A stretch of DNA of 61,180 bases, counting the filler, from Catajapyx aquilonaris (lineage: Eukaryota): the NCBI GenBank assembly GCA_000934665.2. It is 2 parts of 2 records of this genome, joined end to end, with 100 filler letters (N's around TTAATTAATTAA, not from the genome) between each part and the next. Parts side by side here need not be neighbours in the genome. Positions count along the whole stretch, not along the records: positions 1 to 30,505 come from JYFJ02004628.1; 1 more part is not named here. One strand, given 5' to 3'. A model generated the notes under the pieces. That model ran no database searches, was not told the origin of the DNA, and worked only from the letters and a program-made list of their open reading frames with translations. Made by a program: the position numbers and the translations under genes. Shown here in pieces: positions 1 to 61,180 of the stretch (position 1 is the first letter of the stretch; the number at the start of each line of letters is the position of its first letter).

Positions 1-3000
1 TGTGACCCGGTGGAGTTATTGGGCAGGTGACCTTTATCAAATGTCGTGAGCGTCGCAGTTATAATGGGGCGAAGTTTAGATTGGAAACAATAATTGACAG
101 TCATGCGATACCACTAAGGTTGCATTATGTAGGAGTCGTGCTACGACGAATGTCAGATGTCTTGTTGCTGGTGGGGGGACAGGTTTTGTGTTTTGTTGGA
201 ATATTGGACATTGGTGGTGATTGTGTGAAGAAAGGCGAACCAAATGAAATATTGCTTCATTTACGAGTACAAAGAAAAAACGGAGCACACATATGTTGAT
301 TTGCGCGGCATTGACATTAGCCGAAACTAATTACGGCGCTAATTTGTAAGATGCCAAACAAACCATATGCCGCCGCACTTCATCACGCATGTTTCCAAAA
401 TGCAATTAATCCGGCATCACCATTGTTTTTGGGGGCGTTTTTTTGGGGACAAAAACGCGGCCCGCACTAAATTTCCAGCCCGAATAAGAATAAAATTTTC
501 AGAAATTAACTAGTTATGAAATGTGCAGTGGTGGGGGGAAGGGGAGGGTCATAAATCGCTTGGACACCCCAGCACGTGTCGTGCCTGACAGGGATATTTC
601 GCATTTTGCGCACTACATCCAGTGTCGCAATAATAATGCCATATGTGTCCCATTTAGCATTTCACTTGACCGCTTCAGCAGTGACCTTTCCCCTAATTTT
701 GCGGCTGAAGGGACGTTATTGCCATATCAATATTGCTCGGTCCACACCCCAACCAAAATTACTCTCCGACCATTTGATGGTTTGCAATATATCGTGGACA
801 ATGCAGTGCTGTGAAGGGTTTTTGTGCCAAAATATATTTATAACGATTTTGCAAAGTTTTTTTTTCGGGCCGTAATCTCACCTTTATTTCTTTTCGTCTA
901 AGCCGTTGCCGGATATTAGACAGATTCTTTCCCCGAGATGAGATGATTATGTGTTTACCTCTCATCTGGGATGCGCATAAATTCACTCGGCGTTATTACA
1001 GTTTGCTTCGGCGCCTGCTATGAAATTTGCATGTAAGTATTTACGCGGATTTTTTTTTTGTTCCCTAGTTGCTGAACTTTTTTTTGCGCACTGCTGCCTG
1101 GGCCCCCCCTTTTTCTATTATGAGGTTTGTGTTATCTCGGGCATTCTCTCTTCTCATTCAATATTCTCCCGTGTTTTAACATGTGTTACACGTGCTTATT
1201 TGAAGTATGCAATTTCGACTGCCACAAACCAACTTTTTCATGTAGATGTCATTATGAAGAGGAAATAATTTGCGGTCGTCCCCCTCCATTTTTGGGTCTC
1301 CCCCATTTTCTGTTTGACAAATACTGAGTCCTATCCGGAACTTAAGGCTCGTACAAGATGCATGTTGCGAAAGCGGGTTGCACGAAACGTTTTTCCTTTT
1401 GTCATCCTATTCTTTCATACCAGATGATTGGTTCTGTTAGTCTCTCTAGAGACCGCCAATCCTGTGGAAGAGAGGGGGGGGGGATAGGTATGGGGTAAGG
1501 GGGGGGGGGNCTGTTTTGTTTCTCGGTATACATACAGTGGGCGTCTTTGGCAGACAGAGCAGTGCGATTGCTGACGTAAGTAACCTTGATTGACACGGTT
1601 ATGTCACATGTTTGCTATTGTTATTTGCCATGCCATTATGACTAATTGCATTTCTGTGTGACATGTACTGTTTGGGAGGTACGAGCACACCTGCTGGGTT
1701 CGTTGTGTAACTTGCGATATAAATGCAGTGGTGTATAAGCACGGAAAAGTGGCTGGTCCTTAGGATGGTCTCGAGGTAATTGTTTTGTGTTGTAGAGTCT
1801 CAATCGCGTAATGGCGATGTGTATTACTGCACAGTGCACACGTTGTATGAAACAATGCTATCTCATATTTAATGCATGTGTCCGGATCCTGACATGCCAA
1901 ACAGGTCACTAAAAATAACATCATATGCCAAATGAAATAAGCTTCAAATGATTTTTTTTGCTGGTACTGTACAGTAACTTGTAAGTGCTGTATGTATAAC
2001 AACCGCACTGTATTTTTGTCATTTTACTGCCTAATTTGCGTCACGAATATTAGCCCCGTATTACAGCATCGCATGGCTTGTTGACCACCCACGAATTTAC
2101 ACGTAATTAGCCAGCATGTAACCTTGTTACAAGTAACGTCGTTTCTTTATTTCCGGCCTGTAGTTATGTACCAAATTGCAGCTCCGCTAAAGCTCCAAAA
2201 CAGAACACGAGCACATGGCGCGCACACATAGGAAAATCCTAATGGAGTGTTTATGGTGTCAGTCCCCCAGTACAGTGCATATGCAGTCAGCATGTGTGTG
2301 GTATCCTCGGGCCAAACCCCGCATTCCATTCGGGGGGAGAGCCGTTTGTGACAAAATCCGACAACACAGCTTCCATCATCGAGTCAGCCTCCGGAGTACG
2401 AAACAAAAAAAAAAAAAAATGGAGCGACAACAACCGTGAGGTTTTTCCGTGGAAATAACAGTTAATTAATGGTGATAATGTGTAATGGTAACAGTGCGTT
2501 GTTTTAAAAAAAATAGCTCGGCTCGCTTCTCCCCTCATCATTTTTTTTCTGGCTTCTACTACATACGGTGCAATTTATATGGCGGAGGTTTCGATGGAGA
2601 TTTTTTCGAGTAGGATAATAGGATGCAACTCGGGGGATGGTGGAAATATTAATGCAGCGGTGAAGAGGCGGTCTGTTTCGAGTGCCAACGCTTGAATTTG
2701 GTGAAGGATTCCGCCCACTATATACACGCACAGAAGTATGCAAAAAGGGGGTAGTATTTATTTGTGGGTTGTTCATACTCCGTAATACCCACGCCGCTGA
2801 AAGTTAAGCCGCTATCATTTCGCATCCGGGACTCCTCATATCTGCATACATTAACAGTTGGCCCCCCCTATACCTCTGGACCTGGAAAAAAAAAAAACAC
2901 CCGGGGAATGTAATGTCGGGGAGGCTCATTCAAAATCCTGCGCCACGAAGATTTCGCTTTCAAGTCCCCTGATTTATGGAATAAGAATTATTAGGGAGCG

Positions 3001-6000
3001 GTGACGTAAACCCCTGAGCCATAAGAGCTGCTGGGGTGGCGTTAATAACAGTGTCGTTGGGCAGTTGATGGGTTGGACGCAAAGTGCGAGAGATTGGGAC
3101 CGGTTTTATATTTAGTAGGTTGGGTTTTTTTGTGTGTGTGGGTGCGTTGCGAGGCTGAGGATGAGTACGATAAGACTGGCGATAATAGGACGGAGAGAAA
3201 AAAAAATGTTGCTGTTAATTTGTAGTGGAACATATACTGGACTGAATTGTAAGCTTATATTAATTTTATTTTGTCATTAAGCCCTAATATGCAATGGAAC
3301 AACACCAAGGGACTCAATTGGCAATTTCATACAATTAGCAATTTTTGTGTCATTTTTGACAGGTTTTTTTTGCGATGCCAAAGGTTAGAAGGTGGCGAAC
3401 TATGCGCGATTATCTCGCCAACGACGCAGAACCCCTTTTTCTCCCAAAGCTGCAGTGCAGAAAACGGCCTGCTGCCTCCTTTGCCTTGTAAACAAGTATC
3501 GATTCCTTTGCAAATAATTATGCGGCGTGAAGGGAGGCGATAGCGGGCAGTCACTTTATCAAATTAAAATGCGCCCGTTTAAGGTTTTTAACGCTTAAAA
3601 ATTATAGTCCCGTTTATAGTTGTTGGCGCATAAATGTCCATCGCGCATAAATAAATCAGGGCTCCCGCACTGGATGTTGGTCGGGGATGGAGCCGCCGCC
3701 TCTGGGATTGGAGCCAAAAAATACAAGTCAGCAGAGAGCCGTTTAGGTTGCCCCGGGGCTTGCCCCCGGGCCACCAGCTTCCGGTGGCAATCTGGAAGAA
3801 CATACTCTGGACTCAGTCGCCTCATTTCCTGAGGCATTGTGAACGGCTGACCACGTAATGAAACGAATCGCCGCACCAAGGCGCTGCCTGTCGTTCTCGG
3901 AAAAAAAGATGGCCGAATTAGGGTTGGAAAGAGCAATTTTTTAAAACCCTCCAATATAAAGAAGCGGTTCTGGTCAGTCGGCCTCGCTCCTCAACTCCTG
4001 TGGCTATAAATCAGAATATATGTTATTGGCCCACCCACCGCCCGTTCAAGCCTCCCACCACCAGAGAGCAGGGGTGTGGGGATGGATACAGAAATAGCCC
4101 TCGGTTGATTCAATATGCCCTCGTAAAATGGAGTTTCATGTGTGAAATTCAACAGTCATCGACATTAACGAAAATGGACTGCAGTATATTACGAGCCGGA
4201 CCCCAAGGCGACTCCGTCCCCGACATTGCTTGGGTTTATTTCTTTTAAAATGAGGAATTTGTCACGGAGGCGAGCGCCTTTTTTTTTTTTTTGAGGGAGG
4301 TATAGGGGGAAGGAGCAGGGGGGAGAGACCACGTCGTGAAATACACGCCCGTGTTAAGCCCGGGAAATCCGTCAACTATATTTCCGCACCGGGCTGCAAC
4401 TTCCTTGTCAGGATATTGGAAATTTTGGCCGTAACAAAGACTTTTATTTCCAGCTTGATTAAAGGGTAAAAAGTCCGGAGGGGGGGTGTGCTGGGTGGGT
4501 GTTGCAGTGGGCGAGGGAGGGTTGTAAATAAATTTTTCGTGGGGGGTAGAAAAGGGTTCCGCATTTTTCCGGAGCGGCGACTGATAGTTTTGCAATTTTT
4601 GTAGTGGTGAGTTGGTCTGTGAAAAACTCTGTGAGCATCACTGTGGGAATTTGAGCTGAAATGTCATTATTCGCCATATTTAATTAAGTAAATAATTTTT
4701 CTTATTGTCTTATTTAGTCTAAAGTATTTTTATGTCATTGTAGCACCTTCAGCGTTTTGTCCAATAAAATATCTGGCAACACTGCTTGCTAGTCTTTTAT
4801 CCAATTGGCATCCTTCCCGTCCGACCTAACAGCCGTCCTAATTGGCCACTCGTCCCCCAGCACAGCGTTGCATCATCTTACCCCGCATAATTGTGTACCA
4901 GCTCATCCCCAACTCACTCTCTCTCAACCCAACACCCTGATAAACACCACGAGTTGAGTCCCCAGCTCCAGTTTCCAGAATTGTCCGGGTTAATTTCCGT
5001 AATGCATCCCCGGTCGGTTTTAGGATATAGTGTCGCTATCGCTCCGGTCGGGTGTCTTGGTCGCAATTGGCAATCCACGCATGTTGTTGGCAACACACAC
5101 AAGTGATGGCGTGCGATTGCCAGCCCTTCCCACCGTCCTCGTCTCTTCTGCTGCTGGGGTGGGGTTGTCCCAGAAAATGATGTCCGTTTATCCGTCCGTC
5201 AAGGACAGGATTAAATGTTCCGGGCCGCAGCCATAGGCGGGCGAGTATTATTTTTCCACCCAACAGCAGATAAGAGTGACGGCCACGTTTCAGTTTGTTG
5301 CGGAATTGGCTCCGGATATATGTGTGCCTTGCCACTGTTTTTTTTTCTGCATGGGGAGGGAGGGGGGCTCTCTTTATCTGGGGAGGTACGGAGAGAGGGG
5401 GAGGGGGACGGGGAAAAATTATGCCCGTCTCTCTTTTGTGCCCGGTTTTTCGAGCTGTCCCGAGTCCAAATCCGGGCGAATATGTGCTCTCTTACGGTAA
5501 TAAATACGTGCAACTTTTCGTTGATCCGCGACCAGGAAGCTCCGAATATCTCTCGGCACACGCTAAAATGCGAATAAACCCGGTTGGAAAATGCAGAGCT
5601 CAGGCTGTACTGGGTGTTCCATATTATTCTAATTTTTTTTTGAACGCGTACAAAGCACTGGTACTGATTTTCAAGAAAGCTGCGAACAATGTAGCAATCT
5701 GATAATAATCGTGCGTGACACAGCCAATCGTTTTCTGAGTAATGCATTACGTACAAATTACGCCAGTCGGTCATGACACTATCAGGAAAAGTGTTACGTC
5801 ACTGTGTTATATCCGAGGCGATGGGGGTTGCTTGGCGCGTTACTTCGTAGCTTTGTGTGTTTGTGTTTACCTCGGCGCCTCTTTGTTGTGACACTGACCA
5901 CTTCGTAGAAACAAAACCCGGTTAGCAATACGCACAACACCTACATTATTTTTTTCCTAGAAACACCCCCAGTAGTAAACTATTGACTCCAAGCCTCGAA

Positions 6001-6194
6001 GTGCTTCTTAGAAGCTGACCATGCAACATAACGCACACACGTGGTGGTGCATGCACAGAGGCGTGACACCTTTAAAAAATCGATGGTTAAAAAACTGCAA
6101 ATTGTCGCCAGCATGAAGACCTAAAAGGCAGAACACAAGTGATTTATATTGAGACATTTCTAGTGCGTAAGTGTACGTATTTATGCTTTATCCA

Positions 6195-6370
6195 CCACAA
6201 TGTGTCATATTATGCACCAAAGTGTGTAAAAATTTACGTAATTACCAAATATTTAGTAGAGAAACCCATGCATGTATGAATTTCCGCGTTTATGCGTCAA
6301 AGTGTGTAATATTATGCACCAAAGTGTCTAATGTTATGGGCCAAAGTGTGTAATGGTACGCGCACCAAAT
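6195..6370. repeat. Short degenerate repeats of about 21 bp (aatattatgcaccaaagtgtgt)
   Basis: Several copies visible between 6200 and 6370; probably a transposon remnant. Confidence 0.55.
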
Positions 6371-9300
6371 TTTCAGCAGTAAGGACCTCTCCCCTCCCCC
6401 CACCAAGCCTTTGTCTTTCTCCTCTGGAGGAAGGAAAAGCTTGTCAATGTTCATGGGAGGGACGCGCGGCCTAATCAGTTCCGATCTATGCTCTTATGAA
6501 CTCAATTTAAGTAATTAACTTCTGTGAGCGGAATTGGAAATGGTCCATGTGGGGCCATTCCTTCGCCCCTAGACCTCCACTCTCTTAAATTTCCAGTAAG
6601 GTGCGCTTCTCCAGGAAAAAGGAGAGCAGATCCAGGGGCTAGAGAAAGAGGGTGGAGGGTGAAACGTTTTACGGTTGTTTTGACTCGACTGGAGCGCGTT
6701 TTGAATTTTCCTTTTCTAGATCCCCCCCCCCCCTACCTCCGCTTCTGGTGTGTCGAATTAACTCCTTGCCTTGCACATTAGACTCATTAGAGACGGGTTT
6801 CCAACCCAAGAGGATCACCCTTTTTTTTTGTACCTTCAGCGGAGACGGCGGCGGTTTTAAAATGCAGCGCGTGCCACTTGCTAACCTGCCGCCTTTGGAT
6901 TTCTCCCCAGGCACTTAGCCACACTTCGAGGCTTGGCTTAAGAAGCCGAAACAGATTAATAGTTCCGAAGGAGAAGGTATTCGCGATGCATAAAGTCGGT
7001 GGCTGTCGGAATTGCCTCTCTCAATAATTCTAAGGGTTATCCTGGGGTTGTATGCAACCGCACGGTTGTACAACCGGGAGTATAACCTGCAGGCGTGCCA
7101 TCAGGGTACGCTTACTGTCGGCTTGTCCAGCGTACCCTGATGGTACGCCGCCGTACACTGTCCGGTGTGTACTAAGAAAACACTATTTATGGACCCCCCC
7201 TAGGCCCGCACATTTGAAAGTGAAATGTCCGGGGAGTCCACAAAAAAAACGCGGATTTTGTAGTGTTCGTGGCCTCAGCCTGGTTTTTGTGGGGGGGTTG
7301 CGCTCAAGACCACTTTAGAAACCAACTAATAGGGTATCACTTTTCTTCTTCAGCGCCGCTTAGGCTAATTCGGAGGAAGGTTTGCGGCGAGCGTGTAGAG
7401 TCTGCAGAAAAGTTTCGGGGAGATACCCTCGTGAAATGGCGCAAAAGGTTGATTTTCCCCTCGGAAAAGGCATGTCCCTCCCCCTCACTGCCATCATCCC
7501 CTCCTCCCCACTCTTCCCACCACATCCCGGAGTCGCTCTTTCCCTGCTGAATAGGCAAAACAGGGCAGCAGGCGTAATGTTTATAGTGGTGGTGGGCCAG
7601 GCCTTGTTTTCCTTGGGATTGCCACTGGGCTGGGTAGGGGGGTGTGGGAGAATTGAAGGGATGGGGGAGGGAAAGGGGGGGGGGGGGTCCATTACGGGCC
7701 AAAGCCCCGAGTACCCCTCTGGAATCTGTGGCGGGTGTTTGGGGGCTGCCCCCACAGCCCAAAAGCCTCTTTTCGCGAATTATCCGGTGCCGAGAAAGAA
7801 GAGTCCGGTGGCTGATACAGCTGCTTTGCCGCATTTAATTTGCATGTCTTGTTGTTTACCCCCCCTCCCAAAGCTTGGGTCTCCAGTGGCGATGGGGTTA
7901 AACGCCGGAATCAAGCGCCTGGACGATATAAGGAATAGAGACCTGGACGTGCATGTGCCCCCGAAATGGCCTGAACTTTTCCCAGTCAGGTTGCCTGCAT
8001 TCCAGGCTTTGACTTGAGACTAATTGAATATTAAAACAGGGGGGTAGTTTCCGGTTGTGATAAATGTGGCCACTTCCAGTGTCCCGAAGCCTCCCGCATG
8101 CTGCTAATAACCGTTAGGTGAGCCATCTGGATCCACAGTGGTCAGGAAAAAGTGGTCATCCATCTCTGCCACGGTTCAAGTTCTGAATCGGGGGGAGGCG
8201 GGGGAGAGGGACAGAGCTTCAATTGCCACACGGGCAGGTGGTTTCAGGGAGTATACTGTATTAACCCACAGTTTGCAACGAGTGTTTTTAAATATGCAAG
8301 GTATTTCTGATGATTGCATCAGATGGAATTGTAGTGAATATGATTAATTTAGTTCGTTTGCATTCGGGTCATTTTCACAGGGTGCGTCAGCAGGAAAAGT
8401 AACACCTTGCGTGAAGAACCTTACGTATTTTTATACCTTTACACATGATCGTTGCCCGAAGCCTGCGTTTTTTTTACGTAAACGTAAAAAAAATAACGTG
8501 AAAATTCCTTATAATAAAAAAAAATCCTGCCTACATGGGGGGATCCGAAATCTCTCCCATTTGATAAAACCGAGGGTCATCATGTGTCGTCCCCTCCCCC
8601 CACCATCTCCTTCGGGGAGCTTCATTTCGAGGGGGAATCCCCGCAAGAATTTAGTCTGGAAGTCGAAAAGCGCGGAGTAGGCAAAACAGGAGGAGGGGGT
8701 AATGTTTATCGCAGGGAGCGTCGAGCGTTGCATCTGGCGTCGGAAGGCGTCGCGGGTAGCAATCTGCGGCCTGGGAGCAGTTTGAGGCCTGCCCCCTCCC
8801 CCCCCCTTCTCTCTTTCCATCCAAAACCACACCCCAAGCACAAGGAGGTTTGGGAGACGAGTGATAGATCGGGACTCGCTTTTCCCTTCCTCCTACCCAC
8901 CCCACACCCCACCAAACCCTCCGGATATAAATGGCCGGCCTGGCGTTGTCCACGTTTTGGTCCATTAGCGCACTTTGCCACTTTCGCTCGCACCTCACTC
9001 CGGAGGGAGGTCGGTTTTCTCGCTTTGACTTCGCATTACGGCCCTCTCTCATACCTACCAACCCCCCCCTCGCTTTACGCTTCCACACCCATCCCCCACC
9101 CACCCACCCACCCCTGCAAACTTCCCGAAGCGTTCGATTTCATATGCAGTAAGCACCGTCGTATAAAGCCAACACCCGTACAGCATATTAAGAGACTCTT
9201 TTTCAGGAGGGGCGGTATGGATGGGTGGACTGAGAACGGGGTGAGGCTGAAGGGGGGGAAATTTTTGCGAGGGGGTGGTGGCAGCGTGTCAAAATTTTCT

Positions 9301-10596
9301 GCCCTTCCCCCCCACCCCCATAGGGCCGGGTTTCAACGCAATGGTTTTTTTCTTTCTTTGTCATTCCAGTCTTGTGGTCATTTGCGATTTTGTTGGCCAC
9401 AACTGTGGACTGTGAAATAGTTTTGCACCAAAGGCTGAGTTTTTGAAACTTCTGGACCGTGTGTACAGGGTGGCTCCCTCATGTGCAATTCGTCTGAGGT
9501 AGGCGGGCAGGCAGGCAGGTCTCGCAGGCAGCAAGCAGGAGAGGGCTGGCTTCCCAATCATTAACGAGCAAGTGTTGGAGCATGAAAGCAGGCAACGTGA
9601 TGATAAACCGTTTAGGGCGCCATGCTCCCGGGCCGCCGCCGGAGCTGCATGTTAAGATGATCTCAACTCAATTTGTGTCTCGGGGGAGCCCGCCATCTAA
9701 TGACGGAAATCTTGGTCAAATCTGTCCCCGATGAACCATCAGGCGGCGGCCTACCCTAGCGGAGAGAGCTGCTCTCCCCCGCCTTCCCCCAGCAGGAATG
9801 CCAGCCTGATTTATTTGCCAAGAAGGAAAGGACTGGGTTAGCATCCCAGATGACGATGGATCACATTATGTGTTCAGACAGGAACGGACCGGCATGTTCT
9901 GGCTCATGCCCATTTTTCTCCTATTTGCGGTTAATTCACTGCACGCACACAAATTGGCGCCGGAAGGTACAGCGGTCGCCAGGTACAAAGTGGCTCTTGT
10001 AACTTTAATAGCCGGACCAAGCCTGCACGCGCCTTCGCCCATAACAAGCGGGCTTGAAATATTAACCATCAGTCCCCGTGCAAACAAACACACAATGTCA
10101 CCCAACACACAACAAGGGGGGGACAAAACGCAAGTTTTGCAGGAACAGAGAGCATAACCCTCCGCACTGGTTTTATTATTTAATCTGCTCCGAAGGGGAG
10201 AGCTGGCTGGTCAGCAGGCATTAAAATCCCTATCTCAAGTGGGTTGGAGTTAGATTAGAGCGGTCCATTTCCTTGGGAAGTCTCCCTATCAGGACACTTG
10301 CATACACTGTTCTCAAGGGATCGCTTTTCTGGAGGTGTGATCCGCGTTCCTAACAGGTTGCCTGCAAGTCCAGGCGCACTTCCCCTCTTCACCTCACCCC
10401 CTCCTTTTCCGGTCAGTCTGTCGGGAGCGGGTCATCCGTATATTAAATCCCGGAAAACCGCCGTGGGCAACAGCCTGGAGATAAGACCCAGGGTTGAATC
10501 CGAGCCGAAGAAAAGCGGGCGTGAAGAAATGGCCTTTTCTTTTTATGTTTTCAGAGTTCCCATCGTAACTCAAGCCTTGCTCCGGAGGGGCCTCCC

Positions 10597-10601
10597 TCTC
10601 T

Positions 10602-10648
<47 letters not shown>
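10597..10648. repeat. (CT)n microsatellite
   Basis: Direct inspection. Confidence 0.95.
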
Positions 10649-10653
<5 letters not shown>

Positions 10654-13600
10654 AAAAGATACGTTTGCATCCCTCCTCTTGGTCCACGGCCCTGCGGCTT
10701 CATCTCTCATTTCTGTGCCGCCATTAATATAAGGAGGAAGTGGCGTCGGGCGTGCATTCTTTCAATGCAGCGCGCGTGCCCTCTCGCCATTGTCTTCGGG
10801 CCCTCGTAGATCAGACTTTGGGGTGGGTGGGGAGGGGTGGGGTGGCTAGAAATGGCCCCATCCAGAACAAATATTTACTTCGTCTAGTGTTCTTTGCATG
10901 GGGAAGTTTGCGGGGAAAGGAGACGCCCGCAATGAATGATAAGACGTTAAAATGCATTACTATGATGTCACATGAAATAAAAGCCATACACAGAGGCGCA
11001 TTATGTGAAAAATATGGAAATAATATTGCTGCCGGCAAGCAAAACAGCCCTCCGCATAAGAAATATGTGATAAGGGATCTTTCCCGTGGAAGGGATGAAA
11101 CGTGGAGGCGACTTTTTAAGTCGGTCCCCGTGCGGCCAGTGAATACCAATGGGGTGTAGGAAAAGGGGGGGTTGCGATGAGCTGGGAACTGGCGTAACGG
11201 GAAAACAAAGGAGGGGGGGAAATGGCGGCCCTTCTTTTTTTTTTTGAAAAGGGGGGGGGGGGATATCCTCCCCACCTCCCCACATTTTGACTGCGCCATC
11301 AGCGCCCAGCCGGTGCACCAAGGGGAGTTTGCAGGTTGGAGGAGGATATGATGGTGCAGATCAGGTGCTCTCTGCATTCTTGCCCCATTACGATTGGCAT
11401 GCTTGCGGGGGGTGCCAGACAATATGTGACACCCGGTGACAATGAGCCAGAAAAAAATATTATTAGCAAGAACCTGACATAATATTGCAGCTGTTTTCTC
11501 AGAATACAAATGGCATGATGCGTTATGTAAGAGCCGAGTCGATATGAGCCTAACGACACACACTGTATGGGGGGCAGAGTGTTTACGGCTGTTGCACGTG
11601 CATGCACAACAGCTTATGCCGGTTTCTTCGGACCATCGGGCAGTAAAAATTTCAGTATTGCACTCACACACGTTGTGAGGCTATCGAGGCGCAATTCGCA
11701 TGCCGGATGACCTATAAATAAAAATGTAAAGTGCGGGGCACAGGAGCATGCATGCAGCACAAGAGCAAGTAAAAAAAAAGTGTCCGAATTGCCGCAATGG
11801 GCTCTAATCTCTTATAAGACTACCTATCGACCCACAGTATAATTGGCCATCAGTTTACAGAGGTCATAACAAACATACAAAGCGTGACGCCAATCGTAAT
11901 GGAAACGGATTTCGATAAGACTCGGTTATTTGTAGCTATATAACCTTCAAGTTCGTAATTCTACGAAATACATAGTTTTTTCGAGGTACTTTTTTTTCTA
12001 GTTTCCAAGCATACGCTGGGAGGGATTTGAATCAACTTCCTTCACTTTTTCGGCATGCTTGCAACATTATACACAAGAGCGGAAGGTTTTTTTCGTTACC
12101 CCCCTAGTGGCCCCCTCAAAAGTGCGCCACAGGGTAAATTAATACAGGAGACGGTGAAATTTTTATTAACAAAGTGAGTGTAAACTATGTTCGAGCATAA
12201 AAATTCATCGGGAAGGAAAAGAGGGAGGTTTTCTGTTCATTTTTTTTCTGGAAGTTACACTGTTTACAGTACATATGGGTGCTTTGGGTATAATGTGATT
12301 AAAGCTGCTGTAAAATATTAGGTTGAATTAAGGGCAATTTTTGTTTGGTAATATTAGTCGGATATTTTTTGTACCCATCCTGGGTCAGCATATCCTCTGA
12401 ACTCTGACCTAACATTTTCGGCGGCCACAAACAAACCCCCTCCTCTCCCTTAGTCCCTCTCTTCTGACAAACAAGAGATGTGTTACGCAATTATTAAAGG
12501 CAGACCCTAATTGATCCTTAATTATTCAGGGCGTGACAGGTCCTCCGCTGTGCCTGAGCAACAGTCGACTTTGGGCTATCAACTGTTTCAGCCCCAAGGA
12601 AGAGGAGGCTTTTCTGTCGCGGTGGTAGTGGCTTGGGAGGGGCAGTTACAACCCGGAGAATTTCCAGGATTAGTCCGGAGAGGACTTTGGGCTTTTCTTT
12701 TCCTTCACCTGCTTGCTAGAGAGACGTGGGTTTTAGTGTTAGAGTAACGTGACGACGTCCAAGTTCATTTGCGCAATTTGGGGGAGGTCGACCCCCCCCC
12801 CCCAGGTTGGTTATTAATTATTCATCCGTTTTATGGGGGGTTGACGAAAGGTGCTATAGTACTATACGGATTTTGTTCGGCTTAAATGGTTACGAGAAAA
12901 GTTGTGAATCGTGCGCCAATTTGCTATTAACCACCAGTCGACGACGTTATCGACGGCATCTACCCTAAGAGTGATGGATCACATCGTTGTCTGACATTGT
13001 GTCCGTAACGTATTACCACACTTCAAGGTAAATATCCAGGTGCAAATTTTTTTTGGGATGGTTCAAAAATCCTATTTGTGTTGGCTGAGTTTCTCGCCTG
13101 CTTTTCCTTCCAGTATACCCCCCGCCTTAACTAAAAGTTAGCCTTATATGGATTTCATTAAAGTAATGTTTGCCGTCGGCGCACTGGAAAATGTCCTCGT
13201 GTTTGTCAAGGAAGAGGCAGTGTCGGAATTAAAGAGACGCTGGGGCTTCTCAGAATGGAGTTTGACGGATGCTTTCTATCTCTTTTTTTTCGCAGAGAAA
13301 AGAGGGGTGGATTATAAACCGAGCTGGAAAATGCCAAAGATGGAGCCGGATTATACCAAATGCCAAGTAAAATTTGTTTTAGATCGAGCTTCAAAAAGTC
13401 TTGGGCGGGTCAGAACAAAGTGTGGAAAAACATGGTGGGCGGTTCCATTGTGAGAATGTGCTCACTTTTTTACACAATCGCTTAGTCAACTGTTACAGTG
13501 CTCCAATTAGGAATTGTCCTCTCTCCACCATATTCGGCCTCAATTTTTTTTTTCAATTCCAGTTCTATATGTGTGACCGGTCCTGAAAAGCGATTGATCG

Positions 13601-14010
13601 AACCGCTTGATTGGAGCGATATGCACGGCACATTCCAGGTATTTCTGTGCTCAAAAAAAGGACAATGCTTGAATTCGTCTTTTGTAATTACTAGTTCGGT
13701 ATTTTTAGTCGAAGTCACAGTTCCGTGACTATACGGCTCAGAGTTTGTCCCCCCTCTCTGGTGTTAGGGTTTGGTAGGTTTAGCATGAGTAGTGGATGAC
13801 CTCTCTGGTGCTGGCCACCCCCTCTTTTTCCACCTACTCTCCATCGGCATTGTTAACGAAGGGCCGGCTAGGGGCAGTTGAGCGCGACGCTGCCTCTTGG
13901 CTTTCTGAACTCCCGATCGTGTTTCACTCCACTCTGATTAGAGCCGTTTACATTCCCAGCTTGGCCGCCACCTTTAAAACACTCTCACCACTTAGGCTCC
14001 TTCTCGCCAT

Positions 14011-14035
14011 CTCTCTCTCTCTCTCTCTCTCTCTC
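14011..14035. repeat. (CT)n microsatellite
   Basis: Direct inspection. Confidence 0.9.
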
Positions 14036-16062
14036 CTCCCCTATTCCTTCCCTCCCCTGCTTTTATCTGTAGGGGAAGGTAGTCCTCGAGAGCGCTTATT
14101 GCATTGGAAATCTGGCTGCCATTAATGTTTAGGCTGTCCCCTGCGCTTCTGTGGAGTGGACCAGCAGGTCTAGGATACTATCTAGTGTCGTACCCGATAT
14201 GGAAAGTACAAACAATGTACTTATTCAGAATTAGTCAAATGTGACCCTTCAGGAGGGAAGCCATTTTTTAAAAAATTCAAGAGCGCATGCGTGTGACGTC
14301 AGAATCCGCATGCGCCTTGCTCTCTGACGCCATCCATCTTTGATATGTGTTGCGTTGAAGGTTGATATAATTTCCAGCAAAGCGCGTTGTGGCACAATAG
14401 TTGTTTAATAAGGGAGCAGGTAGGAAGTGGCCCGTGTATTATGGAGGCTTAAATCCGGGGGCTTCCTTGGCGACACCCGGAGTACCCCTCGACCAATATA
14501 ATGGAATGATTCATGGAGCTTGGATGCAGAAGCAAGCTTGGAGAGAGAGGGAGAGAGAAGCTGGGCCAGTGTTTGAAGGGACGGCTTGGCTCTCTGAATG
14601 GTCGGCCTGGGATGTTGCGATTGTCCGGATCTTCCTGTTGCATCAGCTGAAAATAAAAAATGGACCCGACGGTGCCAGTAATACATGTGGAGTCGCGACC
14701 TCCCTGTACTTGTGCTGGATTTTCCCAGAGGGCTAACTGCAACATCGCGCTTCATAATGTCGACAGATCTTTTGCTGAAAAAAAGCGCAGTGTTGCAATC
14801 AGGCATATCTGCTCAGAAACAGCCATATATTTTTTTTTCTCCCCGCGTCCCAACCCAGCCGCCATCTCTCTCAGGCCCTGGCGCTACACGGGTTATATGC
14901 GGTTCCCAGAATGGCTCGATTTTGATGAGCACAAGAGGAAAACAATGACAAACAACGCCTGACTTTGGCAAATGCATTTAGGCTTCAGTGACGGTAGCTT
15001 TCAAGAGTGGAGTGGGAGTGGGACAGACAGCATGGTGGCCCCTAATGGGCCGGGCGATTAATTGTCTTTTGTCCCGGGCCTTCATATAGAAATGCGCAAG
15101 TATAATTATTTTCCACGAGTCGTCCTCAGTTTTATGGGTACATAAAGGGAGAGCTTTGTTCCGGCAGTGTCTGCTTGCTGACATTTTTTTTCCAGGTGTG
15201 TTCAGGTGACACTCAGTATATTAACTATTCAAAAGAAATTATCTGCTAGTATCGATCTAGAGCTGTAAAAAGTTCTTAGCTTGCATGCCGCATCCACACG
15301 CACTGGGTCTGCTGCTGGGGGTATCGCTATTTAAATTCTTGGCGAAATCGTAATCCTTGTTCTTGAGTAAGCCTTCTACTTATGGCTCCCCGGGGAGCTA
15401 TCTGAATGCGGGTAATCTTGATCCGATTTGGAGGCCGACGTTGTAATGGGATAGAGTTGTGACGCTAACTTGATATTGCGATCGTGTGGCCTTTACGGAG
15501 AATTACCTGGCGTTTAGAGCGGGAGTTTTGCTTTCTGGTGCGAGGCGGATGGGGTACAAGTGGCAGTTGAAGCCCTTGGGCTGCAGCTATTGGAATGAAT
15601 GGAGTTGCCTTCCTTAACCAACGACTGTGAAGACGCTGCTCCCCCTATTCACTCGGATTAATTAAGCCTCGCATAAATAGAATGTGATTGCCTCGCCTTG
15701 CCTCCTGGCGGTTATGTTCTCGCCAATGGAAACTTTGCCTGTTCTGCTTACTTATTTCTGGGGGGAATACAACTTTTTTTTTTCACTGCTTATTGAGAAA
15801 TTTTTTGGGGAGTCCCTATTGATGCTTAGTTGGAATGAATGCACTGGCCTCAAAAACCGCAATTATTCTGGATTTGTCCTTTTTTTACGATTCTATATAC
15901 AGTTAGGGGTTGATATACTTTTTTGAAGGAAACAGTTTTCTGCGTAAAATTCAGACCGCGGAGGAAAAATATAGGTAGGGCCTGCCCTCACCTTCACATG
16001 CTTTGAATACGGAATGAGATTGGTTGACTTCATATTTTTTGTGTGTCTGGTTTGTTTCTCAG

Positions 16063-16452
16063 GCCGCTTCGTCTGTGGTGAAAGCCCTGAAGGTCCACCA
16101 GCAGCAGCTCCAAGAAGCTAGCAAGCTGCGGGAAGGCAACGGAGCAAGCATTGGAGGCGGCGGAGGAGGAGGCGGTGGCGCCGGAGGAGGCACCGGGGGA
16201 CAGACGGCTTCGGAGCAGGCCGCGGCGGCGTCGGCAGCTTCGGCGTCGGCGGCGTCGGCGGCCAGCAGCAATGGCCAGGCCAGCCCTCCATCCCCACCCT
16301 CAGCCCCGGGGCCACCCCCGCCCTCGCTGGCCCAGCAGCTTCTGATGGCCCCAGGACTGCATCAAATGCAGCAACTCCTGCAGCAGCAACTCCTCAGCCC
16401 AGCCCAGCTCCAGTCTCTCATGCAGCATCAAACGCTGCTCTTCCAACAGCAG
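16063..16452 (+). CDS. FoxP: FoxP coding exon (G/A/P-rich, then Q-rich segment); upstream exon(s) with the start codon not identified
   Basis: tttgtttctcAG|GCC ... CAG|GTAAGA; 390 nt, phase 0-0; AASSVVKALKVHQQQLQE...LLSPAQLQSLMQHQTLLFQQQ, resembling the FoxP N-terminal Q-rich 'LSPxQLQ' segment. Confidence 0.85.
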
Positions 16453-17095
16453 GTAAGACCACACACTCCAGCAATAAAGCACAACACAGCAATATGAACC
16501 ATCTTTGCTAGGCTCCCCAATCTTCGGATGCTGCTTAACTTCCCCCAGACTAATTGAGCCAAATGCGCGCCGTATTTCCAGCATTTCCCTTTGGAAGTTT
16601 GAGGAAGGAAACTCGTAATCTTATCAGGCGCGTCTGGGAAAACGACTTGGTGTAAATGATTTTGGGGGGGAAATGGACGCCTGCCTCTCCCCGGGTAGTT
16701 ATTCATGGGGTATATTTGCAAGGGCCATCACCGGGCTCGAATTGTTTGGACTCTCGGACGAAAGCGCCCGATGTTTGTATTTCGCTTTCTCACTCCTCCA
16801 CCACCACCACCCCCCATGACGACAAGCAAGGGACTGTTGTTTACTTTGAAGTTTTCGTGTTGAGGATCTAAACTCACCCCCCTTTTCCCTCCACCTCCTC
16901 CTCCTCCCATCGTATAGAGTGGTAGGGGGTATACTCATCCACCCCTTTAGGATCTGGTAAACAAGAAAGGTTGTTGCTCCGAACAACGGCGCGAATGGAG
17001 CGTTGTAGGGATATATAGAAGTGACGGAAACCAACCGCCTCTCTTCTTCTTCTCTCCTCCCTTTCGATTCAACCTACCATTGGCATCGACTGAAG

Positions 17096-17354
17096 CAGCA
17101 GCAGCAGCAGTTGGCGGAGTTGGGCCGAAAGCAGCTGGAGCAGGTGATGCAGCAGCTCCAGGAGCAGTTGCAGCTCAACCTGCTTCAGCAGACGCACCTG
17201 CTTCAGGCTGGAGACAAGAAGAAGGCTTCAGCCGCCCTTCAGCAGCTGGCTCTGCAGCAGCAACAGCTGATGCAGCAGCTTCAGCTCACTCAGAGGCAGT
17301 ACCTCCTCCAGCAGGGGATCGGACTCCAGCACATGGTGCTTCCTCAGAGTGCAG
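17096..17354 (+). CDS. FoxP: FoxP coding exon, glutamine-rich domain
   Basis: Pyrimidine tract then tgaAG|CAGCAG...; QQQQQLAELGRKQLEQVMQQLQEQLQLNLLQQ...QRQYLLQQG; donor G|GTAACA (phase 1). Exact acceptor is ambiguous because of tandem CAGs. Confidence 0.88.
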
Positions 17355-17421
17355 GTAACATCGCCTTCTTGTGACCTGTTGGCGGGTTTGTATGAGTTGT
17401 GACCGGAGTGTGTATGTCCAG

Positions 17422-17517
17422 GTTTGAACCACGGAGAGGTTGCAAGCATGTGGAAGGAGAACCAGAACGAGGTGATGGAAGCTGTCAACGCCCATAAGAA
17501 GAACGGTGGTCCTAACG
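17422..17517 (+). CDS. FoxP: FoxP coding exon
   Basis: tgtccAG|GT...AACG|GTAGGT; 96 nt, phase 1-1; GLNHGEVASMWKENQNE resembles the FoxP 'GLSPAEIQQLWKE' motif; absent from the ORF track. Confidence 0.8.
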
Positions 17518-17574
17518 GTAGGTGCTGACCTTTTCCAGCTAAATGTCTGGCAAGCTATATGGTGTTTTGTTCAG

Positions 17575-17788
17575 GACTCCTGGCGGCCCTGCCATGCCTG
17601 CCCCAGAACCAGGACGGAGGGATGAACGGCGTGTCCGGCATGAAGGAAGAGAGTCCCGGATTGGTGTCCGCCGAGAACGGAGCCTCCGGAGCAGCGTCCA
17701 GCGAGAAGAGTCACCCCCTGTACGGACATGGGGTGTGCAAGTGGCCCGGATGCGAGGCCATCTGCGATGACTTCCAGAGCTTTAGCAA
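17575..17788 (+). CDS. FoxP: FoxP exon, first part of the C2H2 zinc finger
   Basis: ttgttcAG|GA...[33 protein letters not shown] is the FoxP zinc-finger signature. Confidence 0.95.
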
Positions 17789-18380
17789 GTAAGAGGACAT
17801 ACCCTCTCAAGCTATAATGATTTGCTCAGTTGATTGATTCCGGGAGATTTCACAAAAGAATGCGCCCATAAAGGGACGCGGGGGCTACAAGAATGATTAA
17901 AACTTGATAGAATTCTTTCTTAAGAGTGATAAATTCAGTTTGGCCGTCTCCCACCACCAACTGATTGGCGGCAAATCCGAGCATTAAGCCAAACTTTGTG
18001 GGCATGAGGAAGGAGCAGTGAGCGAAACAAAAGAGGGAGTCCTCAAGATTACTTTTTTTTCCTTACTTCTTCTTCTTAATTATCCTGGGAGTCGTGTAAG
18101 TGTGAAAAAAGGGTTTGCAGGGCCGGCGAATTAAAACGATGGCATTTTTCTCAGCTCCAGAGAAGGGGAAGTAAAAGTAGTAGGGTGGAGGGTTAGGGTG
18201 GGGGTTGGGAAAAGAATTCTTGATTGAACCCCACAGCTGTAAATAGACTGCCCATTAGAATGCCAGGGGAAGAGATCGAGTTGGGGGTCATGGAAGTGGA
18301 ATGGAAAGATAGCAGTTTTTTTTCTCCCTTCTCACGACTTTAAAAAAAATATTTCAAAGCTATATTCCGGCATCTTTCAG

Positions 18381-18591
18381 ACACCTGAACACAGAGCACA
18401 CCCTGGACGACCGGTCGACGGCCCAGGCGCGTGTTCAGATGCAGGTTGTGTCCCAACTGGAGCTGCAGCTTCAGAAGGAGAGGGACCGGCTTCAGGCCAT
18501 GATGCAGCACCTGCACATGAGCAAACAGCAAGCGGCAGCCAACGCGGCCGAGCAGCCAAAGCCTGAACCGCCCATATCCATGGCCGACTTG
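18381..18591 (+). CDS. FoxP: FoxP exon, end of zinc finger plus leucine zipper
   Basis: ctttcAG|A CAC...[56 protein letters not shown]. Confidence 0.97.
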
Positions 18592-19127
18592 GTGAGGGAA
18601 TGTGTACGTTTTCGTAAATACTCAACCCAAAAATATCTTTGGCTCTAAATCCATCCGTCTGCTGGTGTACGGAAATGTGTTCAAAAATGGACACGACTTG
18701 CCTTCTGGCAGTTAGATATAGAGATTCAGCTGAAACTTGATTTGCTCTGGCCACGTGGTCTAATTTTGTTGCTGTAACATTCGTAGTCATTACTTCCATA
18801 TTGTATGATGATGGACTTTTTAAAAATTCACATATTGCATTCTATAAGATTAAATGACGAATGCTTTAACAGAGACGTAACTTGCATCATGAATGTCCAT
18901 TTAGCACATGTCCGTACATTTTCCCATGAGCTTACTAGGCTACTGACATCACTCTGACGCCAATATGGCTTTATTGAAGTCAGTATCCAAGCAAGGTTCG
19001 ACACACCCGTAACAATCAGGCATTGTAGTACTTCCCCCTACTAACTAGGCACTTTTCACGTTCTCAACTCTCTTTTCGCCTGACACAGTATGTAAACTTG
19101 GAGTGGGACTTGTTGTCTTGCCGACAG

Positions 19128-19350
19128 AGCGCTCCCCCTTTGCCCAAGCTGTCCCTGTCGTCGTCGGTGCTAAGTCCAGGCCCGGTCCAGGGCCTCAACG
19201 CTTCCCCGGTTTGCCAGGTGGCGCCGGTGTCCATGGCGGCGCTGGTGTCTGCGGCGCAGGCGCCCTCGCTCCTCCAACCCCCGACGCCCACCATGGCGGG
19301 ACCCATCCGACGTCGGATCAGCGACAAAGCCTCGCTGCCACTCTCGGGAG
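19128..19350 (+). CDS. FoxP: FoxP exon, linker (alternative in-frame acceptor at 19089)
   Basis: cAG|AGC...G|GTCAGT; ends in GPIRRRISDKASLPLSG, the FoxP 'GPIRRR.SDK' motif. Confidence 0.88.
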
Positions 19351-20174
19351 GTCAGTCCTAACTTCTGACTCATCCTGTACATTTTTAACTACAAAGCACT
19401 AACATGATTCTGGTGCCCTTAACACATCTTGTAGGATATTTCTTGCTAGATCCTGCCCCGTGTTATTTACCGCAGCTTGTGGGTTATTTTTCGGATAAGT
19501 ACTGTACGTAAATAATGAACATGACAAGCATTTTGAGCAGACTTTGAGGCCAGATCGCACCTGTGATGGGCAGGAATTTGTCTCCAATTATGAGACGTCA
19601 TGTATGAAGAAAGAATGTGTCTTTGAGGGCTAGAGATGGGTGGGAAAAAGAGCACTTTGATGGCACTAGGAGGACCTCATGAAACGTGATTGCGGAGGGG
19701 GAGAGCGACGGCAAACTAGACGTTGATTCGGTTAGGCGCGCTTGCGGAGAAGGCATTCCCCTCCCTGCTGCCTTCCCGTAGTCTTGGGGATGCTATAGTT
19801 GCTAAGATGCAAATGCATCAGGTGCGCAGTTTTCAGGTGCGGAGAGGGGGTAGTTGGAAGGAGAGGGGGAGGTGTTGGGAGTTCATTTCCTTAACTGCCT
19901 TTGCCTGCTGGGTGGGTTTAATGGGCCTCAACATCGACTAAACTGTTGTAATCATTTTCGCATCAGGAACAGTTACGCCTGATGTTTCAAGCCAGGTAGA
20001 GGAAAAACGGTTTATTGTTGAAATGTCGGCAGGATGAGATGTGAATTGAAATTGTGCAAAAGCGGCTGACTTGCACCAAATGGGCATTCAATTTTATTTT
20101 TTTTTTACCTTGACGGTTTCCCTTTTTTACTCTATTTTTCCTCTACCTCTCTTTGGCCGCCACCAACCTAACAG

Positions 20175-20219
20175 CGCTTCCCTATATGATGGAAAGAGCT
20201 GGGCTTGATGTCCAACAAG
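20175..20219 (+). CDS. FoxP: FoxP 45-nt small exon
   Basis: Long pyrimidine tract, ctaacAG|CG...CAAG|GTAATG; phase 1-1; (A)LPYMMERAGLDVQQ matches the insect FoxP 'LPYMLERAGLDVQQ' segment as I recall it. Confidence 0.88.
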
Positions 20220-21645
20220 GTAATGGCATGCCTCCACCTTGCACTTGGCCTACTGTGTCGCATGATGCATGTCCCATGTGTAGATTAGAAATTAGTACGT
20301 GTGGGTCGCATCCAAGAGCATGACACTGAAAGCAACTGGAAGAGAAATTGACCAGTTAGTTGCAGCATACTAAAATACTAATAACAGTTCCGGTCACCTT
20401 CAGGTTGCGTTCAGCTAGTCAGCTCAGCCCCTAAAAAATCATGGCAACATGATGAGCTCGATGAAAATTATTTGGGTAACTGGCAGGTGGCTTCATTGTT
20501 GAGATTCATTGCGAATCCAGCGATTATGAAAGCATAGGGCCACCGACTATTTTACACAGAAAATTATAGCGCTTGTTGCTGCTGGAGGCAATGTTGGTTT
20601 TATTGCGAGAGTGAAATTTGCAGCACTTTCTCGCCGCCTGTGCCGGGGCTTTTATACAGTGATGCGAACCGCACAATATTAGTTTCGAGAGCGTGCGACT
20701 AGACAACACAAGTCTCGAGCCTTCCCCACTGCATGTTAACATCGAAATGGCGTGTTGTCTCACTTTTGCCTCTTTTCTCACCTTTGCCAAGAAAACCCTC
20801 CTAAATATCTCAGAGGGGGGGCTCGATAGGTTAGGAGTCGGCGCGACAACCGTTTTGAAATATGCATCCTTTACACTGTACGTTACACTGCTCTAAGCTT
20901 TAGTTATGGATTAACTAATTGCTTGGACAATGCGCCACATTGTTGGAAACCCCTGCAGGACATAAATAAATAGTAGGCGGATTTTGAGGAGCCCTTTGGC
21001 CTTTTATACTGCCAAAAAAATATATAAGAAGGGTGTTTTATGCATGCAGAAGGTGACGTCTGAATTTTGATCCGTCCATTAATTGATTCCAAATTTTATC
21101 ATCCTGGCTTGTGGAGCGGAAGGAGGAGAAAAACCTGCCGCTTTTTCCAGAGAAAATGGCAGCGCAGCTTTTAATTCAGAGTTTGATTTTTTGGGAGGGT
21201 TGGAACGGAAAAAAGGAGTTAAAATACATAAAAAGGGTGCCGTGTCGATTCTTTTTTTCCCCAATTTTTCGGATTTTTTTATTGAGCTGCCGTTCATGTG
21301 TAATCCCCCCCTGCCTTTTCCCTCCCATCTTCGGGAGTGTTGCACTGAAAAAGTTCCGCGGTTTCTTGTCTGGATGTGCACTGTATAGCTGTTTCTTAGA
21401 GCTGCATTGTATGTACTCAGTTGCGCTGCTAGAATATTAGAGCTATAGATGCGAGATTTGTTTTTGTTCAGCCCCTTCTCGATTATAGCGTATTGAACAA
21501 CCCGCTGGGGAGATCGGACTCGAAACAAGGTAATTAATTAGCAAAAAAAGAGAAAAAGATTTGCTGGACCCAAGATGGCGGACCCAAGATGGCGCCCATT
21601 TCGTTGTACGGGTAAACTTCAACCCACGTTGAAACAGAGATTTGT

Positions 21646-21683
21646 GAACAAAAGTGACTACCTTCCACGTGGCTGCGTTTCGC
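21646..21683 (+). promoter_or_regulatory. Intronic element exactly complementary to FoxP exon end plus 5' splice site (22374-22411); candidate editing-complementary or splice-regulatory sequence
   Basis: gaacaaaagtgactaccttccacgtggctgcgtttcgc is the exact reverse complement of gcgaaacgcagccacgtggaag|gtagtcacttttgttc; function is inferred. Confidence 0.75.
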
Positions 21684-22107
21684 AGCCAGTGGCAGGAAAT
21701 TTGCGATTTTGGGAACCTCTTTTGACGGAAGTCTAGAAAACCAAAAATGTACAAAAGCAGCGAGCAACACCGACCAGAAGCAGCACAGCCCCCCCCCCTA
21801 CCCCCCTATTTAAGCACTAAAGTTTTAAGCGTGATCAATATGCGAAAAACGGCAAAGAGAACCGATAGTTTGACAAACGTTCTCATTGATTATTGTGTGT
21901 TGCAACTTTTAACCTACGAGCCCCCTACACTTTTCCACATCATTCTTTACCTACCCCCCCTGTACAGTATCCCCTTCGACCTTTTCACGCTTTGCCGAAC
22001 ATGGTTGCAAAAAGTACGACAATACATTTTGCACTTCAGAACAAACCGTCACGATGATTAGAACTCAAAAAACTCAAGCCTGGCTTGTGTCTTTCTTCCC
22101 TTTTCAG

Positions 22108-22184
22108 AAATCCAGCGAAATCGAGAGTTCTACAAGAATGCCGACGTGCGTCCGCCTTTCACATACGCTTCTTTAATACGCCAG
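22108..22184 (+). CDS. FoxP: FoxP exon, start of forkhead domain
   Basis: ttttcAG|AA...[35 protein letters not shown]. Confidence 0.97.
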
Positions 22185-22293
22185 GTGAGTTACTGTACAC
22201 ACGAAATACACGACAAAGTTAGAGAAAATTTTCGAAAGAAAAAAAAAAAAAGCCTCACTGCACTATCCCCCAAATTTTTCTTGTCGGTTGCAG

Positions 22294-22395
22294 GCGATCA
22301 TTGAGGCTCCGGACAAGCAGCTAACCCTCAACGAGATCTACAATTGGTTCCAAAATACCTTCTGCTACTTCCGGCGAAACGCAGCCACGTGGAAG
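22294..22395 (+). CDS. FoxP: FoxP exon, forkhead helices 1-2 to start of helix 3
   Basis: ttgcAG|GCG...[43 protein letters not shown]. Confidence 0.97.
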
Positions 22396-24681
22396 GTAGT
22401 CACTTTTGTTCCTTATCTCTGTGTGAATGTGTGTGTAGGTGCAAGTAGATTAATTGCTTGACCACTTCAAAAGGCAAAACAGTAGTGTAGGAATTTTCAA
22501 ATGTTGCCGCCATTTTTTTACAATTGGAAAAAAAAATTGTGATTTAAAAAAAAAAAACTGGCGATCTGTCTTTTCAGTCGCATGCCCATTGTCTTGTGTA
22601 TGTACTTTGTAACTTTCCTCCTCAGGTTTTTCCACACTGAAAAGAACAACAATCCGTGCTTCTTGAGCCTGGAAAAAAAATAATCAGAAGTTTCCGGAGA
22701 TTGTTGTACTTTTCGAGAGATTTTCTTTCCCCACCGGCACAGCTAAGCACCGTCCACTCGCGAAACACATTGTTCACAAAACACGTATCACACCCGTCTT
22801 TATTTTTGGATACGAATGTGAGAGAACATGACCATTTTGAAGGAAAAAAAAGCACCACATTGACTGCAATGCACTAAAAAGGCGAAAATTAACATCTGTT
22901 AGTTAAATTCAACAATTTCTGTTTGGCTTTTTTAAATATAAAAAAGGGCAAAACATCTTAATGAGCTGTGTACTCAAACATTACAAAGTTAAATCAATAG
23001 TTAATTTTGTAATTGACTAAAACTGTCGTTAACTTCAGAAATTGGTGCAGTTAACAAACAAAAGTAATTTTCTTCTTTTTAGCGTCATATGTCAGAAAAG
23101 TTTCAGACAGACGTATCCTGAACTTGTAAGGTGAAAGTGTGATCTAGTAAGGTGAAAATAGAAATTAATGTCACCTTCATCTTACTGATGTATATGATGA
23201 TACGTTTAGGCGAAATATTTTCTGATAGTTAATATGGCGTGTTTTTTTTCCTAATATTATTTTATTGATTGCAAGTGTCGAACGAGTGTGTGAATGCAAG
23301 TACGACTTATTCCACTCACATTTTTTTTTTTTCAAGTACTCGAACCCAACCGATCGTAATGAAACACTTGGAACCGCAACATACCTTTTATAGTTTTGGC
23401 GTGCGTGTTTGTGTGTTTTTTGTGTGTTCCTTACCACACCCACCCCACTTATTTGTCACTTGCATCGTACAATTTACCTAAATTTTTTTTTGAACGCTTC
23501 TTTTCTGTTAGCATTTTTAAGTTTCTAGTTCTAATTTTTGTGGGCCGGAGCCGTTTTTGATTCCATTTTTCCACTCATTGAAACAAGTTTTAAAACGAAG
23601 AATTTTTGAATTGTCCCCCCCCCCCCCCTTGCCTTTTCTTAAGGGTGGGCGAATTTTCTTTTTCTTCAAATTTTTCTTTTTGGGGGGAGGCTTGGAAGCA
23701 AAGAAAAGGCGCCGACATTATTTTCCCCTCTTTTCCCCCACCGTTCCTTTTTGGAGCGAGACCTACCTTTTCTTTTCTTTCCCTTCCGGTCCTCACACTT
23801 CCTTTTTGTTGCTGGGGAGTCTGTTTACTGAGCCGAAGCTGCTCTTGAAGATTAGGTTACAGCTAGGGACAATATTGACATGTAGAATATGTAAATACCT
23901 GGCACTGTTTACTCAAAAATGCAACCAATATATATGCAAATGCCCATGAATAATGGAATGCATCAAGGCCAGGAGTTTTGTCTGAGTGTAAAGATTTTGT
24001 TCGGCCTGGGTAGGAGGGCTGCCTCAAGTTTCAGTTAATAGACACGTTTTTAATATTTATCACGTCTTTCCCTTTTGTAATTTGAACTCCATTTACGTTT
24101 TGCTTCATTTCGGCCCGAGTGTTTTCCCGGGCACAATAATTGTTTTTCTGCAAATGTAGCTGGGGTCTTTTCGAGTTGGCGGGTTACAAAGTAGATGGCA
24201 GGGACTTCTTCTTGGTTTTTTTGCTTTTTTATAAAACCGCGCTTTTAGTCCGCGATTCCTGAGGTAGGGAGAGGAAAAGTTTGCTCTGTACAAACGACGT
24301 CGGTGGAAATTCGCAACGGCGTGAAGTTTGCTAGGAATCTTCCCCTCCTTCTTCCTTTTACCCCGAAAAACCTTGGACTTATCCATGCATCTCTAAGCAA
24401 ATGGCATGGGGTGGGTTTTTGGAGGTTTTTGGTCCGTGTTTTACCGTGCTTCCGGCCCAACAGTAACAATAGAACCATATATAAAACCAACCCCCCCACG
24501 CCACATGTTTTTTCAAGGGGGGGAATTGTCCGGATGTATGTGGCTAAAAAATCTTTTTTGTCCCTCCCCAACCATTGGTTTGATTTTCTCGACCATACAA
24601 AAAAATAGGAAAAAAACACCAAAAAAGAGAAAGAAATTGAGTTTGCCTTGCTTACTCTTGTGTGTGTATTATTTTGTATAG

Positions 24682-24834
<153 letters not shown>

Positions 24835-25398
24835 TAGGTGGCATGTGACCGGCGTACCGTCCAACTCCGGCTAACCCCTTCTGGCAATCATTTCGATTTG
24901 AACAATCACTGTTTTTTCCTCTCGGAATTTTTCACTCCATTTTTCTCTCTCTTTTATACATCTTATACGTATTCTTAAGGAAATCAGCGTATTGTTGTGT
25001 ATACCAAGGGTGTGTGTAAACCCGTCTCTACGAATTTTGGGCGTTTTCTCTGAATGTTGTTGTACTTTTTGGTGTGTTGTTATCTCTCTCTCCTGCGATA
25101 CCCTGCGTTGTTTCCTTCTACCCTCAAACCATGTTTTTCGCTATCTGGTATTTTTACTCTATCGAGACGGCATTACTACACGACGTATTACAGAAGGAGG
25201 CTGCACACAGATGGGAAGAAGGTACCCCCAAATTGAACATGAGTTGCCATGAAGGGGGCCGGAAGGGTTGGATTTATTTTTCTCTGCTCTCTCTACTACT
25301 ACTCATCCCCCTACCACCGAGTTTTTTCCATACTTTTTTCTCTTTAAAACTTTGTCTTTTTCTCTCTTTTCTCTTTCTTGGTGCTCTATGTCATACAG

Positions 25399-25574
25399 AA
25401 CGCGATCCGCACCAATCTCTCACTGCACAAGTGTTTTGTGCGCTATGAAGACGACTTTGGCTCCTTCTGGATGGTGGACGATGCAGAGTTTATCAAGCGG
25501 CGACATCTTTCTCGTGGCCGACCACGGAAATATGACCCCACCCCGTCACCCACTCCACCCCACCTCTCTGCACA
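25399..25574 (+). CDS. FoxP: FoxP mutually exclusive forkhead exon B (divergent paralogue)
   Basis: catacAG|AAC...[55 protein letters not shown]...; phase 0-2, same as exon A. Confidence 0.95.
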
Positions 25575-28500
25575 GTAAGCACTGACCTTTTAGAACAAAC
25601 TTTGATGCTGCCTCTAGGTGTCTTGCAGGCTTTTGGGCTGCTCCTAGCTTCTTCCTATAAACAAAACAAAAGCCATAAAGCAAAAGGCCCTACCCGAGTG
25701 TTCCGGGATGGCGATTTCGGACGCGCCCGGATGACGTCACAGCGCGTGAGGAACCAATCGGATGAGGACACGACGTCAAACGGGCTCGTCCGAAACCGCG
25801 TTTCTTTAAAACAATTGCGGTTAAGGCTGTAAATCACACGCATTTTTAAAAAATTGAAATAAAATTCAGACGGTCGTTTCCGACCCTAGCGGTACATGAG
25901 AATGAATTTCAGTGGACGTTCTCTCTCCATAACTAATCAGAAGTCAAAGTACCACCGTCCGTATGATAATTGTTTTGAAGTATGAATATTCAAAAGTAAG
26001 CGGGCATAGAAACTATAGTTTTGTACAGTTGAAATATCCGCCAAAGCGGTCGCGCTTTTGACCAATTCAACGTCCTGGCTACTTTTTCAAAAAATTTCCT
26101 TCGCCGGGTGGAGTACAAAACTCTGGGGGGAACTATATTTTGCCGGACGTTTTGCGAGCACGAGTTTTCTTTTGGGGGGAAAACCCCGGAAAACGGACCG
26201 TATTTTAGGGGGGAAAGTCTGGATCTACGGAATCACCCGGAACACGCAAAAAATTATATATCCTCCTGACCTTTCCGATTGACCTATAACAGGCCAGAAC
26301 TTTCTAATTAATTAATCAACCGGATTATGTAGTTCTGCCCTGTTTATTCTTCCTTCAAAAAAATCCCCCCCTGGTGCAGAAAAGTAGTCGTAGGGGCCTC
26401 CTTATCAAATATCCATATCCTCCCATTAAAAATGCTAAGAGAAAGTAGTTGGCGCACATAGATCAGCCCCCCTGTAGAAAAGTCTTGCAGGAAAAAAAAT
26501 GCAGGGACTGTGCATGGCTGTAGTTACACACACAGTGAGCTAGGGAGTGAATGCATGATGGTATGAAAAGATGTGAGCTTGTGAGAGCGAGTGTGGTTTT
26601 CGGTCAAATATTACCACCCCTCTGTCCCAATCACCAACCACCAAACCCAAGCCTTAACATGTGAGGATGTGGGGACACAGTGAAGACTGATGCTGTTGAC
26701 AGTGAAGAGTTATCTGGGAGTCGAGGTAGAGGGGGTGGGGGTGAGGGTGTATTTAAACATTTGGCGGAGTCTGGGAGTATTGACGCAAGCATAACAAGGG
26801 TGGAGTGGGTGCAGGCCTCGGTGTTGTCAAAACACACAAAAGGAATTGGAAGGAGGGTGGTTTGGGGTTTTTTTGGTGGGGTGTTTTTCTTCTTCGCTCC
26901 GGAGATTGAAGCCAAAGTCTTCCAGCACCAATTTTTTTATATATACAGCATAGTCCTGGCAAAGGTTGGCAAAATTTTCTTCAGAAATTTTGGTGCCTTC
27001 ATTACTTTAGGGGGGATGAGCAGGCGCGATATTTATACAGAATCCCCTCACCGACCCTGTAATTAACTACTAGATAAGCTCGTTTGATGACTCTAGATTC
27101 TTTTTGGCACCCTTCTCCACCCACACACCACCTAGAAAAAAAAGGTGGCATCGGAAGAGAAATCCGCTTTCTGAGCACCTAAAAACCGTGCTTTTGGCGC
27201 CTGCCTTTTCCTTACTCTGCTTTTGCTCCCTCCGTCGTAATGGCTTATTGTTTCCTTGGCATAGCTTGGGTCTTGTTTCCACAGACTGAAAACCATCGAC
27301 ATTGTCTTGTTGTTCCCATTGTGAGGCGGGAAACCTCAAAAGGAGAGCGGAAATCAACGGAGTAAAAGGGCACGGGTGAAGAAGAAAAAAAATCGTTTAA
27401 CCAAGGGAACCGAGTAGTTGCATAAGAATCTGGATATGCCATTACGTGCCATAACAATGTCGAAGGGTGCTTTTCTTCCTTTAAAAAAGTAATCAGTAAG
27501 CACTAATGTAGTGCACCTCACTCCCCTTGATAGGACTTAAGGTTAGGGAAAAATAAAAAGGTTAGGGCATGACTCCACCATTCAACGTTGACCAATTTTG
27601 CTTGTGCATGGCTTGGTAGTAGTAAAGACAATAAAAAGAGGGGGAAAAAAACCGCTTTGCTTTTGCATGCAGGGGTAACAAACCACACCTCAGTATTTAT
27701 GGGCCCAGGCCGCGAGTTCCAGCACTTGAATCTACGGAAGTCCATTTTTATGATGGTTGATAATAACGACGCACTTCTGCGTGTCGCATACAACTCGAAA
27801 CGTGGGTGGAATACGGAGTCGTTACGTGTTGACATGTGTGGAAAAAGGGGTTTGCCATATAACATTTCAACCCTGTGGTCCACTTTACCATTCCACCATT
27901 AGCTATAAATTATTTTGAGTTTTTGGCTCATTTTCTATTTGCAATTTCTTTTTGGGTGGAAATCTTCGTCTTAATAAATTGGCAATTTTTAGCCAAATTG
28001 GCGGAATTTGTACTCAAATTGACGAAAAATCATATCAAAATAATTGTTGGATTCCCTGTTGCTCAAGTGTAGCAGGAGCAGGAAGAAAACTCAAAATAAC
28101 GTGCAAATATCGCGGTACTGAATAGGGAATAAATCCGTTCGTCTGAATGGTAAAATTATTTTTAATATTTTCGCCAGATTTTATGCAATTAGCCGAACTC
28201 AGTGAAGGCTCGGTTGTAGGAACTCAAATTACGAGAAATCTCTGATTCTGGACAGATATTCATAACGCGTAAATCCGAGGTTTTCTCCTAATGTTTGTTG
28301 CCAAGAAAAATATCGAAATTTATGCATAATATTTGAGATGAATGATTCGTGATTTTTCCTTAATATGCGTTGATGCAACCGGACCTTAGTACTTCAAACA
28401 CTGCTATAATTTATGGCTGAATAGTTGTCAAAAACTTGTACTCGCATAAACAGTCCCATAAAATGGGTCAATATTGTAACTATCACTGCCACGGTTATTG

Positions 28501-29702
28501 AGCCACGGATGTCAATCACAGATTTTACCGTCTATTACCCACACATAACACGACAATTTTTTTGGGTTGCAAACTCGAACCCGTGGCTCAAAAGCGTGGA
28601 GTGATAATTACTGTTGATTGCTTCGAACAAGTGCTGGAAATAATTATTTCGAGAGGCGGCAGAGGCGATATTGAGGTGGTGCCGTAGAGCTTGGGAATGT
28701 TGTCTTGAGCTTATAAAAGCCGACATCTAATGAGCCCATTTCTTCGGAGGGGCCTGGGAGCCTTGTACACTGCCCACTGGTCACTATCTAGGATAATTAA
28801 CATCTGCAAGCAGAAACACCCGACTGTGGAGACAGCTGAAGCAGGTTGAGGTCTTCTTTTCACGAGCTCTTTTTCACCTTACGAATTTTCCCGTTCTTTC
28901 TCTCATATTTGCTAACTACCCTGTTTTTCCACTCCCTCCGTTTTACTACTACTATTTCAATCTACTGAGTGTTTTTTCACGTTTTTATATATATCTACTA
29001 CATCTTTTTTACTCGAACTTTCTCGATGTTTTTTGAATCCAACCATACGGCCATGATGCTTGGGTGTGAACCATGATTATATTTTTCGTCGACTGTACCT
29101 TTTTTGTCTGTCCGCATCTATAGACTGTTGTGTGTTGTTCGGACTGTCTCTGTTCTCGTTGTCGGCATCGAAATACACAGGTACCATGGTCACCCTACAG
29201 CATATGGCAGGTGCTTTTTCCAAACAAAAAAAAAATGAAAACGTCGCTAGGTAGGTCTCAGAATATAATGGCAAACCCGGTTCCAGCAGGATATACTTTT
29301 TTAATTTAACTGCTTTCAGTTTTATATTTAACACCAATATTTTGTCTCACCAGCGGTTTGCCATTAGAAAGAGCAAAAAAAAAAGGAAATAAGCACTGTA
29401 AACTTTTTGCTTCAAATCAGTCCCCAGGTCGTATTTCGTTTGGAGATAAATCAGCAGTCTAAGGTTTGTGCAGGTGTATAATATGGCAGGTAAATTCATA
29501 TTTTACATTTTTTCGATCTCTTTTTGACATCTCGAAATGTAGATAGTTTTGTCGCCCAACAAAATGTTTGACATGAACGTTTTTATCACATTGCATTTTT
29601 ATGCAATGAAAACCAGAGGAGCCATAAACCAAGAAATAAGAAAAATGAAGATCTGAGAGTGCCAGATGTGGTCTAACGTTCGTTGTTTTGTTGCGTCCAT
29701 AG

Positions 29703-29775
29703 GGGTGTCCAAGCCAAGAGCCCTACTCTAACCCAGAGCCCACTCTACGGCGAAGCGTTGAATGCCAGCCTCCAG
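29703..29775 (+). CDS. FoxP: FoxP common exon downstream of the forkhead domain
   Basis: gcgtccatAG|G GGT...CAG|GTAGGT; phase 2-0, in frame with both A and B; GVQAKSPTLTQSPLYGEALNASLQ (FoxP 'SPTL...YG.ALNASLQ' motif). Following exon(s) not found. Confidence 0.93.
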
Positions 29776-30505
29776 GTAGGTTGGTTTGTAAGTGTCGAAA
29801 CAATCATTTCCTCTTTCTATGTATAGTGTCTAGTTGTTGCATCCCCAAAAGACGGCTCGAATGTTGCGGAGACACTAGTTTAAATACATGTGTGGGAATA
29901 CCCGCGATTTCTTGGAGTTTAAATATGGCGCAGAGCTCGGGCCGTCGACCACAGCATGAATTGGAACAAGATTCTAGTGCACGCAATGATTCTTTTCTGT
30001 CAGAATACTATGGTTGAAAGACTGTTGTTTGAAAGACAACTGCTTGTAACCAGCTGGCTAGAAATCGCTAGAACGGACAAGTACGATGCGAAACGAAACA
30101 GTCTTTACTTGTATACTTCTTGGCTGCCGAAACACACAAAATAATTAACTCTTGTCATACATCTCACCTTAAACGCTAGGTTATTGTTGGAAACAATGCA
30201 CAGAACAATTCTGGGTAAACCTGGATGCAACCGAACTCATTACGCGTAATACATCGCCAGTAATTGAAATCTTACATCTTAATATTTCGCATGATGTTAG
30301 CCCTGAAGTGTCATGGCTGCCACATATCCGTTCTCTTGATTTGTAGTGCGTGTTAACTTATCCGAATTAGTAGTTTTGGATCACAGTGACCACGTTGCGT
30401 TTCTATAGCAGTTGCCGGTCAACAACCAACAGGCCCTCGACTAACTTACATAGATCATGTTCCTTTCATTCTGACACTCGTACTCTTAAGAGTTACTAAC
30501 ACATG

Positions 30506-30605
30506 NNNNNNNNNNNNNNNNNNNNNNNNNNNNNNNNNNNNNNNNNNNNTTAATTAATTAANNNNNNNNNNNNNNNNNNNNNNNNNNNNNNNNNNNNNNN
30601 NNNNN
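30506..30605. other. Assembly gap: 44 N + TTAATTAATTAA + 44 N
   Basis: Exactly 100 nt; the centred 12-mer places stop codons in all six frames, typical of an artificial contig linker. Confidence 0.95.
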
Positions 30606-30725
30606 TATTTACCCATTAATTAACCTACGCCATTTACACCTATCCAAACAAACAACCCTAGCCTCAGCCACGTCCATGGTCCTATTGACACAAGAACGTC
30701 TCTAGTTCTAGTTCTAGTTTCCGAT

Positions 30726-32105
30726 ATGGGGGGGAAAAATGCAAGACTCTGGCGAGAACTCAAGATATCACCCTCAAGCAGTCATTTCATGCACCCTGAT
30801 ATTCCCAGTGCAAGAGTGCATGTTTTTGCTGACATACCTCACCTATTAAAACTCCTGCGTAATCATTTCCTAGACAGTGGTTTTGCCCTTGGATGTGGCA
30901 GTGTCATTACCAAGGATATTTTGGATGATATATTAGATGATCAAGATGAATTTGACTTATGTCCCAAGTTATCGCTGCACCATATTACTGTTGAAGGCAG
31001 GGGGAGGCAAAATGTCGCATTGGAAGCTCAGCTGTTTTCGCACACAGTGTCCAAGGCAATTTTGCATGTTACAGAAGACGAAAAATCGTCCGAGGTGTTT
31101 GAATTAGTCAACGACTTTTTTGACGTTATGAATTCTAGGGTACCGAGACACCGAAGCAACTGGAAGAAAAGTGCTTATGGAGTGACACTAAACCAGCAGG
31201 ATGAGATTCTCTCAAGAATGGAAGATTTTTGCAAAACTATGCGAGTTGGTGATAGAAAAAGCAGACGTCTGCCTTTCCAGAGAGGGCTACTAGTAATAAG
31301 TATTTCATCCATCAGGGGTTTGTACGAAGATGTTAACAACAAAGGAATGTCTTATGTCATGACAAGTCGCTGTAATCAAGACTGCTTAGAAAATCTCTTT
31401 AGCCAGGTGCGCGGGCTGGGGAATTTTAATGACAATCCCTTGCCAACTGATTTTAAATATCGGATGAAACAACTCCTCCTATGTCCTACATTGCCAGGAA
31501 TATCGAAGAATGCGAGTGTGAACGAACGTGATCAGACAGTAAATTATGAGACATCAAAAATACTTAGCCCTTCATTTGGAAAACAAGAACTGAGACATTT
31601 GACGCTGGAGAGGTGTGGCAGCCCAAAGGAGAAAATCCTTCTACCCAGAAAGGCACAGATGACATGTAGTGGAAAAACACAACAGGGAAGTGATGGACTA
31701 AAATATGTGGCCGGGTACCTCGCTCGTCGCTTGCGCACCAGTTTCGCGACGTTGGGGATAAAAGCAGACGGTGATGGCAGTGGGTGGATGGGCAGGATTT
31801 CGCGAGGTAACCTGACGAAACCAAGCTTTTCTTGGTTAGACATGGTTTACATGTTTGAGGGAGCATTCACCGCGTTACATGGGACAAGCCTACGTTCAGA
31901 CAAATATGTCGTCAGAACACTTATACATCAATTGCAATCGCGATTTCCTGCAGTACCAGCCAAAGTTATCCAGGTCTACTCCCGCATCAGAACTTTTATT
32001 AGGATTAAAGCTATCAATAAGCGATTGGCCAATTTAAGAGCTGCAAAATCACGGGCACAAGTCAGGCGAACCCGTCAGCTTGCCATGTCCAGCTTGTCTT
32101 TTTAG
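30726..32105 (+). mobile_element. P-element superfamily (THAP9/Galileo-like) transposase, 5'-truncated
   Basis: 459-aa ORF preceded in frame by VSD (vSDMGxxN); motifs FADIPHLLKLLRNHFLD, RQNVALEAQLFS, FFDVMNSR, SRCNQDCLENLFSQVRGLG..DNP, LKYVAGYLARR; no N-terminal THAP domain visible. Confidence 0.9.
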
Positions 32106-32596
32106 TAGTATGAAAGTAGAAAGTGACCTCTGCCCCCTTGTGCCCTTTTGTAAATGACACTTTTAGAATATGCTACCTGCATTTGTAATATTGCAAATTG
32201 TATTCACATGGAATGGAAAAGTCCAAGTGATTAGCGGAAAATGTGAATAAAAGTTAGCTGCCTATTGCTTTCGATGGGAGCTCCATTAATTATGGCCATT
32301 TGGTGATGAGTATAGTCTTGGAGAAAAAAACATCACAAATGATATAAAATGACCTCCTGTTTATTGTAAATTTACCTATCCCCCCATGCAATTTATGTTA
32401 AAAAGGAGAAGAAAACAGGACGTCAGTCCCCCTCCCAACTAATTTTAAGGGCTTGTTTTATATTATTTTTAAAACTGAAAATAGTTAAGGAAAAGCGACA
32501 ACAACGGTATGCAAAACGTCATTTTTGCACTACTCGTGACCTTGAACCTTGAACTGTAGGTGGCAACAACAAAACAATTTCTCACACTGGTCTTGC

Positions 32597-32734
32597 ATCC
32601 ACAATATCAGACGCCAAGTTTCATAACAATCAAAAAATAGAGGATGTTCATTTCAATTTCTTTGGAATGATTTGTCCTGGAATTATCCGGGCTTGTTCTA
32701 TTTTTTATGAAACTTGGCGTCTGATATTGTGGAT
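32597..32734. mobile_element. Small palindromic MITE-like element
   Basis: atccacaatatcagacgccaagtttcataa (32597-32626) is the exact inverse of 32705-32734. Confidence 0.7.
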
Positions 32735-33207
32735 CACTCATAGAAATAATTCTCCTATACCAGGGTGTATCTGAACTCAGTGCCCCGACGCCGCGCCGCC
32801 TTCCTAGCCACCAGAGGATCGATTTAAGTATAGGAGTCATATGTCTGGGCAGCCTCATTACTGAGATACACTCTTTAGCGATTTTTGCCTAATCGCTCCT
32901 TCTTACTTTTAAATAGAATTTTCTGGTGTAACTAGCCAGAGAGGCCTTACCACCTGTGGGCAACAAACCAACAAAGTCCGGCCCCCAGACCTTCCAGAGA
33001 CTTCTGACTGGGGGAGGGTTCGATGGGTGGCCTAACCGACAGGATATTTTGTACTACATGTTTGCGGGCATTTATCTCAGTAATGCGGCGGCCAGACATA
33101 ATGACTCGTATACTTAAATCGATCCTCTGGTGGCTAGGAAGGCAGTCATATACGTCGGGGCACTGAGTTCAGATACACCCTGTATAGGAGAATTATTTCT
33201 ATGAGTG
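32735..33207. mobile_element. MITE with about 135-bp terminal inverted repeats
   Basis: cactcatagaaataattctcctatac...actgagata mirrored by tatctcagt...gtataggagaattatttctatgagtg; no TSD resolved. Confidence 0.75.
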
Positions 33208-33536
33208 AGAGATGATTTACAAAATCCCCGCCCCTGTAAGTGAGTACTAATTCATGTGACAAGGCGAGGAATGAATCTGCGGCCATTACTCACTCATCCC
33301 TAAAATCCGTGAAACTGGGATATGCCAAAGTGACCCTTATTATACTACTTATGCCTATTATTAATAGCAAAAAAATAATCCCGGAGTGAAAAGGGTGACA
33401 AAAAATTCACGAAAGGATTCTAAGTGACAATACTGAAGCAGGAGGTAATTCAAAGAGCCTGACCACTCGCAATATCAATTTCCAGGAATTTAGCAATATT
33501 TAGAAGCAAATCACTAGGAAATCTTATGCAGTGGTA

Positions 33537-33862
33537 AAAGGACACCGCACATAATGTATGGGCGAGTGGCCTTCCGTTTGATTTGCCTGAAAATGGGATA
33601 TGTTGTAGCCCAGACCGTCCTGATCAATGTTGGATAGGGACATTTCGAGGTAGGACGTACAGGGAGCGTGCTAATATAATATGGGGTGTAGTTACTATAT
33701 TCCCCATATTACCTTCGGAGGTCATTAGCATGCTCCATGTAGGTCCTACCTCGAAATCTTCCTGTCTAACATTGATCATGACAGTCTGGGCTACAACATA
33801 TCCCATTTTCAGGCAAATCGAACGGAAGGCCACTGGCCCATACATTTGGTGCATTGTCCTTT
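33537..33862. repeat. About 325-bp imperfect palindrome (MITE or foldback)
   Basis: aaaggaca...atgtatggg.cagtggccttccgtt.gatttgcctgaaaatgggatatgttgtagcccagac mirrored at 33758-33862; the loop holds a further small hairpin. Confidence 0.8.
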
Positions 33863-34234
33863 CATTTGCCCGGGCCGTAAATAAAAACATGCACACTCAC
33901 CCCCAGTTCATGGCGTAGTCGATCAGCAACTTGCCTTCTGTTTTCGTGTACCACACTGTATAGCCATTTCTTCAGGACGTTCACTGCGATGGAAGCATCA
34001 GTCCACGTAGCGCTTGAAAAAGGCTCGGTGTGCAACTCTTCATTTTCGACGTACACGCACTTGCAACTGATAACTGCTCCGCAAATTATTTCAATTTGCT
34101 TCTCTCTCTCAGGACTCAGAGAGTCCCACACAGAGCTCTGCCTTACCATCTTCTACTCCAGGACTCTTCAACTGGCGGACTGCGACTCAATTTTGTCCAA
34201 ACCCTCACGATATACAGTACATTTCAGAAACTGC

Positions 34235-34490
34235 GAAAATGTTTCCATATGTCCTACCTATAGATAGGGCCATTCTGCCCTTGCTGGACATGACTGTTAT
34301 CATTTCCAAGAACTGAACCCCGTCCTGCCTAGGAAGGTGGCAAATGTTTCCAGATGTCCTGCCTATAGGTAGGGTACTTCTACCCTTGCTGGACAAGACT
34401 GTTATCGCTGTTATCATTTCCAAGAACTGAAGACCTTCCCAGAGAAGTGGAAAATGTTTCTACGATATGCCCTTCTACCTTTCCTGGACA
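34235..34490. repeat. Degenerate tandem repeat, about 3 units of 95-110 bp
   Basis: Recurrent aaatgtttcca.atgtcct.cctatag.taggg...cccttgctggaca..actgttatcatttccaagaactgaa. Confidence 0.75.
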
Positions 34491-35519
34491 ATGGACAATA
34501 AGGAGGAGCGGAAAAAAAGTTGTCCAATTAAATCGGAGGGGGTTTCGAAAGCTGTGTATTGATTATAGTACGATAACACTGGTGATTTAAAAAAATAATT
34601 TCCTACTTCATCTTTATTCCCAGAAGAGCCTTCAAGTCTCGCAATTTTTGCGAGAATAACACAGCCTATTATATCGATGATTCAGGTACTGTATATTATG
34701 ATAACCAGTCGTCGTGTACCTCAGGTATGTTTCTGGTACAGCACAGACACAGAGGATCAAGAGAGCTCTCTGGGATTCTCTGACTTATAAAATAATCGAC
34801 TCGTTAATATTTGTCGCGATTGGATGTGACTCTTCCATTGGAAAATACAGGATATGTTTGAGGCGTTATTAATTTTGTCTACTCGAGAAGGAGCTTGTAA
34901 GATCCATGCAATGGATGATGATTATTATGTCAACAACATTCTAACGAACAGCTGCTGAGACATACTGTATAATATGCTCCATCATCTGGATGAAGCAACA
35001 ACACGTCCTCAGGGATTCTCGGTACCTACAGTATAATAGGCAAGAGTTTTATCAAGTGTGTGGATACCCCTAGTGTTAATATAGTTTGAACCAATTGAAG
35101 GAAATTTCCCTGCCTCGGAATAAAGGCCGTGGAAATCGGAGTACAGATCAATAAATAATATCAATGGGATAGAAGCAAAGCTGTTTCTATACGTGTGAAT
35201 ACTCACCTAATCTGGCGACACGAAGTCCTGGATAATTATCCTAAGGATGATGGCTCACTATCGCCAACCAAGTGATTCGAATCTACATCGGCACTTTCGA
35301 CCCATTTGCAAACTCGAAGGAACTTGCTATTTCCACCATAACAAGTATGCTACTGTGTTTCGAAGTGATTTTAAATCCAACCATCAAAGATTCTAGTTGG
35401 ATGATAGTTCAGGGGAGCATCCTTGATGGTTCCAGCGATAATGACGTACGTAGGAGACACATTGATTTCCTACTGCTCTGCCGAATCGAGTGAAAAATTC
35501 CGGGTTCAAAATATTTACC

Positions 35520-36800
35520 GAAGCTTGAAAGCGGACAATTATGAAACTATATGCGAGTCCAATGAACGAGACTTATCGAGCTGGTAGTCCCAAGGCAACT
35601 ACATCCAGGTTCATAAATTTCAGACGGCTACGTCAAATGGGGTGTGGATGGAAAGCTTTGAAACCGAATATCTCTGAAACTATGAGGGTCCAACGAACGG
35701 GATAAAAAGGTCCCAATAGTCCAAGAGGAGTAGTATACAGTCCGTTAATTTGACATCGATCCGCCATATGTGGTTTCTGCCACCATTTTGAAACCTGATA
35801 TTCCTGAAACTACGCGAGTCCAATGAACTACACTTTATCAGCCCGATACTACTCGGGAAGTACTATCAGGTCCGTTAATTTCAGAGTCCTGGGGCAAATG
35901 GTGCGCGTACAATCGCAACTGAAATTTTTGTTGGGAAACCTTGGAAACCAAATATATCTGAAACTAGAAGGGTCCAATGAACGGGATAAAAAGGTCCTAA
36001 TGGTCCAAGAGGAGTAGTCTACAGTCAATTAATTTGACATCGATCCGCCGTATGTGGTTTCAGCCACCCTTTTGAAACCGAATATTTCTGAAACTATTCG
36101 AGTCCAATGAACGACATTTATGGGCCTGATACTACTCAAGAAGTACTATCAGGTCGCTAAATTTCAGATGGCTAGGTCAGATGGGGCTATTACAATCGCA
36201 ATTGAAATGTTTTGGCGGGAAAACTTTGAACATTTATATCTCTGAAACTAGAGGAGTCCAATGAGCGGGGTCAAAAGTACAAATAGTCCTCTGAGAGGTG
36301 TGCATAATACATCAATTTCATTCCGATCCGTCGTGGGTGGTGAGCCAACTTCACACTTTCGGCCACTATTTTGAAACCGAATATTTCTGAAACTATGCGA
36401 GTCCAATGAACGAAACGTACGGACCTGGTAGTCCCCGGGACGTCTTACGTACTCCATTAATTTCAGACGCCCACGTCGAATGGTGTGAGCACAATCGCAG
36501 TTGAAATGTTTTGGCGGGAAAACTTTGAACATTTATATCTCTGAAACTAGAGGAGTCCAATGAGCGGGGTAAAATTGCCCAATGAGTCCATTGAGAGTAC
36601 TATGAATTCCATTAATTTCAGCCGGATCGGAGATAGGTGGTGAGATGCGTGAAGTTGGCTCACCACTTTTTGAAACTAAATATCTCTGAAACTAAGAGGG
36701 TCCAATGAACGGGGTAAAAATTCCCAAAGAGTCCATTGAGAGTACTACATAGTCCATTGATTTCAATTCGATCCGAGATAGTTGGTGAGCCAACTTCACA
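35520..36800. repeat. Minisatellite array, about 9 monomers of 130-155 bp in about 285-300 bp dimers
   Basis: Anchor gaaacta...gagtccaatgaacg near 35543, 35677, 35806, 35960, 36090, 36244, 36390, 36543, 36688. Confidence 0.85.
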
Positions 36801-37904
36801 CACGTGGCAATGCACATTAGCCAAACGGATATCACAGAGCGCACGCTTAGATACTCTGGGAATAATACTGTGTTGTTGGGAATGATACTGTCACAAACTA
36901 ACATGTCTAAGGAAACCATGGTCCACATGCTGTCGGTTTTAGTCACTCAGATTCCAACTGCGTCAAGATGTAAGAACCGCACCCCATGTCCGCTTTTTCG
37001 TGGAATTGCCCTTCAACAATGCCGTGTTCCAATATGTAGCAAAAGAATATATTTAAAAAGAAGAAGCACTAATTCAAGAGCTAATGGAAGCAGCCATACC
37101 TGTCAGTGGTACTCAAGTAACATGCATTTTAACCAGGGCCAGGCAGTTGCAATAGTGACTGTCGGTATGTACTCCACTGAAGAGACAGGGAAAATTGTGA
37201 GAGTAGGTTGGCTTAAAAGTGAATAAATAAAGGCACCATTAATCAGTGGAATCGTCACTTCCAGAACACAGGAGCCTATACAAGTAATTTTAACATTTTC
37301 CCACATCACATCATATCATTCCATAATCATAGGGGGTCTGAGGTCGAGCCCGATTTCTTCATTATCGGCTGGTAAGAAGACGTTTTATTTATTTTCTCGA
37401 CAGTCTCTGGTTGGCCCAGCATGATTTTTGGCAGTCGCCTAGAACATGACCTGGCCTTTCATATAACATATCAATTGTCAAAATCTAAGATACCTCAATT
37501 CCTTAAAAATGAGGTCAAAGGTCACATTACAAAATTCCATGGCACGAGCAGAAATTGCGCAATATTTTTATTTAAGTGGCTTTTTATGATTCATCTAACT
37601 GTGATCTACCCGTAGATATGCTCACTGTCCGAATACGACCAATAGAAAAAAGTTATTCAAGAAAATGTCCGAAAAACCGCGCCGCGTGCTGCCCGTGGTA
37701 ACAATTTCCGTGACCTCCCACGCCGAACAGGTCCAACCAATTAACGCGAAATTTGGCACGATACTATAACTCTATGAACCCTACAACTCTGCCAAATTTT
37801 GCAAAAATGGGAGGAGGGGAGGATTCGTGAGTGATCGCCTTCACGTGGATTTACCCAACTGCCAAATCAATGAGTCACTCCTATAAAAAAGTATTATTTT
37901 CATA

Positions 37905-37932
37905 ACCCGAGCAACGCCGGGTATCCTGCTAG
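37905..37932 (+). mobile_element. Helitron-like 3' terminus (hairpin then CTAG|T); 5' end not located
   Basis: acccgagcaacgccgggt hairpin, then atcctg, CTAG, T. Confidence 0.6.
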
Positions 37933-38030
37933 TACAAGTACAATATTTGGAGTGAGTGGAGGAGTGAATAACCGTCTGCCTTTGGCTTTGAACTCAGTAC
38001 TTGTTTTCCTTTATTGGATTACAGGTGCTG

Positions 38031-38306
38031 TATAATAATAATAAATAAATAATAATGGATACCCGTGATGGGCCTCCTTGGCCTCTTAGGGGATCATCTT
38101 TTAAATACCCGACTTCAATCATTGCCTGCGCTGTGATGGATTTTGATTGTGGGAGGAAACAGGAGAACCCCGAGAAAACCCACGCGAACACGGAGAGAAC
38201 CCATCGAAACTCTAGCCACATAAGTATCCTCCTCCGACCCGGGAATCGAACTCGGGACCTTATAGGTGGAAGCCTGCGGCGCTAACCACTCGGCCACCAT
38301 GTCGCC
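38031..38306 (-). mobile_element. tRNA-derived SINE
   Basis: - strand A box TGGCCGAGTGG and B box GTTCGATTCC; body related to fragments near 47740-47890 and 59210-59330; AT-rich simple-repeat tail. Confidence 0.8.
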
Positions 38307-38520
38307 CTCAGGTGATGTATTATGTTAATATCTTATTATAATCAACAATAATTTAGAATCGATTACTATAGAATGATAAAATTTTCCCTCGGGGAGACGG
38401 CAGAGGGTTCTACGTTCTAGGGATCTAGGTGATGACTGTAAGGTCTCCGAGATAAAATAAGCACTAAAATAAAGAGTGCATTGTCGCGGATACAGCCTAC
38501 CGCACTTCCATCGCCTAGGC

Positions 38521-38755
38521 CAGGGGTTCCCAACCTTTTTGCACCCGCGACCCCTCAAATCACCTAAAATTTCTCCACGGCCCCCCTTGCAAAAGTAACG
38601 TACATAAATCTTTAATGAAGCAACCAAACAATGCAAGAAATTTCCCCACAATATTAATACAAAGCACCAAATATGGTACAATGCCTCTCACAGCCCCCCT
38701 GGACCTGCTCCACGGCCCCCTTGGGGGGCCACGACTCCCAGGTCGGGAACCCCTG
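38521..38755. mobile_element. hAT (Charlie-like) MITE
   Basis: TIRs caggggttcccaacct / aggtcgggaacccctg; 8-bp TSD gcctaggc / gcataggc (7/8 match). Confidence 0.85.
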
Positions 38756-38796
38756 GCATAGGCCATTGCCTTCTATACATACTGGGACCCTATATC

Positions 38797-38990
38797 GGGG
38801 GCACGGTGATCTAGTGGCTACGCTACTGGCCAGCCAAGTGGGAGGTCCGGGGTTCAAATCCCGTCCCCGTCACCTCGGCTTGGTCGGGTCTTTTTCCTAT
38901 TTTCACCCGACATGTCCAGGCAGACTTTGCACTCCCTTCTCTGCCCAGTGCCAAGAGAAAAGGTCTGGTATTTAAGAGGGTCTGAAATGA
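38797..38990 (+). mobile_element. tRNA-derived SINE (degenerate)
   Basis: ggggcacggtgatctagtgg (A box) ... ggttcaaatccc (B box); 3' boundary approximate. Confidence 0.6.
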
Positions 38991-41900
38991 CTAGAAACTA
39001 ATTAACCCCTTCGCTACCAGATAGGCCCGAACCACGTAGATTTTGGATTACGCGTACTCCGAAGATACGGACAAGATATATTTTACAAATAATAACAGAG
39101 CTATATACTTACCACGTTCAGGGAAAACACTATGAATGTGTCTGGAACAATTTTACTCGTCTAGAAGTTCTTAAATTACTTTCCCAAAAAAGGCTATAAA
39201 ACAGGAAATCCGAGTACTGCCGACCAACTGTTAGGCTGATTTAATTATGAAATGCATGATAATATGCGGAATGACAACGTTACCTTGAGAACCATGCCAG
39301 ACGAATTTGCTGAACTCGTCGTACCTTGCGAGAAATAAATTAATACTTCTTTTCGGCTTACTGGCACTTCGGAAAATAGCACATTTGCTATTTTCCGAAG
39401 TGCCAGAAAGCACAATAATAATAACAGGTGTCTTGTACCAATATTTTGGTTTTACATACCATTCATTCAGTACACAGCTTGTATATAACACATAGTACAG
39501 CTTGTATTGAAGCGCATAATGGAAACAAAATGGAGGTCCCGGCTGGTTCACCAGCGACGGTACTCTCTCACTCGAGCGGTCCTCGGACCAGACTCGCATT
39601 TCTTGGTCGGACGGGGTGCTTGGGAGAATATCCCACCCCCGTCCCTGGGTTGGACCAGGCATTGCAGTACAGCTGGGGCCAGCCCTCCTCTCCCCCACCC
39701 TTCTAACCCACCCCCTACCTTGCAATCCCACACCTTTCTCTCCTACACCCGGCTGCCAAGGTTCGACTCAGACAGAGCCATACAAGCTGGGTAACCCTTC
39801 CTACCAACCAACCAACCAATGATGAATCAGCCCCTCGCATACTTTCTTAGGACCTGGTTCCCAGGTTTTGTAACCTAAACGATTCAATATAATATGGTCC
39901 TCGAAAGAGTAGGTTGTAATTGTTACCAAGCGAATAAAATATTTAAACAAGATCTTACTTTTTAATTGACATTGATTATAAATAATTATTATAATAGTTC
40001 CAATTGTAACTTACAGGGTGTTCCAACTGAAATGCCCTAAGTGGTTAGCGATTTTGGCACTAATAAGATGTTTTAAGCAGTTATTGTTAGCAACTACCTT
40101 TAGTGGTTATCAAACGTAGCCTATATAGACCCTATTAGCTGCTAATCCTTTTACTGCCTAATAATTTTTAATACCTGCAAAGATGGGTTATATCATTTAC
40201 GTTGTGACGTCCCTCACTAATGGCTGGAGGGTGTGGTGGATTTAGGGGGAGGGAGGGACTTGACTTTGTATCCAAAGGGAACGGCCTGGCCGGGCCTGGT
40301 ATGGCGGCAGGCTGGTCGCAATAACTGGGTTGTCCCGAACCTGTTGTATTATTGGACCCTATGACCAGGACCATGAGTGACCTTCCGGATATGAGGATGA
40401 CCTGAAGAAGTCAGTCAACCCTCGCAACGTTCGATGCCAATGAGCCATACCTATTCGTTCTTTGCAGTTCATGGCTTGCGGATAGATGATTCAAATCGGA
40501 TTAATATTAGCAGCCAGTCCAGTACTTTTGAGAACCATTAAAATGATTCAAAAGTGATTGCTTAAAAATAAGCAGATTAGTTAAAGATTTCTAATAATTT
40601 ACGACATTTAAATTGGACCACCTCTATCTGTACTTCTCTTACACTTTTCATTTCATGGCTAAAGCTGGCTTTTGGTCAAACGACTACACATGCCTCTGAA
40701 GCACTTGGTTGATATTAAATTATGATAACAGTGAATCTACTGACATTTAACTTACCGTGGAAGCATGTATAATTTTTCTTGTTTTCTGCTGCAGAATAGG
40801 CAGGCCTACGCAATTCCGTGTAAAGTGCATCTACAAAAAGGCAGGTGACTGCTATATGGTAATAAGAAAGGTGCCTCTTTAGACATTGTGAAGTGCACTG
40901 AAAGCATAATTATTAAATTCATAATAGAAATGAACAAGCGAGAGCGATCCGAGCAGACAGGTCATTCTTCCCATCTGAAAAGATTTAAGCCGTAGATTGT
41001 GAACAGGAATCATTTTGGTGCTGCCTCTCAGCTAAAAATTTAGCTCCTTTCATAAAATTCATGTGGTGGTATTAAAGTGTACAGAGAAACTATTAAGATG
41101 ACGGCATGGGTATAGTGTAATCACTGTGTTAAGCCAGCACTCATTCCATTGATGAGGTTTCATGAGTTGAATACCTGAGTCGGGCGGAGAATTTTCTCAT
41201 GGGGAAAGATTTTACAAGGGGTCCTCTCTGAAAGTTGTCCTTCCACTCTGAAAAGCCGTCATAATTCAGGCATAATAAATAAGTCGGTTAGAGTGAGCCA
41301 ATTATATGGTTTGAATGGGTTTTTGACGTACATAGTTGCCAGGAACGTTGACAACGACTCAAGTTGCCATCAATGTTACAATAAATCGTATATTGCTTAG
41401 CGTAATCCACAGCAATGCAGTATAGATGAAAATAGCAGATACTTCGCCAAAGAAAGTATCAGTAGCAAATGGCAATTAAAATATTACGTTGGATTTGTAA
41501 AATTTACACTGCACCTATACTACTTGTTCATGATGCTGACGGACCCTAATACAAGGTGTAGAATAATTATGTATTTTTCGATACTGCTATTTTGTAGAAA
41601 TAATTTACCAGAGCTAAGCCTAAAAAGTAACAGCAATGCACAGGCTTCTAGGTTGAAATGATTCCTGCTGATGACTTCTTGCAAGATGTCTAATTATTAC
41701 AGGAGACAACATACTCTTTTAATTTTTTTCTCCTCCAAGCCCTTTATTCACACGACGTGTGAGCTGAGCAGGTACATGAAAATTAGCCAAAATACGTACA
41801 AGAGGGGAACAAACGAGGGGAAAAAATAATAAATACACGGTATCGGGCTCTTTGTGTCCACCAAAGCACTTGTGAAAATATTGCTCTCTACTGCAGAACA

Positions 41901-44900
41901 CCGGGCGTACCTCCGGAGGAGCTCATTCACATTATAATAATTTATCATATATTTTTATTGCAAAAATCGACTCAGCTTAAAATAAATAAGGGTTTATTTC
42001 GTTTCAGTCAGTCAATATTAGGTTTATTAGTCTTTCTGTAAACATAACACGGTGCAACCAGGCCAAATAAGTCACGGACCCAAGTACATGACATATGCAC
42101 TGGGGGTAGCATATATAATATATATGTGTATTTTTTTCTTACGTCGTTCCCGTTGAGTATGCAGAAGCCATATACTCAATGGAGGTACCGACAGTACAGA
42201 GCAAACATTGTTGTCCACAAAAGAAACAGGTTTTTGACGAGCCCCCCTCGGAGTGGTCCCCCCTCGAAAGCACGTACTGTACTTGCACCAATATGTTACA
42301 GTATGTATATACGCATGATCCACGTAGACGAGCCCCATCAATTGAGATTAAGTCACCATAAAAATAACATTCGGTCTACAGGCTAGTCTATAAGATTTTC
42401 GTGAGGGTAGGGCGGAAGGGTCAAAGGCTTAAATTGGGATCAGGGTTATGGGGAGAGGGGGTGGGGTCTTGGTTTTATTTATTTTTTTCCTGTACACTAG
42501 AGACGATCGAGGTCTGCTCTATTCTAGATCCGTCAACGTCTCTATCCGCCGTAAGTCTGTCCAACCGTCCCTGCGAGCCTCTTAATCCCTCCTCCTGGCT
42601 GATTAGCTAATTAAAACACGAAAATGGGGGGGGGGGGGGGGGNGGCAGACGACAAAGGTAATGGGGAGAGGGGGGTAGGGAAAGGGTTATACTTCATTAA
42701 TTTGCCCATCTTCATGTCTGCTGGGATATAAAGGCTATGGGTTGAGTCTATATCTGCCTGCTGATGATTTCTGCCGTCGCATTCTTCACAATAAATGACT
42801 TTTTAAACACCAAATGTTTGACAGTTTGTGAGATATGGAATACTTTAGGACGAAGGAGAAAGCATATGTAAAAAATCCTGTCTTGAAATGAGAACACCCT
42901 AACAAGTAAGTACTGGTAAATACTTGAGGAATTATTAGCTGACACGATCATAAGGTAATATGAATGTGGTGGTCGTAACATACAAAATCAGATACAAAAG
43001 CAGATGTCAATTCATTAGGCCTTTACAACTTTATGATATCGGGTTCCCGATGACATTGCACGTTATGTGCACATTGCGCATATCATACCTGCTTTGGAAA
43101 ATATATATCAGTTTCCTGATTATATTTCTGCGTTAATATTGCAATACACTGAATGACACATAACGGTATGAAGGGGCATTTTACACAACACATAGAGCGC
43201 TAAAATTCCTGGATTATCAAGTCATTTTGCTGAATGTATCCATATAATCATATCTTTTACATTACAATACGATACAAATGTGCATATCTTCAGGTGATAT
43301 TTTTTTTCGCCAAGATAGGTTTTACGTATTTTGACTTCTGGAATGACTGGTAAATTAAGCGAAACAAATGGGACAGCAAATCAGCGGAGGTCTGCGATTA
43401 ACTGACATGTTAAAAGGTAGGAACTGCCTGATGCGTTCTATCTTTTTTTAACACGAGCACATTTGATCACATAGCGCCCCTGAAGAAAATGTAGCCAATA
43501 TCAAGATTGAAGACAATAACTATGCATTAATACCATTCAATACTCAGTCTTCACCAGCAAGCAGAATCGCAGAGGGACATTTCTTTTTTTTCTTCTTTTT
43601 ATCCGCGAAAAGGAGGAAGAAAGCAGGCTAATGATGGATGAATAAACGACAAGGCAACACGTCAAACGGCTACTCGTCCGTCCCGAGAACTGCCTGGACA
43701 GGGCTAGACAAGATATTACGGTCACGCTCTATACGTAACACTCACGTACTGTATGGTTGGGTAGGTGGTTGGGGGAGGCTGGGGATGGGCTACGGAGACA
43801 CCGACGTACACGTACAAGTACGGACGCAGGGGACAGTTGCGCATCTGTCTGTCTGTCTCTGCTTCTTCACATTTTTTCCCATTTCAAAGGGACTTTTTGG
43901 GGGGAGATACTTGTTACACGCTGGGATAAACTCAGCTTAGGTACAGCTATAGGGAGGAGGATGAACGACTGTCTGACAGGGGGCGTTCAAAATTTAGTAT
44001 AGTAAGTTATATATACATATATTTTTGGTCGCTTGGCAGAGAGGAAACCATGAAGAGTTAAAGGGTTCTGGGTTATGTCAGGAAGGAAATAATTAGCTAA
44101 ATTATCGTCAGCAATGCAAAAGTTGGTGTTGACATTTAAGGTTTGGGTTAAGAAGTAGCGCAATTAGTTGCCAGTCTGAGGTCTAATGAAAGTGCAAAAG
44201 AACTTAACCTGTCCTGCCGAAAAACATGAAACATAACATGTTGCGTTACAGTTTTTGTTTCTGTATATGGTTTCTCGGAAATAAGTGCTTTTTGCACTGC
44301 CAGCGACAACATTCTGACTAGAGTCCAGCGGCAGGGCGTAAGAAAACGTCCAATGTTACAAGGGTAGGTCCTAGGCATATTCGCTGACTCACTGTTATCA
44401 GTATACACTTCCATGCCTACACGGCATGCCACTGCGAGGAGGTCGCTGGGAGTAATGGTACAGGCAAGTACGCTCTTATTTCCAACACCGTTTCCACACA
44501 TTGATGGTCAAGCTGTCGTGGAATACATTAAAAAAATTCCTGTCACCATCAAGTGTTGGAAACAAAAATGTGCTTGGCCAAAAGTACACCCCAAACTACA
44601 CCAAGCATGCTGCCATGTTACGCATGTGTTTTTGCAACAGTCAGCCTATGACCAAGGGTCTTCCACAATAACATATATTTTAGAAAGCCAGAGCCCATAG
44701 ACGCGTTCCAGGAAGACAATGGAATTCAGGTCTGCGTCTGTGGTCTCCGTGCAATTGTTGGCCGCGGTACTCTTGTGCGCATGTTTCGAATGTCATCCCA
44801 GGCCCGCCCCCCGTCGTCATTTGCACTTAGAGCTTTTTTTAAATTTCCTCGTGTCTCTTAATTATTTTGCACACAATCATCTTCGCAATAGAATTGAAAC

Positions 44901-44942
44901 TCTTGCTCGCTCTGGTCCCACCATCTTCCTGGGGGAGGTGTT

Positions 44943-45043
44943 TTACTCTGGCTTCAAGCGATGCCACTGCACGATGGTCTGCCTTGGCTTCGTTATCATA
45001 TCCTGCCAATGCTTCGTCTCCGATGCCCCCGTGCCGTTCTTCC
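44943..45043 (-). CDS. Syt7: Synaptotagmin 7 last coding exon (C2B end, stop)
   Basis: ctgcAG|GG; GKNGTGASETKHWQDMITKPRQTIVQWHRLKPE*; WHxL terminal motif of synaptotagmins. Confidence 0.95.
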
Positions 45044-45125
45044 CTGCAGAGTAGGAAATAATACATTGGGAGGTCAGTTGCAAAATCAACCAGCAAATGG
45101 CCAGACTTCAAAGAACACCACATGC

Positions 45126-45338
45126 CTGCCAGAAGGATGCGTCCGATCAGCTCGTTGCGACCAATGTTGTCAAAGTCATTGACAATGACATCCAGAGAAC
45201 ATTCTCGGATCTTTTCCCAGGGGACGTTGAAAGTGAAGGTCTCGTTGAACACTGGGTTGAGGGTGCATTTGAACACCGGCGTCTTCCTTTTCTCGATACG
45301 TTTATCTCCGAATTGCAGCCACACCTTCACGTAAGGGT
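45126..45338 (-). CDS. Syt7: Synaptotagmin 7 exon (C2B), ends at a GC donor
   Basis: ttctcAG|AC; DPYVKVWLQFGDKRIEKRKTPVFKCTLNPVFNETFTFNVPWEKIRECSLDVIVNDFDNIGRNELIGRILLA; CAG|GCATGT; phase 1-1. Confidence 0.93.
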
Positions 45339-46599
45339 CTGAGAAGAAACAAACCTCGTGTTCATGTTACTAAAACTACCGTTCCCCCTTGTGTGAGGGG
45401 AAGGGTGGGTGTGTGCATGTGTAAGTTATATGTTTTACACAGGATAATATAACAAGGTAGGTAGGTAGATCTACACTGCTAACAGAAATTTTGCTTATTT
45501 ATCTGTTTCTAATACGGTTTGGCTGCCGAATATCCAAGGGGGTTCATTATAGAGATGTTTCGCTGACTCTGAAAATTGAAGACCACAATTCAATTAGGGG
45601 CCAATTGTGAAAATAGAAAAAATGTCCAGGAAGCAAAAACACTATTTTTTTCTGATTCTGCTCATGGTAGGCAATTGCGGTCTAAACCTAATGACAGATA
45701 TCTACAAGATGAATATCTGACATCACTTTCATTGAAATGTCCATATAATTTATATTTCATTTAAATACTTTTAATGCTCACAATTGGGCTCTTCTTGCGT
45801 TGTATCGTTCCTTTGGCTTAAATATGGAGAATAACATGTCTCAGGATAAAATTAATGAATGATTATGATATACAAGAGACATAGTATTCGCCTCAGAGTA
45901 ATTACACACTATATTTTATTTTATTTAATGTTTTTTTGGTTTCCCATGCCACCTAGGTCTACCTTATAAATTTTTGACCACTTCCCGAGGGCGTAGGTCA
46001 AAGATTTTTTGGTGACATGATTATAGACCCACAAGTCTACTTTATTTTCCACTAGGTTTAGCACTGCTCCTCAGAGGGGAACGTTCTAATGGTAAAGTAA
46101 CGCATCTCCTTTAGAAGTAGCGCATAGACAAAAATCACCGCTATTTTCAAATCGCGGGTCACTTGTAGTGTATTAAAATCGCGCTTTTCAAGTGACAATC
46201 ACGTTTGTCACTGCTATCGAGAAATCGCGTTTTTGTTTGTCGATGGTTAAAAGCTTTTTTCAGGCATTACTAGTGACATTTCGGCTCTTGCATTTTATAC
46301 GGATCCACCAGAGGAAGTACAATATGCCATAAAAGCATGTCCATAAAAGTTGACAGATTGGCCCTTATTGCATTGTGGCATTCAATTTTTACGTATAGGA
46401 TCAACCATAGTACGGGCTGGCTGAGGTCAAATAAATTGAAAATCTCAGTCTTAAAGTCTAGACTACACGATATTTTCAAAAGAGCATGTCGCAATTGGGT
46501 GCATTGCTTTCTCCCGTAAAATAAGGCTTTTATCCCGCAAAAATCTGCGATTTGTTACAATCATGGTCTTATAATACTAAGGTCTGGTCACTACCTCTT

Positions 46600-46930
46600 A
46601 TCGCCTCTTATCTCATGCCTCTTATCTCATGGCGCTTTCAAGTGAGCACCTCATGCAAAACGCCCCGTTTTGCATGAGGTGCTCACTTGAGAGCAACATG
46701 AGACCGCCTTTCACTGCTACATTATGTGGCGACCCTACCGGACCGTGATGAACTTAGGTAGAAGGGAAGCCGCTACATGCGGGGAGGCCGCCGGCGACCA
46801 TGTTGGGTCCCCCAATGTAGCGCTTCCCTTTTGTACCTATAAAGTTCAGCGTACTCCGGTAGGGTCGCCACATAATGTAGCAGTGAAAGACTGTCTCATG
46901 GCGCTCTCAAGTGAGCACCTCAGGCGATAA
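46600..46930. mobile_element. Composite or nested palindromic MITE(s) in a Syt7 intron
   Basis: Hairpin tcaagtgagcacctcatgcaaaacg-ccc-cgttttgcatgaggtgctcacttga, and a larger IR ctttcactgctacattatgtggcgaccctaccgga ... tccggtagggtcgccacataatgtagcagtgaaag. Confidence 0.75.
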
Positions 46931-48160
46931 GATAAGGTTATAGGGGTAGGGTCCGGGGGTTGGTTACAATCATATTCAACATGATGCCACCAGTCCTTAC
47001 AGAAAAAGCAAATGGAACGCCATAATTTGACATGTCGAGAAACTCGGTTGCATGAAGAGTAGCAAGTACTGTACTTCCCACTCCTAAACGAATCTAATAT
47101 TACTCCTTATGCTAGAAATAAGCTAATTAAAATAATATGCAGAATTTCTGACCGTAGTGTTCTTTTCTCGGCGAACCACATTCCATTATCCCATTATCAA
47201 CAGGGAAGGGGGACAGGAGAGGAAAAGACTTAGCTTTAATGATGACTTCCAGTGCAACATGTTTATTCAAGCATACGCGCCCAAAGAACTTTGAAACATC
47301 TGTAATGCCTTCCTACCTTTAAAAAAGGTATATCTGCACATTGCGATAAGGTCTTTCGCGTCAGACAACTCGATAGACAAGATCTTATCACAATGTACAG
47401 ATGTGCCTTTTTTTTCTCCATCTGGTGGAATATGTGTCCTACTGCTGGCCCAAACATCCTATATATACTTCCATAAAATTTTCCGTGGAGAATTCCCGTG
47501 ACATCATTCTCAGAGTCAGGGGTATCGGACGTTTTGGTCCAGCAGTGGGACAGGACGGTTGGTTGGTTCCTCGGTTGTTCACAGGGGTTAGGCGTTACGC
47601 CTCGGAAGTTTCTTATCGACCTCCTCCCCAAATAATTACTGTGACCTTCGCAAAGAGGACATTAAAAATGTACAGTATTTAACAAATTACGTATTATCTT
47701 GGAGGGGGAAATTTTGATTTTTAGATAGTGTGAGGAAACGGAAAAATCCCGAGAAAACCCACGCGAGTACGGAAGAACCTCTCGAAACGCTTTCCACATA
47801 AAAAACTGTCCGATCCGGGAAAAGAATGCGAAACCTCAAAAGTGGCTGTGGCTTTAACTACTAATAACTTACACCACTATACCACCATGAGGTGTCTCAA
47901 TGTTCTCGGGAGAGTACATTTGGATAAACTATGAACACCAAGTCATTGTTGCCTCTATTCTTATATTCATGCATATATCCATCCCATACCCTAGGCCTAG
48001 GGTGTCATCTACCCTTGTGGCAGTTGAACCGGAATAGGTGAGCGTGCTGGAGATTTCCTTTTGCAATATTTTTCGACCCTCATGCATGCCTTACAGGTGA
48101 CTGGTATCATCTAGAGTTCCATGGGTGTAGATGACACATGCCGGTATATTTACCATATTT

Positions 48161-48507
48161 GAGGGGTCTGAGATAAAAAACAACCAAGTCCACTTTTGGG
48201 GGGTAGGGAGAAAAAGAGTGGCGCTGCTGTAACGTATGCGCCCACGCTAAGCCCGGGCATTCCCCCCAAGATTCCCCCCTTCATCTCGTGCAGAATTCGG
48301 GGTCATCTCTGGCTTCGTCTCTAGTGGGGTTTCGGCTAGACTAACCACCCTGGGGAGTTCACAAAATGACAAAGCAGCGACATTGCACTGCACCTGGCAC
48401 ATCCCCTCCCAGTCACCCTTGCTCGCGGGGCACTTCGTCGAGACAAAATACTGTATATCCTTGATCAGGAAAATAAAGGTCTGTGCGAAACCCTGGTGAG
48501 GGTATGC

Positions 48508-48574
<67 letters not shown>

Positions 48575-48760
48575 TAATAATAATAATAATGTCATTGGGT
48601 ATTGATTGCACATTTGCGTATGTAGCTGAGCTGCGGCAAAATATGGACGTAAAAAGTTTCAAGATTGTACCAGTGAAAGTTAAGTAATAATCAGTTTTTC
48701 GACATTTTACGGCCAGTTTTTTCAAGTGGACTGGGCGTTTTTTGATATCTCAGACCCCTC
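48161..48760. mobile_element. Non-autonomous DNA transposon, Sola-like (GAG...CTC termini, 4-bp TSD)
   Basis: TIRs gaggggtctgagata / tatctcagacccctc, flanked by ATTT on both sides; contains an (ATA)n tract. Confidence 0.75.
48508..48590. repeat. (ATA)n microsatellite
   Basis: Direct inspection. Confidence 0.95.
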
Positions 48761-48879
48761 ATTTGTTCCTGAACTTTTTCGTAACCATGTAAGAGTACTG
48801 CTCACTGGCTTAACATATTTTACGGAACCTTATAGTTAAAAGGATGTAATAAATGAATATAATACTCTATTTACTCTAA

Positions 48880-49006
48880 TGGCCGGTTTCACCAAGCCTG
48901 GTTTTCATTAAAACCCCGGTTCTTTCGAAAAATCCCTATTCTATTTGCAGGGATTTTCCGACAGAACCTGGGTTTTTATGAAAACCGGGCTTGGTGAAAC
49001 CAGCCA
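48880..49006. mobile_element. PIF/Harbinger (Tourist-like) MITE
   Basis: tggccggtttcaccaagc...gcttggtgaaaccagcca; flanks TAA/TGA; same family as 50457-50581. Confidence 0.75.
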
Positions 49007-50333
49007 TGAGTCCGCCGGGATATTAAGAGTTTTCCACACATTTTCTTTATGAAAGAGTAACATTCAAGAAGCATCTTTCATGAGGTCTTTGGCCTCTACA
49101 TCCTGAGAGGGCCTTAGAAATTCTTGATACAAACACGATATAATCTGGACATGCAGTCTCAAAACTATCATTAGTTTTTGGTTATTTGAACTTCCTTACA
49201 AAAATGTCGCCTAGCTGAGTATTCGCCAAAAACGAGAGGTGCTTTAGCAGTAAAATAGTAATTCCACATAGTGCAGTATTGTGTGGAGAATCGTTATTAA
49301 TACACATATTTATTTTCAAAACGAATGAAAAACGCCATCACGGTTTATAGCGTTTATAGACGTGAGTAAATGTTTCGTCGAACTACGAGACAATACACAA
49401 AACTTTTTGACAAAACAAAATGCGTATTTTTTTGCCGAAACCGGCACACTAATACGTGTCATCTCAAATACGACACTAAAATACCAGTTGGATGACACAT
49501 ATTCTGCCGCAGAAAGTCTCACATGTGTGCCATGTGACACACATACATGTGTAATCGTTCCATCCTTCCACAAGTGTGTCACTTAACACGTTTTGGCATG
49601 TCTTTGCAGAGAACAGAATTATTAGGATATGTAGCGAGTCATGTGAAATGGCACACGGTTCTGTGCCATTTGACAAAATGCGTTGAAGAAATTTCCTCTG
49701 AATTTCCTGGCACTTTTTTGTTTGTCAGATGACATCTAGTTCTGTGTCAAAACTCAAAAGTGTGCCACCGTTTTGTGTGAAGGCATGAACTACAAAACTC
49801 ACGCACTTCTGCATATATCCGCGTGTTCCAGAATTTAGCTCATATTCGTATCGACAAAATAATATCTCACAGACGCCCATTTACACTCGCTCCAGTCACA
49901 TTTGGTTCGTAGGTCACAGGATAGACGTGATATTTCAATAGCACCGGTTAATCAGGATAAAAATAGCACACTTCTAAGCGCTAAGCCACGTGTCGTATAA
50001 TTATATATATAATAATAAATCTGTAAAGGGCAGGCCCTATCTTAGGGTCAATATACCTTGTTGAGGTTTAATTTTTCTCATTGACTTGTACGAGTAGGTC
50101 AAGATGGTAAAAATAATTTCTGATAGAATTTCTGCGAGAATTTGTGATAGAAATCATTTCTGATTAAAGATCACGCCCTTCACTTGCACTTGAAGAAAGA
50201 TGTTCTACGGAGAGTTTAACGGATGTTGTTCGTTGGTGATGAATTTATTGCTGCTAACAGTGGATATGACTAACATCCGTTTAACACTGGATAGATATAT
50301 CTGCTTTCTGTGACGCCATTCGGCCTTATACCT

Positions 50334-50335
<2 letters not shown>

Positions 50336-50408
<73 letters not shown>

Positions 50409-50413
50409 TATTA
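50336..50413. repeat. (TTA)n microsatellite
   Basis: Direct inspection. Confidence 0.95.
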
Positions 50414-50419
50414 TATTTT

Positions 50420-50939
50420 TTAGATATACCCCGTGATAGGGCCATAGGCCCTCTTAGGGCCGGTTTCACCGAGCTTGGTATATGATAAAACCAGGTTTCT
50501 TTAGGAAAATCCATACAAATAGATAGGGATTTTGAGAAATACCCTGGTTTTATCATATACTGAGCTCGGTGAAACCGGCCCTTAGGGGAGTGGATAACCA
50601 CTATCGGTGCAGGGGACAGGGTAGGGATAGGGAGGGGGGACACTGGTGCATGTGCAATGTCATCAAGTTTGGGGTCGTGTGCAGTCCCTCAGGGGGCCCG
50701 TTCGTCAAGATGATCCCCTAGATGCGAGTCAGAAATGCCCCACCGACACCGCACCTCCTCCAGGGAAGGGAAAGGAAGGAAGCGGCTGTGGCCTATTTTA
50801 CGATACGATCCCGGAAATTTTTCCTGGGGCGACCTTGGGAAACCACAGAAAACCAAGGTCAGGATCGCCGGCCTCCGGGATTCGAACCCAGGACCTCCCG
50901 ATTAGCAGTCGGACGCCTTATCCACTATGCCAACCTGCT
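50420..50939 (-). mobile_element. tRNA(Ser-like)-derived SINE
   Basis: - strand: ttggcatagtggataaggcgtccgactGCTaatcgg...ggttcgaatccc; 3' segment (atacccgtgat.gggcc...ctcttagggg) shared with the 38.0-38.3 kb SINE. Confidence 0.75.
50457..50581. mobile_element. PIF/Harbinger (Tourist-like) MITE inserted in a SINE tail
   Basis: gggccggtttcaccgagct...agctcggtgaaaccggccc with a TTA target-site duplication. Confidence 0.85.
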
Positions 50940-50993
50940 TTGGTCATCTACGTATACTGTAGAAGTCTTGTTAATGCTAGGTATACACCGAAA

Positions 50994-51172
50994 CAGTAGT
51001 GGTGGAGTGGATATGGTGTCCGACTGCTAATCGGGAGGTCCTGGGTTAGAATCCCGGGGCCGGCAACCTTGACCGTGGTTTTCTGTGGTTTTCCACGGTC
51101 TTTATGGATAAATCCGGGGTCGCTTCCGTATAATAGGCCACAGCCGCTTCCTTCCTTCCCTATCCTTGGAGG
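50994..51172 (+). mobile_element. Second copy of the same SINE, head-to-head with the previous one
   Basis: gtggata.ggtgtccgactgctaatcgggaggtcctgggttagaatccc...taggccacagccgcttccttcc, inverse of about 50760-50939. Confidence 0.75.
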
Positions 51173-51435
51173 TTGAAAGGCAATGCTGGGCCAACCTCCT
51201 TAAATATCAATTATAAAGTATACGTAGATGGCTGAATGGGATTAATGGGTACGGGTGTTTCAACAGGAATTGCGAACAATTGGGTGGATCTACACATGAT
51301 TAAACGACTCTTATGGGAACGTTTAGGTTGAAGTATAAGAGAGAAGGAGAGAGAGAAAGAGATGAGACGTGAAGTGAATAATGATTATAAATAGTATCCC
51401 CCATAAATTATTACAGCCGTTGAGGGTCTACTCAC

Positions 51436-51714
51436 CCGACTTTCCGTTGATGTCCTTTGCCTTGAGATTGCGTGCCTTGAGCAGGGTAAGGGTAAGGGTG
51501 GAAGTGGAGGGGTGATAGCAGAGGGAAGTCAGCAGTTCCCCGCATTTGTCCTTTGCCGGGGGTTTCAGGGCCTTCCAGAAGTTGGGCTTCTCCGAGAGAT
51601 CCACCTGGCACAGAGGTAGGAATACCTCGCCAATAGAGTCATCCCGGGAGAAGCGGTCGTAGTCGAACACGTGCAGGTGCAACACTCGGCTCTGCAGCTT
51701 CTGGATCGGGAACC
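51436..51714 (-). CDS. Syt7: Synaptotagmin 7 exon (C2A end to C2B start)
   Basis: cttcAG|GG...G|GTGAGT; GFPIQKLQSRVLHLHVFDYDRFSRDDSIGEVFLPL...KARNLKAKDINGKS. Confidence 0.96.
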
Positions 51715-51959
51715 CTGAAGAGAGAGACGGGTGTCAATATGCGCTCAACGAAGATACACCCCGTTATATCCGTAGGCTCAGTTTGAACGACTAAGTACAG
51801 AGTCAGTCGGAAGCAATCGTAAATTATTTTGGCTGGCACATCTCTCTGTCCCCTGCTGGATCGTGTCATGACATACCAGTAGTTTACATAATGCTATAAA
51901 TTATATATTTTGATACTGTTTTCCGTCACATGCAAGGTTTTTAGCGCAAGTCGACAAAT

Positions 51960-51974
51960 AACAACAACAACGAC

Positions 51975-52055
<81 letters not shown>

Positions 52056-52071
52056 AATAATAATAATAATA
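51960..52071. repeat. Compound (AAC)(AAT)(GAT)(AAT) microsatellite
   Basis: Direct inspection. Confidence 0.95.
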
Positions 52072-53171
52072 AACCAGATATTAAGACTTGGAAGGGGAGA
52101 GAGATACCCTCCTGCATAGTTTCTACATGATCCATCTTGCAGTTCTTTTTTCCCTGCTTGCAAGTGGCCGCCAGTGTCCTCCACATAATGGGTATTAACC
52201 CTCCGACCATTTTAATCTCAGAATTCCAGGCAATGATTAAGGTAAATCTAGTCAGCTCTCTCGAGTTCGGTCTGTGCATTGTCTTCTGCTACCATTTGAG
52301 GAAATTAAGTCCTTCTGATGAGAGATGGCTTCCTTATTACTACTCGGATTATTACATCAGCCACGTTTATGCGTCATGGAGAGGCCTACCCACCGTGTGC
52401 ATGCTTTTTATTTCTTGTAGTCGTAAAGTGACAATAATTGCACTACCTGTCGCCACTCTTTGAGTAGTATAAAGCTGCCATGGCCAAAACCGCTGACAAA
52501 AAATTCGTGTGGTGCAATTGGTTTAGAGGCGCATAGTTTTGACATAATTTTTTCAAGTGGGAGAAAGCGTGTAGGAGAGGTGGGGGTAGGAAGGTATGGG
52601 TACTAGGACGAAACCAAGTCCCCCTTTTCCTCCCGCACAAAGGCATCCGATTGTTTCGGCCCAGCTTATCGATCCAGCCTCAGAGGCCAAAGGGTTAAAG
52701 GGGAACTCGTTGGGTTTCTCTCGCAGAATATACGGGCTCCCGGTTAAATAATGGCATCAACCGTGGACTTTGCGCCAATTCTCTTAGCTTTTCCAGGCGC
52801 TGCTCCCTCGTTACTGGGAAGGAAATTCTGTGAAATACTGCACTTTTTGCAAGGTGCCTGCAATTATGTTCTAAATGCCTCTGGCAGTTCGGTATAAAAT
52901 CAAGTTTTAAGGGTACAAGTTACCTGGAATTTTCGAATTTCTGCACGGTACAAGATGAATCACTCTAAAGTTGATCATGTGAATCCCAGTTATTCCAAAA
53001 TTATGTTAATATCCTATAATTATGAAGTATATACAAGTCATATACCATAATGATTGCAAACTGTTGATTATTAAAATACCCATGTACTGCACTGTGCCCA
53101 TGTACTGCACTGTGCCCATGTACTGTACTGTACAAGGTGTTTCTTACTAGCCAGTCGTCAGACCTGTAGCA

Positions 53172-53609
53172 TACTCGTTGGCTCAAGACAAGTTAAAAAT
53201 TCATGGGTAATAAATGTCGAGGGACCAACCGGTGACGAGGTAGACGGCCAGACACATTGGCCTGCCCCTAACACATGCTACAAACCACATGGCAGTCATT
53301 CAGAGAGAACATCTCGTGAATTTGCAGTGGGTGCCTATAGAGTAGGATATGAATGTGATATTTGTTACTTACTAGAAAAAGACTATGGGGTCGCCTCATA
53401 CATTGTAATCATTACCACAGTCACATCCTGCTCTCTAGGCATCCACTGCATATTCACTGCCCGTTACGCCTGCCAACCCCTGCAAAGTGGGCCATTTGTT
53501 TCTATCGGCAGGCCAATGTGTCTGGTCTTGTCCCTTGTCACCGGTTGGTTCCTCGACATTTCGGCCCCATACATTTATGACTTGGGGGGGGGGGGGGGCT
53601 AACGAGTAC
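53172..53609. mobile_element. MITE with long imperfect TIRs
   Basis: aaatgtcgagggaccaaccggtgac...ccagacacattggcctgcc mirrored by ggcaggccaatgtgtctgg...gtcaccggttggttcctcgacattt. Confidence 0.7.
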
Positions 53610-56600
53610 GTTGCCGACCGGTTGACCTAGTAAAAAACACCATGTAGTCTATAATTCTGCAATAATTATACTGTCTGTCAAAAAGTTCCGGCCAAACTCA
53701 CTATTGTGCGATACAACCATCAGCAGTCGCCCTAGGTGAAGTTAGGGGAAAAATCACGAGTGCCTCCCATCTGAGAACACCCGTTCCGCGCTGTTTTACT
53801 TACACAAAGTAGTTTTATGACAGTTCAAAGTGATCGGATGGATCTCTTTTTGTGGACTCATTATTGATGACAATTTCATCTTTCCTGACTTTCTTAAGAT
53901 GTGACCATTGCTATCATCTTAATATTCATGAATTCTTGCAACCAAAGCCGTAGATCCTTTCCACTGAGTGTTTGGCCAAATCTGTCTCCTACACATAAGG
54001 AATGCAGTTCTACGACCTTCGTACTCTGTATGTGGACCTATTGCAACTTATGTGATTCAGTATGTAACATATTCTTAGATCAACATAGTCTACTTATATC
54101 TATGTGTCAAGCATAGCTGAAGATCGGGGCAGTCAATGGCTGTTGAATTCTTGGCGAAATTATTTCAAGAATGTTGACGGCTAAATAGTGCTTACTTTTG
54201 AGAAGAGACAATAAATAATGACGATTATAAGAGTTTTGATTGTTCGCAACCTGTACCCGGCCCCCCTCCACATTCATTTCTGCCAAAGTTATAAATCTCA
54301 GTACAACAATCGGGGTAGGCCTATGTGAACTTCATCGAATGTCTCGTACTTTATGCAAATACTAACGAAGAACTACAATACGTACTAGTGCGTAATTGTC
54401 CCGATGATTTAGTTTTAGAGGCTTCACTTTTCACATGATGAAGCTCTTAAATGCTGTCATCATACATCAAGCAGCTATTGGCACATCAAAATATTTAATT
54501 TTTACCATGGTTGCTTTCATTATTGTCCTCATTATCCCTAGCACAAATATTAGTTCTATACTGTACTTTTCTCTAGATATATCTCTTCTCTACGTTGTCC
54601 GGATAAAATTAACTCCCTAAAAATTCTAATGCACTCTTATTGCAATAATTTAGTCAGCTGATTTTTGAAAACCTACTAAATGACCACATTATATTTACTC
54701 CTGTCCAGAAAATAATACACGACGCTTTGCAGAGGAATCCATGGAATTCAGGAGAACCTACATAATTCCGACTTTTGCAGGTGTTCACTCATCCGGCCTG
54801 TGATCCCTCGATCAGGATCCTGGCCACTAACACCGTATCACTACATACACGAAAGAGCAACAAATGGTGCCGTTGTGCTTTGTACCCACTGCACCGTGTC
54901 TCCGTTATTGCTCTGCCATAAAGAATGCACGGTGTGCTGTACGTGTCCGGCATGACATGGCGGACAGGTAGTTGTACCTGAAAGTAAAAGGCCAACTCCC
55001 CCTCTCTTTCTCCCCATCCTTTTCCACAGTGGTCACTGTAAGAGAAGTAACAAAATGCAGTTAACGCCTTTCAGATCCTACCGAGAGTAAAAGGTTGAGG
55101 TGCACACAGGGAGAGAGATTAATGGATAGGACCAGCTGCACCTGAAGCCCTTTCCGAAAGAGAGAACTAGAGAGAGGGCTTCAAGGGGGTAGAAAAAAAG
55201 AGTTTTCCTACGTTCTTTCATTCCGACCCATTTGACTCCTCTGGACAAAACGCCAGTTGGGTTAGGAAACCATTTTTCACATAAAATAGCACAGGAAATC
55301 AAGCGTGTTGATAAATGCTAATAGAACGTGTGCTGTACCGGCAGGGGTATTATGTGGACATCGATTTCTTCGTTCTAATTCGCTGAGGGAGATTCAAAAA
55401 GTTTGAATGTCAGACCAGAGGCATACGGCATTCAAAAGTTCTGAATATTTATTTAGTTTTGCACTTCATTTTTGGTAGTAGCTATATTCAAAACCAGGTG
55501 AATCCTGCCTTTTGATAAGATGAGCTGCAAAATCAAAATTGAGCCAGAGATCTCAAATACCATATGCTTTTAAGTGTTTGGATGAGGTACACATAAACAA
55601 ATTCCGTAAAGCTTAAGTTGGGATTCCCATAGGTTCAAACCCACAGTAGCGCCATCATGAGTAAGGCATTTAATTCGAACTCGTTCTCCGCGACATCCGG
55701 CGGAGCTCACCAGCGATTAGTTAACCAGCGCTTGATTTTGAAATCACACTTAACGTCATAGTGTTGCCGAGCATTTCCCTAAGAATTGTGTTTCAATATA
55801 ACTTAGGGGTAAACTGCCATGTGCCTCCTGATCCAGAGGCAATAATATATTGGTCCAGAGAACAACCTAAAAAGTGAACTGTCACGACAGACCCCTGCAC
55901 ATGGGTTTGCAGCGATAAAGTAAAATACACAAAGTAAATTAATTATTATTTTAGGGTGTTAATACGTAGATACTACAAATTTCACTGTTTATTTTCTAGG
56001 CAACAATGTTATTTGTTCCTACCGGGAAATAGGATCACTTTAGCAGGTCTGGATTCATGTCGCGGGAGGTACGTACAAAACAACATTGTTGCCGATAAAA
56101 TAAATAATGAAGCTGTTTACAAAAGTTCCCAGGCATCGCACATGGGTCAAGTATTCCACAGGGTGGAGCAGTACATTTGGGCGCTTACCAAAGGTAAGAG
56201 TATCAATCATGCCGGTAAGATTCTCGGCAGGTGATAACTTATATGAAAATGAAGAGGGAGTCTCATATAGGAAAATTGCGCAAATGCCCTGTGCATCTAC
56301 CAAAGGAATACGCGTGTTTCGGGGATGGGCACACCCAATGTTATGTACAGTAATGAATTAAAATAAGTTCGTTTCGAAACTCAAAGATGGAAGAACTGAC
56401 CAAATTTTGAAGTTGTAGATGGTGTTGAAGATGATGATAATTGCGTAAGTTCTATCACAATCCGTCGCGTAATTTATTTCATCATTTAATACGCATTTAA
56501 AAATTAGATGCATTTGAAATGTTGAATGATGATGGTTTTAAATTTAATTAACCATTTCAGGAAATAACTGACAGCTCAGTAACTGACAAGAGGTTCATAG

Positions 56601-58097
56601 CTCCTCAACGAATAGCGATATTTCATTTACAAAGTGCAACTTAGATTATGCATCATTTGCCAGTGTAGGTAGATATTTCACTTTCAAATGAAATTGGAAG
56701 GGAAGCGGTGTATGAACTAACCTCGGGGAAGTGCATATAGCCCACCCCATGCATTATTACCTTCAATGATTGTTGACATCTCGAAAGCATATTGATCTCC
56801 ATTTTGCATTCTACATGCAGTAAATTAGTTTGAATAAGAGTGAATTGCAAGGAAAATGTCAACAATATTTGAGAAAAGGTAATTCTATGGATGGTCACTA
56901 CTATTTTAAGAATACGGCGCAGTATCTCACCTAACTTTTATCGGGATTGGCATTGAAGGGAGAACAACCTAACCTTGTCATCCAATCAGTCTGGCGACAA
57001 GACAAATGCCCCTATAGACTTAAGAGCAATCAATAGAATAATGAGGCAATTGGAAATGCAAGTGTAGGCCCATATACCAAAGTTTATGTCCCAGGTGTCG
57101 CAAAATGCAGTATATCATTCTCAACACTCCCCTTGTTCAGTTCTTTTTTCCCATATTATTCTCGCCTGTATTATTACAGGGATTTTTATCTCCGCAACAT
57201 TGCTCAGGTTCTATTCCCATTAATTTCTAGTGTGCAGCAATACGAGTGCTGGTCTTTCCCCGAAAAAAGGTCATCCATCTTCTGGAGTCCTCTCAGCCTC
57301 AAGCACCAATTAAGACAACCCAGGCTAATGTCGGACTTATCTAGAACATAAATCTAGATGAGAAGGGATGACATTTTTCCCCCGGTTTTTTACCTCACAA
57401 TTTTTTTGTTCTTGACGGAGGCGAGCATGACACAAGAAAGTCTGCCTTTTCTGTATATTGCACGGCCAAGAGAGCTACAAGAATGGCGTCAAAATTGCAA
57501 AAGAAACGAAGGGCAAAGGTGAGGATGAAAAGTAATGCTCTGATCCGTAAGATATGCCATACTATCCAGATATTATTACTCGCTAGGTTTTTCAAGAGGA
57601 TCGATTAGAAGCCGGTTTGAAACAAAATGGAAAGCCACTCCAGAGTTTTTAGGTCGCGGAAGGAAAAAAAGATTGCGTTGGATAATATTGATTCGTGTTT
57701 CTACATAGCGGAATAAGTGATCCCTTTGCTTCCAAATCGTCTCCATGTTCTGTGCAACAGCGCAAAATCGGGGAGAAGCAAGAAAAAACGGTATCAGGTT
57801 AGATGAGATAAATGACTCGCCGAAGGGGAAACACCTCTTTCAATCCGATAAATTGTACGACTTTACAGTGCATACGTCTAACAAGTATTGCTCAAATTAG
57901 TGGCTGGTTAAATGTTATTCGTGTTAAATATTGGGTAGATGATGATTACTCGGAATAGCAACATTAGTAGACCAACCACTATAGGCATTATTTTAAAAAT
58001 TCTTCTTCTTGTTGGTTGCAGGTGTTCAAAATTCCAAGTATTTTTGCACCCGAGAGGTTTCCAGCCAAAACTGCAGCAGAAGAGATGAAAAACTCAC

Positions 58098-58245
58098 CTT
58101 CAAAGTAGAAGGTCTCGTTCCAGCGAGGGTTGAGTGTGCGGCGCTTGATTTTGGTCTCCAGACGGTGTTTCTTGTCCGGCAGCAGTGTTACCCGCACGTA
58201 GGGGTCAGAGGTTCCTGACATGTCTTTGGCAGGTAGTTCCTTGGC
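58098..58245 (-). CDS. Syt7: Synaptotagmin 7 exon (C2A); earlier exons lie beyond the window
   Basis: ttattcAG|GCC...[59 protein letters not shown]. Confidence 0.96.
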
Positions 58246-59599
58246 CTGAATAAATAAAGTAACATAAAAAGTTCAGATCTTCATTTTTTTTCGTCTAGAG
58301 GATGGGACTGCAGTAGACTATTGGAAAACGCTCCTAGGTGCTCCACTCTCTTAACAAGTCTCTCACTGCTGAATTCAAGTATCCGTATTTTCTTTTCGGG
58401 ACTCGGATTTTGCCTCCGAGCGGAACCTGCCTGGCAATGTACTTGGAAACAAATTTTATGCCTTTTTCTGGATGAACGTGCCTGACTCTTGTGATGAAGT
58501 TGAAAGATTAATCTCCTTCACGCCCCCTCCTCTCAAGCAAAGCGGATTCAGTAGATACTTACATACTTACTTAGATAGGGAGAAATTTAGAATTAGCTAC
58601 CAGCATAATTATAAACTTAGATGGATTCCCTTCAACTGTAAATAATAAATACGCTCTCTTGAGTTGGATTACCTTATTGCATGAAATATGAATGAATCCG
58701 CGGCGTAAGGTACCCTACATAATTATAAATCCCGACAATATTAAACAACAATTTAGCGCGTGCATCTGGGTATCAAGTAGGTCTATCTATTTCCTTCGTA
58801 ATTTCTTTTTCACAATATTTGATCTATTGTTCACGTGTACTATCTGATGAGGGAAGTGTTTTTCTAGACAAAATGTGATATTGCCCAAAGGTCGTACTTT
58901 CATTTTGACCTTTCTAAGGTCAAAATGAAATTGCCTCACTTTGAATTAGGTGCTTGTAATAAGGTCACAGAAGTATAGGGTTCATAACGCGACCTTGTGT
59001 GCTCATATTGTTGTCAGGTTCTCTCATGATTGTTTTCAAACCTTTTCTTTGTAGACTACTGCATTCGAGAATCTGCCTGAGGCGTTTGCTGGAGCCAGGA
59101 TAGAAGACAGAAAATAATATTCGCTGCCATTGCGGAATTTTTCCGACTAAGGTATAGCCCAGTTTGCTCTAGACTCCATCATAGTTGGAGCCCTAGGAAG
59201 CTGGAACCCGGAAAAACGGAGAGAACCCATCGAAACTCTTTCCACATGAAAAAGTCTTTTCTTCGGCCCCAGATCGAACTCAGAACACAAAAGTGAAAGG
59301 TTGTGGCCACAATTATATCACCACATACAACCGACGCGTCACTTTCTCTCACTTCTTACGCATGATTTTCAACAAATCAACATAAAGCACCATGTCCCAG
59401 CCACACCTCCCTTCATTCTGGTTCAAAAATGACAATAGAGCATTGACTCCGAGGTCTGATTGCGCCTGATTGCAAGGCTTCAAGAAGTTGTGTGTATCTA
59501 ACGTGGTCGGCTGGTCACGAAAATAATATATTGCTATATCGAGCACGTGATCTGTGTTCGTCAATTTAACTGAGCCCAAAGTTTGGATACTAGTCCAGG

Positions 59600-61180
59600 T
59601 GCTAAGGGACAAATTTGACCCAAACTTTGCATTTTGTGACAAAAGTATGAAACTCGGTACAATTGTTCTTTGGACACTTCTGATCATATCTGGACGTGGA
59701 GCCACGATGACCCACCCCGGTGGAGGTCCATTTCGCAGGGTTGCCATAACTACCAGATGCAGCATCCTTTAGGACCTTGTATTGGGTGACAAAAACATGA
59801 AACTCGCCGCAATTGGTCTTTGGACACTTCTGAACATGTCTGGATGTGGGGCCATGATGGCTGACCCCGCTGTGGGTCACTTGCAGGGTTACCAGATCTA
59901 ACGGACCAAACATACATCTCTGCGAAGATCATGTGAATTGGGAGCTTGCATTCGGTGATAAAAACGTGAAACTCGGTACGGTAGTTCTTTGAACACATCT
60001 CAACATATTTGGACGTGGGGTCACGGTGGGTGACCCCTGGTGGCCTCGCCAGGGGTCACTATCGCGGAGTTGCCAAATCGAACATGTGTTGCACACCTTT
60101 ACATGAATAAGGGCCTTGCATTCGGTGATAAAACACTGATAAAACATGAAACTCGCCCCAATTGGTCGTTGGACACTACTGAACATGTCTGGAAGTGAGG
60201 CCACTATGGATGACCCCGCTGGGGGTCACTCGCAGGGTTGCCAGATCTAATGGGCTCTCTAAGTCAACTATGTGAATAGGGAGCTTGCATTCGGTGACAA
60301 AGACATGAAACTCGGTACAATATAGTTCTTTGCGCACTTCCGAACATATCTGGATGTGGGGCGACGATGACCCACCCCGGTGGAGGGCACTATCATGGTG
60401 TTGCCAAATCTAACAGACTGTACAACATGCGTTTATGTTTGAATAAGGGACTTGCATTTGGTGACAAAGACGTGAAACTTGGTAGAATTGTTCTTTGGAC
60501 ACTTCCGAACATATCTGGACGTGGAGCCACGATGACCCACCCCGAGGGAGGGCACTATCTCAGGGTTGCCATATCTAACAGAATGTGCAACATGTGTTTA
60601 TTTTTGAATAATGAGCTTGCATTCGGTGACAAAGCCATAAAACTTGGTACGTTAGTTCCTTGGACACCTCCGAACATATCTGGACGTGGAGCCATGATGA
60701 CCCACCTAATGCAAGCTCATTATTCAAATATAAACACATGTTGCACATTCTGTTAGATATGGCGACCCTGCGATAGTGCCCTCCCTCGGGGTGGGTCATC
60801 GTGGCTCCACGTCCATATATGTTCGGAAGTGTCCAAAGAACAATTCTACCAAGTTTCACGTCTTTGTCACCAAATGCAAGTCCCCTATTCAAACATAAAC
60901 GCATGTTGTACAGTCTGTTAGATTTGGCAACACCATGATAGTGCCCTCCACCGGGGTGGGTCATCGTCGCCCCACATCCAGATATGTTCGGAAGTGTGCA
61001 AAGAACTATATTGTACCGAGTTTCATGTCTTTGCCACCGAATGCAAGCTCCCTATTCACAGAGTTGACTTAGAGAGCCCATTGGATCTGGCAACCCTGCG
61101 AGTGACCCCCAGCGGGGTCATCCATAGTGGCCTCACTTCCAGACATGTTCAGTAGTGTCCAACGACCAATTGGGGCGAGT
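59600..61180. repeat. Tandem array (about 150-190 bp units) that inverts at about 60.66 kb into a long palindrome (foldback-like)
   Basis: Repeated gtgacaaa...gaaactcggtac...tggacacttc.gaacatatctgga.gtgg; 60151-60623 is the near-exact reverse complement of 60708-61180. Confidence 0.9.

Follow-up and report, generated by a model that had tools for sequence, protein, structure and literature searches.

The FoxP locus and its alternative forkhead exons

The window analysed here, to which all coordinates refer, is the whole stretch of 61,180 nt from Catajapyx aquilonaris (assembly GCA_000934665.2), filler included. It contains a gene that is a FoxP subfamily member with alternative forkhead exons A and B. 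Invertebrates have FoxP as their only counterpart of FOXP1/2/4. The identity proposed in the first-pass annotation is borne out by a FOXP-CC match (PF16159, 5.5e-20) and by Forkhead matches (PF00250) above the Pfam cut-off on exons Y and A, while exon B scores 24.8 bits against Forkhead, below the Pfam cut-off of 27. The best named protein matches come from scorpion and Blattodea, at ~70-88% over short exons. The features of the locus, all on the + strand, are as follows.

20220..22107, +, intron hosting the upstream arm; its start moves to 19351 on skipping of the cassette exon that ends at 20219
21622..21717, +, upstream arm: exon Y end and intron start in inverted copy, partly decayed; in the intron before exon X
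21646..21683, +, perfect core of the upstream arm, 38 nt, exact match; X1 unitig depth 49.8
21662..21695, +, alternative local hairpin (predicted, -20.2 kcal/mol) within the upstream arm
22108..22184, +, exon X, 77 nt, open reading frame (26 residues), donor CAG/GTGAGT; within the duplex loop
22294..22395, +, exon Y, Pfam Forkhead 1.3e-08, supported by spliced contigs
22346..22434, +, downstream arm, composed of 50 nt from the end of exon Y and 39 nt from the start of the next intron
22374..22411, +, perfect core of the downstream arm, 38 nt: 22 nt of exon (..RNAATWK), donor AAG/GTAGTC and 16 nt of intron
24682..24806, +, exon A, alternative second half of the forkhead domain, end ambiguous by 1 nt; Forkhead 2.5e-07
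25399..25574, +, exon B, variant second half of the forkhead domain, end ambiguous by 1 nt; Forkhead 2.4e-05

RNA contigs place the exons in the order X, Y and then A or B. The joint 22184>22294 between X and Y occurs in RNA runs X5, X6 and X7 and the joint 22395>24682 between Y and A in X5 and X7, and in X7 one contig has 16 letters from the end of exon Y ahead of 25397, which is a junction of Y with B. The donor of exon Y does feed two alternative exons, as had been proposed, and these lie 2.3 kb (A) and 3.0 kb (B) from it. Both run on into the exon at 29703 in the RNA contigs. Loose contig ends before 22106 (X5/X6, X7) map to 19319-19348 and 20188-20217.

The donor of exon X agrees with the consensus at 9/9 positions, that of exon Y at 5/9 positions, being without +4A, +5G and +6T. 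Contigs of three RNA data sets show the exon Y donor in normal use, and none of the RNA contigs listed has a retained intron 22396-24681, a skipped exon or a back-splice. Retention of this intron, which the first-pass annotation had considered for this species, is thus not represented among them. The 21-residue read-through peptide that it had given is correct on translation; in a protein search with the exon Y frame and the read-through, which gave 157 matches, none of the 26 compared shares that peptide.

An inverted copy of the exon Y end in an upstream intron

A script check confirmed that positions 21646-21683 are the exact reverse complement of 22374-22411 over 38 nt, with a spacing of 690 nt between the two cores, as first noticed by eye of the annotating model. 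A repeat search stretches the core to 50 nt at 92% (21646-21695 versus 22362-22411), and local alignment of 21622-21717 with 22434-22346 extends the homology of the arms to 77 identical columns out of 89, with 12 mismatches and 4 gaps. The match is not a chance one: the flanks are in register with the core, and the region is otherwise unique in the window, as the segment 21300-22110 matches only itself and the exon arm there and the upstream arm has no repeat elsewhere. The upstream arm belongs to no known RNA family in Rfam, which returned three sub-threshold matches, none of them in the duplex.

Cofolding of 21590-21740 with 22320-22450 gave -134.9 kcal/mol (duplex energies overall -133.3/-134.9) and helices of 6, 8, 38, 10, 7 and 4 bp, which reproduce the imperfect pairing named earlier on both sides of the core. 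The predicted pairing of intron with exon amounts to 38 perfect bp and ~76 bp in total, exceeding the ~20 bp of dsRNA used as a criterion for an editing-complementary sequence (ECS). It is present in both the MFE and the centroid structure of a 901-nt pre-mRNA fold (z -4.4; 0/20 shuffles equally stable), and a 3,181-nt pre-mRNA fold retains 38/38 core pairs. The splice site 22395/22396 sits in the perfect core, as the first reading had it, with donor positions -22 to +16, and thus the splice-site nucleotides themselves, within the helix; the core midpoint nearly coincides with the weak donor, with 22 nt of exon on one side and 16 nt of intron on the other.

As far as contigs can show, the 38-nt element is not an assembly chimera, an objection that had been raised at the outset. 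In an independent assembly of DNA run X1, possibly the source sample, the 38-mer forms a separate unitig whose depth of 49.8 is close to the sum of its neighbours (32.2 + 18.3), and its flanks are joined as in the window. The orientation of the middle segment is fixed by spliced RNA contigs.

Constraint or a young copy

The 38-nt core has 0 changes, while its flanks carry 12 mismatches and 4 indels. The probability of a run of at least 38 unchanged positions arising by chance is 0.002, 0.008 or 0.04, depending on the way of counting events. On sequence grounds an intact core beside decayed flanks hints at constraint, and a young duplication with flanks ragged from birth would fit the intact core equally well. 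The substitutions had initially been described as G-U-compatible, as a sign of a selected RNA fold. The argument is a weak one, since only 2/12 are compatible (21628 and 21691), with an additional G·U at 21696 via a register shift. The remaining 10/12 aligned substitutions are transversions that open internal loops. Four of the differences from the exon complement (21684, 21686, 21687 and 21691) fall in paired stretches of the predicted local hairpin at 21662..21695, for which the exact exon complement would give only -8.3 kcal/mol, and they look like the product of one template-switch event. In the folding model this hairpin competes for part of the duplex pairing.

Comparison loci were collected with a degenerate DNA pattern for a 12-residue peptide, which yielded 24 metagenome FoxP loci from distant arthropods and 0 matches in genome contigs and in viral contigs. 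The orthologue search proposed in the first-pass annotation, carried out on these loci, found a comparable element in 0/24, two of which (L005 and L022) carry <500 nt upstream and are hence an unfair test of the partner. In a scan for partners by duplex energy the best z values of the 24 loci were -1.5 to -3.7, against -8.5 in the window, and in a scan by ungapped complementarity no Watson-Crick run exceeded 14 nt, compared with 38 in the window. Neither the 14-nt match in L008 nor one of 13 nt, found in four near-identical termite-like loci, extended further. At the equivalent junction the donor is without +4A in 20/22 intron-bearing loci, from about 10 arthropod lineages. The nearest relative at the protein level, P0123, has an identical exon Y peptide and a different intron start.

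These data bear directly on a neutral origin, namely a young inverted duplication made by a replication template switch, whose duplex may form and be resolved by helicases with no selected or regulated role. Restriction to one lineage (0/24 other loci, and an intron start not common to P0123) fits such an origin, and the RNA contigs are without editing or splicing anomaly. The 10/12 flank differences that are transversions, four of the flank differences lying in one templated cluster, would be in keeping with error-prone template switching at birth, and inverted repeats are common in the window (109 pairs of at least 28 nt within 5 kb), mostly repeats. However, the upstream arm lies outside any repeat family in the window, uniform decay would be unlikely to leave a perfect core between altered flanks (p 0.002-0.04), and a helix of 38 bp without use should carry a cost where it lies over a weak, essential donor. 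We consider a neutral origin somewhat unlikely, and closest in probability to the reading preferred below.

RNA editing of the exon Y end

A long, perfect exon-intron duplex could also be a true ADAR editing-complementary sequence whose main role is the recoding of forkhead residues, with an effect on splicing that is secondary, as at the Gria2 R/G site. The layout parallels that site, where, in the portion of Balik et al. 2013 available to us (PMC3553983), the edited A is at donor -2, upstream of mutually exclusive exons. In the predicted fold 17/18 listed adenosines of 22346-22434 are paired, including AAG 22394 and UAG 22398. Two adenosines are preceded by A or U and followed by G, namely 22394 (AAG, K>R, donor -2) and the intronic 22398; N (AAC) and T (ACG) codons would be further candidate sites.

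However, 0 A>G changes were seen in exon Y (22291-22393) in the RNA contigs of X5 (depth 4.6) and X7 (depth 50.8), a comparison in which low-level editing is out of reach because contigs drop minor variants. The exon Y letters on the X7 contig joining Y to B are likewise unchanged. The comparison covers exon Y, the upstream arm (21594-21740) being without RNA contig. Editing of most transcripts in the samples of X5 and X7 is unlikely, and the recoding that the first-pass annotation had thought possible found no counterpart at this level. In X6 there is one difference in 22291-22384, in a contig of depth 3.6 that stops at 22384. X7 also has many A>G and T>C differences, which were rejected as editing because they are symmetric and located in divergent intron contigs. 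FoxP has 0 rows in the D. melanogaster editing-site table (PMC5319793, supplementary file 13), and no literature on A-to-I recoding of FoxP in Drosophila was found. A duplex maintained mainly for recoding is accordingly a doubtful explanation in our judgement.

Looping-out and docking-site alternatives

Inverted repeats on either side of exons favour the formation of circular RNAs and the skipping of exons. The two arms flank exons X and Y, and their pairing might promote the joint skipping of both (179 nt, a frameshift) or back-splicing to a circular RNA. Against such a looping-out element, one arm covers the very donor that a back-splice would need, and, as weaker evidence, the listed joints (low-depth contigs, from 21300 on) include none that runs backward, nor is a loose end of an upstream exon listed at 24682. 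We regard it as very improbable.

The idea of a docking site and selectors that enforce the choice between A and B, of the type found in Dscam, 14-3-3 zeta and srp, draws on the position of the downstream arm just after a constitutive exon, like the docking site of Dscam exon 6 in the part of PMC4691838 at hand. It is largely refuted, and the least probable of the explanations considered, as there is no second partner across 19300-30000 and nothing near exons A or B. The next-best duplexes in that interval had energies of -37.8 versus -72.1 for the donor arm, -41.2 versus -69.8 for the exon arm and -45.7 versus -98.0 for the upstream arm; they are bulge-rich and near the scan background (medians -18.9 to -26.7, sd 5.6 to 7.3).

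A duplex that may occlude the splice donor

We tentatively favour the reading in which the duplex, restricted to one lineage, occludes the splice donor (probability about 0.4); ADAR editing may accompany this as a side effect. Some ~96 nt, corresponding to the last 50 nt of exon Y and the first 39 nt of the next intron, would have entered the intron preceding exon X as an inverted copy. In the nascent pre-mRNA the copy would be transcribed first, and the exon end and donor, emerging ~690 nt later, could zip onto it. The resulting ~76-bp duplex, whose perfect core of 38 bp has the weak 5' splice site AAG/GUAGUC at its centre, would enclose in its loop exon X, the greater part of exon Y and the short intron between the two. 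U1 would be kept off the exon Y donor as long as the duplex stands, and the donor serving exon A or B would then depend on unwinding. Splicing might be slowed or limited, and leakage could yield intron-retained or mis-spliced RNA. Since a 38-bp perfect helix should be a good ADAR substrate, some editing would be likely, as a side effect, where ADAR is present.

The sequence, its predicted fold and the exon structure are established here, whereas formation of the duplex in vivo, selection and an influence on the choice between A and B are inferred, as is the masking of the splice site, which is read from the geometry. Several observations argue for occlusion of the donor: the duplex is very stable and robust to fold context; its core is centred on a donor that is weak (5/9 versus 9/9 for exon X), that feeds exons A and B and whose equivalents are without +4A in most of the intron-bearing loci compared; the core is unchanged next to altered flanks; and the upstream arm is neither a known RNA family nor a repeat elsewhere in the window. 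Precedents exist in the Gria2 ECS (PMC3553983) and in intron retention in Drosophila FoxP (PMC4070984), going by the portions of these papers available to us. On the other side stand the normal use of the donor and the lack of a splicing anomaly among the RNA contigs listed, the lack of the element in all other loci together with the different intron start of P0123, the possibility that the intact core reflects a young duplication ragged at birth, and the competing local hairpin. As the arm would remain paired in trans after the upstream intron has been excised, occlusion of the donor leaves release unexplained.

A stronger version would make the duplex a gate, kept by selection, on the ancient FoxP switch between A and B, joined to neuronal ADAR recoding of the donor -2 lysine and of neighbouring DNA-contact residues. 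The weak donor would stay shut pending its release by the upstream intron or a helicase, which would ensure that both acceptors are present ahead of commitment. Such a gate, which presupposes selection and an effect on the choice between A and B, seems to us quite improbable; if true, it would amount to a convergent parallel, within a transcription factor, to the coupling between Gria2 R/G editing and flip/flop.

What sets the FoxP A, B and intron-retention isoforms apart is the DNA-binding domain, and the literature found, in the parts available, names no FoxP RNA structure or editing and no mechanism for isoform choice. Lying exactly over the A/B donor, the 38-bp helix offers a concrete candidate for a control element, and one that is easy to mutate. 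Editing sites and splice-site masks are built from exon-complementary intronic elements, and if the present one is neutral it would be a clear natural example of their birth by inverted duplication.

Comparison with known systems

Docking/selector and bidirectional RNA pairings are described for Dscam, 14-3-3 zeta and srp in the accessible part of Yue et al. 2016 (PMC4691838), whose main text does not name FoxP. The FoxP locus shares with them long-range intronic pairing in an arthropod gene with mutually exclusive exons and weak splice sites. In those genes, as far as that part of the source goes, competing pairings lie beside each variable exon, whereas FoxP has a single pairing that includes exon and donor.

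In Drosophila FoxP, an intron-retention isoform at the same junction, correctly named in the first-pass annotation, truncates the forkhead domain (Mendoza et al. 2014, PMC4070984), and the A/B forkhead exons are ancient (Santos et al. 2010/2011, PMC3002244), according to the portions of both papers available. As there, the exon studied here ends in ..NAATWK and is followed by the same two alternative second halves of the forkhead domain. The terms 'secondary structure' and 'RNA editing' do not occur in the available main text of PMC4070984 or PMC3002244, and neither describes an RNA duplex. Unlike in Drosophila, retention is absent among the RNA contigs listed for the present species.

In Drosophila para, the exon/intron editing duplex reportedly needs the MLE helicase and otherwise interferes with splicing, in work attributed to Reenan et al. 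in 2000; its partner is said to lie in the adjacent intron, and its editing to be documented there. The FoxP element resembles it as an exon-intron duplex in a region of candidate editing, and differs in that the partner is not in the adjacent intron.

The closest known case is that of Gria2, with an R/G hairpin that precedes the flip/flop exons. In Gria2 the partner is just downstream, in a short local hairpin. The sections of Balik et al. 2013 available to us (PMC3553983) describe a structure that encompasses the splice site, with the edited A at -2 and editing linked to exon choice; it is highly conserved, and its editing has been measured. As in that account, the last constitutive exon is predicted in FoxP to have its end and its donor in dsRNA with an intronic complement, and the paired donor feeds two mutually exclusive exons. 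Unlike that of Gria2, the FoxP structure is a predicted one, its partner is 690 nt upstream and two junctions back, its loop holds a whole exon and intron, and its helix is far longer and perfect.

FoxP gene model and the weak donor of exon Y

The gene is FoxP, with a FOXP-CC match of 5.5e-20, and its best named protein matches are from scorpion and Blattodea. The Forkhead profile matches exon Y and exon A, the match to exon B being below the cut-off. The exon model was built from RNA contigs of three runs (X5, X6 and X7), and places exons A and B, the alternative second halves of the forkhead domain, after a shared exon Y.

FoxP exons from RNA contigs
ending at 19350, exon upstream of exon X
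~20114-20219, cassette exon (..MMERAGLDVQQ), present in an X7 contig; contigs of X5 and X6 lack it and join 19350 straight to exon X
22108-22184, exon X
22294-22395, exon Y
24682-24806, exon A, alternative to exon B after exon Y
25399-25574, exon B, alternative to exon A after exon Y
starting at 29703, exon after A/B

The 5' splice site of exon Y (donor Y, AAG/GTAGTC) agrees with the consensus at five of nine positions, compared with nine of nine for the exon X donor. An intron is present at the exon Y junction in 22 of 24 FoxP loci from metagenomes of other arthropods, and 20 of these 22 lack the +4 A (GTAC or GTAT), in a set of about 10 lineages with many near-duplicates. Judged by these sequences, the weak donor seems to be an old trait. 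Loci L002 and L006 have no intron after ..NAATWK and run directly into a further 10-residue protein stretch; both carry WFTTTF in place of WFQNTF.

An inverted repeat predicted to pair across donor Y

The reverse complement of 22374-22411 is exactly 21646-21683, as the first-pass annotation had reported. A repeat search recovered the pair 21646-21695/22362-22411 (50 nt, 92% identical), and local alignment of the arms, 21622-21717 against 22434-22346, gave 89 columns with 77 identities, 12 mismatches and 4 gaps. The upstream arm sits in the intron before exon X, ~410 nt from the exon X acceptor, and the duplex loop spans exon X, the X-Y intron (109 nt) and 80 nt of exon Y. Within the window, the region 21300-22110, which surrounds the upstream arm, has no matches besides itself and the exon arm, and no Rfam family matched it.

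The predicted pairing held at each scale of folding. The cofold of 21590-21740 with 22320-22450 reached -134.9 kcal/mol, and its homologous part contained helices of 6, 8, 38, 10, 7 and 4 bp. In a 901-nt fold (z = -4.4; none of 20 shuffles equally stable) arm pairing is present in both the MFE and the centroid structure, and in a 3,181-nt fold 38/38 core pairs are retained. We consider this predicted structure real and striking, and the splice site it covers a meaningful one.

Assembly and orientation of the repeat

The annotation had also raised the possibility of an assembly chimera, against which both DNA and RNA contigs argue. Logan contigs of the DNA run X1, possibly the source sample and hence not independent, break precisely where the repeat lies: contigs of depth 32.2 and 18.3 flank a 38-nt unitig of depth 49.8, and a contig of depth 31.5 comes next. 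At k = 31 this pattern is expected of an inverted 38-mer genuinely present in two copies. The graph allows either orientation of the middle piece, which is fixed by the spliced RNA, since the X5 contig runs from the upstream exon through exons X, Y and A in the order of the window. The X1 unitig between the repeat copies (21654-22403) has a depth of 18.3, with flanking contigs at 31.5-32.2 and no variant letters listed; sequencing bias at poly-C tracts or a second haplotype may account for this.

Divergence between the arms

Substitutions between the arms had been read as G·U-compatible and hence as a sign of selection. This argument is weak, because just 2 of the 12 (21628 and 21691) give sense-strand G·U pairs and ten are transversions; one more G·U, at 21696, arises through a register shift. 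All differences lie outside the 38-nt core, and a clean run of at least 38 nt arose at random in 0.2%, 0.8% or 4% of trials with 16, 13 or 10 events. The intact core hints at selection on pairing, since neutrality leaves the upstream arm unconstrained. A neutral duplication, which we consider somewhat less likely than donor occlusion, would give the same clean core if it were young and had ragged ends.

A local hairpin is predicted inside the upstream arm at 21662-21695 (~14 bp, -20.2 kcal/mol; -8.3 for the exact exon complement), and the differences at 21684, 21686, 21687 and 21691 all fall in its paired stretches. Either these differences record one template-switch mutation, or the hairpin is an alternative fold competing with the long-range helix.

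RNA contigs and other arthropod loci

Exon Y was free of A>G changes in the contigs of X5 (depth 4.6) and X7 (depth 50.8), and the X7 contig joining exon Y to exon B carries 16 unchanged letters from the end of exon Y. Among the contigs listed, none reads past 22395 into the intron, none is joined backwards and none covers the upstream arm. The RNA contigs speak against the proposed editing or intron retention for the majority of transcripts in these samples; contigs drop minor variants, and the result bears on those majority transcripts rather than on low-level events or particular tissues. Where ADAR encounters such a helix, editing is likely, and the adenosines with A/U 5' and G 3' are at 22394 (position -2, K>R) and at 22398. 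That the element is a recoding ECS (ADAR editing-complementary sequence) appears unlikely.

The search of orthologous introns returned nothing comparable. None of the 24 metagenome loci, 22 of them with >1.1 kb upstream, has a partner like that of the exon-end arm; their longest Watson-Crick run with the exon end is 14 nt and their best duplex z is -3.7, versus 38 nt and -8.5 in the window. The read-through peptide is absent from the 26 examined of 157 short open frames matching exon Y, among them P0123, a protein-level relative with an identical exon Y peptide. Because neither these loci nor these frames carry the corresponding feature, the element is, as far as can be seen, lineage-restricted. 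Four termite-like loci (L001, L015, L021 and L023), near-identical and thus not independent, have a 13-nt intronic run at -1121 from the exon end complementary to the WFQNTF-coding part, and L008 has a 14-nt run at +3144 complementary to the same part of the same exon; neither run extends into a longer helix.

Other features of the window

30624-32102 (+), 493-aa open frame in the FoxP intron after exons A/B, matching domains of P-element/THAP9-type transposases (TNP-like GBD 2.2e-07, RNase H C-terminal 2e-05, Tnp_P_element_C 5.6e-05)
44842-45366 (-), C2-domain exon (3.2e-16) of a synaptotagmin-like gene, downstream of FoxP on the opposite strand
60151-61180, 33537-33862 and 46672-46925, large near-perfect palindromes

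The palindromes of the window (one example: 478 nt, 98%, 74-nt spacer) are probably hairpin-forming repeats or transposon remnants.

Proposed mechanism and comparison with known systems

Donor occlusion with a selected role is the best reading, at a probability of about 0.4. The upstream arm would already be transcribed when donor Y emerges, only 288 nt past the host intron's acceptor, and the helix could therefore form before that intron is removed. It would then lock donor Y until opened, delaying commitment of the A versus B choice, and leakage would result in retention or mis-splicing. We infer every step here, from occlusion through delayed commitment and leakage to editing. A docking/selector system was rejected, with no second partner near exons A/B or anywhere in 19300-30000. 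We file the duplex as an exon-complementary intronic element, or splice-site-occluding duplex, of putative function.

The literature searched contains no account of an RNA duplex or of editing in FoxP. A search for A-to-I recoding of FoxP in Drosophila returned nothing, a D. melanogaster editing-site table (file 13 of PMC5319793) has no FoxP rows, and FoxP does not occur in the main text of PMC4691838. The A/B exons are ancient according to PMC3002244, in whose main text neither "secondary structure" nor "RNA editing" occurs. The Drosophila FoxP intron-retention isoform, which the annotation had noted, involves the same junction as donor Y (PMC4070984). The closest known architecture is the Gria2 R/G hairpin. 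There, the exon preceding the mutually exclusive flip/flop exons has its donor inside an ECS structure, position -2 holds the edited A, and editing and exon choice are linked (PMC3553983). Unlike in Gria2, the FoxP partner lies far upstream and the predicted helix is much longer.
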